This document shows, one piece after another, positions 1-64,000 of a stretch of 64,000 nucleotides of DNA. Both the position numbers and the translations under genes were made by a program. Source of the stretch: Torpedo marmorata (taxonomy: Eukaryota); assembly GCA_977017645.1 (NCBI GenBank), contig OZ360234.1:18414001-18478000 (forward strand), in the 5' to 3' direction. Numbering within the stretch: position 1 is the stretch's first letter; every line of letters begins with the position of its first letter. The notes beneath the pieces were generated by a model that did not search any database, was not told the origin of the DNA, and saw only the letters and a program-made list of their open reading frames with translations.

Positions 1-794
1 CATATTTTTGAACTGTGCTCTGAGATCACGGCATCTCACATTTAAAAACAGGCGCCACTGAATCCCTCGGCCTACACCGGAGCTCCCAACGCCCGACTCC
101 GAACCTTCCCCTCGGCCTACACCGGAGCTCCTGATGCCCGACTCCGAACCCTCCCCTCGGCCTACACCGGAGCTCCCGACGGCGACTACTAACGCTCTCC
201 TCGGCCTACAGCACACGCACACCGGATGGTCATCGGGATCTCCGGTGTAGGCTGAGGGATTCAGTGGCGCCTGTTTTTGAACTGTGAGACCACGGCATCT
301 GCCGCAGATGCCGTGGTCTCACAGCACAGTTCAAAAATATGCGGTGCGGGAGGACCATGGGGTCGGGGGCGCTGCCGGGCTGAAAAGGCGGGGGGAGCAG
401 TTGCTCCCCCTCCGCCCAGCTACTTCCCTGGCTCCAACATCGTGAACCAGGACGCAAAGCCGGAACAGCCCCTGCCGGCACGAGTCCACGGGGAGACAGG
501 AGCCTGCCGACTCGCCAGTGAGTGTTCCACTGGCCTGGGAAGCCTCCCCGGGGATCGGCGGCAGCGGTGGGGATGTGTCGGAGATCGGCGGTGGGCAGCA
601 TTTTTTTGGTGAGAATTAAACATTATTTTAATGCTTAAAAAGCCTTCCCTTCTTGTTTGTTGTTGTTTAAACATTGATACAAGTGATTTGCTGTTGCTAC
701 TGGACTGTTTTTAAAAAGTGACCAGTTATCCGAAAAATTCAGTTATCCGACATAGGTCCGGTCCCGACCATTTCGGATAATCGGAGTTGTACTG
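1..794. mobile_element. Right part of a Tigger/pogo-like non-autonomous DNA transposon with GC-rich internal cargo
   Basis: Ends ...ttcggataatcggagttgtactg followed by TA (795-796), i.e. a CAGTA-type TIR. Subterminal repeats cagttatccga (x2) and tcggataa. CpG-rich interior. The left end lies outside the window. Confidence 0.7.
64..210 (+). repeat. 45-bp minisatellite, about 3.3 copies
   Basis: Unit starting cctcggcctacaccggagctcc recurs with a period of 45, 45 and 44 nt. Confidence 0.9.
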
Positions 795-1177
795 TAGTTA
801 TTTTTGAGGCTTGCGACCTAGCCCAGAATCATAGAATCTTTGCACTTCAGGGGGAATCTACATCTCCCTGCCTGGTGCTCTGGAATTTGGCACATTGCAG
901 TCTCCCATTGCTCTGTGGGCAGCTTGCTGGCCCCTTGTAAGATGGATTCATTCTGTGAGAGCAAGCGTATCTCACTCTGCTGGCCTCTTCACTAAACACA
1001 TACGTGTCTAAATCCACTTGGCCTCTGCCTCCCGCACTGCCTTTAAATCCAGACGTTTCTCCTTGCTATCCCAAAACTCAAGAGATTTTTGTCACCCAAG
1101 CTGACTTTATATCTACTCCATTTCCCACTAAAAGGATTGCTGCAGAGTATCTGGAGTACAGCATACCATTAAACAGA

Positions 1178-1340
1178 AGGTAAAAAGGTAAAGGTTCCAT
1201 TATTGGCACGTAATACTACATTTAGAATGTAACATACATGAAATTCTTTAATTTTTGTCTACCGTAAGGTCACTACTTTGTCCAGCGCCCGTCACAGAAA
1301 CCTGCAGCAGCTGGTGTTCCTTGGCGGTCTCCCCTCCAAG
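1178..1340 (-). mobile_element. 5S rRNA-derived SINE (SINE3 type), 5'-truncated copy
   Basis: Near-identical to the 19026 and 42867 copies. Retains only the 3' part of the 5S head (box C region) plus the tail. Confidence 0.85.
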
Positions 1341-2302
1341 CAACTTCACATAACAAGCTTTAGTACACATGATAGTAATGCATTACTAATTTAATATTCT
1401 TCAAACTTTTGGAAACATGATAAATGTGCATGATATGTTTTGGTAATGATTAATGTAATATACAGAAGGCAGAGGTCGCACAGAATTTGTAATGCTTTCC
1501 GATCAAGATCATATTTGTAGCAGCACTCTCCAATGAAAGTCTTGACATGATGAAATTTTATGACTGATTTCAGACAATTTAGTTTGAATCTCAGAACACC
1601 TCGAGGTGTCTTTTGGTTTTTAATAAAGTTAAGATCTAAAGATAATGAACAAACATTAACAGATGAAACGTGCCCAAACCAAGAAGACTGACAGTGTTCA
1701 CTGGGAAGGCCCACCCAAGTGTTGCCTCTAATGCTAAGTTTCCTGACTTGCAAATTTGCACTTCAATGTCAGATAACAAGAAACAAGTTTTTGATAAGAT
1801 ATCCATGCCTGAATATTATCATTTTTCTTTCTTTATTTTAAAAATGTGTTCCATATTTGTTTTACTGTCACCTTTTGCCCCAAGCCTTAAACAATACCTT
1901 GTTATTTTCCTGTGTGACGTTATGCTTTTTTCTGTCAATGTTAAACGCTTACCCCATTCTGACCATATCCCAATCCCACCCAGCCTTTCCTCTCTGCTCC
2001 TATCCTCTGTTGGATGTTGCATACTGTATTCCACATATACCACTGGTTTATTTCTTTTTATTGTTAGCAGTGATCTGTCCAATGAATGTTTTCAATTCCC
2101 TTATGATAAACTAAACAATATGTTCCAAGTCAATATCAAAGAGAAGTTGAGAATTTAGATTTCCACTTTATTTTATGGATGCTGCATTTAGCACTAGTGT
2201 CCATTCAGGGGAGTCAAAATACTTGCAAAATTAGGGAAATTTATCTTTTAAAAAGTTATCAGGGTGCACAACTCTGAAACTGTGTTACATCTCAGTCTGA
2301 GG

Positions 2303-2690
2303 TGAAACGCAGAAGTCTGCAGATGCTGTGATTGTAGTAAAAACACACAGTAAAGCTGAATGAACTCAGCAGGTCTCGCAGCGTCCATAGGAGGTAAAGA
2401 TGTATTACCAACCTTTCGGGCCTGAGCCCTTCTTCGAGGTATAAGCAAATAGCAGGCAGGCATCTGAACAAAGACGGCGAGAGAAAGGGGGAGGAGTCCA
2501 GACCAACAAACAAAAGGTGTTAATTGTATATGATAAGAGGAAAGGCGAGAATTGATTTTGACTCTGTGAAAGGTGACAGAGAAAATGGAACTAGAGGAAA
2601 GGAGACGGGGGGGGGGGCGCGAAGATGGTGGGGGGGAAGATGGGGGGGGGGTGCGCGAAGGGATGTATTGGTCTGAAACAATTCCTTCCA
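2303..2690 (-). mobile_element. Penelope-like element 3' terminal fragment
   Basis: aaaaacacac...aactcagcaggtc...ctttcgggcctgagcccttcttc terminus, related to the end of the GIY-YIG element at 32933. Confidence 0.65.
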
Positions 2691-4839
2691 GTGTTCCACT
2701 GTAAATATGAGTGAAATATGTGGCACTCTTATCTCAGGCTGGAAATTGTAGACAGCTACACATTGCTATTGCATTGAGGACCCATTGATACCTATCACCT
2801 TTCTGACTTGTTTCAGGTTTTATCTATCTCTTACCATGAGTTAAAAATGAAGGCTCTATTATTTCTGTTGCAGTGGCAGCAATAAATGTAACGGACAGTG
2901 ATAATGTAATTTTATGTGCGAATGGTGCCAGAAAAATGTTAGCTGAATAACATCAAGGAAATGGTCACCATCAAGCTGGAATGTGTAATATTTTGTTTGA
3001 AAAAGACTGGCACAAATATATCCTATTTCCAGGTTTTTATGTGTTAACTTTAAGATCTTTAAACATGTATCCATTGAGACACAGATTTACACCACCATTG
3101 AGGAAACTTTCCTTTATGGTCTACATATTCCATTACTATAATGACACGTGACCTGGGAGGAGTCATATTTGCTGTAAAATTCCAAAAAACACATCTCCTG
3201 TTTTTAAGTCCTACAGTGACAGAATGGTATCAGTTTTGTGCAGGGAGACCAATGGTATGAATTGAACTCGGCTTTGCCTTGGTAAAAATGTGAGCACATC
3301 CATGGTGAATGCCTAATAGAAGTATACAGATTAGGCAAATTCTGCTTCAGTTCTGTTGAAATGCTAAATTGACTTCAGTGCTGTCATTTTGGAGAACAGT
3401 GTCCCAGCTAACTCCCTCTCTTGTGGCCAAATAAACATGTGACACAAGGAGGCGTATTGACAAATATGTATCATGGAATATGCTCCACTACCCATACTAC
3501 CAAGGAGATTTGATGCAGATCTTCTGATCATAAGGATACATGGATAAACCAGGTTTATGATGGGCAGGTTGCTTCTGGTTGGGGTAGGTTTCTTATGATT
3601 TGTGGAAAGGTGGGCTTGGTTTCATTGATGGCCTTTTCTCATTCCTTTTGGAGTCAGTGGATCAATGACTCCCATAACCAGCACTCACTAATAATATAAT
3701 ACTGGTTAATTCGTACCATATTCAGAGCCATCTATCATGCTTCTGGAAATAAGCACTAGAGTATCCAGCAGAGATGAGTATGGAGAATGACATTTTCTCC
3801 TGTATATCAAAAACGCTTTGTTGAAAACTCTATAAATGTCAAACTCTGCCATGTTTATATAGGTCACATATCCAATGAGAAGTTGAAAGCTTGACTCATT
3901 TTGAATGTTAAATGCCCTTTTCATACTTTTAAAATGTTTTCCACTTTTCGACTGATGTGAACTTTCAGGCACACCTTTTCCCCATTTTTCCACTTCATGG
4001 ATGATGTTTAATAACAAATACACAACAAACCAACATATACCAAAATTCAATATATTTTAAATATTATGTGGTATTGTCTTTTTGAAACCCTCAATTACTT
4101 TAAATTGCAGTTGTGATCCATAACTGCCTGCAACCCCTAACTTTACCCAATGTTATAAATTAAATGTCTTCTGAAATTGTACAAACCACTTGATTGCACT
4201 GCTACCACTATGTTGAAACAGAAAGAATAAAACCAGGCAAATTGCGTAGCATTGATCGAGATGCTGAACTTGGACACAACGTTGCTCCTCCCCAGTTAAT
4301 AGTGCAAAAACTTTCTCTCAAACTTCTGGGAACTGGTGTCTAAATTGAAAGAGCTGTCTACAGACCAATTAAGCAATTGTCTGACACAATTGTACTCACA
4401 GACAACTTGCCAGATTCTTCTTTTTCAGTACTTGGCTATGTTCTGTCCCACAGGCTGGATAACCCCACCAGAGTGATGATGTAGAGGGTGTGAGTAGTTC
4501 TGGGAGCTTTTAACTGACTCCATGCTCCATGAAATCTCAGGACACCAGGTCAAAGCTGGGCAAGAAATCTCCTCAGGGTTGTCACCAGCTGTTCAGCTGA
4601 TGATAATGAATTACGCTGTCCTTTTCTGGGTTTCCATTTTGCTGCTTCTTTTCTCTAATACTCTCTCTTCACCCACCTTTCTTGTTGCCCCTATTCTATA
4701 GCTACCATGGTATTGTATTCAGTTATCTGCAAAGTTGGCCCGGGGCTCTTAGGTGGTCCTTGTGCACTGAAATTCTTACTTGCTGCAGGCAAACAGGTAC
4801 CTAAGATACACCAACTACAATGGTATGCATTAAGTTACC

Positions 4840-5520
4840 CCAATATGGAAAGAGATGATAAATGTAAAGGATATTTAGATAAATATTCACAGTTACAGTA
4901 GTGCAAGAAAAAAATAGTGGCGTTTCAATAGTGCAGACAGGTCTTTGTGGATGGTCTCAGAGTAGTTTATGGTTAAGTAGTAAAGGGAGGTCAAGAGCCT
5001 GATAGCTGTTGGATTAAAAACTGTTCTTGAACCTTGAGGTGCTGGACTTCAGGCTTCTGTACCTTCCTGAAGGTAGCAGTGAGAAGTGGTTGTCACCAGG
5101 ATGAAGGGGGGCCTTTCTGATTCTGCCTTTTTGAGGCAATATCTCACTTAGATGTCTGCAATGGATGGGTGGTAGGAGCCTGTGATGGACTTGGCTATGT
5201 TTTTACTTTCTGCAGCCTTCTGCATTCCTGGGCATTTGAATGACCAAACCAGGCCATGATGCAACCAGTTAGTATACTTTCCTCAGTAAATCTGGAGAAG
5301 TTTGTTACAGTATTTGAAATCTCCTCAGACTTCTTAGAAAGTCGAGGCATTGATGTGTCTTCACATTTATCCTATTGTGCTGGCTCCAGGAGAGGTCCTC
5401 CGAATATGTGGATTGCCAGAAGCTTAAAGGTACTAATCCTCTCTCTCTCCACCGCTGTCCCATCAATAAAGACAGGTGTTTAGACCCACAGCCTCCCTTC
5501 TGAAAGTCAACAACTTGCAG
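4840..5520 (-). mobile_element. Decayed Rex1/Babar-like LINE 3' fragment
   Basis: Similar to the 3' regions of the other Rex1-like copies (ctgttcttgaacc...aggcttctgtacc...ccaggccatgatgcaaccag). Confidence 0.6.
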
Positions 5521-5779
5521 AGGAAGCAAGGGCACAGAATGGATGAGTGCCTTCAATGTCCATCACAGAGTGGCTTGCAGCACTACCACTGACCAAGTCC
5601 TGAAGGGTGTGACTGGCAGACTGCACCTGCAGCAATTAATGGATGAATTAATATAAAGAATACAAAAAGAGAAATTGCTGGCAGCACTCGGGTCAGGCAG
5701 CTTTGGTGGAATAAAAAGCAGAGTTAATGTTATCAGAATTGGGAAAATGAAAATAAATTAATTTTACTAATCACAGAGC

Positions 5780-5843
5780 ACCTATGGCATAGGGATTACT
5801 TAAAGTGGTATGTGAGTGGAAAGAAAAAGTTTGAAAACCACTG
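5780..5843. mobile_element. One end of a hAT/Charlie-like MITE
   Basis: aaagtttgaaaaccactg terminus followed by ttctagag, the NTCTAGAN target preference of Charlie elements. The other end was not found. Confidence 0.4.
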
Positions 5844-5844
5844 T

Positions 5845-6118
5845 TCTAGAGCAAGAGGACATGGGTTTAATGTGAGAGGAGAGAAATCAAACAGGGACCC
5901 AAAGGGCAACAATTTCAGTGACAGGGCAGTCTGTATCTGGAGCGAGTTGCCAGAGGATGCAAAAGAAGTAAACATTCAAAAGGCATATGGAAAGCTATCC
6001 AGGCAAGAAGGGTATAGAAGGATACGGACCAAATCCAGACAATTATGACTGCCCAGAATGCTGTTGGTCAGCATGGATGAGGTGGGCCGAAGGGCCTGTT
6101 CTGTGCTGTTTGACTCTA
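5845..6118 (+). mobile_element. CR1 LINE 3' end fragment
   Basis: SRARGHGFNVRG...WSELPE motif and gggccgaagggcctgtttctgtgctgt tail. Confidence 0.7.
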
Positions 6119-6206
6119 AGTTGGGAGAAAGGATGGTTTGGATGTAAATATCTCTGATAAGGGGGAGGATAGATTTTCTATGGTGATGAACTGTTGATGA
6201 AGCCAT

Positions 6207-6390
6207 CGCAAGATAAAGGATCATAAGTAGGCCATTCAGCCCATCGAGTCTGCTTCGCCACTCCACCATGAGCTATCCCTTGATACCCTGACTAATTAGA
6301 TACCTATCAATTTCCTCCTTAAACTCCCCCAATGATCGGGCCTCCACAGCTGTATGTAGCAATGAATTGCACAAATCCACGACCCTCTGG
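6207..6390 (-). mobile_element. CR1 LINE 3' end fragment
   Basis: gtaggccattcagcccatcgagtctgc antisense CR1 tail, related to the end of the 17925 copy. Confidence 0.65.
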
Positions 6391-8734
6391 TTGATAGCTC
6401 AGTGAGAACAGTTCGAGAAAGGGAGAAAACAAGCCAAGGAACATAAAGGCACAGAATGCAAGTTGGAGATATGGGAAATGCCCAGCCGATCAGTAATGTT
6501 GGTCATACCTTCAGCTTCATTATAACCTCAACAGGCCACCGACAGATGGGTCAGAATGGGAGTGGAATGGAAAATTAAAGTGAGAGACAGTTGGAAGCTT
6601 TTATTCACTCCTGTGGACAGAATGAAGGCACTCTGCAACATAATCACAGACTTCCATCGAGAAAGATTTGAAGATGCAGTGTAACTTCACAGAGTCCTGT
6701 TTGATTGCTCATTTGTAGCTTTTGCATCATAGATCATTGGCTGTGTGACGTAAATAGCTCTTTAATTTTCATTTTATAATTCATGATTCTTAGTCATTTT
6801 AAACAGATGAAATGTTTTTTGAAGCAACTCAAGAAGGAGTAAGTTCCTGGAAAAAAAAGTTGGTGTGGATTATTCTGATGAGTAGTTGAATCAACTAGAT
6901 ATGGAGGTGACAGGACTGGTTCACTCAAGGGTACCACACAGTTGTGAGTTCTCAGTTCTGCTGTACCTTAAGCATTACTTTTAGGTTGGACTATAATCTC
7001 CAGATGCAAGATGGATATTGACCAGGACAACAATCATTCCTTGTTAATAATTGATTTTTAATTGGGCCATGCTTTGAATAGGGTTTGGATACTTTTTTTA
7101 AATGATAAGGGATCTATATTTAGCTAAACTTCAACTGACCCTTTCGTTCAAAATGTAAGAAAGAGAGAAACAATTATACATAATGTTTCATGACTGTAGC
7201 TGTGCATTTGGATGTTTTCATTTATTTCTTTAAGTAATTTCTGCCTTCCTTCCTCCAAAGTGTTGACTCTTGCTGCGATATAATTCCACAGCTGCTGGCC
7301 ATCCTTCAGTACCTTATCTACCTGACCATATCTGTGCTGAGGCCATGACAGATTATTCATTCTTGCTGGATATTGCAATTCTCCAGTTGACGGTCACTCC
7401 ATTTTTGTAGCTACTGTCTCTGAGCTGTGGTTAAAATGAGAATTATATTTTTGCACTCTGTTCTGTACATCGAAAAGAGCTCATGCAATATGTATTTTTT
7501 TCATTTTTAATACACAATTGAGAGACTATCCAGGTATTTAGTTTTCTTTTGAAAATGTATGGTACAGCATGCTGCGAGAAAAATGCTGAATGCAGCCAGA
7601 GATCTGTTATTTCTGTTTGTGGCAGTAATGGTGTGAGGCAAGTCACCTCATCTGTTTTATATTGCAGGCATGAGCTGAATGAAGAGAATAATGAAAAGTT
7701 GTGAGATGCTGGAATCAAGAATGTCTGCATCATTAGTCTTGACCATTTATCATAAACTCTGTCTGTTAATCAACAGTTTCATGTGAAGAGGCATTTATTA
7801 GGAGCGCCCAAGGACTGTGTTGCTTGAATCCTTAATGGACTTTTCAGTTAACAATGATGTTTAACCTGGAATTTTTGTGTGTTTCTGTCGCACAGCCAGA
7901 ATTTCAATTTAATTGCTTCTTCCTTTGTACTTCAGCAGTCCCAGAGAGCAACTCTGAGAATTCATCAAGTTAGGCTTTAAAGATGAAACAGTGGAGCCTT
8001 GGTTTTTAACTCTGGTCCTAGTAGAAAAAATGTGAGAATAGGACTTGGACGTTTACCTTCTGGTAAAAAGGTGGGCAGCTTTGTATAATAATGGGAGCAG
8101 TCATGGTGGGCCATGCTTGCTTAAGTATACCAAAGATTGATTGCGTCCATGCTTTGATTCAGGATAAGTAGGGAAGAGGGATCAGGGTGTGTCATGTAAT
8201 TGGTGGAGAGGAAAGGGAGGTCATGGCTGAGGAACAAGAGGATGATCTAGACCAGGATTGAGGGGAGTTACCTGTGTGACGGTGGGAGCCATGGATGTGA
8301 TTTGGAGATTAAGACTTCCATCAGGGTCATTGGGGCAGCTGGAGCTTGAATGATCATGAGGTATTAGGAGTCATGGGTTGGTGGTTGGCAACAGTGTTGA
8401 GGATCGGTGGAAGGGTGGGCAGTGCAGTGTAGAGGGCGGACAGTGAAGTGTAGAAAAATACAAGGTAATGTGTGCTAAAATGGTGGCGTACGTGGTTGCA
8501 GTGGCCACTCTGGTTCCAAACAAAGGTGTAATCTCTTGTTCTGTTCATCTTGTCTATGATCAGAAAACACTGCTAAATGGAAGGAACACCAAAATTTATA
8601 GGTTAACCAAGCTAGAGGACCAGATCATAAAGGTACTGTGTTAATATGACTTAATGAAGGCAACGAGCCCTAACATCAAGCTGAAGCCTACTCTGAAACT
8701 TGGGGAAGAGGTTGTTGGAAACGGAGGACAAGGA

Positions 8735-9098
8735 AGTAGAGCGCACTAAGTGTGCTGGCATTCGTGTAAGACTCAAAGTGAATCCATCCAGGCCCGCGCT
8801 CCTGACGATTTTACTTGCAAATGTATGATCTCTGGAAAATTAGATTACTTATGGCTGCATCTGAATCAGAGGGAAATGAAGGGCTGCTGCTCTCTGGTAA
8901 TAACTGGTAGTTACAGAAACGTGGATCCAGGACTCCACTCCGGATTCGGCCATCCAGCTAGCAATAAGTTTGTATTGATTGGTTAAGTGATTGGTGTGTA
9001 CTGGGTATTGTGAGTCTTTGTGTGTGCACCATGGTCTGGAGAGATGCTATTTCATTGGGTTGTTTCTGTAAAATCAGATGATAATAAACTTGAATTTG
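8735..9098 (+). mobile_element. Internally deleted Rex1/Babar-like LINE derivative
   Basis: Broken translation GIRVRLKVNPSRPALLTILLANV..LDYL resembles the start of an APE endonuclease domain. It is joined within ~200 bp to a Rex1-like tail (gatgataataaacttgaatttga). Confidence 0.5.
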
Positions 9099-10189
9099 AT
9101 GAGTGAGAGACTAGCCTGATATAGATTCAAAACTGGCATTGTGGTATTTAAATCCAGTTGCCCCAAGAGTGATCTATAGTGATTGTCCTGGGACAACCCA
9201 GTTCAAGTTTCATTGGCAGTCTCCAAAATGACATCATCCGGTGTGTGAGTGACACAGAAATCATATCAGACAACACATACCTAGACTGTTCAATCAAATT
9301 CCTGGAGTGATGTAAAATAACTCAGTTATTGCATTTCGCTCTGGGGGAAACCAATTTCCAACTACATCATGGTGAAAACAACCGCTATGAATCTAACGAT
9401 GGCTTTCAACCTACAAAAGGAATTGAGCTTCTTTCTTCAATGATAAGACAATGAAATTCGGTGGAGGAAACAACTCTGTTTGAATTATAGTAATACCAAA
9501 GGATCAACACTGTAGTGATGACAGCAGGTGGTCAGGGCAACTCAGTGACTCCACTTGTGCCAACTCTGTGTGGTCAAAAAATGCAATGACATTCCCAGGT
9601 TTGTCAGCCTCAAGAAGCTAATGCTGTCTTATAACCGTGCACTGAACTAGCTCATGCTGAAAAATAAAAACATTTACTGATTCAATTAAGTGCTTGTTTG
9701 AGCTTTGTAAAGCAGCATCTTTTACGGCAGAGACTATTTTACATATTAAATGTAGTGAACCAAAGGGAATACTGGGATCTTGAATGGAAGGTGGTGCGAG
9801 ATGATTCATGCCAGACCTCCCTCTTTTATCTAGTAGTAGGTAAAGTTTATTGAAGATGACTTGCATTTATCGAGTGCCTTTTATGGTGATGGACAATTCA
9901 AAGCATTTCATGACCAATGAAGCATGTTTCCATATTTTCTTATTCTCTAATGATATAGGCAGCCATTTTGGCCAATTGATCCTCTGTTTGCACAAAGAAG
10001 TCCAATTCCTTACTCGTATTCCCTGTAATCTATCAATTCCACAGATACAGTCATCTGCGTGCTGGGGGCAAATTATAATGACCACTTAACCTCCCAATCT
10101 CCACATTTTTGGAATTTGGGAGCATCTGGGGGAAAGGTACAAAGAGAACATTGCTCAATGTTGTGTTAGGCCTCTTGATTGCCAGGTGA

Positions 10190-10560
10190 TGCAACACCTG
10201 TCGTTTCATGTCTTTTTTTTCCTCACCATTCAGAGACTCAAACAGTCTTGTCAGATAGAGCAATGATTCACTTGCACTTCTTTCAATCTTGTGTTTTGCA
10301 TTCTATGTTCACAGTGTGGTCTCAACCACAGTGGGGAAACCAAACACAGATCGATTGATTGCTTTGTAGAGCACCTGCGTTCAGTACTGAACTTCCTGTT
10401 ACCTGATACTTTATTTCTCTATCTCACTAACCTATTAGTCTGTGGCCTCCTGTACTGTTACATTGAAGCCCAACACAAGCCTGAGGAACAGCACCTAATT
10501 TTCCTTCTGGGCACATTGCTGCCTTCTGGACTCGATATTAAATTCTACAACTTCAAGTAA
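10190..10560 (+). mobile_element. Penelope-like element relic (GIY-YIG endonuclease); 3' part resumes at about 12035-12420
   Basis: ORF CILCSQCGLNHSGETKH...FVEHLRSV...EEQHLIFLLGTLLPSGLDIKF is homologous to ORF 33220-33657. Confidence 0.75.
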
Positions 10561-10611
10561 CTTGATTTCTCGATGTGCATCAGTCATCTATCTTAGTATT
10601 AGCTCTAACAT

Positions 10612-12032
10612 TAGCACTCAGTAGTACTAACATCTACTGTGATGAAATGCTTTGCAAGGTTGGTCATGGCCAGAATTAACACGTACCTAAGCAAAGGACT
10701 GGACCCACTGCAATTTGCCTACCCTCACAATCGCTCCACAGCAGACGCAATATCACTGGCTCTCCGCTCAGCTCTGGATCACCTAGAAAACAGCAACTCG
10801 TACATATGGCTGCTCTTCATCGACTACAGCTCAGCCTTCAATACCATTATTCCCTCAGTGCTGGTCAACAAGCTCCAAACCCTGGGCTTCTGCACCCCTC
10901 TCTGCAACTGGATCCTTGACTTCGGAAGACCACAGTCAGTACGAATTTGGTAATAACGTCTCCTCTCTGACGATCAACACAGGTGCACCTCAAGGATGCG
11001 AGCTTAGCCCACTGCTCTACTCACTATACACCAATGACTGTGTGGCTAGGCACAATTCCAATGCTATCTACAAATTTGCTGATGAAACCACGGTTATCGG
11101 TAGAATCACAGACGGCAATGAGGAAGCGTACAGGAGGGAGATAGATCAGATAGTTGAGTAGTGTTACACCAACAACCTTGCACTCAATGTTAGCAAAGCC
11201 AAGGAGATGATTGTGGACTTCAGGAGGAAGTCAAAAGAACACGAACCAGTCGTCATTGAGGCCTCAGCAGTGGAGAGGGTCAAGAACTTCAAATTCCAGG
11301 GTGTAAAGATCTCCAAGGATCTGTCCTGGAGCCTCCATGTCGATGCAATAACAAAGAAGGTTCGCCAGTGGCTATACTGTGTGAAGAGATTAAGGAGATT
11401 TTGTATGACACCGAAGACTTTCAAACTTCTACAGGTGTACTGTGGAGAACATTCTGGCTGGTTGCATCACTCTCTGGCATGGAGATGCCAACGCTCAGGA
11501 CAAGAAAAACTCCGGGAAGGGGGGGAGAAAATGTAAATCACATGTATTTTTCTTTGAAATATATGCAAAATTATTTTATGTAATCTGTGATTTAAAAATT
11601 TAAATAAAATATAAAAAAAATAAAAAAAAGAAAAAAAGAAAAAAGAAAAACTCCAGAGGGTTGTTAACTTGACCTGTGACATCACAGGCACCAGTCTTCA
11701 CTCCATCGAGGACATCTACAAGACGCAGCGTCCTAAAAAAGCAGCCTCTATCCTCAAGGACCCCCACCACCCAGGCCATGCCCTCTTCACTCTGCTACCA
11801 TCGGGGAAAAAGGTACAGGAGCCTGAAGACGAGCACTCAGCAGCACGAGGACAGCTTCATCCCTGCTGCCATCAGATTCCTGAATGAACAATGAACCACA
11901 GACACTGCCTTACTTTGACTTTTTCTTGCACTACTTTTATTTATTTTGTAAGATGGTTTATATGAATGTTTGCACTGTGATGCTGCTGCAAAACAACGAA
12001 TTTCATGACATGTTCATGACAATAAATTCTGA
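10612..12032 (+). mobile_element. Rex1/Babar-like LINE, 5'-truncated, frameshifted RT
   Basis: [39 protein letters not shown] and YKFADET motifs. Tail catgacaataaattctgattc. Confidence 0.9.
11514..11642 (+). mobile_element. Short poly(A)-tailed L1/Tx1-like 3' fragment nested in the LINE
   Basis: A-rich tail. Flanked by a perfect 12-bp direct repeat aagaaaaactcc (11502-11513 and 11643-11654). Confidence 0.75.
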
Positions 12033-12439
12033 TTCCTCTACGTGTTTTTTCTCTCTTTGGGAGTGAAGGGCGTGCCTAGCCTGACTTGCTGGGCATGTCC
12101 ACTGGATTTGCATTTTACTATTCCCACATTTTGTATCTGTTTATTTGTCTATGTTCTACTCTCTAACTGCTCCCATTCATCCATTAACCAGATAACTTTC
12201 TTTGCAGCTTATCCCCATGGTCACCCTAATTTTACCCTTTCAGAGACATTCCCATCTCCCACCACTCTGTAGCTTTACAAGCTTCTTTTGCCTTCCTTTC
12301 AGATCTGACAAAGGGTTTCTGACCTGAAACATTAACTCTTTTTTTTCCCCTTCACATGCGGCCTGACCGGCTGAGTGTTTCCAGAATTTTCTGTTTTTGT
12401 TTTGGATTTCCACCAACTTTTTTGATTTTCACTACTTGA

Positions 12440-12601
12440 GGATATTAACGGTCTACTTTAATGACTGAGGCATAACTATTGACCAGAACGCAAAGTGGAG
12501 CACCCCTGCTCATCTTCGAAATTGTCAACTGGATATTTTATGTTCACTTGGAGGGTAGATGGAGCCTTGTTCTAATGCTTCATCTGAAAAGTAGTAATTT
12601 C
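12440..12601 (-). mobile_element. Ancient Deu-domain SINE remnant (SacSINE1/AmnSINE-like)
   Basis: cccctgctcatcttcgaaa...ggatattttatgttcacttg...catctgaaaag resembles the antisense Deu domain. Degenerate. Confidence 0.45.
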
Positions 12602-12607
12602 ATATAT

Positions 12608-13585
12608 CAAGTTCAAGTTTGTTTGTCATCCAATTTGTACCAGTACAACCTGATGAAACAGCGTCGTCTGGTACACAGTGCAGAATAGTGCAATACACGC
12701 GTACAGACATAACATACATACAGACAAATGTTACAAATACACAGTACATATGTACATATATTAAAATAAATATTAATAAACAGTGGAGTCATGGAAAGTT
12801 GTTTTAGCAGTCTCGCTGCCTGTGGGAAGAAGCAAGTTCCTCAGCCTGGTGGTTCTGGCTCTGATATTTTTGTATCTTTTTCCCAACAGGAGTAGCTGGA
12901 AGATGCTGCATGCGGGGTTGTAGAGGTCCTCCGGGACATACTCAATAGAGCTGCTGTAGAAAGTTGACAGGATGGTGGCCAGTAACCTCGCCTGCCTCAG
13001 CCTTCTAAGGAAGTGCAGTCACTGTTGCGTCTTCCTGACAAGCGAGGAGATGCTATGTGTCCAGGAGAGGTCATTTCTTCAGTGGACTCCGAGGAACTTA
13101 GCTCTCTACTCTCTCCACTACCAAGCTATTAATGTGTGGTGGAGGATGGTCTTTCTTGGTCTTCCTTTGTCTTGTCCACATTGAGACTCGAGTTGTTATT
13201 CTCGCACCATTTCACGAGATTTTCCACCTCCTCTCTGTATTTCAACTCATCATTGTTGCTGATGACGTCAACTACTGTAGTGCTATTTGGAAATCTGATT
13301 ACTCTGTTGGAGTTGGATCTGGCATTGCAATTGCGAGTTGAGCACACAGCCCTGTGATCCGCCAGTGCTCAGCGTTTCGATGCTCGGCATTCTGCAGCCA
13401 ACCTGAACAGACTGCGGTCTTTCTGTTAGGAGGTTCAGAATACAGAGAGGGGTTTTGAGTCCCAGTGAGGACAGTTTCTCCACCATCCTCTGGGGTATGA
13501 TTGTATTAAACGCCAAGCTGAAGTCAATGACCAGCAGCCTGGCATATGAGGCGTCGTCCGATGGGTGGAGGGACAAGGCTATAGA
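12608..13585 (-). mobile_element. Rex1/Babar-like LINE fragment
   Basis: Minus-strand ORFs with YARLLVIDFSLAFNTIIP, GSQGCVL and YREEVENLVKWCENNN. (CTTGAA)n-type tail at 12608. Confidence 0.85.
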
Positions 13586-13659
13586 ATTGACTGGGACTCC
13601 CATACTGTAGAAGAGCTGGATGGCTTAAAGTTTATCAAATGTGATCAGGAAAGTTTTCT

Positions 13660-15338
13660 AAATATATCTAGGTACCAACCAGAGAGAGTGCAATACTGGA
13701 TCTCCTATCAGGGAACGAGACAGGACAGGTGAGAGAAGGTCATATAAGGAAGGAAGGGAAACAAGCAGTAGTGGCATGGAACATGTAGAGATTAAAGAGG
13801 AGGAGGTGCTAGCTGCCTTACAGCTAATAAAGGTAGATAAATCCCCCGGGCCTGACATAATATTCCCTCGGACCTTGAGGGAGATTAGTGTAGAAATTGC
13901 AGGGGCCCTGGCAGAAATATTTAAAACGTCCTTAGCCACGGGTGAGGTGCTGGAGGATTGGAGGTTAGCTCATGTTGTTCCGTTGTTTAAAAAAGGCTCC
14001 GAAAGTAAACCAGGAAATTACAGGCCGGTGAGCCTGACGTCAGTAGTAGGTAAATTATTGGAGGGTGTTCTGAGAGATCGGGTATACAAGTATTTGGACA
14101 GCCAAGGGCTGATTAAGGATAGTCAGCATGGCTTTGTGCGTGGTAGGTCGTGTTTAACGAATCTTAGAGTTTTTTGAGGAGGTTACCAAGAAAGTAGATG
14201 AAGGAAAGGCCTTTGACAAGGTCCCACATGGGAGGTTAGTTCAGAAGGTTCAGACACTAGGGATCCATGGAGAGGTTGTAAACTGGATTCGAAATTGGCT
14301 GAATGTGAGAAGACAGAGAGCGGTAGTGGATGATTGCTTCTCAGACTGGAGGCCTGTGATTAGTGGTGTGCCTCAGGGATCGGTGCTGGGACCATTGTTG
14401 TTTGTTGTCTATATCAATGATCTGGATGATAATGTGGTAAATTGGATCAGCAAGTTTGCTGATGACACTAAGATTGGAGGCATTGTGGACAGCGAGAACG
14501 CTTTCAAAGCTTGCAGAGGGATTGGGACCAACTGAACAAATGGGCCAGAAAATGGCAGATGGAATTTAATGCAGACAAGTGTGAGGTGTTGCATTTTGGA
14601 AGGACAAACCAAGGTAGGACATACATAGTAAATGGTAGGGCACTGAGGAGTGCGGAGGAACAAAGGGATCTGGGAATACAGATATATAATTCCCTGTAAG
14701 TGGCGTCACAGGTAGACAGGGTTGTGAAGAAAGCTTTTGGTATCTTGGCCTTCATAAATCAAAGTATTGAGTACAGGAGTTGGGATGTTATGGTGAGGTT
14801 GTATAAGACATTGGTGAGGCCAAATTTGGAGTATTTTGTGCAGTTCTGGTTGCCAAACTACAGGAAGGATATCAGTAAGATTGAAAAAGTGCAGAGATTT
14901 ATTAGGATGTTGCCGGGCCTTCAGGAGTTGTTACAGGGAAAGATTTAACAGGTTAAGACTTTATTTCCTGGAGCGTAGAAGAATGAGGGGAGATTTGATA
15001 GAAGTTTCCAAGATTGAGAGGTATAGACAAGAGTAAATGTGAGTAGGCTCTTTCCACTTAGATTAGGAGAGATAAATACAAGAGGAAATGGCTTTAGGGT
15101 GAAAGGGGAAAGGTTTAGGGGGAACTTCACTCAGAGTGGTGGGAGTGTGGAACGAGCTGCCATCTGACGTGGTAAATGTGGGCTCACTCTTAAGAATAAA
15201 TTGGATAGATACATGGATGGGAGGTCTGGAGGGTTATGGAATGGGTGCAGGTCAGAGGGACAAGCGGAATAATGTTTCAGCACAGACTAGAAGGGCCGAA
15301 TGGCCTGTTTTCTGTGCTGTAGTGTTCTTTAGTTCTAT
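13660..15338 (+). mobile_element. CR1 LINE, truncated and frameshifted ORF2
   Basis: KSPGPD, PGNYRPVSLTSVVGKLLE, QHGFVRGRSCLTNL, GVPQGSVLGP and KFADDTK motifs. Tail ends ...agttctatat. Confidence 0.92.
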
Positions 15339-17262
15339 ATGTAGGGGAACAATTTGTGTCCAGTGATCATAATGCCATTAGTTTCAAGATAATTATGGAG
15401 AAGGATAGGTCTGGTCCTCAGGTTGAGATTCTAAATCGGAGAAAGGCCAATTTTGAGGAAATGAGAAAAGATGTAAAAGCGTGGATTGGGCTAGGTTGTT
15501 TTCTGGCAAGGATGTGTTCGATAAATGGAAGACCTTCAAATGTGAAATTTTGAGAGTACAGAGTTTGTATGCCCCTATAAGGATTAAAGGCAAAGTTAAC
15601 AGGCATAAGGAACCTTGGTTTTTGAGGGATATTGGGGATCAGGTTAAGAAGAAGAGAGGTTTATAGCAGATATAGGCAACAAGGAGCAAATGAGGTACTT
15701 GAGGAGTTAAAAAACAAATGCAGGAAAAAAACTCAAGGGGGAAATCAGGAGGGCTAAAAGAAGACATGAGGTTACTTTGGCAGACAAGGTGAAGGAAAAT
15801 CCTAAGGGCTTCTACAGGTATATTAAGAGCAAAAGGAGAGTAAGAGACAAAATTGGTCCTCTTGAAGAGTAGTCGGCTGTGTATGGAGCCAGAAGAGATG
15901 GGAGATCTTGTGGGTTTTTTGCATCTATATTTACTCAGAAAATTGGCAGAGAGTCCAGGGAAGTGAGTCAAACAAAAAGTAAGGTCATGGAACCTTTACA
16001 TATTAAAGAGAAGGAGGTTTTTGCTGTCTTAAAGCAAATATAGGTGGATAAATACCCAGGGCCTGATGAGGTATTCCCTCGGACCTTAAGGGAGGCTTGT
16101 GTAGAAATTGCAGGGGCCCTGGCAGATGTATTCAAAATGTTCTTAGCCACAGGTGAGGTGCCGGAGGATTGTTCCCTTGTTTAAAACAGGCTCCAAAAAT
16201 AACCCAGGAAATTATAGGCCGGTGAGCCTGTCATCAGTATTAGGTAAGTTATTGGAAGGTGTTCTAAGAGATTGGAAGTGCAAGTATTTGGATAGTCATG
16301 GACCGGGGATAGTCATCATGGCTTTGTGCATGGTAGGTCGTGTTTAACAAATCTTCTAGAGTTTTTCGAGGAGGTTACCAGGAAAATTAATAAACAAAAG
16401 GCTGTGGATGTTGTTTACGTGGACTGTTGTAAGGCCTTTGATAAGGTCCCACATGGGAGGTTAGTCAGAAAGGTTCAGACGCTCGGTATTCATGGTGATG
16501 TTGTAAACTGGATTCGGCATTGGCTTTATGGGAGAAGCCAGAGAGAGGCAACTGATTATTGCATCTCCGACTGGAGGCCTGTGACTTGTAGTGTCTCAAG
16601 GATCGGTGCTGGGTCTAATGTTGTTTATCATCTATATCAATGATCTAGAATGATAATGTGGTAAATTGCATCAACAAATTTACCGATGACACAAAGTTTG
16701 GAGGTGCATTGGGCAGCGAGGAAGGTTTTCAAAGCTTGCAGAGGGATCTGGACCAGCTGGAATTTAATGCAGACAAGTGTGAGGTGTTGCATTTTGGAAG
16801 GACAAACCATGGTAGGACATAGTTGGGCACTGAGGAGTGTTGTAGAACAGAGGGATCTGGGAATACAGATACATAATTCCGTGAAAGTGATGTCACAGAT
16901 AGGGCTGTAAAGAGAGCTTTGGCACATTGTCCTTCATAAATCAAAGTATTGAGTATTGGAGTTGGAATGTTTTGGTAAATTTGTACAAGATTTTGGTGAG
17001 CCCAAATTTGGAGCACTGTGTGCAGTTTTGGTCACCTAACTACAGGAAAGATATCAATAAAATTGAAAGAGGGCAGAGAAGATTTGAAAGGATGTTACTA
17101 GGTCTTGAGGGACTGAGTTACAGGGAAAGGTTAAACAGGTTAGGACTTTATTGGAGGGATATGGACTGGGTGCAGGTCAGTGGAACGAGGAAGAATAATA
17201 TTTTGGCACAGACGAGAAGGGCTGAAGGCCTGTTTTATGTGCTGTAATGTTCTATGGTTCTA
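15339..17262 (+). mobile_element. Second CR1 LINE copy, head-to-tail with the first
   Basis: SDHNAISF (end of endonuclease), PGNYRPVSL and KAFDKVPH motifs. Tail gttctatggttctat. Confidence 0.9.
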
Positions 17263-17924
17263 TTGTTACCCTGTTTTACACCTGACCTGTTTAATGCTAA
17301 ATGTTTAATCGTTCAGCCCTTTGATGTGTATGATGAGAATCCATAGGACTTGGCTGTTGCAGGGGATGTATCATGGTTTTCACTCACTTCATTATGTCAT
17401 GGTTTGAGTTGCACTCATGATTTCCAAGTGTGAACTTGAGAGACATAAGCAGAGAATGAACTCATCATTGACACTAGTGATAGGGATATATTTTGGAAAA
17501 ATGAATTCATACCAGGTTTATGTCTGGAAGTATTTGGAGGATGATAATGGAATGTTTCTTCTCACACAGGGGTGGTTGAAACCTGCTATATTTACACCTA
17601 GACATTCGTGAGAAGTATGCATACCAGTGTTGTTTTTTAATGGTTGCTGTGGCAATTCTTGTTTTGATTTTCCACATTACTGTGAGAAGTGTAGATTAAT
17701 TGCAGCATTGGCGTAAACAGCTGTGGATTTGATGGTGCACCTAATGTTCCTGATGCTAACATCACTACCTTCTGCCTCACTCTCACTTTACTATTCCTTA
17801 TTTGAGTTATGGTAAGTTATAATGTTGTATGTGTTTATGACACAATAAATGCCATTCATTTGTGAACAATGTTGAGTGATGTAAAGATCCCTCCATGATT
17901 CACAAGCATCTCACTGGTTGTCTG

Positions 17925-18345
17925 GGACTGTACTCGCTGGAATTTAGAAGAATGAGAGGGGATCTTATAGAAACATATAAAATTATGGAAGACATAGATA
18001 AGATAGAGGTAGGTAAGTTGTTTCCATTGGTGGGGAAGACTAGAACTCGGTGATATAGGCTCAAGATTCAGGGTAGTATATTTAGGACGGAGATGAGGAG
18101 GGACTGCTTTTCCCAGAGGGTGGTGAATCTGTGGAATTCGCTGCCCATTGAAGCAGTGGAGGTGACCTCAGTAAATATATTTAAGACAAGGTTGGATAGA
18201 TTTTTACATAGTAAGGGAATTAAGGGATATGGGGAAAAGGCAGGTAGGTGGAGATGAGCCTATCATCAGATCAGCCATGATCTCCTTGAATGGCGGAGTA
18301 GGCTCGACGGGCCAAATGGCCTGCTCCTATTTCTTATGTCCTTAT
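17925..18345 (+). mobile_element. CR1 LINE 3' end
   Basis: RRMRGDLIETYKI and FSQRVVNLWNSLP motifs. Tail tcctatttcttatgtccttatg. Confidence 0.85.
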
Positions 18346-18880
18346 GGTTGCTCAACGGTATATTAAGAGTTCAGAGCACAAAAGTGGAGAAACCCTGGAA
18401 AGCAAAAGGCAGTCGATGTTTCAGGCATGATCCCTTCTTCAGTTGTGTGGAAAATCAGGCAGACGTCGTAATAAGAAGGTGGGAAGGGGGAGGAGCACTG
18501 GCTTGCAGGTGATGGGTGGATGCAGATAGGAGGGGAAAAAGAGATCCATTCAGATTTTGCACTCTTTTCCATGCAAGAAATTGCAAGAGAGCACTTTGCT
18601 CTCAGTTCCTTTCCTCCAGGCATGAATTATTATGCAATTAAAGCTTTTGTATCCAAAGTGCATCCAAATGCTCTCTTTCCTTCAAATGAATATCATTGCA
18701 GTGAACATTTTGAGTATGTTTTTGTTACATTTGTGTCTCACAGCTCACGAAACCTTTGTTCTCTTCAAACATTTAAATGCTAAAGAGCCTCAGTGATTAA
18801 GACTGGGCAGAGACCAAATTTGGCTCTCATTAATCCCAGTGGATGCGCAGAAGTGCAACAAGCTGTGATACAAAATATTT

Positions 18881-19970
18881 CAGATAAGATACTATTTATT
18901 GTCATGCAATAAAACAGAAAGGTAATATTACACAATATTGCTTTTAGTCTGCCAGAAGGCAGACAAAGATTCTCCATTAGCATTGCCCTGCGCATCTTGC
19001 AGTAAGAAAGAAATAAAAGCAAAAGAGGTAAAGGTTCCATTATTGTCACGTAATACTACATTTAGAATGTAACATACATGAAATTCTTTAATTTTTGTCT
19101 ACTGTAAGGCAGACAAAGGGTCGCTATTTTGTCCAGCGCCCCTCACAGAAACCTACAGCACCTGGTGTTCCTAGGCGGTCTCCCCTCCAAGTACTGACCA
19201 GTCCTGTGCCTGCTTAGCTTCCGAGATCAGACAATCCCAGTCATATTCAGGCTATTGGTGCTCGAGAGTTCCCTCAGAGTCTCTGAGTGACTGTGGATTC
19301 GCGTCCAGCGCTCCCGCAGCCTCTGCAGCCACACAAGACTCCAGTTCAGTTCAAACCATCGGCAACCCGAGCCCAGATCCAAACCAACACGAGGAGAAAG
19401 CCCTTAGTCCAAGGGCCTTTCGGGAGCTCTTCTTGCCCTCAGCACCCTCTCGAATCCTGGCTCCAATACCTGATTCTCATGAGCCAGTCTCCAGCAGCCC
19501 GCAGCCTGGTGTGAGTCCTTTGACCTGAAGTTGCCAGCAGCCCGCAGTCTATGTGGGTTCCTTGGATGCAAGTCGTCAACAGATCCCAGCCTGTGTGTGT
19601 CCTTCAACCACAGAACCCCTCGCAGGTCCTTCATTATCCTTAGGGTCATCTCCTCTGCTTCTCCTGCTCAACGTGGGGTGTTCTCTCTATTACTGGTGCC
19701 CTGTGCCAGTCAGCTGCTCCCCTGGAATCGGCAACACCTCGTGACTGCTGCCAAACACAGATGCCACCATCGTGGGCCCAGACCCCATTGTTACAGGATT
19801 TTAAATAAGACACAGTCGGCTTCTTTAACAGGCCATTTAAAGCCTGTGCAGAGCCGTCAGCAGTAGGACTGGGCAGAAGGACACTTTGGGGGAGCGCTGT
19901 GCCTCCTCTCCCCACGGGTCCACACTAGCAGCAATGCTGCCATTACAACAGCTCCAGAGCCCCACCATTT
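18881..19970 (-). mobile_element. GC-rich non-coding retroelement with Rex1-like tail (copy B), interrupted by a 5S SINE
   Basis: Reverse complement starts aatggtggggctctggagctgttgtaatggcagc...gtgtggaccc, aligning with 22228 onward. Ends gcatgacaataaatag. Confidence 0.7.
19026..19259 (-). mobile_element. 5S rRNA-derived SINE (SINE3 type), full-length copy
   Basis: Minus strand has tgatctcggaagctaagcagg...agtacttggaggggagaccgcc...caggtgctgtagg (5S boxes A and C) at 19149-19259, then a ~120-nt tail ending in (ACCTTT)n. Confidence 0.9.
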
Positions 19971-21029
19971 TTTTTTCTTTTAAGCCCTCTATTGCTTCCT
20001 GTCAGGCTGCCCTGTTCATGGAAAGTCGACTAATTAACCCTTTCCTATCTTTATCTTCATATATTCATGAAAATGGCTTCCTTCGTCATCTTGAAAAAAT
20101 GGTTCATCTTTAGCTCTGTTGCTGTAATGCAGTTCTTTATGTGATAACAATTTCGTACCTTTTATAAAAGGCACAACTGAACTGTAATGATGCATTCAAG
20201 ACCAAATAAAATCTTCCATTCATGTAGTGCCTTACGTGGTGCATCAAACATTCCAGTTATTGACGATAAATGAGCAAATTTATCGTGCATTGTTTATCTG
20301 CTGGTTGGGAAAGGTGCAACTTAACCTCACCAAGTTTATTAATATTGCTAATTTATCTGCCTTGAAGTTTCAACATGGGCAAAAATAAACTTTTGCTGCA
20401 TTTTCAGAATTGGCATCCATCTGCGAAGCCAGTAATATTCTCAGCATGCTCATCCAATGTACAGTAATCGGAACTTGCATGGTTGCTTCTGGATCAGCTA
20501 TAGGTGTCAGCAGCTTGTTAAATAGTTAGACTGAGGCATGATGGCCAGTTTCGAATGATACTTTGCAATCTTGTGCATCGTCTGATCTCTAGGTCCAGAA
20601 GTGAACATGAGGAACTTGCTGTCCTTTAACTTTTATCTAAAATAAAGTTGTATTATTTTGGCTTGCATATGGATGTGTTATGTTGATTTTACTTTGCAAG
20701 GTTGCCACGAGACTGTTATCAGCAGCAATTTCCAGACGTCGAGCTGTGGTCCAAGCTCAATCTTACCTCAGTACAATTTTGGCAAAAACTATTTATCTTG
20801 CTTTGCAAATGGAATTGTCTACTTTCTAGCAATAGAATAAACTCGGTCTAGGGATAGTTCCCTGGACAGAATTAAAAAGCTATGGGAACAAGATTTTTAA
20901 CAGTTATTTTCTGAAACTACATGGAATTCTATTTTGAAGCGAGTGCATTCATTTTCTCTTTGCGCTAGACACTCATTATTACAATTTAAGGAAGTGCACC
21001 GAGCCCACTATTCCAAAGTTCAATTAGCT

Positions 21030-21665
21030 AAATTTTATTCTAATCTCTCTTCTAAATGTGACAAATGTATAACTTAAGAAGGTACATTGTATCATATGTT
21101 TTGGTTATGTCCTTCTCTTTACATTTTTTGGGAAGGAGTATTTCGTACCTTGTCTTTAGTTCTTAATATTACTTTGACTCCAAATCCTTTATTGCTCTCT
21201 TTGGAGTAAGTGGGCCAACTGGTTTAATTTTGACTGCTTCACAATCCCTCGTCTCCCTTATCGCGCCATATTAATGGTTGTCCGATATGATGGCATGTCT
21301 GACTTTGGAAAAAATTCGATGTTCCACTACTGATATGAATCTTAATTTTGTTTCTTTATGGGGTTCTTTTCTTAATTACTTTCAAAATTTGTAAGATAAT
21401 TAGTTTCTGGTTTTTGAACCCAATGTTTACCTTCCCTTTTTTAATTATTAGTAGTGGATTGTTTGTGTTAAACCAGTAGCCTCTGAAGGTAGGGGATCGA
21501 TATTTAGAAATTAGTATAGCGGTTTTCTTTTTATTTTTCCTTTTAATGTAACATAGGTTTCAACATTACTTGTATTGTTATACAAGATTTGTTAATACTT
21601 TATTTTATTGTCATGTACCTATGTATCATTTATTTGATAAAATCAATAAAAATATTGAAATAGAA
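21030..21665 (+). mobile_element. L1-clade LINE 3' fragment
   Basis: Cys-rich ORF2 C-terminus (KCDKC..EGTLYHMFWLCP..FWEGV), T-rich 3' UTR, ends caataaaaatattgaaa. Confidence 0.7.
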
Positions 21666-21769
21666 TTGACTCGGTTCATTTTATTGATTTTTTTCTTTTC
21701 CATTCAGATCAATGAGGTGGACTTTATTTTGCACAATTCAAAATCCAAAGTGTTTTTCAACCAATTGAA

Positions 21770-22095
21770 TACTTTTGAAATGCAGTCACAATGGAAACTG
21801 GGTAATGTACTTGCCAACAGAAAGCTCCCACAAGTAATAATGAGATAAGCGAGCAGGCAATCTGTTTTAGTGTTGGTCATTGAAGGATAAATACAGACAA
21901 GCAGAGTTTATCTGCCCTATTATGTATAGCAATGTGGATTCTTTACGCTTGCCTGACAGGGTATCAGTTAAAAATCTCATGTAAAATGCAACACCTCCAA
22001 CAGAGCAAATCTCCTTTAGTATTAGGCTAATGTGTACTCTATTCTCTTAAATCCCAAACTTTTGACTCTGTGGTAACTCAAACACTGCTGAGTCA
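21770..22095 (-). mobile_element. Ancient Deu-domain SINE (SacSINE1/AmnSINE-like)
   Basis: aagctcccacaag...aatctgttttagtg...gaaggataaata...tctcatgtaaaatgcaacacctccaacag matches the antisense DeuSINE organisation. Confidence 0.55.
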
Positions 22096-22227
22096 TGGAG
22101 GGTGCATCAGCCGACTCTTGAGAATAGGACATTCATGCAAATTGCCACTGATTTTGAGAATTCTGTTGCTCATAGGATAAAATGTTTGTTGATCTCTGAC
22201 TATGCATGGCTGATTGCTTTGCTATGT

Positions 22228-23050
22228 AATGGTGGCGCTGCCGGAGCCGCTGTAACGGCAGCGCTACCGCTGGTGTGGACCCGCAGGGAGTGTGGGAGCA
22301 GAGATACAGCGCTCCCGCGGGGTCCAGCCGCCCAGTCGACTACCGTCGGTTCCGCACGGGCTTTGAACGGCCCGTTAAAGGAGCCGACGGTGGTTTTATT
22401 TGAGATCCCGTGACCGCGGGGTCTGCACCCAAGATGGCAGCGCCTATTAATCGGCAGCAGCCACGAGGGGCTGCAGACTCTGGGGAAGCGGGGGAATGAA
22501 ACAGGGCACCAGTGGACGGGAAGATCACCCCCGTCTGAGAAGGAGAAGCGGAGGAGACGACCCACGGGACGGTGACCACGGCGGCGGACCGGTGAGGGGC
22601 TCTGAGGCTGAAGGACCAGTGCATGCGGCGGGCTGCTGGTGACTCAAGGCGAGGAACCCGCGGAGGCTGTGGGCTGCTGGAGACTGCTGTCGGGGGACTA
22701 ATGGAGGTTGGCTCGAACTGGCTGGAGGAGTACCAGGTATCGGAACTGGGATGTGAGGGGGTGCCGAGGGCGCCCTGACCGTGTTGGAGGTTCTGATCTG
22801 GAGCTCGGGATGCCGATCGTTTGGACTGGACTCTGTGTGGCTGCGGAAGCGCTGGTGGCGAATCTATGGACACTCGGTGACTCTGGGGGGACTCTCTTTT
22901 GCTTCGCTTTCTCTGACTGTAAGGAATGTTAGAGGCGCTTAGGTAATTTCTGCCGGTGGCGAATCTGTCTGCCTTGCAGCAGGCAAAAAGAAATTTTGTG
23001 GTATATGACACTGTCTTATTGCTATGACAATTAATTGAATTGAATTGAAT
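22228..23050 (+). mobile_element. GC-rich non-coding retroelement with Rex1-like tail (copy A)
   Basis: Sharp CpG-rich island, caagatggc (YY1-like) near 22430. Tail tctgtctgccttgcagcaggcaaaaag...atgacaattaa followed by (TTGAA)n. Confidence 0.7.
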
Positions 23051-24262
23051 CTTTTGATGGGTATCTTTTGACAATAAGGCTAGATAAAACTGTAAATCAA
23101 AAGACATAATTTTGAACTCTTAAGTAAAAATAATTGAGCAGGACATTTTAATATAGCTGCATTTATTAGATTTCAAAGATTTCATCTGATGTCCAAGAAT
23201 TAAGCGATGTGAAGGATGCTGCAACGAGACAGCATATTAGGTGGGCATGTTGGTCTTCAGTGATAACACGGTGAGCTCAGGGATTCAACCCACAGATTAC
23301 AACCCATTAACTGTGATGTTGTTTAATGGGGCTGGTGGGTTTGGTGTGGCTCGGCTGGGAGAGGGTATTTTGCCACATTGTGAAGGCTAATTCTATATTA
23401 TGTATATATTAAAAAAAAAAGCAGCCACCCTGTCCGTATCTGAGGATGAAGTGCGTGCTGCCTTCAGGAGAGTGAATCCGAGGAAAGCATCTGGCCGGGA
23501 TGGAGTACCTGGCCGAGTATTAAAGATCTGCGCTGATCAACTTACCAAGGTATTCACGGATATCTTCAATATATCACTCCAGCAGTTTCAAACAGGCGTC
23601 AATCATACCGGTGCCCAAGAAGAGTGCACTAACCTGCCTTAACGACTATCGACCAGTAGCACTTACATCAACAGCGATGAAGAGTTTTGAAAGGCTGGTG
23701 ATGAAGCATATCAGCTCCTGTCTGAGCGGTGACATGGATCCATTCCAGTTCGCCTATTGCGGCAACAGGTCTACGGCAGATGCCATCTCACTGGCCCTAC
23801 ACAAAGCCTAGACAGCAAAGATGCATACATCAGGATGCACTTTATCGACTACAGTTCAGCATTTAACACCATCATCCACTCAAAACTGATCAGCAAACTC
23901 CAAGACCTGGGAATTAACACCCCACTGCGTAATTGGATCATGGATTTCCTCACCTCCAGACCACAATCAGTGAAGATTGGTAAGAACTTCTCCACAATCT
24001 CCATCAGTACCGGAGCACCACAGGGCTGTGTTCTTAGCACCCTGCTCTACTCACTTTCACCTACGACTGTGTAGCTCGGTATGACAATAAAATCATCTAC
24101 AAATTTGCCGATGATACCACGGTAGTAGGTTGTATAAAGGAAGGGGATGAGTCAGCCTACAGGATGGAGATTGAAAATCTGGCTGAATAGTGCACCAACA
24201 ACAACCTTGCACTCAATGTCACCAAAACTAAGGAGCTGATTGTTGACTTCAGGAAAGGAAAG

Positions 24263-25205
24263 TGTTATGGACCATGACTGACCATTTGGACTGCGGACGG
24301 TAAGCAGGAAGGATGAAGTCTTTTGGAGTACACATTGGGACCTGGTACTGAAAGAGTTAACTTGCCCAGGACTTATTGTATTTACCAGAGAGAGACACCA
24401 GGGGGAGACAAACTGTGGAAAGATATACTTGGGTGTGGAGCTTTTGAAAAGGGAGCGAGAGACTCTCTGCAGGAAGGCCTAAAGTTCAGTCGTGGAAAAC
24501 TGAATCAGAGGCAGTTTTGGAGTTGCAAAGGCGGGAGAACTCAGCAGGATCCAGGCTTGTGCATTCCAGAGAAGAAGTTGGGAGAATAGCACAGAGTCTC
24601 TTGAATCAGAAAAATCCAGGCTTGTGTATACCAGGGGAAAAGGCTGGGAGAAATACAAGGCCTGATGATTCGGCAGAATCCTGAGTTGAGAGCAGCTTTT
24701 GTGAAGAACCGGCTGTGAGATTCAAGTACATGCCTTAATCCAAAACGGATCTGAATTCGCAATCCTTGTGAAAACACCAGAAGGGAAAGTCATCAGAGAA
24801 GAAAAGCAAGCCAAGCATTCATAAGCATAAACAGTCATTGTCTCTCTCTCCAACGTTCATTAAGAAGTCCTGCTTGCCAGCACACAGAGCTGAATTTGGA
24901 CCCTGAACATAGAGAGTGAATTTTTGTGGACTGTATTTTTGGGACTGACTTGTTTTTTATGACTGACCTGGGGTTTTTGGGGAAAGTTTTTCCATTTTTA
25001 CATGAGGGTTGGGCACAGACTGTAATGGTCTGGGCTTTATACACACACACACACACACCTTTTAGATAAGAATAGTGTTTATAGACGTTTATAGTGGGGT
25101 TAATTGTTGTGAAATTATATGTTTAATTGTCTTTAATAAATATAAATTTCAATTTTACCCCTTTTGCATTGCGTCTTCTGTCGTTGCTGGTTTGATTTTG
25201 TAACA
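24263..25205 (+). mobile_element. Solo LTR (Gypsy or ERV type), 943 bp
   Basis: TGTTA...TAACA termini, 4-bp TSD AAAG (24259-24262 and 25206-25209), AATAAA at 25135-25140. Confidence 0.88.
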
Positions 25206-25658
25206 AAAGCCAGAGGTGTACACTCCAGTGATCATTGGGGAATCAGAGGTGGAGAGGGTGAGCAAATTTAGGTTCTTGGGAGTCACTATCTCAGAAGATC
25301 TTTCCTGGACCCAACACACCAATGGCATCGCGAAGAAAGCACGTCAGCGCCTCTACTTCCTCAGGAGTTTGCGGAGGTTTGGTATGATACCAGAAACCCT
25401 GGCAAATTTCTACAGATGTGTGGTGGAAAGTATGCTGACCGGCTGCATCACAGTCTGGTATGCGAACACCAATACCCCTGAGCGTAAAGCCCTCCAAAAG
25501 GTAGTGGACACAGCCCAGGACATTACTGGCAAAACCCTCCCCACTATTGAGTACATCTACAGGGAACGCTGCCGTCGGAGGGCAGCAGCAATCATCAAAG
25601 ACCCACACCATCCAGCGCACTCTCTGTTTTCGCTGCTGGCATCAGGAGAGAGGTATAG

Positions 25659-25919
25659 TAAAAATACAAGTGCTGGAGAAGCTCAGCAGGTCAAACAGTG
25701 TCTTTTATGTAGCAAAGGTAGAAATACATAACCGACGTTTCGGGCTTGAGCCCTTCATCAAAGTATGAGAAAATGCCGGCAGGCGTCCGAACAAAGAGTG
25801 AGGGGGGGAAGGGGGGTGGCAAAAGCAGGAGATGATAGGTGGAGAAAGGAGGGAGGGGACAGCAGCAAAGAGCGGGAGGAGGGATGGCTGGGTGGGTGGA
25901 AAAACTGGTATAGGATGAT
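25659..25919 (-). mobile_element. Penelope-like element 3' fragment with 12-bp TSD
   Basis: Near-identical to 32933-33170. Flanked by agagaggtatag (25647-25658 and 25920-25931). Confidence 0.85.
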
Positions 25920-27479
25920 AGAGAGGTATAGGTGCCACAAGACTCGCACCACCAGGTTTTGGAACTGCTGCTACCCCTCTACCATCAGAGCCCTCAACGA
26001 CAAAGTCAAATCAGAGACTCATTTAAGGACTCTTACTCGTGCACTTTATTGATTTTTCTTTGCTCTCTCTGTATTGCACAGTTAGTTCCATTTGCAGTTA
26101 GGAGTTCTTTTGAATGTTTACATGTTTACGCTATGTACAGTTTACTTTTGCACTACCAATCAGTGGTAATTCTGTTGCACCCGCAGGAAAAAGAATCTCA
26201 GGGTTGTATGTGACATCATGTATGTATTCTGACAATAAATCTGAAATTTAATATGAATGTTTGCACTATGATGCTGCCGCAAAACACCGAATTTTATGAC
26301 TTGTTCATGACAATAAGTTCTGATTCTGATTTGGGCATAAAAGTAGTAATGTAGAGAGCTGATCAATGACAATTTGTGGAGGCTGCTGGAATGGGGATTA
26401 TTTTAATCAATTCTCAAAAGTTAAATGTTTTAAAAACAATGATTGGATCTTACTGGAAAATAAGTTCCCCCTCTGGTGGGCAGATATTAAAGCACTTTAA
26501 AACATGGGGGAAGGAATGGGAATGCTGTGCATGGACATGTCTTTGAATCTTTCAGAAATGTTAAATCTACTAGAATTCAAAACCATTTCATGCTATAATT
26601 TCTACATGTATAAAGTATTCCCTACATGGCTGAATCTGCTTTTAATACTCTGGGTTCTTGGCTCCTGTCTCCCATGGTGCAGCTGTCTCCAAAGATTTCT
26701 AAAGGTTGCCCTTTAATATTATTTCCCAGGCTGTGTCGAGGACTAATCCTCTTGACTACAATCCTCAACACAAACTGCTTTGGCTTAATTTGGCTGCCGT
26801 CTGTGATCTGATGAGAACAGACCCTCAATGGTCAGCGGGCAGCACAATAGATTGAAGTGCCCTTTCCGTCTCCTGCAACTGTCAGATCCAATTCATTGTA
26901 CCGCTAACAACTGACACAGAAACTATTTCTACAGTAGCATGTCATTTCGGGCAAGCGTTTCTCTCTCTTGCTCCTCCCTCATCAATACCAGACCTGTTAA
27001 CCTGCCTTAATATTACAGTTGCAGAATCTTCCATCCCTCGCTTTATGCTCCCCTTGCCTCGTTTGTTTGTGCATCATTTGGAGTTGTGTAGAATTAAGAT
27101 TTTGAATTTTAGAAATTCTGGATGATGGGATCACATCATTTGGACGACATATGTACCTATTTAATGGCAAAACAAGCAGTAAGCCTAAAATGCAGCAAAA
27201 GTCAGAAATTACACTGGTGTAAGCAGTTACATTTCTTTGATATCCACCTTAAGCCTGTTGATGTATTTTTTGACATGCCAAACGGCATTTATTTTGTGTA
27301 CCAATTGTGATTCTATCTGCTAAACCTAGTGCTGCAGGTGTCCTCTAAAATGCTCTACATCACATCCCTGCATGCACGGTTCCTTTTCTCCTGATGGTTA
27401 ATGTTTACCTTTTTTTAAACAATAGTATGAATCTAATAACATTTAAGTTGGAACATTCTGATATATCTACACAAAATAC

Positions 27480-27995
27480 TTGTGAGACCACACTTGGAGT
27501 ACCGTGTGAAGTTCTGAGAACCCAGCTCTGCAAAAGATGTTGGAAAAGGTGCAGAAAAGATTCATCAGGATGTAACCGAGTTGCATTATTGAGAGGGACC
27601 GACCGGATAGGTTGGGACTTTATTCCCTGGAGCATATGATGCTGAGGGTGATGTTATTTGGGTATCTCAAATCACAAGGGTTATGGCTAAAGAGAATGTT
27701 CAGTCTATTTCCCAGGATAGATGAATCTATGACTAGGGGACATGGGAGGAGAGAGATTTAAGTTGGGGCTGAGGGGCAACATTTTTTCACTCAAAGGGTG
27801 GCCATTAACTGAACCAAGCTGCCAGAGGAAGCTATAGTATGATTTTGACATTCAAAAGATATTTGGACAGATGTATGGACAAGAAGGGTTTAGAAGAATA
27901 TGGGCCAAATAGAGGCAAATGGGACTCGCCAAGTGTGTCAGCTTGTAGGCACGGATGGGATGGACTGAAAGCTTGTTTTGTGCTGTGTAATTTTG
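27480..27995 (+). mobile_element. Degenerate CR1 LINE 3' fragment
   Basis: ttggaaaaggtgcagaaaagattca...gactagggggacat...aagctgccagagga pattern of a CR1 ORF2 end. Confidence 0.6.
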
Positions 27996-29149
27996 ATCAT
28001 GTGAGAATAGAGGGATAGAGAATTAATGCAGGAAAATGGGATGTAGTATAGCTTGGTGTAGATGCAGTGGGTCAAAGGGACAGTTTCTCTGCCGTACAAC
28101 TCTCCAACTCAAACTCCAAGCTTGTGTTTATGTTTTAGTCAAAATGGGACATCCAGACGTGTGCTGGAAGTGCTTTCATATGCAAGATTTGGAAGCCGAT
28201 CATAGGATCAATTTGAAGCAAAATGAAAAAATTATTTAAAAATATTGAGAAGAAAGATTTTGACGTGTCATGATCTGTTGCTGGCCACCGTGGCTGTTTG
28301 TGTTTCTTTTATATTGGTCCTGAATAACAAGAAGATTAAGATAGCTGGCTTGTCAAAATATGTCATAAAACTCATGACAAAACTGTAACTTGAAATGCCA
28401 GCTGCATCAAATGTTCCCTGGAGGTTGCACATAATAAATTGCTCTTTTACTCAGATAACGGATGCCACATTTGGTTTTGGATATTCAAGTGGCTGAAACA
28501 TTATCTGCTCAACACTCAGACCCATCATTTCAAGGAGCATTGGCTTGCATTCATGTTGAGTGCAGGAGTGTGGTGACAATGGACCAGCAACTTTTTATTT
28601 TAAATGGTCTTTTGCAGGTAAAGTTAATGGGTAACATGCCAATCTGACTCTACACCAACAACCATCTGTCTCCTCGGACAGACCATATTCTGTTGAGTGA
28701 TCGGGACAGCTTCTCCAAACTCTGGCCCAATATTGAAGGCTAGCCATTCCAAGTGTTTCATTGAGACTACAAGTATAAACCTGACACTTGAAGTTCAAGT
28801 CCTACTTTACTGCAGGTAATCCTAAAAATCATGCTCTGGCTGTCAAGCTAGTCACATCTGGACAAGTTGTGGGAAGCTCGCCAATCCTTCTGTTACTTGG
28901 CAACTGCACATTTTTAGTTGATTAAACTTCAGTGGCTGTATACTTAAGTAAGTGCAATTTTAACCTGGACCCTTCAAATCTGCTAATGTCTCAATTTGGT
29001 TATGTGAGGTGTACTTCTAAGCAATAAAGTAGTTCATTCTCTGAAGTGAGCAAAGCTATGGACTTCTAAGGGATAAAGAACAGCTTTCATTTGTGCAAAA
29101 TCTTTATGATAGGACAATGTTATATACTTCTGAGAAGCACAGCGGACAA

Positions 29150-30050
29150 AAAGCGATGGCAATATTAAAAGGCTGAATAGAATTTTAGTCATAGTTTTAA
29201 GGAGCAGTTGAAAGAAGGTAAGCAAAATGAGAGATGGGAAGATTTAGGGAAGGAATTCGAGTGCTGGTGCACCATGACCACTATAGGCTCCACAACCAAT
29301 GCTGGGTGGGGACTGGGAATAACAGGAAGTCAGAAATGGAAGATCAATGAGCTGAATATTGTAAGCGGTTACAGATGCAGAGAGAGGGAAAGTACTGCAT
29401 ACGAGGATGACCATTTACTGTTCAAGGTGATGATCAAAGTTGATGGGACCTTGTATGGGTGAAGTCATGAGAGGCATGGCTTGGGATACTTATGGAAGTT
29501 GGATAATGAGATGTCAGCAAAGATGCCATTGGGGGAGTAGATGTGGAGCTGAGGGGCTTCCACAACAAAATAGCTTGTGGCGAAGTAACCAGGAAACATC
29601 ACAAAAGCCAGTGATTGGTATAATGATGAATACAAAATTGAAAGCAAACTCTTGGTGAAATGGCATCAAAAGGTAAGATGCACTCCAATCTGTCAAACTC
29701 AACAACTTTGGAGGGGCATGAATTGATACATGAAAACATTGTCTGGCTGGGATGATGCTTTTAGAGTTTAATTGGAGGTCATCTCGGGTTGTCCATGATA
29801 TTGGATGAGGAATCAGACAATGTAGATGCATGGTGGTGAAATTAAGTTTGGTTTAATCACCACATATGTGAAAGCTGATCCCATTTTCTTTGAACATGTC
29901 AGGAGGTGGGGATGGAAGCTATTGAATGGATTTCTTGGGCCACAACTACATGATTTAAGTGGAATGAGTGGGGATCTGGCTGTCAGTGCCATAGGTTGAG
30001 GCAAAGAACAAGGAATATTGATCGAAGGTCATGATGGATTCAGTTTGTGG
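29150..30050 (-). mobile_element. Old L2-like LINE relic
   Basis: ttttaaggagcagttgaaag...gatttagggaaggaattc antisense L2-type 3' pattern. Highly decayed. Confidence 0.4.
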
Positions 30051-31839
30051 CTTTGCTTAAGATTGCTTGAATGCTATGACAGGAAATGCAACACATTTGT
30101 TGAGATTCAAACATGCAGGAAACAAGGATTGGAGAACTTTAATTTGGGCAGAATGGCAGCCGTGCTTGTGGCAATAGTTTGATACCTCACAAAGTATGGA
30201 ATCTGAGCTGTGGTGACATCCTCAGGATATGCCATGTATTTAATCAGTGGTGAAGCCATTATTAAGTAAAGAGTGGCATTCCAGAAGGAGAGTTTAAGGC
30301 TTCCCACACAATTGCTCCTAGCTATCCCCTGCTCTTACCTCATTCCCCCCCCCCCCCCCGCCACCCCACCAAACACCAACCACTCAGAAGCCCTACACTC
30401 TTTTTTTTCTTTGAAATCTTTGGGATAGATTCCAGGGCTCACGATCATTATCTGGAGGGTAATGTTACATGGTCCCTCTGCATCGCAGTTTACTAAGTTA
30501 CTCATTTTAAGCAAATGGTCCTTGGCTATGAACCTGGTAACAGCTGTATTTGTCTATTATATTAAACTGTATATATTACATATTTTTAATTTTGAATGAT
30601 ATTTGAGACACATTGCAAACATCTGTCAGCACTCAGTTTTCATACTACTTAACACTGAAAGTATTTTACATAGTTTGCTTTGTAGTGAGTTCATTATGTT
30701 CTTTCTGTTTAGGCAAGCAGGTCAGGAAAAGCCTTGTTTCCAATAAATGTTAATGTCTGCTGTCCCCCCACTTACAATAAATACTGATGAAATAATTGCT
30801 GATTCATGGCTAAGACTGCAGACAATTCTGTAAAGTGTTTTACAGTCCTGTGTTACCAGCACTAAACAAAACCACTTGTGTGCCCAGACGAGTCCTTCCA
30901 CACGTGGCAGCTGCGTCACGAGTTCTCAGTTCAAAATTCTTTTGGTTTTCTGACCATACCTAGAATATCTTTATTTCATCAAATCTGGGATTGGGGCTTT
31001 TGTAGGTTGGATTCAATGCTTCACTGTTGCAAAGTGAACGTTTCCGTTCAAGCGTGGAACCTCTTCTTCATCACCTAGCAAATGACACATTGAGGAAATG
31101 GTGCTTTCCTTTCTCCATAACTACAAGGCCATGCCTACAGCCCATTGCATGTCAGAGAATGAGACTCCCTGATGAATTGAAATGGACCAGTGGGTCAAGA
31201 TCTGGCTGTGTTTGGGATGAATCTGAGCGACCTCTCCTAAATGTAAGGGAATATGGACCAGGCAGGTTGAAATCATTCTGAAAAAGCTGGGTTCAAGGTG
31301 AGCCTGATCAGGTCATGCTTATTCAGAAAATGGTTGCTTAACCTGAACAGCCACCAAACAAATCATATCTGAAAACCTGCTTATGGATCACTTGGGGATC
31401 ACTGCCTACCTCAGATCCTTTCTTGCAACAGTAAGAGATTAGAGTCCAGGTTAATGTTTTTTTTTCTGTGAAGTGTCTTATTTAAAAGCTCTTTCTATAC
31501 TCTGTAGCTGCTAAAGATTTTCAGCAACATCTTGTGTTGTGAAAGATAAAAGATTGAAGGATTTGGATGGGCAAGTAAACCAGATTCTTAGATTTTATTC
31601 TTTGATGCTCGGTGTATGTTTCCCTGTTGAATACACTGCTGATTAACATTACAGTTTAGCAAGGTGTTTTTAATAATTACCAGAAAATAGATTCAGTCAA
31701 TTGGTATAAGTGATAGATTTCTCTTATCATTCCTTTAAGCATTATTTTGGTTGGGTCTGACATAGTCTTCTCAAAGAGCCAGAGATCATGTGAGAATAAT
31801 GTAAGATGTTGGTTGAATATATTCATTTTTAGGGATAGG

Positions 31840-32932
31840 GGCATGCTGGCTGGGTCAGCATTTATTGTTAATCCCTAACTCCCCTTGAGAAGGTGGTGAT
31901 GAGCCACCTCCTTGAAACACTGCAGTGCTTTTGCGGAAGGTAGTCGGTGCTGTTAGCAAGGGAGTTCCAGGAGTTGGACCTCTTGATGATGAAGGACCAG
32001 TGAGGTGTTTCCACATCAGGATGGGACGTGATTTGTAGGGGAACGTGCAGGTGGTGGTGTTCCCTTGTGCCTCTTGACTTTGTCCTCCTTGGTATCAGAG
32101 GTAATGTTTTGAAAGTGCTGTTGGGAGTAGCCTGGGAGAGTAACATTTTGGAGATGGTTCACATTGGATTTACTGTTCCTTGGCAGTGGAGGAATGAATA
32201 TACAGAGTGGTTGATGGGGCGCCAGTCCTGGACAGCGTGGAGGTGCCGGCCTTGCCCTGGACGGCGTGGACATGGAGCCTTTTATTTGCTGAGAAGTTGT
32301 GAATGGAATTTTACATTGTGCAATTTTCAGCAGATTCCACTTTGCCCTTGTGATGGAGGGAAGGTCATCGATGAGGCAGCTTGGGCTGAGGATAGTGGCC
32401 TGTGAAACTGCTTCCGTGGAAAGGTCAACCTCTGGTAAACACAACCATCTTCCCTTGTTGAGGAATGACTCATTCGATTCGATTTGATCCTATTGACTTC
32501 AGTTTTACCAGGTGTCATTCCTTGACTAAATGCTGCCCTAAAGTTAAGGGTAGTCATTATCATCTCACCTCGAGAATTGAGCTCTTTGGTGCATGTTTCA
32601 TTGAGCAGGTAATTGAGCAGGTAGCAGCAATAAATACTACTTGATAGCACTGTCAGCAACAGCTTCCATTCATTTGCTGATGATTAAGAATAGACTTTTG
32701 GGGCAGTGATTTAAGTACTGAATTTGTCTTGCTTTTGTAAGTAGAATAAACCTGGGCAATTCTTCCCATTATTGAGTGGATACCATTTTTGTTGTAACTA
32801 TACTGAAACAGTGGCTAGAGATCCAGCTAGTTCTGGAACACAGGTCTTCATTGCACAGCTTGGATGATGTCTGGTCTGATATCCAGTGCTTTCAGCCATT
32901 CCTGTATATCACATGAATTGAATAGGCTGTGG
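31840..32932 (-). mobile_element. Old CR1/L2-group LINE relic, continues after 33951
   Basis: Antisense 3' end (cagcatttattg...ccttgagaaggtggtg) and a WNSL motif in ORF 31868-32146. Confidence 0.6.
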
Positions 32933-33950
32933 TAAAAAACACAAATGCTGGAGAAACTCAGCAGGTCAAACAGTGTCTTTTATGTAGCAAAAGTAGAAAT
33001 ACATAACCGACGTTTCGGGCTTGAGCCCTTCATCAAAGTATGAGAAAATGCCGGTAGGCGTCCAAACAAAAGAGTAAGGGGGGTGGCAAAGGCGGGAGAT
33101 GATAGGTGGAGAAAGGAGGGAGGGGACAGCAGCAGAGAGGGGGAGGAGGGATGGCTAGGTAGCTGGGGAAAAACAGGAAGGACAGGTGAGGGGGGAGGGG
33201 AAGGGAATGACAAGCAGGTTTAGTGGAAAGCAGAAAAGTCAATGTTAATGCCATCTGGCTGGAGAGTGCCGAGACGGAAAATGGGATGTTGTTCCTCCAA
33301 TTTGCGGGTAGTCTGGGTGGGATAGTACATAAGGCCATGGACAGACATGTGAGTGTGGGAGTGTGACCCGGAATTGATATGGTTGGCTACTGGGAGGTCG
33401 CTGTTGTTTCGAACGGAGAGGAGGTGCTCAGCAAAGCGATCTCCCAATCTACGACCGGTCTCTCCAATGTAGAGAAAGCCACAAAGGGAGCAGTAAATAA
33501 GTTCTCTGGATGTACAAGTGAAGTGTAGTTTCACTTGGAAGGCCTGTTTGGGGCCCTGAACCGTGGTGAGGGGGGAGGTGTGGGAGCAGGTGTTACACCT
33601 CCTGCGGGCACAGGGGAAGGTGCCGGGGGTGCGATGGGTGGGGAGGGATGAGTGCACGAGTGAATCGCGGAGGGAGCGGTCCCTACGGAAGGCCGAGAGG
33701 GGAGGAGAAGGAAAAATGTGTCTGGTGGTGGGATCCTGTAGTAAGTGCCGGAAATTCCGCCAGATTATGTGTTGGATGCGGAGGCTGGTGGGATGGTAGG
33801 TGAGGATGGGGGGGGGATTCTATGTTTGTTGCGTCTGGGGGCAGAGTTGGCCAGGGCAGACGAGCGGGAAATGGAGGAGATGCGGGTGAGGGCTGAGTTG
33901 GTGGTGGATTACTTCAACCACGGTGTCTACAGATTTTCGTGTTTTACTTC
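32933..33950 (-). mobile_element. Penelope-like retroelement, 5'-truncated, with GIY-YIG endonuclease region
   Basis: ORF 33220-33657: GTFPCARRRCNTC...LIYC.LCGFLYIGETGRRLGDRFAEH...VANH. 14-bp TSD tgaataggctgtgg (32919-32932 and 33951-33964). Short inverted terminal piece at about 33909-33950. Confidence 0.92.
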
Positions 33951-35484
33951 TGAATAGGCTGTGGACTGGCTTCCATGAGGGTAGACATGTAATCTATTTG
34001 GCACTTCAGGGTACCTTTTATTATCTTCCTATTGGCTGATAGATGAGGTGTTGATTGGTTTGTTAATGGGGTCAATTTGTCTCATTGGCATCAATGGACA
34101 GTATAGAAACAATTCTTGGTTCACCAAAGGAATAAACAATTTTCATCGCCGTGCTTTACTGAAGCCGTTTGGAGAGCAGTCAGTGGAGAACAATTGCTGA
34201 CAGCTTGCTGGTCAGGGATATTGGAACTTCCACAGCTCTGCTGAAGCAGATGGACTCTCTAAGTGTTGGCAAGTGGGTGGGAGTATCCATTTCTGGCTGC
34301 AGAAGTTTTGGCAAGCTCCATAATTTGGCCAGACAATTCTCAGTTCCAGCAGCCAGAGTAAGCTCTAACCACTTGAAGATCAGAATTGCATCAGAGTACT
34401 GAAGAAAATATTGGACACTGATTTCAATATTTTGTTTGTAAACTTCAGACAGAAGTTTATGAACAGCCAGATGCTTGATTGAAAATCAAGACAAGCAGCC
34501 CCTGTGACATGATTGGTGGCCATTTTTTAGGAAATGGATCACTTTCATTCATGAGCAATGTAGGGTAATAGGCAGATGATGATTGTCTGATATCTTCAGG
34601 AGAAGGAGGGAGAAACAGGACAAAAAATATTCACACACTTCTTGCTCCATGTTCAAACTAATCCTCAAAGAACAGTGTTTAACACCAGTACCTTGACATC
34701 TTTAATTCTCCTTTGGGCAGAGTAGCAAGAGTACTGTCAGATTTTCTTCTTGTCTCTGGCTTATGAGATCAAATAAACTCTTAAAGGGCAGATTGGAAGT
34801 CGTGCTGATTTTGTCTGACCTAGAAAAAGCCCTGTAGGTTTGACAAGTCTGTGTGTGTTCTTAGGCAGTAATGAAGGAGAAAGGGTATGTTAATTGGTCA
34901 TTAGTTAATGCCAGGAAGCATTTGTACAGATGCTTTGAATCTGGAAGTGAGTTAATTACCAATTAATATAAATCTTTGCATTAATAAAACAGTTTGTGTT
35001 TTTTGTGTTCAAATGAAAAAAAAAATTTCATTTCAACTTCCATCAAAAATTGTATTGATCAAAGGACAAAACTGCACTGGATCTATATAGTGCAATGATG
35101 TTACTGATATGTGAACTTATTTCAACCAATCAGCAAATGATTTAAAATCAGAAGTCATTGCAGGGAGTTGCGGTGACTGGAAACTTGAAATGTCTGATCA
35201 GATTGTGTGCAAATACTGAGTGACCAGCAGCAAATTGGTTCTCCTTTAGCATTTTTCTTACCTACCAAAAAATTATTCAGGTGGTATTGAAATGAAGGAG
35301 CCATATAAATGGCATGTTTTTGTTTCCTTCATCTGAACAGTATGTGATGTATGAAAACAATACCTCATGGCCCAGTAGTAGTTTCTGTCCTTCCATTCCA
35401 ACCACAATGTTTGAAGGACACAAACTCCAGTTAACCAAGGCAAAAGATTTCAGTATTACTGCCTCACTGGTCTTTGTTGGTTAG

Positions 35485-35995
35485 ACCATTAGATGAAGGA
35501 GCAGAATTGTGTCATTTGGCACGTTGAGTTTCATCTGTCATTCAAATCATGGCTGATACATATTTTTTCCTCTCAACCCAATTCTCTTGCCTTCTCCCTG
35601 TAACCTTTGACACCTTTACTAATCAAGAACATATCAACCTCCACTTTAAATATACCCAATGACGATCTCCACAGCTGTATGTACCTCTGGCTGAAGAAGT
35701 TTCTCCTCATCTCTGTTCTAAAGGGATGTCCTTTTATTTCTGAGGCTGTGCCCTCTGGTCCTCTCCGAATACAGGAAATTTCTTCTCTACATCCTCTCTC
35801 TTGCCCTTTCAATATTTAGTTTGTTTAAATGAAATCCCTCCTTATCCTTCTGAATGCTAGTGAATACAGGAACCATCAAATGATCCTTGTATGTTAATCC
35901 TTTCATCCCTGGGATCATTCTCATAAACCTCCTCTGGACCCTCTCCAACGCCAGCACATCCTTCCTTTGATATGGGGCACAAAACTCTTCACACT
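35485..35995 (-). mobile_element. CR1 LINE 3' fragment
   Basis: Minus-strand ORFs KDVLALERVQRRFMRMIPGMKGL and FRTEMRRNFFSQR. Confidence 0.85.
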
Positions 35996-36311
35996 GTTTG
36001 TGAGGTTCATTTGTGGTTGAAGAAAAAAAAACTCCAGTCATTGGGTACAACTGAACCATACTGATTTATATACCGTATATTTCGGAGTATAAGTTGACTT
36101 GCGGATAAGTCGACCCCCCTTTTTCAGCCCCATTTTAATGGTTTTATTGTATATCTGGCGTATAAGTCGACCCCCAATTTTCGGGCTGTCCGGGCCTCCC
36201 AGCAACAACCCAAAATTTGTTACAACAACCCAATCGCCAAGTAACAAGCTGTAAATTAAGCAAGTAAGTAAAAAAAACAGTTAAAAAAAATCTTTGCTTC
36301 TGGCCGGGAAG

Positions 36312-36469
36312 ATGCCAAACGGAGCTGGGTCCAAGTCTTTAGCTTCAAGCTGCAGCCAGAGTCGGCGACGGGCAACTCCATTCTCCACATCGGTTGCAGT
36401 GCTTTCCGCATCGAAGAAGTCGCATCGCTGCCCAAGTGTGCTCGGTGCAGGAACCACGGCTTCGTGTCG
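36312..36469 (+). pseudogene. dmrt1: Captured fragment of a dmrt1-like first exon (N-terminus and start of DM domain), frameshifted and truncated
   Basis: ATG 36312 gives MPNGAGSKSL...SASKKSHR. After a -1 shift at 36428 the frame reads LPKCARCRNHGFVS. Compare DMRT1 MPN...SKKSPRLPKCARCRNHG(YA/FV)SPLKGHK. Confidence 0.85.
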
Positions 36470-36470
36470 G

Positions 36471-36720
36471 CTCCCGGGCAGGAGCGGTGACCTTGTTCTC
36501 TCGGGCAGGTGCGGCGACCTCGTTCTCCCGGGCAGGTGCGGCGACCTCGTTCTCCCGGGCAGGTGCGGCGACCTCGTTCTCCCGGCAGGAGCGGGAACGG
36601 ACTCGGACTACGTGGCAGGAGCAGGAACCTCACCCTACCGGCCAGGAGCATCGGCCTCGGCTTACCGGGCAGGAGCGGCGACCTCAGGCTCCCGGGTAGG
36701 AGCGTGGACCTCGGGCTCTA
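36471..36720 (+). repeat. 27-bp GC-rich minisatellite, about 9 copies decaying to the right
   Basis: Unit ctcccgggcaggtgcggcgacctcgtt. Confidence 0.9.
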
Positions 36721-37289
36721 CAATTGTAGAATGTCTGGGTGGTTTATGGCAGCGCCCGGTGGTGGGGAGGTGCTTCCAGGGTCGACCTATACGCCAAATC
36801 GGTTTTTCATGGGTCGACCTATACGCCGAATCGGGTTTTCAAGGGTCGACTTATACGCCGCAACGGCGTGGAGTAGTTTTTGAGCTGATTTTCAGGTCTC
36901 AAAAGTATATCCGGCGTATAAGTCGACCCCTGTTTTTTGAGAGATTTTTGAGGGTTTCAAGACTCGACTTATACGCCGAAATATACGGTATTCTAAATTT
37001 CAATCTCCTACCCAAAGAATGGAAAAGTTAAAGGAGGGGATAATAATTAGCTCCAGTAAATTGGGATAGGGATGCAAATATTGGCTGCACCTCCGCCAAG
37101 CAACTTCCTTGCATTTTCTGGCTTCTATAGCCCAACATGATCAATGCAGTCATTATTGATCAGATGTCTCCAACAAATATTTGCCAAATATAATATCCTT
37201 GGTTTTCTTTGTATATGGACATTCTCAGTTATTAGCCTTGTCATAAACAGCACCAATTTGCCAATTTACTTATTTTGGAGTATGATAAT

Positions 37290-37580
37290 TACTGGATTAG
37301 AAACCATGATTCCGAACCATGAATCGTAAGCCAAGAATTTGAATCCTAACATGACAGCTGGGGAATTTAAATTCGAGTCATTGGATAAATCTGGAAGTTT
37401 AAAACATGTTAACCTTGGTAATAATAATTAGATTGTGGTAAAAACCCCATCTGCTTCATCGTTATCCGTCAGTACTTTTCTCGCCTGGTTTACACGTGAC
37501 CGCAGACCCATCAGTGTGCTTGATTTTCAGGTACCTCCTCAGTTCAAGGGTCTTTAGGGCAGAACAATAAATGGTGTTTG
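37290..37580 (+). mobile_element. Old SINE with a tail related to the LINE at 31840
   Basis: B-box-like tttgaatcc, ggaatttaaattc, and tail ttcaaggg...ttagggcagaacaataaatg. Confidence 0.45.
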
Positions 37581-37957
37581 TATGTCCTGTGACTGATGGA
37601 AAAAAATGCTTTTGTTCAATATTGGAAGCTGTTTACAATGAGTAGAGTTTATCTGGCTTTGAGTGGCGGGTTTGGACTTGGCTATACCAAAATGTCAATT
37701 TTGAGGAAGCATGAGGGATATTCAGTTTATTCTCTTGGTTGTCAGCGATCTGTGAGGGTCAGGGGTCGGTCACGTGAAGGATGAGGGGTGATTGAACAGA
37801 TATTAATGAATGGGACAGATGTCATTGGCTGATGCCAATGATTCCAATTGGACCTGGTCTCCTTTACTTTTTTGGCCCCAGCCCAGTAGAGAGACCATGT
37901 AATTATCTCACTGGAGTCTTACAGAAATAATTTTGGGAGTTTCTTGTTTTTGTCTGG

Positions 37958-38190
37958 AGGAAAAACACACAGAAATGCTGGAGGAAATCGGCCGGTCCCG
38001 CAGTGTCCATAGGAGGTAAAGATGTATTACCAACTTTTCGGCCCTGAGACCTTCCTTCAAGAAGGGCTCAGGCCCGAAAAGTCAGTAATATATCTTTACC
38101 TCTGACACTGAAAAGACCGGCTGCGTTCCACCACCATTTCTGTGTGTTTTTACTACAATCACAGCGTTTGCAGACTTTAGTTTTTCACGT
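37958..38190. mobile_element. Palindromic Penelope-derived mini-element with 14-bp TSD
   Basis: Two inverted imperfect arms of about 95 bp. Flanked by ttgtttttgtctgg (37944-37957 and 38191-38204). Confidence 0.8.
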
Positions 38191-39369
38191 TTGTTTTTGT
38201 CTGGTCCTGGAATCAGGCTTGCAATATAAATAGGTTAATGGGGGTATTCCACCACACCAAGATTGCATCGCATGACCCAAAGTTTGATCTGCTTCCTCAG
38301 AGCAAATGATGGTGTGGGGCTGAAGCAGTGCCTAGCTGCTGTTTCCCTCTCCTTTTTTCTTGCTGAGCAAAAGGCAAAGGAGAAAGAGCAAAACTGATGT
38401 TGGACACGGCCTGCATTCAAGTGAATGTAAAAAAAAAAGTCTTGCTCTTCAGCAATAAACCAGGAGGATCATGCAGCTCGAGTGAGGGAGAGAGAGAGCA
38501 AAACACAGAATCCTAGCAGAAGGAAAACTATGCAATGCCACCAGCAATCCCCTGTGGCCAAGGTGACAGGTGCAGCTTGTATCTTTTCTCTCTTGTAATG
38601 ATTCTAGTGTGAGTTGACACCTCGGGAAATGGCTCGCTGCTGAACATCTCGCACCGGGGATTTGTTTCTGGGTCTGATTATGAATTCAGCACGAGAGGCC
38701 TCACTACCTGTATAGCAGCAGGGTATTTGATGTTAGGTGAGGTGATGGCTCGGTTGAGTATTTTTTTCCCTGAAGAATTTAACCCCTTTCAGTCAACAAG
38801 TTGCGCTGAATATTACTTGGCACATGCTCAGAAAACACTCTGGAGGCTGCTGAAGCAGCTCTATCAACTGCTGAAGGAGAGGGAAAAGGGAAAAAAAAAC
38901 ACAAAGGAGCCCTTATGGCACAAGTATCAACAGGCTCGCAGCTGATAAATTAGGCACACTGCTGTCTACACTTGGTGAGCTGGAATGTTAAACTAATTTG
39001 TTTAGTAGCTCAACAATGCCGAGTGCAACCCACTGTAATAAAATACCAGCAAGGCATTAAAAATATCAAATCATTGTTTGAACAGAAATTGCTACCCCTA
39101 ACATCAGATGGATCAGGGCCTCTTGTTTACATTAACTAAATAAGAGCAATTGCATTGAATTCTGAGATTTTTGCCAATGCCTTTGGGGATTCTATTCTGT
39201 TTATTAATTTCTATGAAAAACAGAAAAGCAAGTGACCCTCTTTATAAATGAAAAAAAATCTTTTATTTCTTAATAGTCTAAGTATTCAGTTCTGTTAATT
39301 AATAATTCTGTTTTTGCAGCATGTGACTTCAGTTTTGTGCTGTCTGGATCCAGGTGTCAGTACTAAAGG

Positions 39370-39605
39370 GCTGGCCAATCAGGACTGAGATGAGAAGAAA
39401 CTTCTTCACACGGGAGAGCAGTGATCCTTGGAATTCTCTGTCCAAAGGGTGTATGACGGCTTAGTCACGGAGTATGTTTCAAGAAAGATCTATTGATTTT
39501 TAAATGGAGGGCTATGGGGATACTGCATGAAATTTGGATTGAGCTGATTGACCAGCCATTGAAAGGCAGAATGGGTACAAGGCCGAATGGCCAACTTGTA
39601 CTTCT
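39370..39605 (+). mobile_element. CR1 LINE 3' fragment
   Basis: aggactgagatgagaagaaacttcttcac...ttggaattctctg...ggccgaatggcc. Confidence 0.6.
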
Positions 39606-39607
39606 CA

Positions 39608-40942
39608 AAGTTCAGATTTTATTGTTAGATTTCATAGATGACATCATCTACAACCCTGAGATTATTTTTCCTGCGCGCCAGGCAGAATTTCAAGAAAAAG
39701 ATGCATATACAAAAGAGAGAAATGTAAACAAAGTGCAATACAGAAAAGTAAGTATTCAATAACAAATAATGTGCAAAATAAGAGTCCTTAAATGAGTCTC
39801 TGATTGAGTTTGTTGTGTAGCGGTCTGATGGTGGAGGGGTAGCAGCTGTTCTTGAACATGGTGGTACGAGTCTTGTGGCACGTAGACCTCTTTCCTCATG
39901 GCAGTAGCGAGAACAGAGCGTATCCTGGGTGTTGTGGATCCTTCATGATTGCTGCGACTCTCCAACTGTAGCATTCCATGTAGATTTTCTCGATGGTGGG
40001 GAGGGTTTTGCCCGTGATGTACTGGGCTGTGTCCACTACCTTTTGCAGGGCTTTCCGCTCAGAAATATTGGTGCCCCCACACCAGTCTGTGATGCAGTAC
40101 ACTTTCCACTATACATCTGTGGAAGTTTGCCAAGGTTTCCAATGCAAACTCCTGAGGAAGTAAAGGCGATGACGTGCTTTCTTCACTATGCCTTTAGTGT
40201 ATTCGATCCAGGAAAGATCCTCCGAGATAGTGACTCCCAGGAACTTAAATTTGTTCACCCTCTTCACCTCTGATTCCCCAATGATCACTGGATTATACAC
40301 CTTTGGTTTTCCCTTTACCTAAAGTCCACAATCAGCTCCTTGGTTTTGGTGACATTGAGTGCAAGGTTGTTGTTGGTACACCATTCAGCCAAGTTTTCAA
40401 TCTCCCTCCTGTATGCTGACTCATCATCCCTTTTTATACAACCACTCCCATGGTATCGTCAGCAAATTAGTAGATGGTGTTGTCGCACCCAGCCGCACAA
40501 TCATAGGTGTAATAGGTGTCATCGTCATAGGCGAGTAGTGCAGGGGATAAGAACGCAGCCCTGTGGTGCTCACCTGCTGATGGAGATTGTGGAGGAAATG
40601 TTCTTGCCAATCTGTACTGATTGAGGTCAGGAGGTGAGGAAATCCAGGATCTAATTACACAGTGGTGCATTGAGGCCCAGGTCTTTGCTGATCAGTTTTT
40701 AAGGATGATTGTGTTGAATGCTGAACTGTGGTCAATAGAGAACATCCTGATATATGCAACTTTGCTGTAGAGCCAGTGAGATAGCATCTGCCGTAGACCT
40801 GTAGCTGCGGTAGTCAAATTGGAACGGATCCATGTCGCTGCTCAGACAGGAGCTGATATGCTTCAACACCAGCCTTTCAAAATACTTCATCACTGTGGAT
40901 GTGAGTGCCACTGGTCGGTAGTCATTCGGGCAGGTTACCATG
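39608..40942 (-). mobile_element. Rex1/Babar-like LINE fragment
   Basis: [24 protein letters not shown] and KFKFLGVTISEDLSW motifs. Same family as the 23425 copy. Confidence 0.88.
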
Positions 40943-41440
40943 TCTGTTCTGTGTCTGTTGCTCTGTTCATTAGTTCTTCAGCCTTCATCTCAACACAATT
41001 TGTGCCTCTGTGAAGTCAGTGATCCTTATCAGAGTGAGGATTATGGCAGCAGCAGAGCAAATGGCCATTCCTTGTGACCTGGTCAAGACTGATTGACTAT
41101 TTGATTAGGGAACTATGACAGTTTATTCTGTCATTTCACAACTACAACTTGTATTTATAATACATCTCTGACAAAAAAAAATCCATAGAAGTATTAATAA
41201 ATATCATTTAAACCAAAACTCTATGAAATGATGGAAATGGTTAATTTCAACTCCAATGAATGAAATAAGAAGAGGTGCAAATATGGAACAATTTAGCATA
41301 GGAATTTTAATGCTTAAGGCTGTGGGAGCTGAGTGCATGGCTATCAATGATGGTACAATTAAAATTAAGGAAGTGCACAGATCAAAAGTGAATGAGTGCA
41401 GATGTCTGGGGGGTGTAGGGTTAAAGAAAGTTATTTAAAA

Positions 41441-42752
41441 AGGGTTCCAAATACAAGCCAGGGAATTGTAGGCCAGTGAGTCCATCATCAGTTGTGGGAA
41501 AATTATTGGAGGGGATTCTGAGAGATGGGATCAATTCGGATTTGGAAAGGCAAGGACTGATTAGGGATAGTTAACATGGTTTTATGCTTGAGAAATTGTA
41601 TCTCATGAATTTGTGTTTTTTGAAGAGATGACCAAGAGGATTGACTAGGCAGGGCAGTAGATGTCATGTGCATGCACTTCAGCAAGGTTTTTGACAAGGT
41701 CCCACGTGGTAGGCTGGTCCATGGTATCCAATTTGATACAAAATTTGCTTGGTAGAAGGAAGCAGAGGGTGGTAGTGGAGGATAGTTTTTCATATTGGAG
41801 GCCTCTGGCCAGTGGTGTACTACAGGGATCAATGCTGGATGCCTTATTATTTATGATCTTTATTAATGACCTGGATAAGAACATAGTTGGCATGATGAGT
41901 AAATATGCAGTTGACACCAGAATTGGTGGTGTAGTGCTTAGTGAAGAAGTTTGTCCAATTTTACAATAGGATCTCGATCAACTGAGGAAGTGCCAAAGGA
42001 ATGGAGCTAAGCTCAGACAAGTGTGAAGAGATATATTTTGAGAAGTTAACCCAGGGCAATACAAACAGAGAATGGCATGGTCCTAGAGTGTGGCGGAACA
42101 GAGAGGCCTGGGGTACAAGTGGCAATACAGGTGGACAGGGTGGTGAAGAAGGCATAAGCCATGGTTGCTTTCATCAGTGAGAGGCAATGAGTATAACTGG
42201 AATGTCATGCCAAAGCTGTACATGAAGTTAGTGAGACCGTACATGGAGTAATGTGGCAGTTCTCGTTGCCATCTTGCAGGTAGGATGTGATTGAGATAGA
42301 GAGGGTACAAAAATTCACAAAAATGTTGCTGTGACTGGAGTGTTTGAATTACAAGAAGTGTTTGGATAGCCTGGCACTGAAGGAGACTGAGGGTTTACCT
42401 TGTAGAGGTTTATAAAATCATGAAGGGGCATGGGTGAGGTGGAATGGTCACAGTTTTTTTAGTCTCCAGGGTAAAGGAATCTAAAACTAAAGCGCGAAGG
42501 TTTTAAGTGAGAATGAAAAGATTTAAAGGGGACAAGAGAGACCACTTTTCCACACAGAGGGTGGAGGGTACATGGAGCGATCTACCAGAGGAAGTGGTAG
42601 AAATGGGTACAATTAGAAAGTTTAAAAGATACTTGGACAGGTACATGCACAGGAAAGGTTTAGAGGAATGTTGGCCAATGGGACTCACTCAGGTCAGCAT
42701 GTCGACATGGATGATTTGGGCTGAGACCTGTTTCCGTGCTGTATGACTCTGT
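41441..42752 (+). mobile_element. Degenerate CR1 LINE
   Basis: RKQRVVVEDSFSYWRPLASGVLQGSML and FSTQRVEGTWSDLPEEVVE motifs. Confidence 0.8.
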
Positions 42753-42866
42753 AGGAAATAACCATCTGATCTACCAAGCCTGACTCTTGCTCACCAGACA
42801 TTTTGTACTGAGTCCTTGAAGAGGCAAAAGAAACCCCAATAGAAACTGAAGAACTTACAGGGAAAT

Positions 42867-43104
42867 GTAAAGGTAAAGGTTCCATTATTGTCACGTAATA
42901 CTACATTTAGAATGTAACATACATGAAATTCTTTAATTTCTGTCTACCGTAAGGCAGACAGAGGGTCGCTACTTTGTCCAGCGCCCATCACAGAAACCTA
43001 CAGCACATGGTGTTCCTTGGCGGTCTCCCCTCCAAGTACTGACCAGTCCTGTGCCTGCTTAGCTTCCGAGATCAGACAATCCCAGTCGTATTCAGGCTAT
43101 TGGT
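42867..43104 (-). mobile_element. 5S rRNA-derived SINE (SINE3 type), full-length copy
   Basis: Only a few substitutions relative to 19026-19259. Same 5' start (accaatagcctgaata) and (ACCTTT)n tail. Confidence 0.9.
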
Positions 43105-44285
43105 CTCTTCAAACCAAGAATGACCAGAAAGGCAGCGAGTCTGTTCAAACAGTAGATCAAACAGCATAATCGTGAATTAGTTGTGTTGCTGCAGTTTTAT
43201 CAACCCCTCGGCTTCATTCCAGCTACGAAATTTGTACTTTCTGCCGGTTCTTGTCATGGTGATAAATGACCCCGTGAGGAGCTGAGAAGAAAGCTCAATG
43301 AGTGATGTCACTTTAGGTCATTATGGACAACCTGATGAGTGGTGACATCTTGTACGATGCTGCCACAAATCGTTCTATTCATACTATGTAGCATGAATAA
43401 CATGAATAATTCAGTATGTGGAGTTAACTCCAAAAATGTAGAAGAAACTGTCTAGACTTATTACTTTTGTTGTGTGATGTCAAGCCAATGTACATTTACC
43501 CCAAGCTACCAAGCAATTATTTTGATTAAGGGATGGATAAGATGGAGGTGTGTTGCTGCTCTTTAGGTAGTTTACACCACATAAATTTCCTTTTCCTTCA
43601 GACATAATAGCTACTTTATTCAGAATCTTAACCAAGCCTAATTTCCATAGCAATAATCAGTATTTTTCATCAAAGCTTCCTTAAAAGTTTCTTTTAAAAC
43701 TTGCAAAATAATTTAAGGTAGAGTCAGCAGCCATGTTGCACCAGAATAACAATATATTTCTTGCAGCAATCCCATCTTTCACAAGTAGTTACAAATCCCA
43801 CAATACTGTACAGGGCATGCTCCAAATCCTGACATCTCTCTGAGTAATGTCTTCAGGGCCATGAAATCAAACCCATAAAAGGAACTTTCTGTTGTTCTGC
43901 ATCCATTCACACATTTGTTGGCTATTACAGAGCCATCAAGCAGACTAAAACATTATTTGCTGTCCAAATGATAGCAATTTAGCTATCATTTTATTCTCCA
44001 TTTCAAACAACAATATTGATGGCCATTTATCCTGTTCTCTGCCCAACTGGAAATAGCAAAGCTGCCACGATACTGCCTGCCCTGTTAATCATTGATACAT
44101 GAGGTTGATTACCTTTCTTTGTACCTTTTTTGATGATTGAGAAATAAGAATATTGACCGTCTTGAACTGCTAGCATCCTTTCCACAAGGTCTGCTCTGAA
44201 AGTGGCATGTTTTTAAAGAAGAAAATACTTGCCACTACCTCGCAGGAGATGTCTCTCATGGAACGAGAAACTTGCAGCGACACAT

Positions 44286-44530
44286 GGGTGGCGCGGTTAG
44301 GGCGACACTATTACAATGCCAGCGTCCAGGGTTGAATCTGGTGCTGTCTGTAAGGAATTTGTGCATTCCCCCTGTCACTTGCATGGGTTCTCCCCTGGTG
44401 CTCTGGTTTCCTTCTACCCTCGAAAAATGTATGGGGTAGGTAGGTTAATTGGTCACATGGGTGTAAATGGCAGGCAGCATCGGCTCATGGGCCGGAAGAG
44501 TTACCGACCGTGCTGTATCTCTAAATAAAA
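44286..44530 (+). mobile_element. tRNA-derived V-domain SINE (HE1-like)
   Basis: A/B-box-like head, V-domain (gcatgggttctcc...gctctggtttcct) and a CR1-like tail ccgtgctgtatctctaaataaa. Confidence 0.75.
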
Positions 44531-46214
44531 GTAAATAGATTACAAATACTCTGCAGCAAGATGGTTTTTTTTTCTGCAGTTAAAATATTTTCAGAAATAA
44601 TGTGTTTTACCTGATTGTTGAATTATTGTTGAACCGGTTAATTTGAAGTGCGATATAATGTGCTATAATTTTTAATCAGCAATTAAGTTTCATTTATTCA
44701 GAATGTGGTTTTCATTTTGTTAGCATTACTCAGCTAATAAAGCGAAGATGAGAATCATTCAGCACTGATTTGTTTCTGCAGATTTTCAACTGAAAAGGGA
44801 TCTTGATGACTGCTCACACCAGTTTGGAGTATAATGTCATCACACCTCATTGAGTTTGTACTCTGTGCGAGAAGAGTGTGGGTAGGCAGATTAGGTGTTC
44901 CACTGTTTACCTGGCCTAACTCCATTATTATTGACTGTAGACTGCAAACTGAGCTTAGGGTGGTGATTGATTCCAGCACCTGTGTGAACAGTGCAGTTAG
45001 TTTTACATATTTACTTAACTGGAGTGGGCAAACATTTCGATTTTCAATTTCTAACAAATATGGGGAAAGAGAATTATTAAGGAATTTAAAATGTGGACTT
45101 AATTGGAGAACATGTTTGGTGGATATAAATACATTTGACCAGGGTCATGATGAGTTTTGATGGTTCTACAATAGTTTCTGATGGTTATGATGAGTCTTGA
45201 CAGATATATAAATCTCAAAGTTAGTGATCTGAATTTGACATCTGTGTATTGATGGGAAAGCTCCAAATATGTGATCTTTTGCCAGCTCGATTGTGGAAAC
45301 AGTGCTGGAAGAGTGTTTATAAAATAATCAAATGTAGACTTCATCAGAACTGAGCACAACAGTCTGATCCATAATTCAAACCAGCATTAAATTTGAATCG
45401 AGTCCAGAAAGTGAAGGAGAAAATAGATAATCTCAGTCAGCTTGGAATCCTTCCAGAAAGGATATTAATGAATGTTGAATACATAACCAGTCCAGGAAAG
45501 GCAGCCAGCAAAAATTGTTCCTGTTCTTAGTGGGATCTATATAAACAGATTCTGCTTTGGTAGCCAGTGCACATTAGTTCTCATTTCATAGTCGTTTCGA
45601 TTTCATTTTACTTGGATCCTTATTCAACAGAGAATTTTAACTCTGATGCTATTGTGCTCTTCTATATACTTTGCTAAGGGGGAGTTTCAAGTTTGAGAGC
45701 TGTATGGTCTAATCGTTTGATTATATTTCAGCCAAGTTGATGCTTCAAAGATTAAGCTTATGGTTTGGGGTGCAGATGATATATAAAGGAGCCATTCCAT
45801 TAAGGGCACAAGTAATGAAATAATTATTCAATGTGTTTACATTTACTTTCCTGAGGATTAAATTCTACACTGGAACTGCCTCTGGTAGTTTGAATAAAAG
45901 TTATGAAGATGCACAAAAACCAAAGAAAATTGAGTTCAACTTCCAGACAAGCTCATTTTTGTCTTGTATACGAATTTCTTTCTGGATTGGAGGATCTGCA
46001 ATTCCATCTTTGCACAGTCAGATCCATCAAGGTTGATTCACCTCTGCCTGAGAGTCTGATGTCCCATCCTGAAATCATTCTCTCAAACTGTTGAATCAGT
46101 TTAGTACCAAAACTTCAATGTGGGGACCAGCACAAAAACAACTCAAATTCTTTGCAAGTGGGCAATACTTTCCTCATTAATATTCAATATTTACAATAAC
46201 AATTTTCAATTGTT

Positions 46215-47608
46215 TTTGAGATTTTCAATCTCTCATTGCTGCAGTCGGAGGTTCCCTACTTGCTTCAAAAGGGCATCAATCATACCGGTGCCGTATGAGC
46301 TGCCTCAATGACTATCGCCTAGAAGCACTTGCAAGTACTGTAACAAACTGCTCTGAGAGGTTGGTCATGGCCAGAATGAACTCTTACCTAAGTAAAGATC
46401 TGGACCCACTGCAATTTGCCTACCACCACAAATGTTCCACGGCAGATGCAATCTCACTGGTTTTCCACTCAGCCCTGGATCACCGAGTCAATAACAACGC
46501 GTACATCAGGTGCTTTTCAATGATTACAGCTCAGCTTTCAACACCACAATCCTCTCAGTACTGGTCATCAAGCTTCAAAATCTGGGTCTCTGCACCACCC
46601 TCTGCAACTAGATCCTTGACTTCCTCATCGGAAGACCACAGTCAGTGCAGATCGGTAACAACATTTCCTCACTGATAATCAACACAGGCACTCCTCAAAG
46701 ATGCATGCTTAGCCCACTGCTCTATTCATTCTACATCCATGAATTTGTGGCTAGGCATAATTCAAATGTTATCCACAAATTTGCCGATGACACCACGGTT
46801 ATCGGCAGAATAACAGACGGGAATGAGGTAGCGTACAGGAGTGAGATAGATTAGCTAGTGAAGTGATGTCACAACAACAACCTTGCACTCAACATTATCA
46901 AAACTAAGGATCTGATTGTGGAGTTCAGGAAGGGGAAACCAGGAGAACACAAACCAATCCTCATCGATGGGCCAGCAGTGGTGAGGGTAAAGAACTTGAA
47001 AATCCTGGTGTTAACATTTCTGAAAATCTATCCTGGGGCCTTCATGTCAATGCAATTATGAAAAATGCTCGCCAGCGACTATATTTCATTAGGAGTTTGA
47101 GGAGATTTGGTATCTCACCAAAGTGTCTTGCAACTGTCTACAGGTGTACTGTGGAGAGCATTCTGCCTCACTGTCTGGTATGGATGTGCCAATGCACAGA
47201 ACAGGAAAAGGCTACAGAGAGTTGTGACCTTGGCCAACACCATCATGGACATCAGTCATCACTTCATCGAGGACATCTACAAGAGGCGATGTTTCAAGAA
47301 AGAAGCCTCACCACCCAGGCCATGCCCTCTTTTCACTGCTACCATCAGAAAAAAGGTACAGGAGCCTGAAGACAAACATCTAATGGTAGAAAAACAGCTT
47401 CTTCACTTCTGCCATCAGATTTCTGAATGGATAATGAACCACAAACACAACCTCACCTTTTCTCTTTTTACAATAATCTTTTTTAAAATAGTGTATTCAC
47501 AGAAATGTAATTTATATCAATTTTTGCACCTGTAGTGCAAAATAATGCTGCCGCAAAACAACCAATTTCGTAGTGCATGCTCATGAAAATAAACCTGATT
47601 CTGATTCG
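46215..47608 (+). mobile_element. Rex1/Babar-like LINE fragment
   Basis: [19 protein letters not shown] and ARQRLYFIRSLRRFG motifs. (CTGATT)n tail. Confidence 0.88.
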
Positions 47609-48464
47609 GAACAATTGTTCTGCATTCCTTGTATTTGTTGAATGTGTTTATTTTCAGGGTATGACTTTAAATATAATCCACTAACTCTGTCTCAATCATT
47701 GAGGATTCATTTTATTTTTCCTATTTATCTGAACATAGATATCCAAGGACCCTGCCTGACAAGGTAGATTGAATGCAGCAAATGAATTTGAACATTTTTC
47801 CCTCCACTTTCTGGCTGATAATCATCCTCTCACACTGAGAATTTCCTGAGCTTATCCACAAGACTCTCCAATGGCTGCTCTCCTTGGCTACATTTCACCC
47901 TTCTGGGGAGTGACATTGCAGGAATGGATTTTTACATTGTGTACATTGCAGCCAAAACATTTCATCTGCCTCCTCCCTGCTGGAGATGTTGACATTTCTC
48001 AGAATGTTTCCATGTCAGACATCCCAAGTCTGCAACTCGCTCTGTGAGCTTGTAATGCCAGCTCCGGCTTGCTTGTCAAAACCACGGATCCCAGTGCAAT
48101 TTTGTAATTCATCGTAAACTTTTCTTGAATTACTGAGATTTGATATGTCAGCAGGGGTTGATGACTAGCTTTTGAACTGTGCTACCATAAAGCGCACAAA
48201 TGTGGGCAATAACTCCTCAGGCAGTTGATTTCTAGCGAGGATTTCCTGTAGAATACCATTATCCATGCTAGTGAATAAGAATGTTTGTCTTAATAATTTG
48301 GAGAATTTCTCCCAAGGCCTAATGCACCCTTGGCAGTCTGTGGATGACTAACAGGTTTCCCTTTCCAGATAATAAGGTTATTTGAGAAATTATCCAGATG
48401 TCACTCTATCCCACCTTTTTCCATACATAGTGATACCTCATTCAGTTTGAACCTCTGAATCTCG

Positions 48465-48910
48465 TAGTTCATTGAATTGTTGCAGCAGAAAAGGAAAACA
48501 TTCAGCCCATCAAGTCCATCTCAGTGCCTTGAAGAAAAATATATTCAATCCCACATCCCCGCTCTTTCTCATAGCCCAGTAGATTTTTATGCCTCATACC
48601 CATTCAGTAGATGTTTCCACCACTATTACAATTTCCACATTGTTACCTCTTTGTAAAAGTTCTCCTGCATCTTTTGCCCTTCACTTTAAATCTGTCTCTC
48701 CAGTTCATTAAACTACCTACCCAGTAATGGTTACAGCTTCTCTCCATGTACCCAACTTAAACACATCATATTTTTTACAAACTGTGAAATCTCCTCAGCC
48801 TTTTTTGCTCCAAGGAGAATAGCTCCATTTGTTTAACCCTATAGTTTTAATTCTTCATCTCTTGAACCATTCCAGTAACATTTCTTCTGCATCCTTTTGT
48901 ATAGTGTGGT
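48465..48910 (-). mobile_element. Degenerate CR1 LINE 3' fragment
   Basis: cattcagcccatc antisense tail, gcccttcactttaaatct and ctccaaggagaa. Confidence 0.5.
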
Positions 48911-49153
48911 GTTGCTTCTCTGCTGCATTGACCAATATCCACCAGTGAGTGTTGTTTTTTAAACAGCTGCCTCTTCCTCCATATCAATTGGGCTTCTCTA
49001 TCCACCATCACCTTTGCCACTGATTTAAATTCCCTGCCTGGTGCCATCAGATTCTGATGTCATGGGTTAACATTCTGGATAGGATGTAACAAAGTTTTCT
49101 TCGCTTTTCAGCTCATCATGTTGCTGGAATACATCCACCATAAACACTGCAAA

Positions 49154-49496
49154 AGGAGTAAATCACGAAAGTCTGCAGACACCGTGATTGAATTAAAAAC
49201 ACAAAGCTGCGGAAACTCAGCAGGTCAAACAGTGTACTTTAAATAGCAAAGATAAAGATACATAACCAATGTTTCATGCTTGAGCCCTTCATCAAGGTAT
49301 GAGCAAAATATAGGCAGGCGCCTGAACAAAAATTGCAAAATGTAGGCAGGCGCCCGAACTGAAAGGTAGGGTGCCTGCCTACATTATGCTCATACCTTGA
49401 TAAAGGGCTCAGCCCGAAACATTGGTTATGTCTCTTTATCTTTGCTTTATAAAGTAGACTGTTTGACCTGCTGAGTTTCCCCAGCTTTGTGTTTTT
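49154..49496. mobile_element. Palindromic Penelope-derived mini-element with 14-bp TSD
   Basis: Arms of about 125 bp (approx. 49194-49322 and 49371-49497) in inverted orientation. Flanked by ataaacact(g/t)caaa (49140-49153 and 49497-49510). Confidence 0.82.
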
Positions 49497-49564
49497 ATAA
49501 ACACTTCAAACTAACTTTATCAATCTGAACTTTTTGCACAAATATCAGAGTACCAGTAACTATA

Positions 49565-49950
49565 TCCGGTTCCTCCCACCCTTCAAAACATACAAGGGTT
49601 GTAGGTTAATTGGGTGTAATTGGGCTGCACTGGCTCATTGGCCGAAAGGTCCTGTTACTGTGCTGTATGTATAAATTTTTAAATTTTATATATTTTTTAA
49701 TTTTAAAAACAATTAGAAATTAAAATAATTGCATCCCTTACAAACCCCCATCCACCTGCTTATCCTGCAATTCACCTACACTCAGTGTAATTTACAATAG
49801 CCAATGAACCTACCAACCAGTGCATCTTTGGCAGATAGGAAACCAAAGTACCCAGGGGAACTTGTAGTCACAGGGAGAAAACACAAAAGTCTGCACAAAC
49901 TGTACCCAAGAGAAGGATTGAACCTGGTCTCTGGAACTGTGAGGCACCCC
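49565..49950. mobile_element. Two partial V-domain SINEs in opposite orientation
   Basis: ccggttcctcccac...tgtgctgtatgt on +, and ggaaaccaaagtacccagg...cacagggagaa on -. Confidence 0.6.
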
Positions 49951-50114
49951 TAGAACTGAACGATTTGACAGCTGGCTAAGCTGGATGGTGTTAATTCCGC
50001 ATCCACTGCATGAAAGTATTATTTTGTACAATGGCCTGCTGCATTGTCAATGAGGATCAGGATGGCTTTAGGTAGTAAGTCAACACCATTTGATCTGGAA
50101 ATTGTATATCCAGA

Positions 50115-51702
50115 ATTAGAATCAGAATTTATTGTCATGAACAAGTCACGAAATTTGTTGTTTTGCAGCAGCATCACAGTGCAAACATTTATATAAACGC
50201 ATCTTACTAAAATAAGTAAAAATAGTGCACAAAATGTCAAAGTAAGGCAGTGTCTTTGGTTCATTGATTATTCAGGAATCTGATGGCAGTGGGGAAGAAG
50301 CTGTCCTTATGCCGTTGAGTGCTCGTCTTCAGGCTCCTGTACCTTTTTCCTGATGGTAGCAGAGTGAAGAGGGCATGTTCTAGGTGGTGGATGTCCTTGA
50401 GGATAGAGGCTGCTTTCTTAAGACACCGCCTCTTGTAGATGTCCTCGATGAAGTGAAGACTGGTGCCCGTGATGTCGCAGGCTGAATTAACAACCCTCTG
50501 GAGTTTTTTCTTGTCCTGAGCATTGACACCTCCATATCAGACTGTGATGCAACCAGCCAGAATGCTCTCCACGGTACACCTGTAGAAGTTTTCGAGAGTC
50601 TTCCATGACATACCGAATCTCCTTAAACACCTCACAAATTATAGTCGCTGGCAAGCCTTCTTCATGATTGCATTGACATGGAGGCTCCAGGACAGATCTG
50701 TGGAGATGTTGACGCCCAGGAATTTGAAGTTCTTGACCCTCTCCACTACTGAGCCCCCAATGAGGACTGGTTCATGTTCTCCTGACTTCCTCCTGAAGTG
50801 CACAATCATCTCCTTGGTTTTGCTAACATTGAGTGCAAGGTTGTTGGTGTGACACCACTCAACGAGCTGATCTATCTCCCTCCTGTTCGCTTCCTCGTTG
50901 CAGTTTGTGATTCTGCCGACAACCGTGGTGACATCGGCAAATTTGTAGATAGTATTGGAATTGTGCCTAGCCACACAGTCATGGGTGTATAGTGAGTAGA
51001 GCAGTGGGCTAAGCACGCAAACTTGAGGTGTGCCTGTGTTGATGGTCAGTGAGGAGGAGACGTTGTTTCTAATTCATACTGACTGTGGTCTTCTGATGAG
51101 GAAGTCAAGGATCCAGTTGCAGAGGGGGGTGCAGAGGTTTGGAACTTGTTGACCAGCACTGAGGAAATAATGGTGTTGAAGGTTGAGCTGTAGTCGATGA
51201 AGACCAGCCGTATGTATGCGTTGCTATTTTCTAGGTGATCCAGAGCCAGTGTTATTGCGTCTGCTGTGGAGTGATTGTGACGATAGACAAATTCCAGTGG
51301 ATCCAGTCCTTTGCTTAGGTACGTGTTAATTCTGGCCATGACTAACCTCTCAAAGCATTTCATCACAGTAGGCGTTAGTGTTACTGGGTAATAGTCCTTA
51401 AGGCAGCTCACTGTGCTCTTGGGCATCGGGATGATTGATGCCATTTTGAAGCAGATGGGAACCTCTGACTGCAGCAATGAGAGATTGAAAATGTCTGTGA
51501 ACACTCCGGCTAGTTGGTTGGCACAGATTTTCTGTACCCTGCCAGGTACGCTGTCAGGGCCTGACACCTTGTGAGGGTTCACTCTCTTGAATGTTGTTCT
51601 GACATCGGCCTCAGAGACAAATATCATAAGGTCCTCAGCCTTTGCAGGGATTCTCGTTGGGTTCTCCTTCTCAAAGTGGGCATCGACGGTGTTCAGCTCA
51701 TC
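50115..51702 (-). mobile_element. Rex1/Babar-like LINE fragment about 220 bp upstream of the 51926 exon
   Basis: ORFs 51046-51627 and 50639-51016 carry RT motifs. Close relative of the 10612 copy. Confidence 0.9.
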
Positions 51703-51925
51703 AGGTAATTAGCATATCAGTGATAAGTATTGTCTGCTTATTGCTGAAAGTAAGTAGTGTGGCAATGTTTCAGTGCATTTCATTTCAGAGTAATTCAATA
51801 TACAAGTACTTTACATGTGATTAAGAGCGATATAAATGCAAGTCTCTGAAAAGCTCCTGGATATGTTAGCCTTAATGTTTACCTAATCACTAAATGGCAT
51901 AATAATCTTAACTACTTCATTCCAG

Positions 51926-52018
51926 CAACGTCCAATGGGTCATACGAAGGTTTGGAGAACAGAAATGGTGGAGTGTGCAAAACTCGATCCATGAAAATAA
52001 TTATGAAAGTTGGACAAG
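51926..52018 (+). CDS. efnb1: Ephrin-B1 internal coding exon (equivalent to exon 3), end of the receptor-binding domain
   Basis: 93-nt exon bounded by ttcattccAG and GTaaac. It translates (x)[30 protein letters not shown](D), matching EFNB1 [30 protein letters not shown]. Phase 1/1. Confidence 0.95.
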
Positions 52019-54034
52019 GTAAACACTACATCTCTCTCCTCCTAATCATATGATATTTCCCTAAAGTGTGCTGCTAAATTCAGTACTGCAGTAATTTCTG
52101 TTAAAATATCACCAAGTCTGATAATTGATTCCAAAATTCAAAGTTCAACACAGTTTTTGCCTTTGGTGATGTGAGAAATGGCTCTGTTAACTGATGAGTT
52201 AACAGAATATTCAAAATATGAGCATTGAACAAATGAGAATGCCTGGGATCCCTCTTACAATATGCTCAGGATAGAATCTTGAAATTTAGTGTCTAATTAT
52301 TTTACTGATTACCTCTACCAAAGCATTTATGATCAAAGATTTTGTATTGCAATGATCTAACTGCACATTTGTACATGTATGTAACTAATTGCTATGTGTA
52401 TTTGTCTGTCTCTGTCCCGTTTTCTTTGACTGCTTGATTGATTCTTTGTCCAAGCCAATTCATTGGTACTTTTGCCATAGATGTGCTTTTATGCCTCTCC
52501 TATTTGTATGTGGCTGCATGTTTACATCTGTTCATGTTTCTGCCTACCCATGACTCTGAAGTTATTGGTATATTTGTCCATTTGTATCTCTGTAGCAATC
52601 TGTATCAGTTACAATGCTACTCCAGCAATTTACCTAAATTTAAACCCACTGATTTTTAATCTTCTTGCTAGGTATGAACCTTAATCTCTTTCCGGGCAGT
52701 TACTAATCTACAAAATGATTTTGTTCAATTTTTGTGTGCAACCCTGCATTGCAAATTATTTTCACAATGACACAGAGTAAACTCTGAGATTCAGTGACTC
52801 CTTAGTGGTTTGATAGAGAAGGAGAGAGTCTGTGTGAGAGAAGGAGTTTTAAGATAATTTTGTCTTTACCTCTCTGTGTGCATTAATTCTTGCTGGGGTG
52901 CTGTTCCAAGGATGTCAGCTTGTTCAGCCTTTTCCCCAAAGCAACACATACTATCCAACAAGCATTTGCATTACCAATTATAGGAGTAGCAAATCTCCTT
53001 TCAATAACCCTATTGCTAATTTTACATGACAACCAAACTAAAAATGTATCTTAAATATGGTGAATTTTGAAAACAAGTTAAGAGGCTCCTGGTTATAATC
53101 CCTGTATTGTTGATACTTGTTAATGCACACTAATGAAGCAATAACAGCAAAGCTAACATTTCTAGAAATTGGAGTTTTTAACTATTATAGTCACAGAACG
53201 ATGCAGCCACAGTTTTGAAACACCTTATTAAATGTGCTTTCTTACACTTACGATTAGCATATCCAAGAAGCCCAACAGTGAAGCAAATCACATCTTCTAC
53301 CCAACTCAAATCTGCCAGTTCCCAGGTTTTTGCAGCAATGCTGGATGGAAGGACTGATCCTTGCCTCTGCAGCTGCCAGAAAAACCCTTTCCTTAATGCT
53401 GTCAAACATGTCATGGTCATAAAGTCATAAAGAGTGCAGCACAGAGGATGATGCATTTGGTATCAAGACCACTCATGTCCCTTCTAGCCACACAAAAGAA
53501 TTCCAGCCAACCTCCAGCCTGAGCTTCTCAAATTTCATGTTTCCCTAATCCCCGCCTAACTCTCGATTCATTCAGCACTGGACATGCTGCTTGACCAGAA
53601 AGGTAGCTAATATTAAAATGCAGTTCATCCCTCAATATGGCTTGGATCTCTTTGCAGGAAGTTCAGTTAGTTTGCCTACCAGAGAAAGTAAGAGAAGTGG
53701 GTGAGAATCCTAATGTCAGGATACTTTTGAGATCATGAGGTTAGACTCTGACTAGACCATACTCTTGGGTCATTCATATCAGTGCTTTGTTTTGGTTATC
53801 TGTCGTAGGTAGTACAGTTGTTAATCTGAATGCTGGACTAGGATCTAAACTTGGATCCTCACATTATAGGATGCTTTCATTGCTTTTTTCCCCCCTCTGG
53901 CAGTCACCCTGTTCTTATTCCTCCATAGAAATGAACAAGTTATAAACCAATATTTTTTAAAAATGGGAAAATAAGTTGCTTTTTGAGAGGCTTTCCTTTC
54001 AAATTTCCCAACTTTTCGCTAAGTGACAGCATTT

Positions 54035-54148
54035 CAAAACGTACCGGGGGTGTAGGTTAATTGGGTGTAAATTGGGCGGCATGGACTCGTGAGCTGAAAT
54101 GGCCTGTTACCGTGCTGTAAGTCTAAATTTAAAAAAAAAAAAAAAAAA
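54035..54148 (+). mobile_element. V-SINE 3' fragment with A-rich tail
   Basis: gtaggttaattgggtgtaa...ggcctgttaccgtgctgta then poly(A). Confidence 0.65.
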
Positions 54149-54304
54149 TTTCCAGGATCCAAGGTCCACTGCTCTTCATCTCGGCACTGATGCTATATGC
54201 AGTAAACTCACTTTTCGCTTGACACCTTGATGTTAACCGACAACTCTGCACTGAAGTCCCAAGCAGCAGTTGAAGTCAGTAATTTCCATCTCCCTTCCAT
54301 TCAG

Positions 54305-54436
54305 ATCCAAACACAAGACCACCGTTGAAAGAAAGAAATCCTACCAAAGCTCCAGGTAAAGGCCAGGACAACACCATGAAGAACGTTGACTCCCTCTGGA
54401 AAGAGTCATCTTCAGAAGAGAAATCTGGGAACACAG
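54305..54436 (+). CDS. efnb1: Ephrin-B1 coding exon (equivalent to exon 4), extracellular linker
   Basis: Pyrimidine tract plus ttcAG acceptor and acag|GTgagg donor. 132 nt, open in phase with both neighbouring exons: DPNTRPPLKERNPTKAPGKGQDNTMKNVDSLWKESSSEEKSGNT. The DPN start and DNTMK correspond to EFNB1 DPN...DNTVK. Confidence 0.85.
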
Positions 54437-54960
54437 GTGAGGAAGAGATAGACTACTAGGATATCTTTCCATAATTCTCTTTACTGAAGGTAAAAATAAT
54501 GCCAGAGAAAAGGCAAATAGATTGAAATTACACCTCTGAACTTTAGGTTTGTATCCAATCCAGACCAATGTGATATCTGGAATAATTTTCTAATTTCATG
54601 CTTCTCAGAGAATGATGCTCCATACTACTAATTAAAATTATCATAGAATTTAACAGAGCACACGTCCAAATATTTGATGAAGTTAGCAGGAATTCAGAAA
54701 AGTATTCCTGAAGACTCTGTCAATCTTAATTTAATAATAATATCCTTCACCTTTTTGAGAATCCACCCTAAAGAAAAGACTAAAAAGTGAAGGCCACTCT
54801 CCGCTTTTCTTCAAAGATTTTGTGTATTGATCAGGCTTTTTAGTTAGATCTTCCCCCTTCCACGTTGTTTGAAACAGAACTGAATCTATCACTGTCTTGT
54901 GGAATGCCTTTGGGGGAGCAGGAGTTTGGAATCAGGCTGCAGGAAGATTGTTTCCTTGAC

Positions 54961-55066
54961 TAAAAAACACAAATGCTGGAGAAACTCAGCAGGTCAAACA
55001 GTGTCTTTTATGTAGCAAAGGTAGAAATACATAACCGACGTTTCGGGCTTGAGCCCTTCATCAAAC
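54961..55066 (-). mobile_element. Penelope-like terminal fragment, about 105 bp
   Basis: Almost identical to the first ~105 nt of the 32933 and 25659 copies. Confidence 0.85.
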
Positions 55067-56102
55067 TAGTCTATCGTATCCATTATCAAACCTTGCATGA
55101 AGCAGCTGAATTCAAACAGGATGTTCACCTTCCCCCTTGTGAATTTTGAGCCAGTGCCCCTGGATATAAAGTTAATTACATCAAACAATTCATTCTGTAC
55201 CCTTTAAAATAATCAATGGAGTTGGTGTTCACAGTTCTCTCAGTGTCCCTAGTTTTTCGAATGTCAGATACAACTTATGGATATTACCCAGACTGAAAAG
55301 GACTAAGAGAGGTTATGTTTATGTGCAGAACTGTTTGCATGGCATCTTTCATATTCTCAGTATGTTCCTTGCCTGTTTACAAAGAGTTCATGGACAATAA
55401 GTAACCCTTGTGTGTTATTTCTGTTGTTTAAGATCCAAGTTTTTACAATAGTCTTGCAAACAGCAAATGAGATGAATGCTTAGTTAGCTTTTTGTAGGCA
55501 TTGATAAAGCTAATTATAAGTGTCAAGGCAGTTTTAAAGAGAGAAAAAGCTGAAAAGTGGTATGTGAGGAATGGGAGCAGGAGTAGCCATTGGTTGAAAT
55601 TGCCGTTGTTCAATCTAAATGCGAACTTTGTGAAAGATTTTAGGAAATGGTGAGACAAAAGAAAAGTTCCAGTAGGTAACGGAGTGTAAATTTTATTATC
55701 TTCCCCACTTCCCAAGCGCAGGATTCTCATTGGTAAATGTCCTTCTTGCAAAACCTCCTTCATTTTCCTGCCACTTATTTCAACAGATTGAAAAATAAGG
55801 TAGGATGTGTCAAGGTTGTCCAGTTCTCTCTAATGATTTTGCTCTAAACAAATGTTGCCAGTTCGTGACTCAAGGTTCCCGTTTTCCCTCTTTGTGAGGT
55901 GGGTGACTGAATTGTGCATTACCCTGTGCTGATGGAAACCACCCTGACCTCCATTCAGCTTAAATCCAGACACTGAGTGCAAGCAGGCTTTTCAAACGCG
56001 GTGTAGTGATCTTCATCCCTCCAGGAAAATCCTGCACATGTTATAGAATAGAAATTAGGAATTAGAATCTTAGTTCATTTGAGGCTTTTTATTCTTTACT
56101 TG

Positions 56103-56342
56103 AGCATCATGGTTAGCGCAGCAGTTAGCGCAACACTGTCATGGCGCCAGCGACCTGAGTTCGAATCTGGCGCTGTCTGTAACGAGTTTGTATGTTCTCC
56201 CCATGACTGCGTGGGTTTCCTCTAGGTGCTCCGGTTTCCTCCCATACTCCAAAACATACGAGGTTGTAGGTTATTTTGGATTTATTTGGGTGGCACGGGT
56301 TTAAATGGCCGGAATCGGCTTCTATCGTGCTGTAAATAAAAT
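56103..56342 (+). mobile_element. tRNA-derived V-domain SINE (HE1-like)
   Basis: tggttagcgcagcagttagc A box, gagttcgaatc B box, V-domain gcgtgggtttcctctaggtgctccggtttcctccca. Confidence 0.8.
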
Positions 56343-56923
56343 GTTAAAAAATTTAAGATCATTTGAAGAACATTTGCAGCCCCACAAACTAAGATCACTT
56401 AGCTCAACATACAGCAGGTAGAAGAATTAATTTGAACATCTCTTAATGAACCATATACAGGGCAGGACTGAATTAAAATCTGGGTTGATACATTTTGCCC
56501 ACATTCAAAGCATAGGAAATTACCACTTTGCGTATAGATTAGGTTGCACTAGTTTTCGTTTTGGCAGGAGTAGATTCTCATAGGCTCATACTGGAGTGCA
56601 GTAGACTGAAAGCTTCCTTAACAAATTAATTTTGCAGCTATTGATTCTGCAGCACCCTTCTTGCTTGTCATTAAACAAGCCAATGCTAATAATGTCTAAA
56701 AGGGAAATACTCCAGAAACAAATGATAGTAATTAAAAATTTAGAGCCACTTCATCAGCATTCCCTTTGTGCTGTTATTTGTTTTGCATCTGTCTTGCTCT
56801 CTTTGTCTTTCACTTTCTAATTTATGTATTGAATTGAACTTATTTAGAATTATCCCTCACAGCTTCACATGGGAATCATTTAGATTTTTGATTTGGTCTA
56901 CTCTCCCCTTCCCTATCAATCTG

Positions 56924-57054
56924 TTTTACAAATCATTGTCCCTTTGAAGATGCCCAGGCATTCAAGGGCTCAATAACTCTGTCTGTGTTTTTTTACAAAC
57001 CCATTGTCCCTTTGGAGGCCCAGGCATTCATGGGTTCAATAATTGTGTCTGTGT
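56924..57054 (+). repeat. Imperfect direct duplication, two copies of about 65 bp
   Basis: ttttacaaa..cattgtccctttg..gcccaggcattca.ggg.tcaataa...tgtctgtgt occurs twice. Confidence 0.8.
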
Positions 57055-57649
57055 GTGTCATAACTTGAAGGCTCAATTCTCAATATGTCCACTATACTCC
57101 CTCCTGTTGAGAAGGTGTGAGTTAGCATCGTGTGGAGTGCTAAACTGTTTAAGATTAGTAAATTTTGACAACAATACACCATTCCCTCTTTTATCCTCCA
57201 CTTCTGTCTGTGTCACATTTGAAGCCCTGATGGACGGCATCCACATCACAATGTCCACCGTGCAGACAATTCACTTGTTTGTTGACGTTGTAACATTTAA
57301 TCTGAGTGAGTGAGGACATCGTTGTGCTGTACCCCAGCTCAGGTACAGGGTGAACAATCCACGCACATTTGCCGGCTGCTTCACTTCTGCAGGAAATACA
57401 AGAAACAAACAGAAACAAAATCAGAGAGAGTTAGAACATGCTCTCTTCAAAATTATTTGGTGACAAGCAGATTCAACGACTCCATATCCTTGATATTTCT
57501 GCCATTTTGTCCTTCCCAAAAATCCAAACCAAAGGTGCTGTTTAGTAAAGCTTTGCTTTGCCTTGATGATTTTGTGGGCATTAGCCTTAAGCAATTCTTG
57601 AATTGAACAAAAACACTGATGATGACCCAAAAAAACTCACTTTCTCCCT

Positions 57650-58278
57650 TTTCTTTTTTTTTTATTTTTAAAAATATTTTATTTTTCATTTTCAGAAAGT
57701 TTCACAAAACATTAATAAACTATCACAAAATTACACAAATTTCAAACGTATCAAGTACAGAATACATTACACCCCTTATCCCTCCCTTCCCCACCCAAAA
57801 AGAATAAATCCGAGACAAAAGAGAAAGAAAAGGAAAGACTAAACGTACCGTCAGTGCTTACAACATTTTTTTCCAAGTATTTGGGAATGCCACACCCTTA
57901 AAATAATTATACATTACAGTATACCATACCTCAGGGGTTTGCTTACAACTGAGCACCAATGTGCGCCAAGTACGGTTGCCACACTTTGAGGGGCGCTGGA
58001 CAACGTAGTGACCCTCTGTCTGCCTTACGGTAGACAAAAATTAAAGAATTTCATGTATGTTACATTCTAAATATAGTATTACGTGACAATAATGGAACCT
58101 TTACCTTTACCAAAGTTATCATACTTATTTCTAAGACTATATGTAATTTTTTCCATGGGGATACAGCTGTACATTTCCGTAGACCATCGAGTGATGAGAA
58201 GGGGAGAGTCGGACTTCCAAGTAACTGCGATGCATTTTTTTGCTATGGACAGAGCAAATTTTACAAATTGAATTTGGA
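57650..58278 (-). mobile_element. L1-clade LINE 3' fragment, interrupted by a SINE tail
   Basis: Minus strand reads FVKFALSIAKKCIAVTWKSDSP...MEKITYSLRNKYDNF..KVWQPYL (ORF2 C-terminus). Antisense poly(A) near 57650. Confidence 0.75.
57987..58111 (+). mobile_element. 5S-SINE family, tail-only (5'-truncated) copy
   Basis: tgaggggcgctggac...gtgacaataatggaacctttacctttac is the reverse complement of the tails at 19026 and 42867. Confidence 0.88.
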
Positions 58279-58339
58279 ATTTAGATTATCTGTTGCTTAT
58301 GTCCATTAGGTTTACTTTCTCCCTTTTCTTTTTCCACAG

Positions 58340-58725
58340 CTAACGATAGTCAGATCAAAGACAAGCTGAACAACAGCGAAGGAATCTTTGGTTCCAAAAT
58401 GGCACTCTTCGCTGCAATTGGAGCAGGATGCGTCATTTTTATCCTCATCATCATCTTCCTTGTGGTTCTCTTAATAAAATTTAGAAAGCGACATAGAAAG
58501 AGTTCCCAGCAGAGGTCAGCAGTCCTTTCCCTCAACACGTTGGCCAGCCCAAAGTGTAGTGGAAATAGTGGCTCAGAACCCAGTGACATCATAATCCCGC
58601 TGAGGACTAACGACAACAACTACTGTCCTCACTATGAAAAGGTTAGCGGTGACTACGGTCATCCAGTGTATATCGTTCAAGAGATGCCTCCACAGAGCCC
58701 TGCAAATATCTACTATAAGGTTTGA
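58340..58725 (+). CDS. efnb1: Ephrin-B1 terminal coding exon: transmembrane helix, cytoplasmic tail, PDZ-binding motif
   Basis: Acceptor cccttttctttttccacAG. Translation includes [33 protein letters not shown] and [49 protein letters not shown]-stop. The ALFAAxGAGC and LRTxxNNYCPHY segments are B1-type rather than B2/B3. Confidence 0.97.
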
Positions 58726-61700
58726 CAGACAAGACCCTTAAGAGAATTTGGAGTATTGCCTGGCCTGCTTAATGATATCTAAAGCTTCTCCTGAAACGAA
58801 CATACTTCCCATATACAAAATGCTTCTGGGAGAGTGTAGATAAAACTATATCAGTGGCCATCAAGGAAGGTTTCAGTATTAAGTTCAGCAAACTTGAGTT
58901 TCTAAAAAAAAAAAGAGAAAAAAAAGAAAAAAAAAGAAAAGTGGAAGATTACTTTTTTTTTGTTCCTGAGGAGGCTGAACAATGACTGATAGGCCAGGAT
59001 CTTGACTCCTTTGCTTTGTTTTTTCATACAGCCAGTCCCTTAGTATGTAAAAGCCTTGAAAGAGGGAGGAACATGCAACATCTCTCCCTCTTCTATCTTC
59101 TATTTCAAAATGCGAGTAAGGTTTGAAAAGAAGCAAGAAGATGAAAGCCTCTGTTTTGAGTTGTGTGGAGAAGCCTTCGTTTAAATGCCAAACTGGAGAC
59201 ACCTCCAAACAGACTGAAGATTACAAAGCAGTTGGTTCTCTGTGCCACAGGGGACTTGGAGCTGCTTCAAATATTTTTTTTGAACTCCAACTGCTCAGGT
59301 GATGAGACTTGCGACGCAAAAACTCTTGATGTGGGTGGGGTTGGGGGTGCAGGGGGAAAAGAACATTACATGTTTTATTTGCTTGCTCATTTGAGTTTTC
59401 CCCCCCACTGCATCTTGTTTCTCAACTTTTGATTAAATGATATGTTTTTGATGTATTGTGATCTATGTAAATTATAAACATACTTATCAATCTATTAGTT
59501 TATATACAAATCCAGCTTTTACCTTTATCCGATTCCTTTTTAAAAAAAATATTTTGTCAAGAAATGCTTCAGTGATTAGCAAAGAAATGCCAGATGAACT
59601 TTGACAATTGGGGCATAATTGATTGCTATTTGGTCTTTTTAAGGTTAGCCTAGTTAATGTCCAGCCTAGGATTTGTACTTGTCTTGTTGGGGTTGACCAG
59701 TTGGTCTCAGCTTGCCCAGTAGAGGTGTGCAGGAAAGGATCAACCTCCAGGAATGCAGTATTAGCTGATCACACTCTGCCATTCAGTCTATGAAATACTG
59801 AGTTACAATTTTGCCTTCTGTTTCAAATTGTGAAATGGCAGGTCAATTTTAAAGGAGAAAGATATTTACATTTTTTCTGCCTCGGTATCATCACAGGGCC
59901 CATTGTAATGCACATTTGTGCAGCCTCCAGATGTGCTGACAGTCTCTCTGGTTGGGAATGCACTTCCTAATTCTGAATTTGCTTACAAGCACCCAAAATG
60001 AGCAGGAATTAGTCTCTACCAACTAGTTGGAGACAGCTGGTTCTTCATCACCTTTAAGAAATTTTCATCAAGTCGATATGAAGGGCATCAAGCTCATGGG
60101 ATGGAGGGAATGCCACCAGGCCTGGTGTTATGAAAGACTGAATCAAAATGGGAGCTCTTTTATTACATTTTAGACCAATGGGCAAGTATTTGAGCCTGAC
60201 CAGCTCTGTTGGTTTCTTGCAATTACAGCAGAAACTGCTTGGTAGCCCTTTGAACTTTCAGTAAAACAATGATGATAGGAGATTGTTCAATGGCTCAGTA
60301 GGAAATTTAGTTTCACATTTCAAAATCAGTTGATTCTTCTTTCCATTTTCCCACCTATTGAGAAAGTTTAATGTCATACATAAAATAAATAAAACTTCAG
60401 CTTGTCCATCAAACATCTTTCTCTGCTGCAACATTTGTGTGTCTTAGTTTACTATGTTTGGTTCCAAACTGGTCTTCCTTTAATTATTTCCCTTGTTTCA
60501 AATGCTTAGTCCAGCACAAATGATCTCTCCTCCTCATCCACCCTCTCCCGTCTTCTGCCTTCTTATCATCTTAAAAAAAACTTGTAACTTGATTGCCACA
60601 TAACCAATCACATCACTTGGAGTTGAGAGGGATATGGTGGTTTGATTGTGATTGGAATGATGTGTTGATCTCTCAGATGATAAGAAAATCTCTGAAAATG
60701 TTTCTGCCCCACTTTTTTTGTCAGAAAATTATGATCTATCAAAGCAAATAACTGGCATATCAAGGAAGGATATTGAGCATGTAACGGGTCTCCAATGCAA
60801 GCATTCCTTTCTTACTCATTGTGCATTTTCAATATTATATTACATTCATTTCTAATTGTAAATGTACACTTAATTTTTTCCAGTTGTTCATTTAAGTTTG
60901 ATAGTATCCAATATTAAAAAAGCAGTAACAAAATAACACCCAAGCAGTATAAGAAAATGGAAAAAATTGGATCAATTAATTGATAGTGTACATAATAATA
61001 TTGTCTATGTATCGTAGCATTGGAATATTCAGTGAAGGTCTGAAAAAACATTAAAAATAATGAGAGAAAAATCCTTAGCAGATGACAGAGTCAATAGCAG
61101 AAGCCAAAAGTCTTCTTCCTTTCCCTTCTGAGAAAATTTAGGCTAACATTCTGCACTCTGTAGAAGGTTTGACCAAATTTTCTGGGAAGACAGTGCTGTA
61201 TGAAAATGAAGAAAGAAAAGGAAAATTTGGCTTGGGGCAATCAGCGTACCTGGAGGCACTGCCAATAAGATAACCAGCTAAGTTACTGCATTTGATAAAG
61301 CATTCCAATTAGAACCACGCTCTAAAGATCATACTCAAGAGGCAAAGTCTACATTGTTGTGGGTTAAAAATAGGCTGAGGACCTCCGCCAGAGAGACCAG
61401 AGTAAGTATGTTCTTTTCAAAAGTATTTAGCAAGTACAGCAAAGATTAGAATATTCTTTAAAAAGTTCTGAGTCATGTTTTATTTATGGAGATGATGTCT
61501 GAGTTGGGTTCTAAAATGTGTCCAGAATTGAACCATTGAAAAGGATACTGTCTGCTCTCTGATTCAATCAGTTTCAGATAAAAGTCTACTTTGAAAAATC
61601 TTGATTAATAACAGGTTTGAAAGGGTTTATACACGACTGTGATTCCTATCCTGATGCAATAGATACTGTTGGGCTCATTTGTTCTTAGGCAAGGTGATGC

Positions 61701-63100
61701 ATTTGATTGGCTGAATGACAAAAATTTAGTGAATGAAAAGCAATTCATAAACACCCGTTCCTTACAGCCACAGCTGGTATAAGGCAACGCGGAGATACAA
61801 CATTGCTATACACATCTGGACAAAGATACAATATCGAGTGAAACAGACCTACAGATACATGTGCAGAAGCAAACTGCACACCTGCAGATGCACATATAAA
61901 CATTCACATACAAGAGTATCACATGGACTAACACTATTGCTGACATGGGTATAGAGAAGTACTTCTGCACATTACGTGTCCATGAAGATGAGGTCTGTAC
62001 ACATGACTATATGGAGAATGGGTTGATGTGGTTTTCTACATCCATATCCAGACAATTACTCCCTGCCGTCCAGTGGTTAGAGCAACCAACAATGACTCAA
62101 GGGAATGAGGCTATCCTGACTGATGAGTAAATTGAGTCAGTTGAGCCAATTCTCAGTGACACAAAATGACGAAGTGATTACAATCGCACTTCACATGAAC
62201 AGAAGTACATTTTCCATTGCATAACACTAAGAAACAATACACAATTGAATTCCTGGGCTTTGCTATCTCAATGTAAAATAAGTGAGAATTATGTTTACAA
62301 ATTTGGACCCAGTTCTACAGACTGGATTATTCATTGTGTTTTAATTGTCTGCATTTACTATAATTTGAATAATTTAGGGCTTTTGTTAAATCCTATTTAA
62401 ACCCTTTCCCTCTACCCCAAGCTTCATTATAAACACTTTTGTAAATGAGAGGCAGACTTGGGGGTCCCAGGATGTGTGGTTTTTTTTTTAAAAAGGAAAG
62501 AGATCAATGCATTTTGTGTGTGTTTTATTCAATTATTGCCCTTCCTCCATTTCTACCCTGGAGTGCATCTTGTGATTTAAAATTCTCCTTAATGGTAATC
62601 CAGCTGAGATGAGGAATTTCATATTAAAACAGACACTTCTCCCACACGATGTGATCTGCCTGGAGGTTTCCTAACCTGCCAAATTTAAAATGCCGCAAGC
62701 TAGAAGTTTTCAGATCTGAGTTGGGTTGAGGGAACTTTGAGAACGTCACTGTATCCACAAAAGTGTTCCATTTGATGCAAGCATTTAATTCCCCCTCTGC
62801 TCTTCCTTTATCCTATGTCCACATCTACATGAAATGAAAACCCATTGCAGCCCTTTCTCCTTTGTCTCATTCTTTCTCATTATTTAAAAGTTAGAATCCA
62901 TTACTTTCTTCCAACCATCATTTGCCAATCCCTAGATTTTAGAAATTATGTATAACGTCACTATTTATGTTTATTTATTTTGCCTTCTCTATCTGACATA
63001 TATGACATTTGAAATGTGATTATTGGCCTTTACCTATTTTCCACGAAACTTAAGTTATGAAAAGAATCATCCTTGGCAATATCCAAACATAATTTAATAT
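58726..63100 (+). other. Probable long efnb1 3' UTR / downstream unique sequence
   Basis: Follows the stop codon. No transposon recognised for about 4.4 kb, AU-rich tracts, AATAAA near 60385-60394. True 3' end not determinable. Confidence 0.5.
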
Positions 63101-63104
63101 TTTA

Positions 63105-63340
63105 AAATTTAGACATACAGCACGGTAAAAGGCCCTTTTGGCCCATGAGCCGATGCCGCCCAATTACATCCAATTAACCTACAGCGCCGGTACACTTTGA
63201 ACGGTGGAAGGAATCCGAAGCACCCAGAGGAAACCCACGCAGACACAGGGAGAACATGCAAACTCCTTACAGACAGCGGTGGATTCGAACCCAGGTCTCT
63301 GGCGCTGTAACAGCATTGTGTTAACCAAGCCGCCCCGTGC
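63105..63340 (-). mobile_element. tRNA-derived V-domain SINE (HE1-like)
   Basis: Minus strand: gggttcgaatcc B box, gtttgcatgttctccctgtgtctgcgtgggtttcctctgggtgc V-domain, and CR1-like tail. Confidence 0.82.
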
Positions 63341-64000
63341 ATGGAATCCAACGATTCTCTTGTCTTTGTATCCTTGACAATAAAATACTAATGCCCAAAT
63401 GTCACATGCATTCAGTGCACAATGGTTAATCTGTTGGGACAAAACAGGAGGTGGAATAATCTTGTGATATTTCCTCCCATTTTCCATTACCACCAAGATG
63501 TCTCATTGAATCAATCAGCCACCACAACACTGTGTCCTGCCCTGGAAGTGATAAAGAGGGTGACACAAAATCAACCACAAGATAAAAATAGTTCTTTCCA
63601 TTGGAATACCAACAATCACAGAGAGGTTCATCAACAACATTCAAAAAGAGGCTGCACCGTTAACAGAATTAAATCTCTTCCTTGATAGCCAGATTAACTT
63701 TTCACCTATTTTTCTACACTTGTCTGGCTAAGATACCAACAACCTTTCAGCACTGTGCCTCAGTACACATTCTTTACCTTTGAATGTTTATCAGCTATTT
63801 AATTGTAGAGGATTGATGCTGGACTTCTGGACTGAGCCACTGAATAATAATCCTGAATGATATTAGTGACAGATATTTTCTGTCATTTTGGACTCGAGAT
63901 GCTGAAGCCAATTCAAGCACCTGTACTGATTGAGATCAATGGACTGTACACAGGCCACCAAGGGCTCTTGATCTCTACCACATTAGGTAGTATAGAACCC

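Follow-up and report, generated by a model that had tools for sequence, protein, structure and literature searches.

A pogo-type transposon family carrying a captured 5' piece of dmrt1

The window, a stretch of 64,000 nucleotides, contains at 36073-36988 a 916-bp, TA-flanked non-autonomous element of the pogo group (Passer type). This element is probably one of thousands of pogo-type non-autonomous copies in which the unspliced leader, exon 1 and the beginning of intron 1 of dmrt1, a sex-development gene, have replaced the transposase gene, likely through a single capture during repair; these copies were likely moved in trans by related transposase-bearing elements and are likely functionless for the host. 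The copies have inverted ends on both sides of the cargo, an identifiable parent (dmrt1, locus L043) and independent target-site duplications; the family is thus a Pack-TIR, with a copy number far above those given in the available part of the animal survey (PMC8277862).

The element and its donor

The two 25-bp inverted ends differ from each other at two positions, and the flanking sequence and arms match the transposase-bearing element L099 with 92.6% identity over 36070-36177 and 88% over 36770-36991. The dmrt1-derived sequence lies between the arms (Table 1), its left border at ~36171 being set by the alignment blocks and the oldest copies. On the right side, two words of 36719-36749 occur in 14 and 19, respectively, of 29 cargo-free old elements and are absent from 50 kb of the dmrt1 locus. 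The short GC-rich unit that follows has no counterpart in the dmrt1 locus, nor in L099 outside its arm.

Table 1. Features of the element, in window coordinates
Feature	Position	Strand	Basis or remark
Left TA target-site duplication	36071..36072	.	TA/TA in 44/49 copies with both ends
Left terminal inverted repeat, 25 bp	36073..36097	+	Inverted-end comparison
Left subterminal arm of pogo transposon	36098..36170	+	Identity to L099
dmrt1 upstream/5' leader	36171..36311	+	Host L043 1165-1350; 41 bases lost near start
dmrt1 exon-1 coding remnant	36312..36473	+	Host L043 1351-1549
DM domain start	36428..36473	+	C55, C58 and H61 retained (3/8 zinc ligands)
27-bp minisatellite	36467/36471..36718	+	Homologous to dmrt1 intron 1 array, L043 1701-2376
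Remnants of transposon's own 3' region (right capture junction)	36719..36749	+	Words in cargo-free elements
Short GC-rich repeat unit	36750..36778	+	Two units in many copies
Right arm, 32-bp subterminal repeats	36779..36963	+	Identity to L099
Right terminal inverted repeat	36964..36988	-	Inverted-end comparison
Right TA target-site duplication	36989..36990	.	Read from sequence

The cargo and the host dmrt1 are identical at 263 of 291 aligned bases (90%). The alignment score of 394 compares with a maximum of 88 among 200 shuffles, and blastn gives E 2e-59 for host dmrt1 and matches of only 33-41 bp for other DM genes, which confirms the first-pass annotation in naming dmrt1 as the donor. Among 30 DM loci fetched, L043 was the sole long match to the element. 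This locus lies at G000:C2:246.43 Mb; its protein begins MPNGAGSKSS, its best PDB match is human DMRT1, and exon 2 is located 1.8 kb downstream. Two further DM genes, which we take to be dmrt3 and dmrt2, follow it within 0.4 Mb. The minisatellite of the element matches the array at the beginning of dmrt1 intron 1, and the template was therefore unspliced. We also considered that the minisatellite had moved from the transposon into dmrt1, and rejected this: the oldest copies join the array to unique intron sequence and the cargo-free parents lack it. No element ends were found in 50 kb around dmrt1 (about -21/+29 kb), hence no relic of the capture site. The host array (L043 1701-2376) has ~22 units of 28-30 bp; the oldest elements have about four, each of 27 bp. 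The host array may have grown since the capture, and its length could be polymorphic. Three DM genes at G000:C22:158.07-158.18 Mb (L031, L038 and L055) form another cluster similar to dmrt1-dmrt3-dmrt2.

The first-pass annotation had described a TA-flanked 916-bp element with 25-bp inverted repeats, a frame reading MPNGAG...SKKSHR from 36312, a DM start reading LPKCARCRNHGFVSAPGQER up to a stop from 36428, and a 27-bp minisatellite after it, and all of these are present. It had linked the two frames by a single -1 frameshift. The DM start does lie in a different frame from the ATG, so the net shift stands, but it did not arise in one event: relative to host dmrt1, the window copy has five indels (+1, +6, +1, -44 and -1), that is, three insertions and deletions of 44 bp and 1 bp in the exon-1 remnant. 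The first +1 base is private to the window copy among 30 copies, and because of it this copy has its MPN...KKSHR frame. Pfam DM scores the remnant at E 7e-5, below the cut-off. The proposed host-derived extent of 36312-36469 holds as the core but is too short, as the cargo begins at ~36171 and takes in the minisatellite; likewise, capture of the dmrt1 start was correctly recognized, whereas three things had been overlooked: that the minisatellite is intron-1 cargo, that a transposase partner exists, and that older copies hold more of the gene.

Dispersal, transposase partner and history of the cargo

The family 26-mer of the terminal repeat has 9961+9914 exact occurrences genome-wide. The word from the DM start has 2,366 exact matches (1178 and 1188 on the two strands) and that from the leader 7,847, one of which is the host gene; as exact-match counts are lower bounds, the DM start is present in 2,366 copies or more and the leader in 7,846 or more. 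The leader word was exact in 30 of the 56 sampled copies that contain the leader, and a rough extrapolation puts the total of leader-bearing copies at ~15,000. A dispersed family had been suspected at first pass, and the counts bear this out against a single, one-off insertion. Both ends were found in 26 of 30 loci. In a sample of 60 DM-start copies, drawn from the first 100 listed, both ends fell within the fetched stretch in 49, 44 of them with TA on either side; the target duplications sit at independent sites and the flanks are unrelated between copies. Thirty end matches from the start of C1 represented 23 elements, of which 13 contained dmrt1-derived sequence, 10 contained transposase sequence and none contained anything else.

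Four elements of 2.1-2.4 kb share their ends with the window family, three with a full 445-aa frame and the fourth without a start. The partner protein has the Pfam domains BrkDBD, HTH_Tnp_Tc5 and DDE_1 and, as counted by eye on the translation, a DD35D catalytic spacing; partner and window family both have a TA duplication and inverted ends of at most 40 bp. Compared by description, these features would place the partner in the Passer family of pogo as characterized in the available part of PMC7386202, the likeness being in the DD35D spacing, the three domains, the TA duplication and the short inverted ends, and the difference that the window copy is without transposase. The Passer-type transposons with intact 445-aa frames (L099, L100 and L102) are possibly still active.

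A search with a host piece absent from the window copy recovered the host gene and at least four long-cargo loci, a number that is a lower bound. In the oldest form (L172-L174, ~800 bp), host sequence is contiguous from L043 1165 to ~1613 and is followed, after a 62-bp deletion, by unique intron-1 sequence and a short array. These copies keep the leader, and exon 1 as far as the end of the zinc-binding module; the deletion takes out the splice donor and the C-terminal DM stretch (ERQRVMAAQ), the C-terminal part of the domain being the proposed recognition helix in the part of PMC1931443 available. L175 differs from the oldest form by the 44-bp deletion that the window copy also has, and each old long-cargo copy bears an additional lesion. 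Later junctions are nested, with progressively larger deletions, and in the youngest group, which keeps the leader and minisatellite only, the ATG is joined directly to the array. We had considered a one-step deletion from exon to minisatellite through 6-bp microhomology and dropped it, as older copies show stepwise deletion. A tree rooted on the host shows derived bases building up in this order as well; it is without support values, and misalignment inflates its youngest branch. The non-CpG pairwise divergence is 5.8% (n = 3) in the oldest group and 6.1% (n = 13) in the next, 3.3% (n = 11) and 2.9% (n = 40) in the intermediate groups, and 2.2% (n = 7, 87 columns) in the youngest.

Searching for an end pattern of the oldest generation gave 190 exact matches; of 30 fetched, 29 were cargo-free and one contained dmrt1. 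In comparison with the cargo-free elements of that generation, the left capture junction shows CC microhomology and the right one none. The arms of the four cargo groups are each closest to a different cargo-free generation, with identities of 92, 94, 95 and 97%. Of the youngest copies, 6 of 9 share a 35-bp unit with the young partner, and this unit occurs in 0 of 60 DM-start copies. From the matching of arms by generation and the distribution of the 35-bp unit we infer that arms have been exchanged. One genome holds the complete record, from the cargo-free parent through the founder form and its nested deletions to the exchange of arms, together with the intact-ORF partner, and this record makes it testable how Pack-TIRs form and whether a 5' gene cargo aids their spread.

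The window element sits in sense orientation within an ephrin gene, between the ephrin-domain exon and the exon at ~51928. Motif scans found no ephrin-domain exon within the window; it lies 33.5 kb upstream, giving an intron of ~85 kb, which also contains many retroelement-like frames. Ephrin-B-like exons are seen on the forward strand at window positions 51928-52018 and 58285-58722, and a PDB search with the last exon gave no match. The placement reported at first pass, sense and in the intron of efnb1, is upheld for orientation and intron; the paralogue name is a putative reading of the C-terminal sequence. The sense orientation carries no weight because the genome-wide strands of the DM-start word are even.

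Origin, spread and possible effects

The series is best accounted for by a repair event in which synthesis left the transposon template for the dmrt1 CpG island and then returned. The resulting chimera would have spread by transposase supplied in trans, and successive master copies would have dropped the DM coding sequence and gained new arms from the transposons of the time; the inserted copies would then have been methylated and have decayed neutrally. The cargo-bearing share is 1 of 30 among old-generation ends and 13 of 23 among current-generation elements on C1. This rise of the cargo lineage is poorly explained by passive carriage and would need a lucky master copy, although for a single lineage one such copy would do.

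As the first-pass annotation concluded, the window copy cannot make a DM protein, its zinc ligands being incomplete and out of frame. The ATG and the DM start share a reading frame in 14 of the 54 copies that could be scored, which would give a truncated peptide at most. A whole dmrt1 DM domain was absent from every copy examined, and the analogy once drawn to dmrt1bY and dm-W fails on this point. Judging from their coding sequence, the copies are likely passengers and not working genes. In the four older groups, divergence at CpG sites is 3-5 times that at other sites, as expected for methylated repeats; the youngest leader sample contains too few CpGs for this comparison.

Cargo-bearing elements make up 1 of 30 old-generation ends but all 13 non-transposase elements in the current sample, and the youngest group retains the leader with the coding part gone; both are what one would expect if the dmrt1 leader and CpG island were useful to the element, for example by giving accessibility in germ cells, such that it out-transposed ordinary deletion derivatives and dropped its coding part. 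Higher copy numbers are also seen for bat Helitrons with 5' gene ends in the part of PMC4224331 available. We nevertheless regard a useful cargo as unlikely. A single lineage amounts to one event in history, the capture left out the CCAAT box and promoter, which lie upstream of host 1165, the leader itself is partly deleted in L063, L065 and L066, and the CpGs of the copies decay. Nor did we find a full DMRT binding site: there is only a half-site-like word, with a best match of 10/13 to the published probe core that was equalled in 27 of 200 shuffles. A further reading would see in the leader a germ-line pass with which the lineage outlasted four transposase generations and became the main non-autonomous form, the harmful DM part being purged and the thousands of dmrt1-like loci acting back on sex development by way of small RNAs or chromatin; we find this quite unlikely.

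Regulation of dmrt1 in trans by small RNAs or directed methylation could draw on thousands of templates that are ~90% identical to the leader and present on both strands, and the copies appear to be methylated, judging by their CpG decay. The donor island, however, is intact, with a CpG o/e of 0.80 and 2 of 28 CpGs lost compared with 3-6 in old copies, numbers that are small and confounded by selection on the exon, and the ~10% divergence would limit pairing. This retention is weak evidence against heritable methylation in trans and does not favor the effect on dmrt1 through small RNAs, methylation or CpG seeding that had been suggested at first pass; we consider such regulation highly improbable. 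Retroposed dmrt1 fragments, or segmental duplicates that chance to lie in transposons, are nearly negligible as an explanation. The cargo begins ~185 bp before the ATG, possibly close to the transcription start, and a first capture from an unspliced RNA template would be compatible with this position. On the other hand, intron-1 sequence is present and a poly(A) tail absent, unlike in a processed pseudogene, and the junctions common to all copies, the TA-flanked inverted ends and the unrelated flanks refute retroposition and duplication for the spreading step.

Other sequencing runs, known systems and a second family

Four sequencing runs were compared over dmrt1 exon 1, and three of the four, with different organism labels and from different studies, share coverage holes. 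In those three, the captured parts are hundreds to thousands of times deeper than the deleted parts, with the joints at identical places; run depths are not copy numbers and only the covered/uncovered pattern was used, and one of the three runs may be from the species of the window. The fourth run, X12, showed a low-depth dmrt1-like contig alone and no cargo excess, which is not proof of absence. Where the element has its +6 insertion relative to the host, this contig too has 6 extra bases, and two of its bases are as in the element; these shared states are likely ancestral, so that dmrt1 exon 1 as it once was is likely retained in the element, whose copies could also serve as lineage markers. 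Run X8 has two different contigs over dmrt1 exon 1 (host 1351-1661 and 1395-1604), which are perhaps the gene and a long-cargo copy.

In the available part of the survey by Tan et al. (2021), animal Pack-TIRs number 370 cases in 100 genomes, four of them multicopy, with three copies in the frog multicopy example and 0 cases in elephant shark (PMC8277862); the term "dmrt" is absent from its supplements in a search of 12 files. The pogo-dmrt1 element resembles these Pack-TIRs in having inverted ends on either side of a host fragment whose parent can be named, a GC-rich piece from the 5' end of a gene, and dispersed copies with separate target duplications; microhomology, common but not obligatory at Pack-TIR capture junctions, is seen here at one of the two. 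It differs in that one capture has reached at least 2,366-7,846 copies over four transposon generations. Here a vertebrate cut-and-paste transposon has amplified a captured gene piece to thousands, compared with a few copies at most in that survey as far as available. Closest in scale is the bat HelibatN3, with the NUBPL promoter, 5' UTR, exon 1 and part of intron 1 in about a thousand copies according to the accessible part of PMC4224331; it likewise amplified a gene 5' end with intron sequence in a vertebrate, although it is a rolling-circle Helitron, not a cut-and-paste element, and took another gene. In medaka dmrt1bY and Xenopus dm-W, two working sex-determining genes that owe a binding site or an exon to transposons (PMC2820524 and PMC9250109, in part), dmrt1-derived sequence is also joined to transposon sequence; here, in contrast, it is the transposon that carries a broken dmrt1 piece, without a whole DM domain in the copies examined. 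Rice Pack-MULEs, as cited in the available parts of PMC8277862 and PMC4224331, share with the hAT-like family below the multicopy capture of GC-rich gene fragments, but belong to a different superfamily and kingdom. A literature search that had most subscription papers beyond its reach found no published report of the pogo-dmrt1 family, and Repbase or Dfam may catalogue it as a repeat.

The genome-wide search for DM domains gave 87 matches out of 150 scored candidates, of which ~8 look like genes, and most of the others belong to an unrelated element with 15-bp ends and 8-bp duplications. We class this element putatively as hAT. Its cargo in these cases is exon 1 of a DM gene plus up to ~1 kb of genomic sequence, the donor (L034, G000:C2:256.478 Mb) presumably being dmrta1. 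The cargo takes in the entire DM-domain part of that exon, the splice donor and intron sequence; with a pyrimidine tract and CAG just upstream, it resembles a ready-made cassette exon. Such copies include L035, L040, L046, L048, L053, L103-L110 and L177-L195, and number at least 30 by exact match and several dozen by Pfam; among 21 checked, an upstream Met is in frame in one and the splice donor survives in 15. With so many DM matches and so few gene-like ones, dmrt1/dmrta1 primers, probes, read mapping and gene counts are confounded in this lineage. The hAT-like family as a whole has 1,352 exact left ends, and 20 sampled ends (L196-L215) carried dmrta1 in no case and many different GC-rich cargos, for example an exon encoding zf-HIT (L198/L199) or CRAL/TRIO (L213). 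These unrelated first exons leave the idea that DM genes draw transposons in particular without support; first-exon capture is common in this genome and a DM-specific explanation is therefore unnecessary. Two hAT-like elements, L212 and L215, contain the minisatellite and right junction of the pogo-dmrt1 element, and likely represent one chimeric transposon captured by another. A divergent DM-domain copy, L057 (G000:C2:256.448 Mb), lies 30 kb from dmrta1 and has related flanks at a further DM match, L176 (C79). On C1, L120/L121 and L198/L199 form two near-identical pairs, both ~67.5 kb apart, and their equal spacing points to a segmental duplication, by which some copies arose without transposition.
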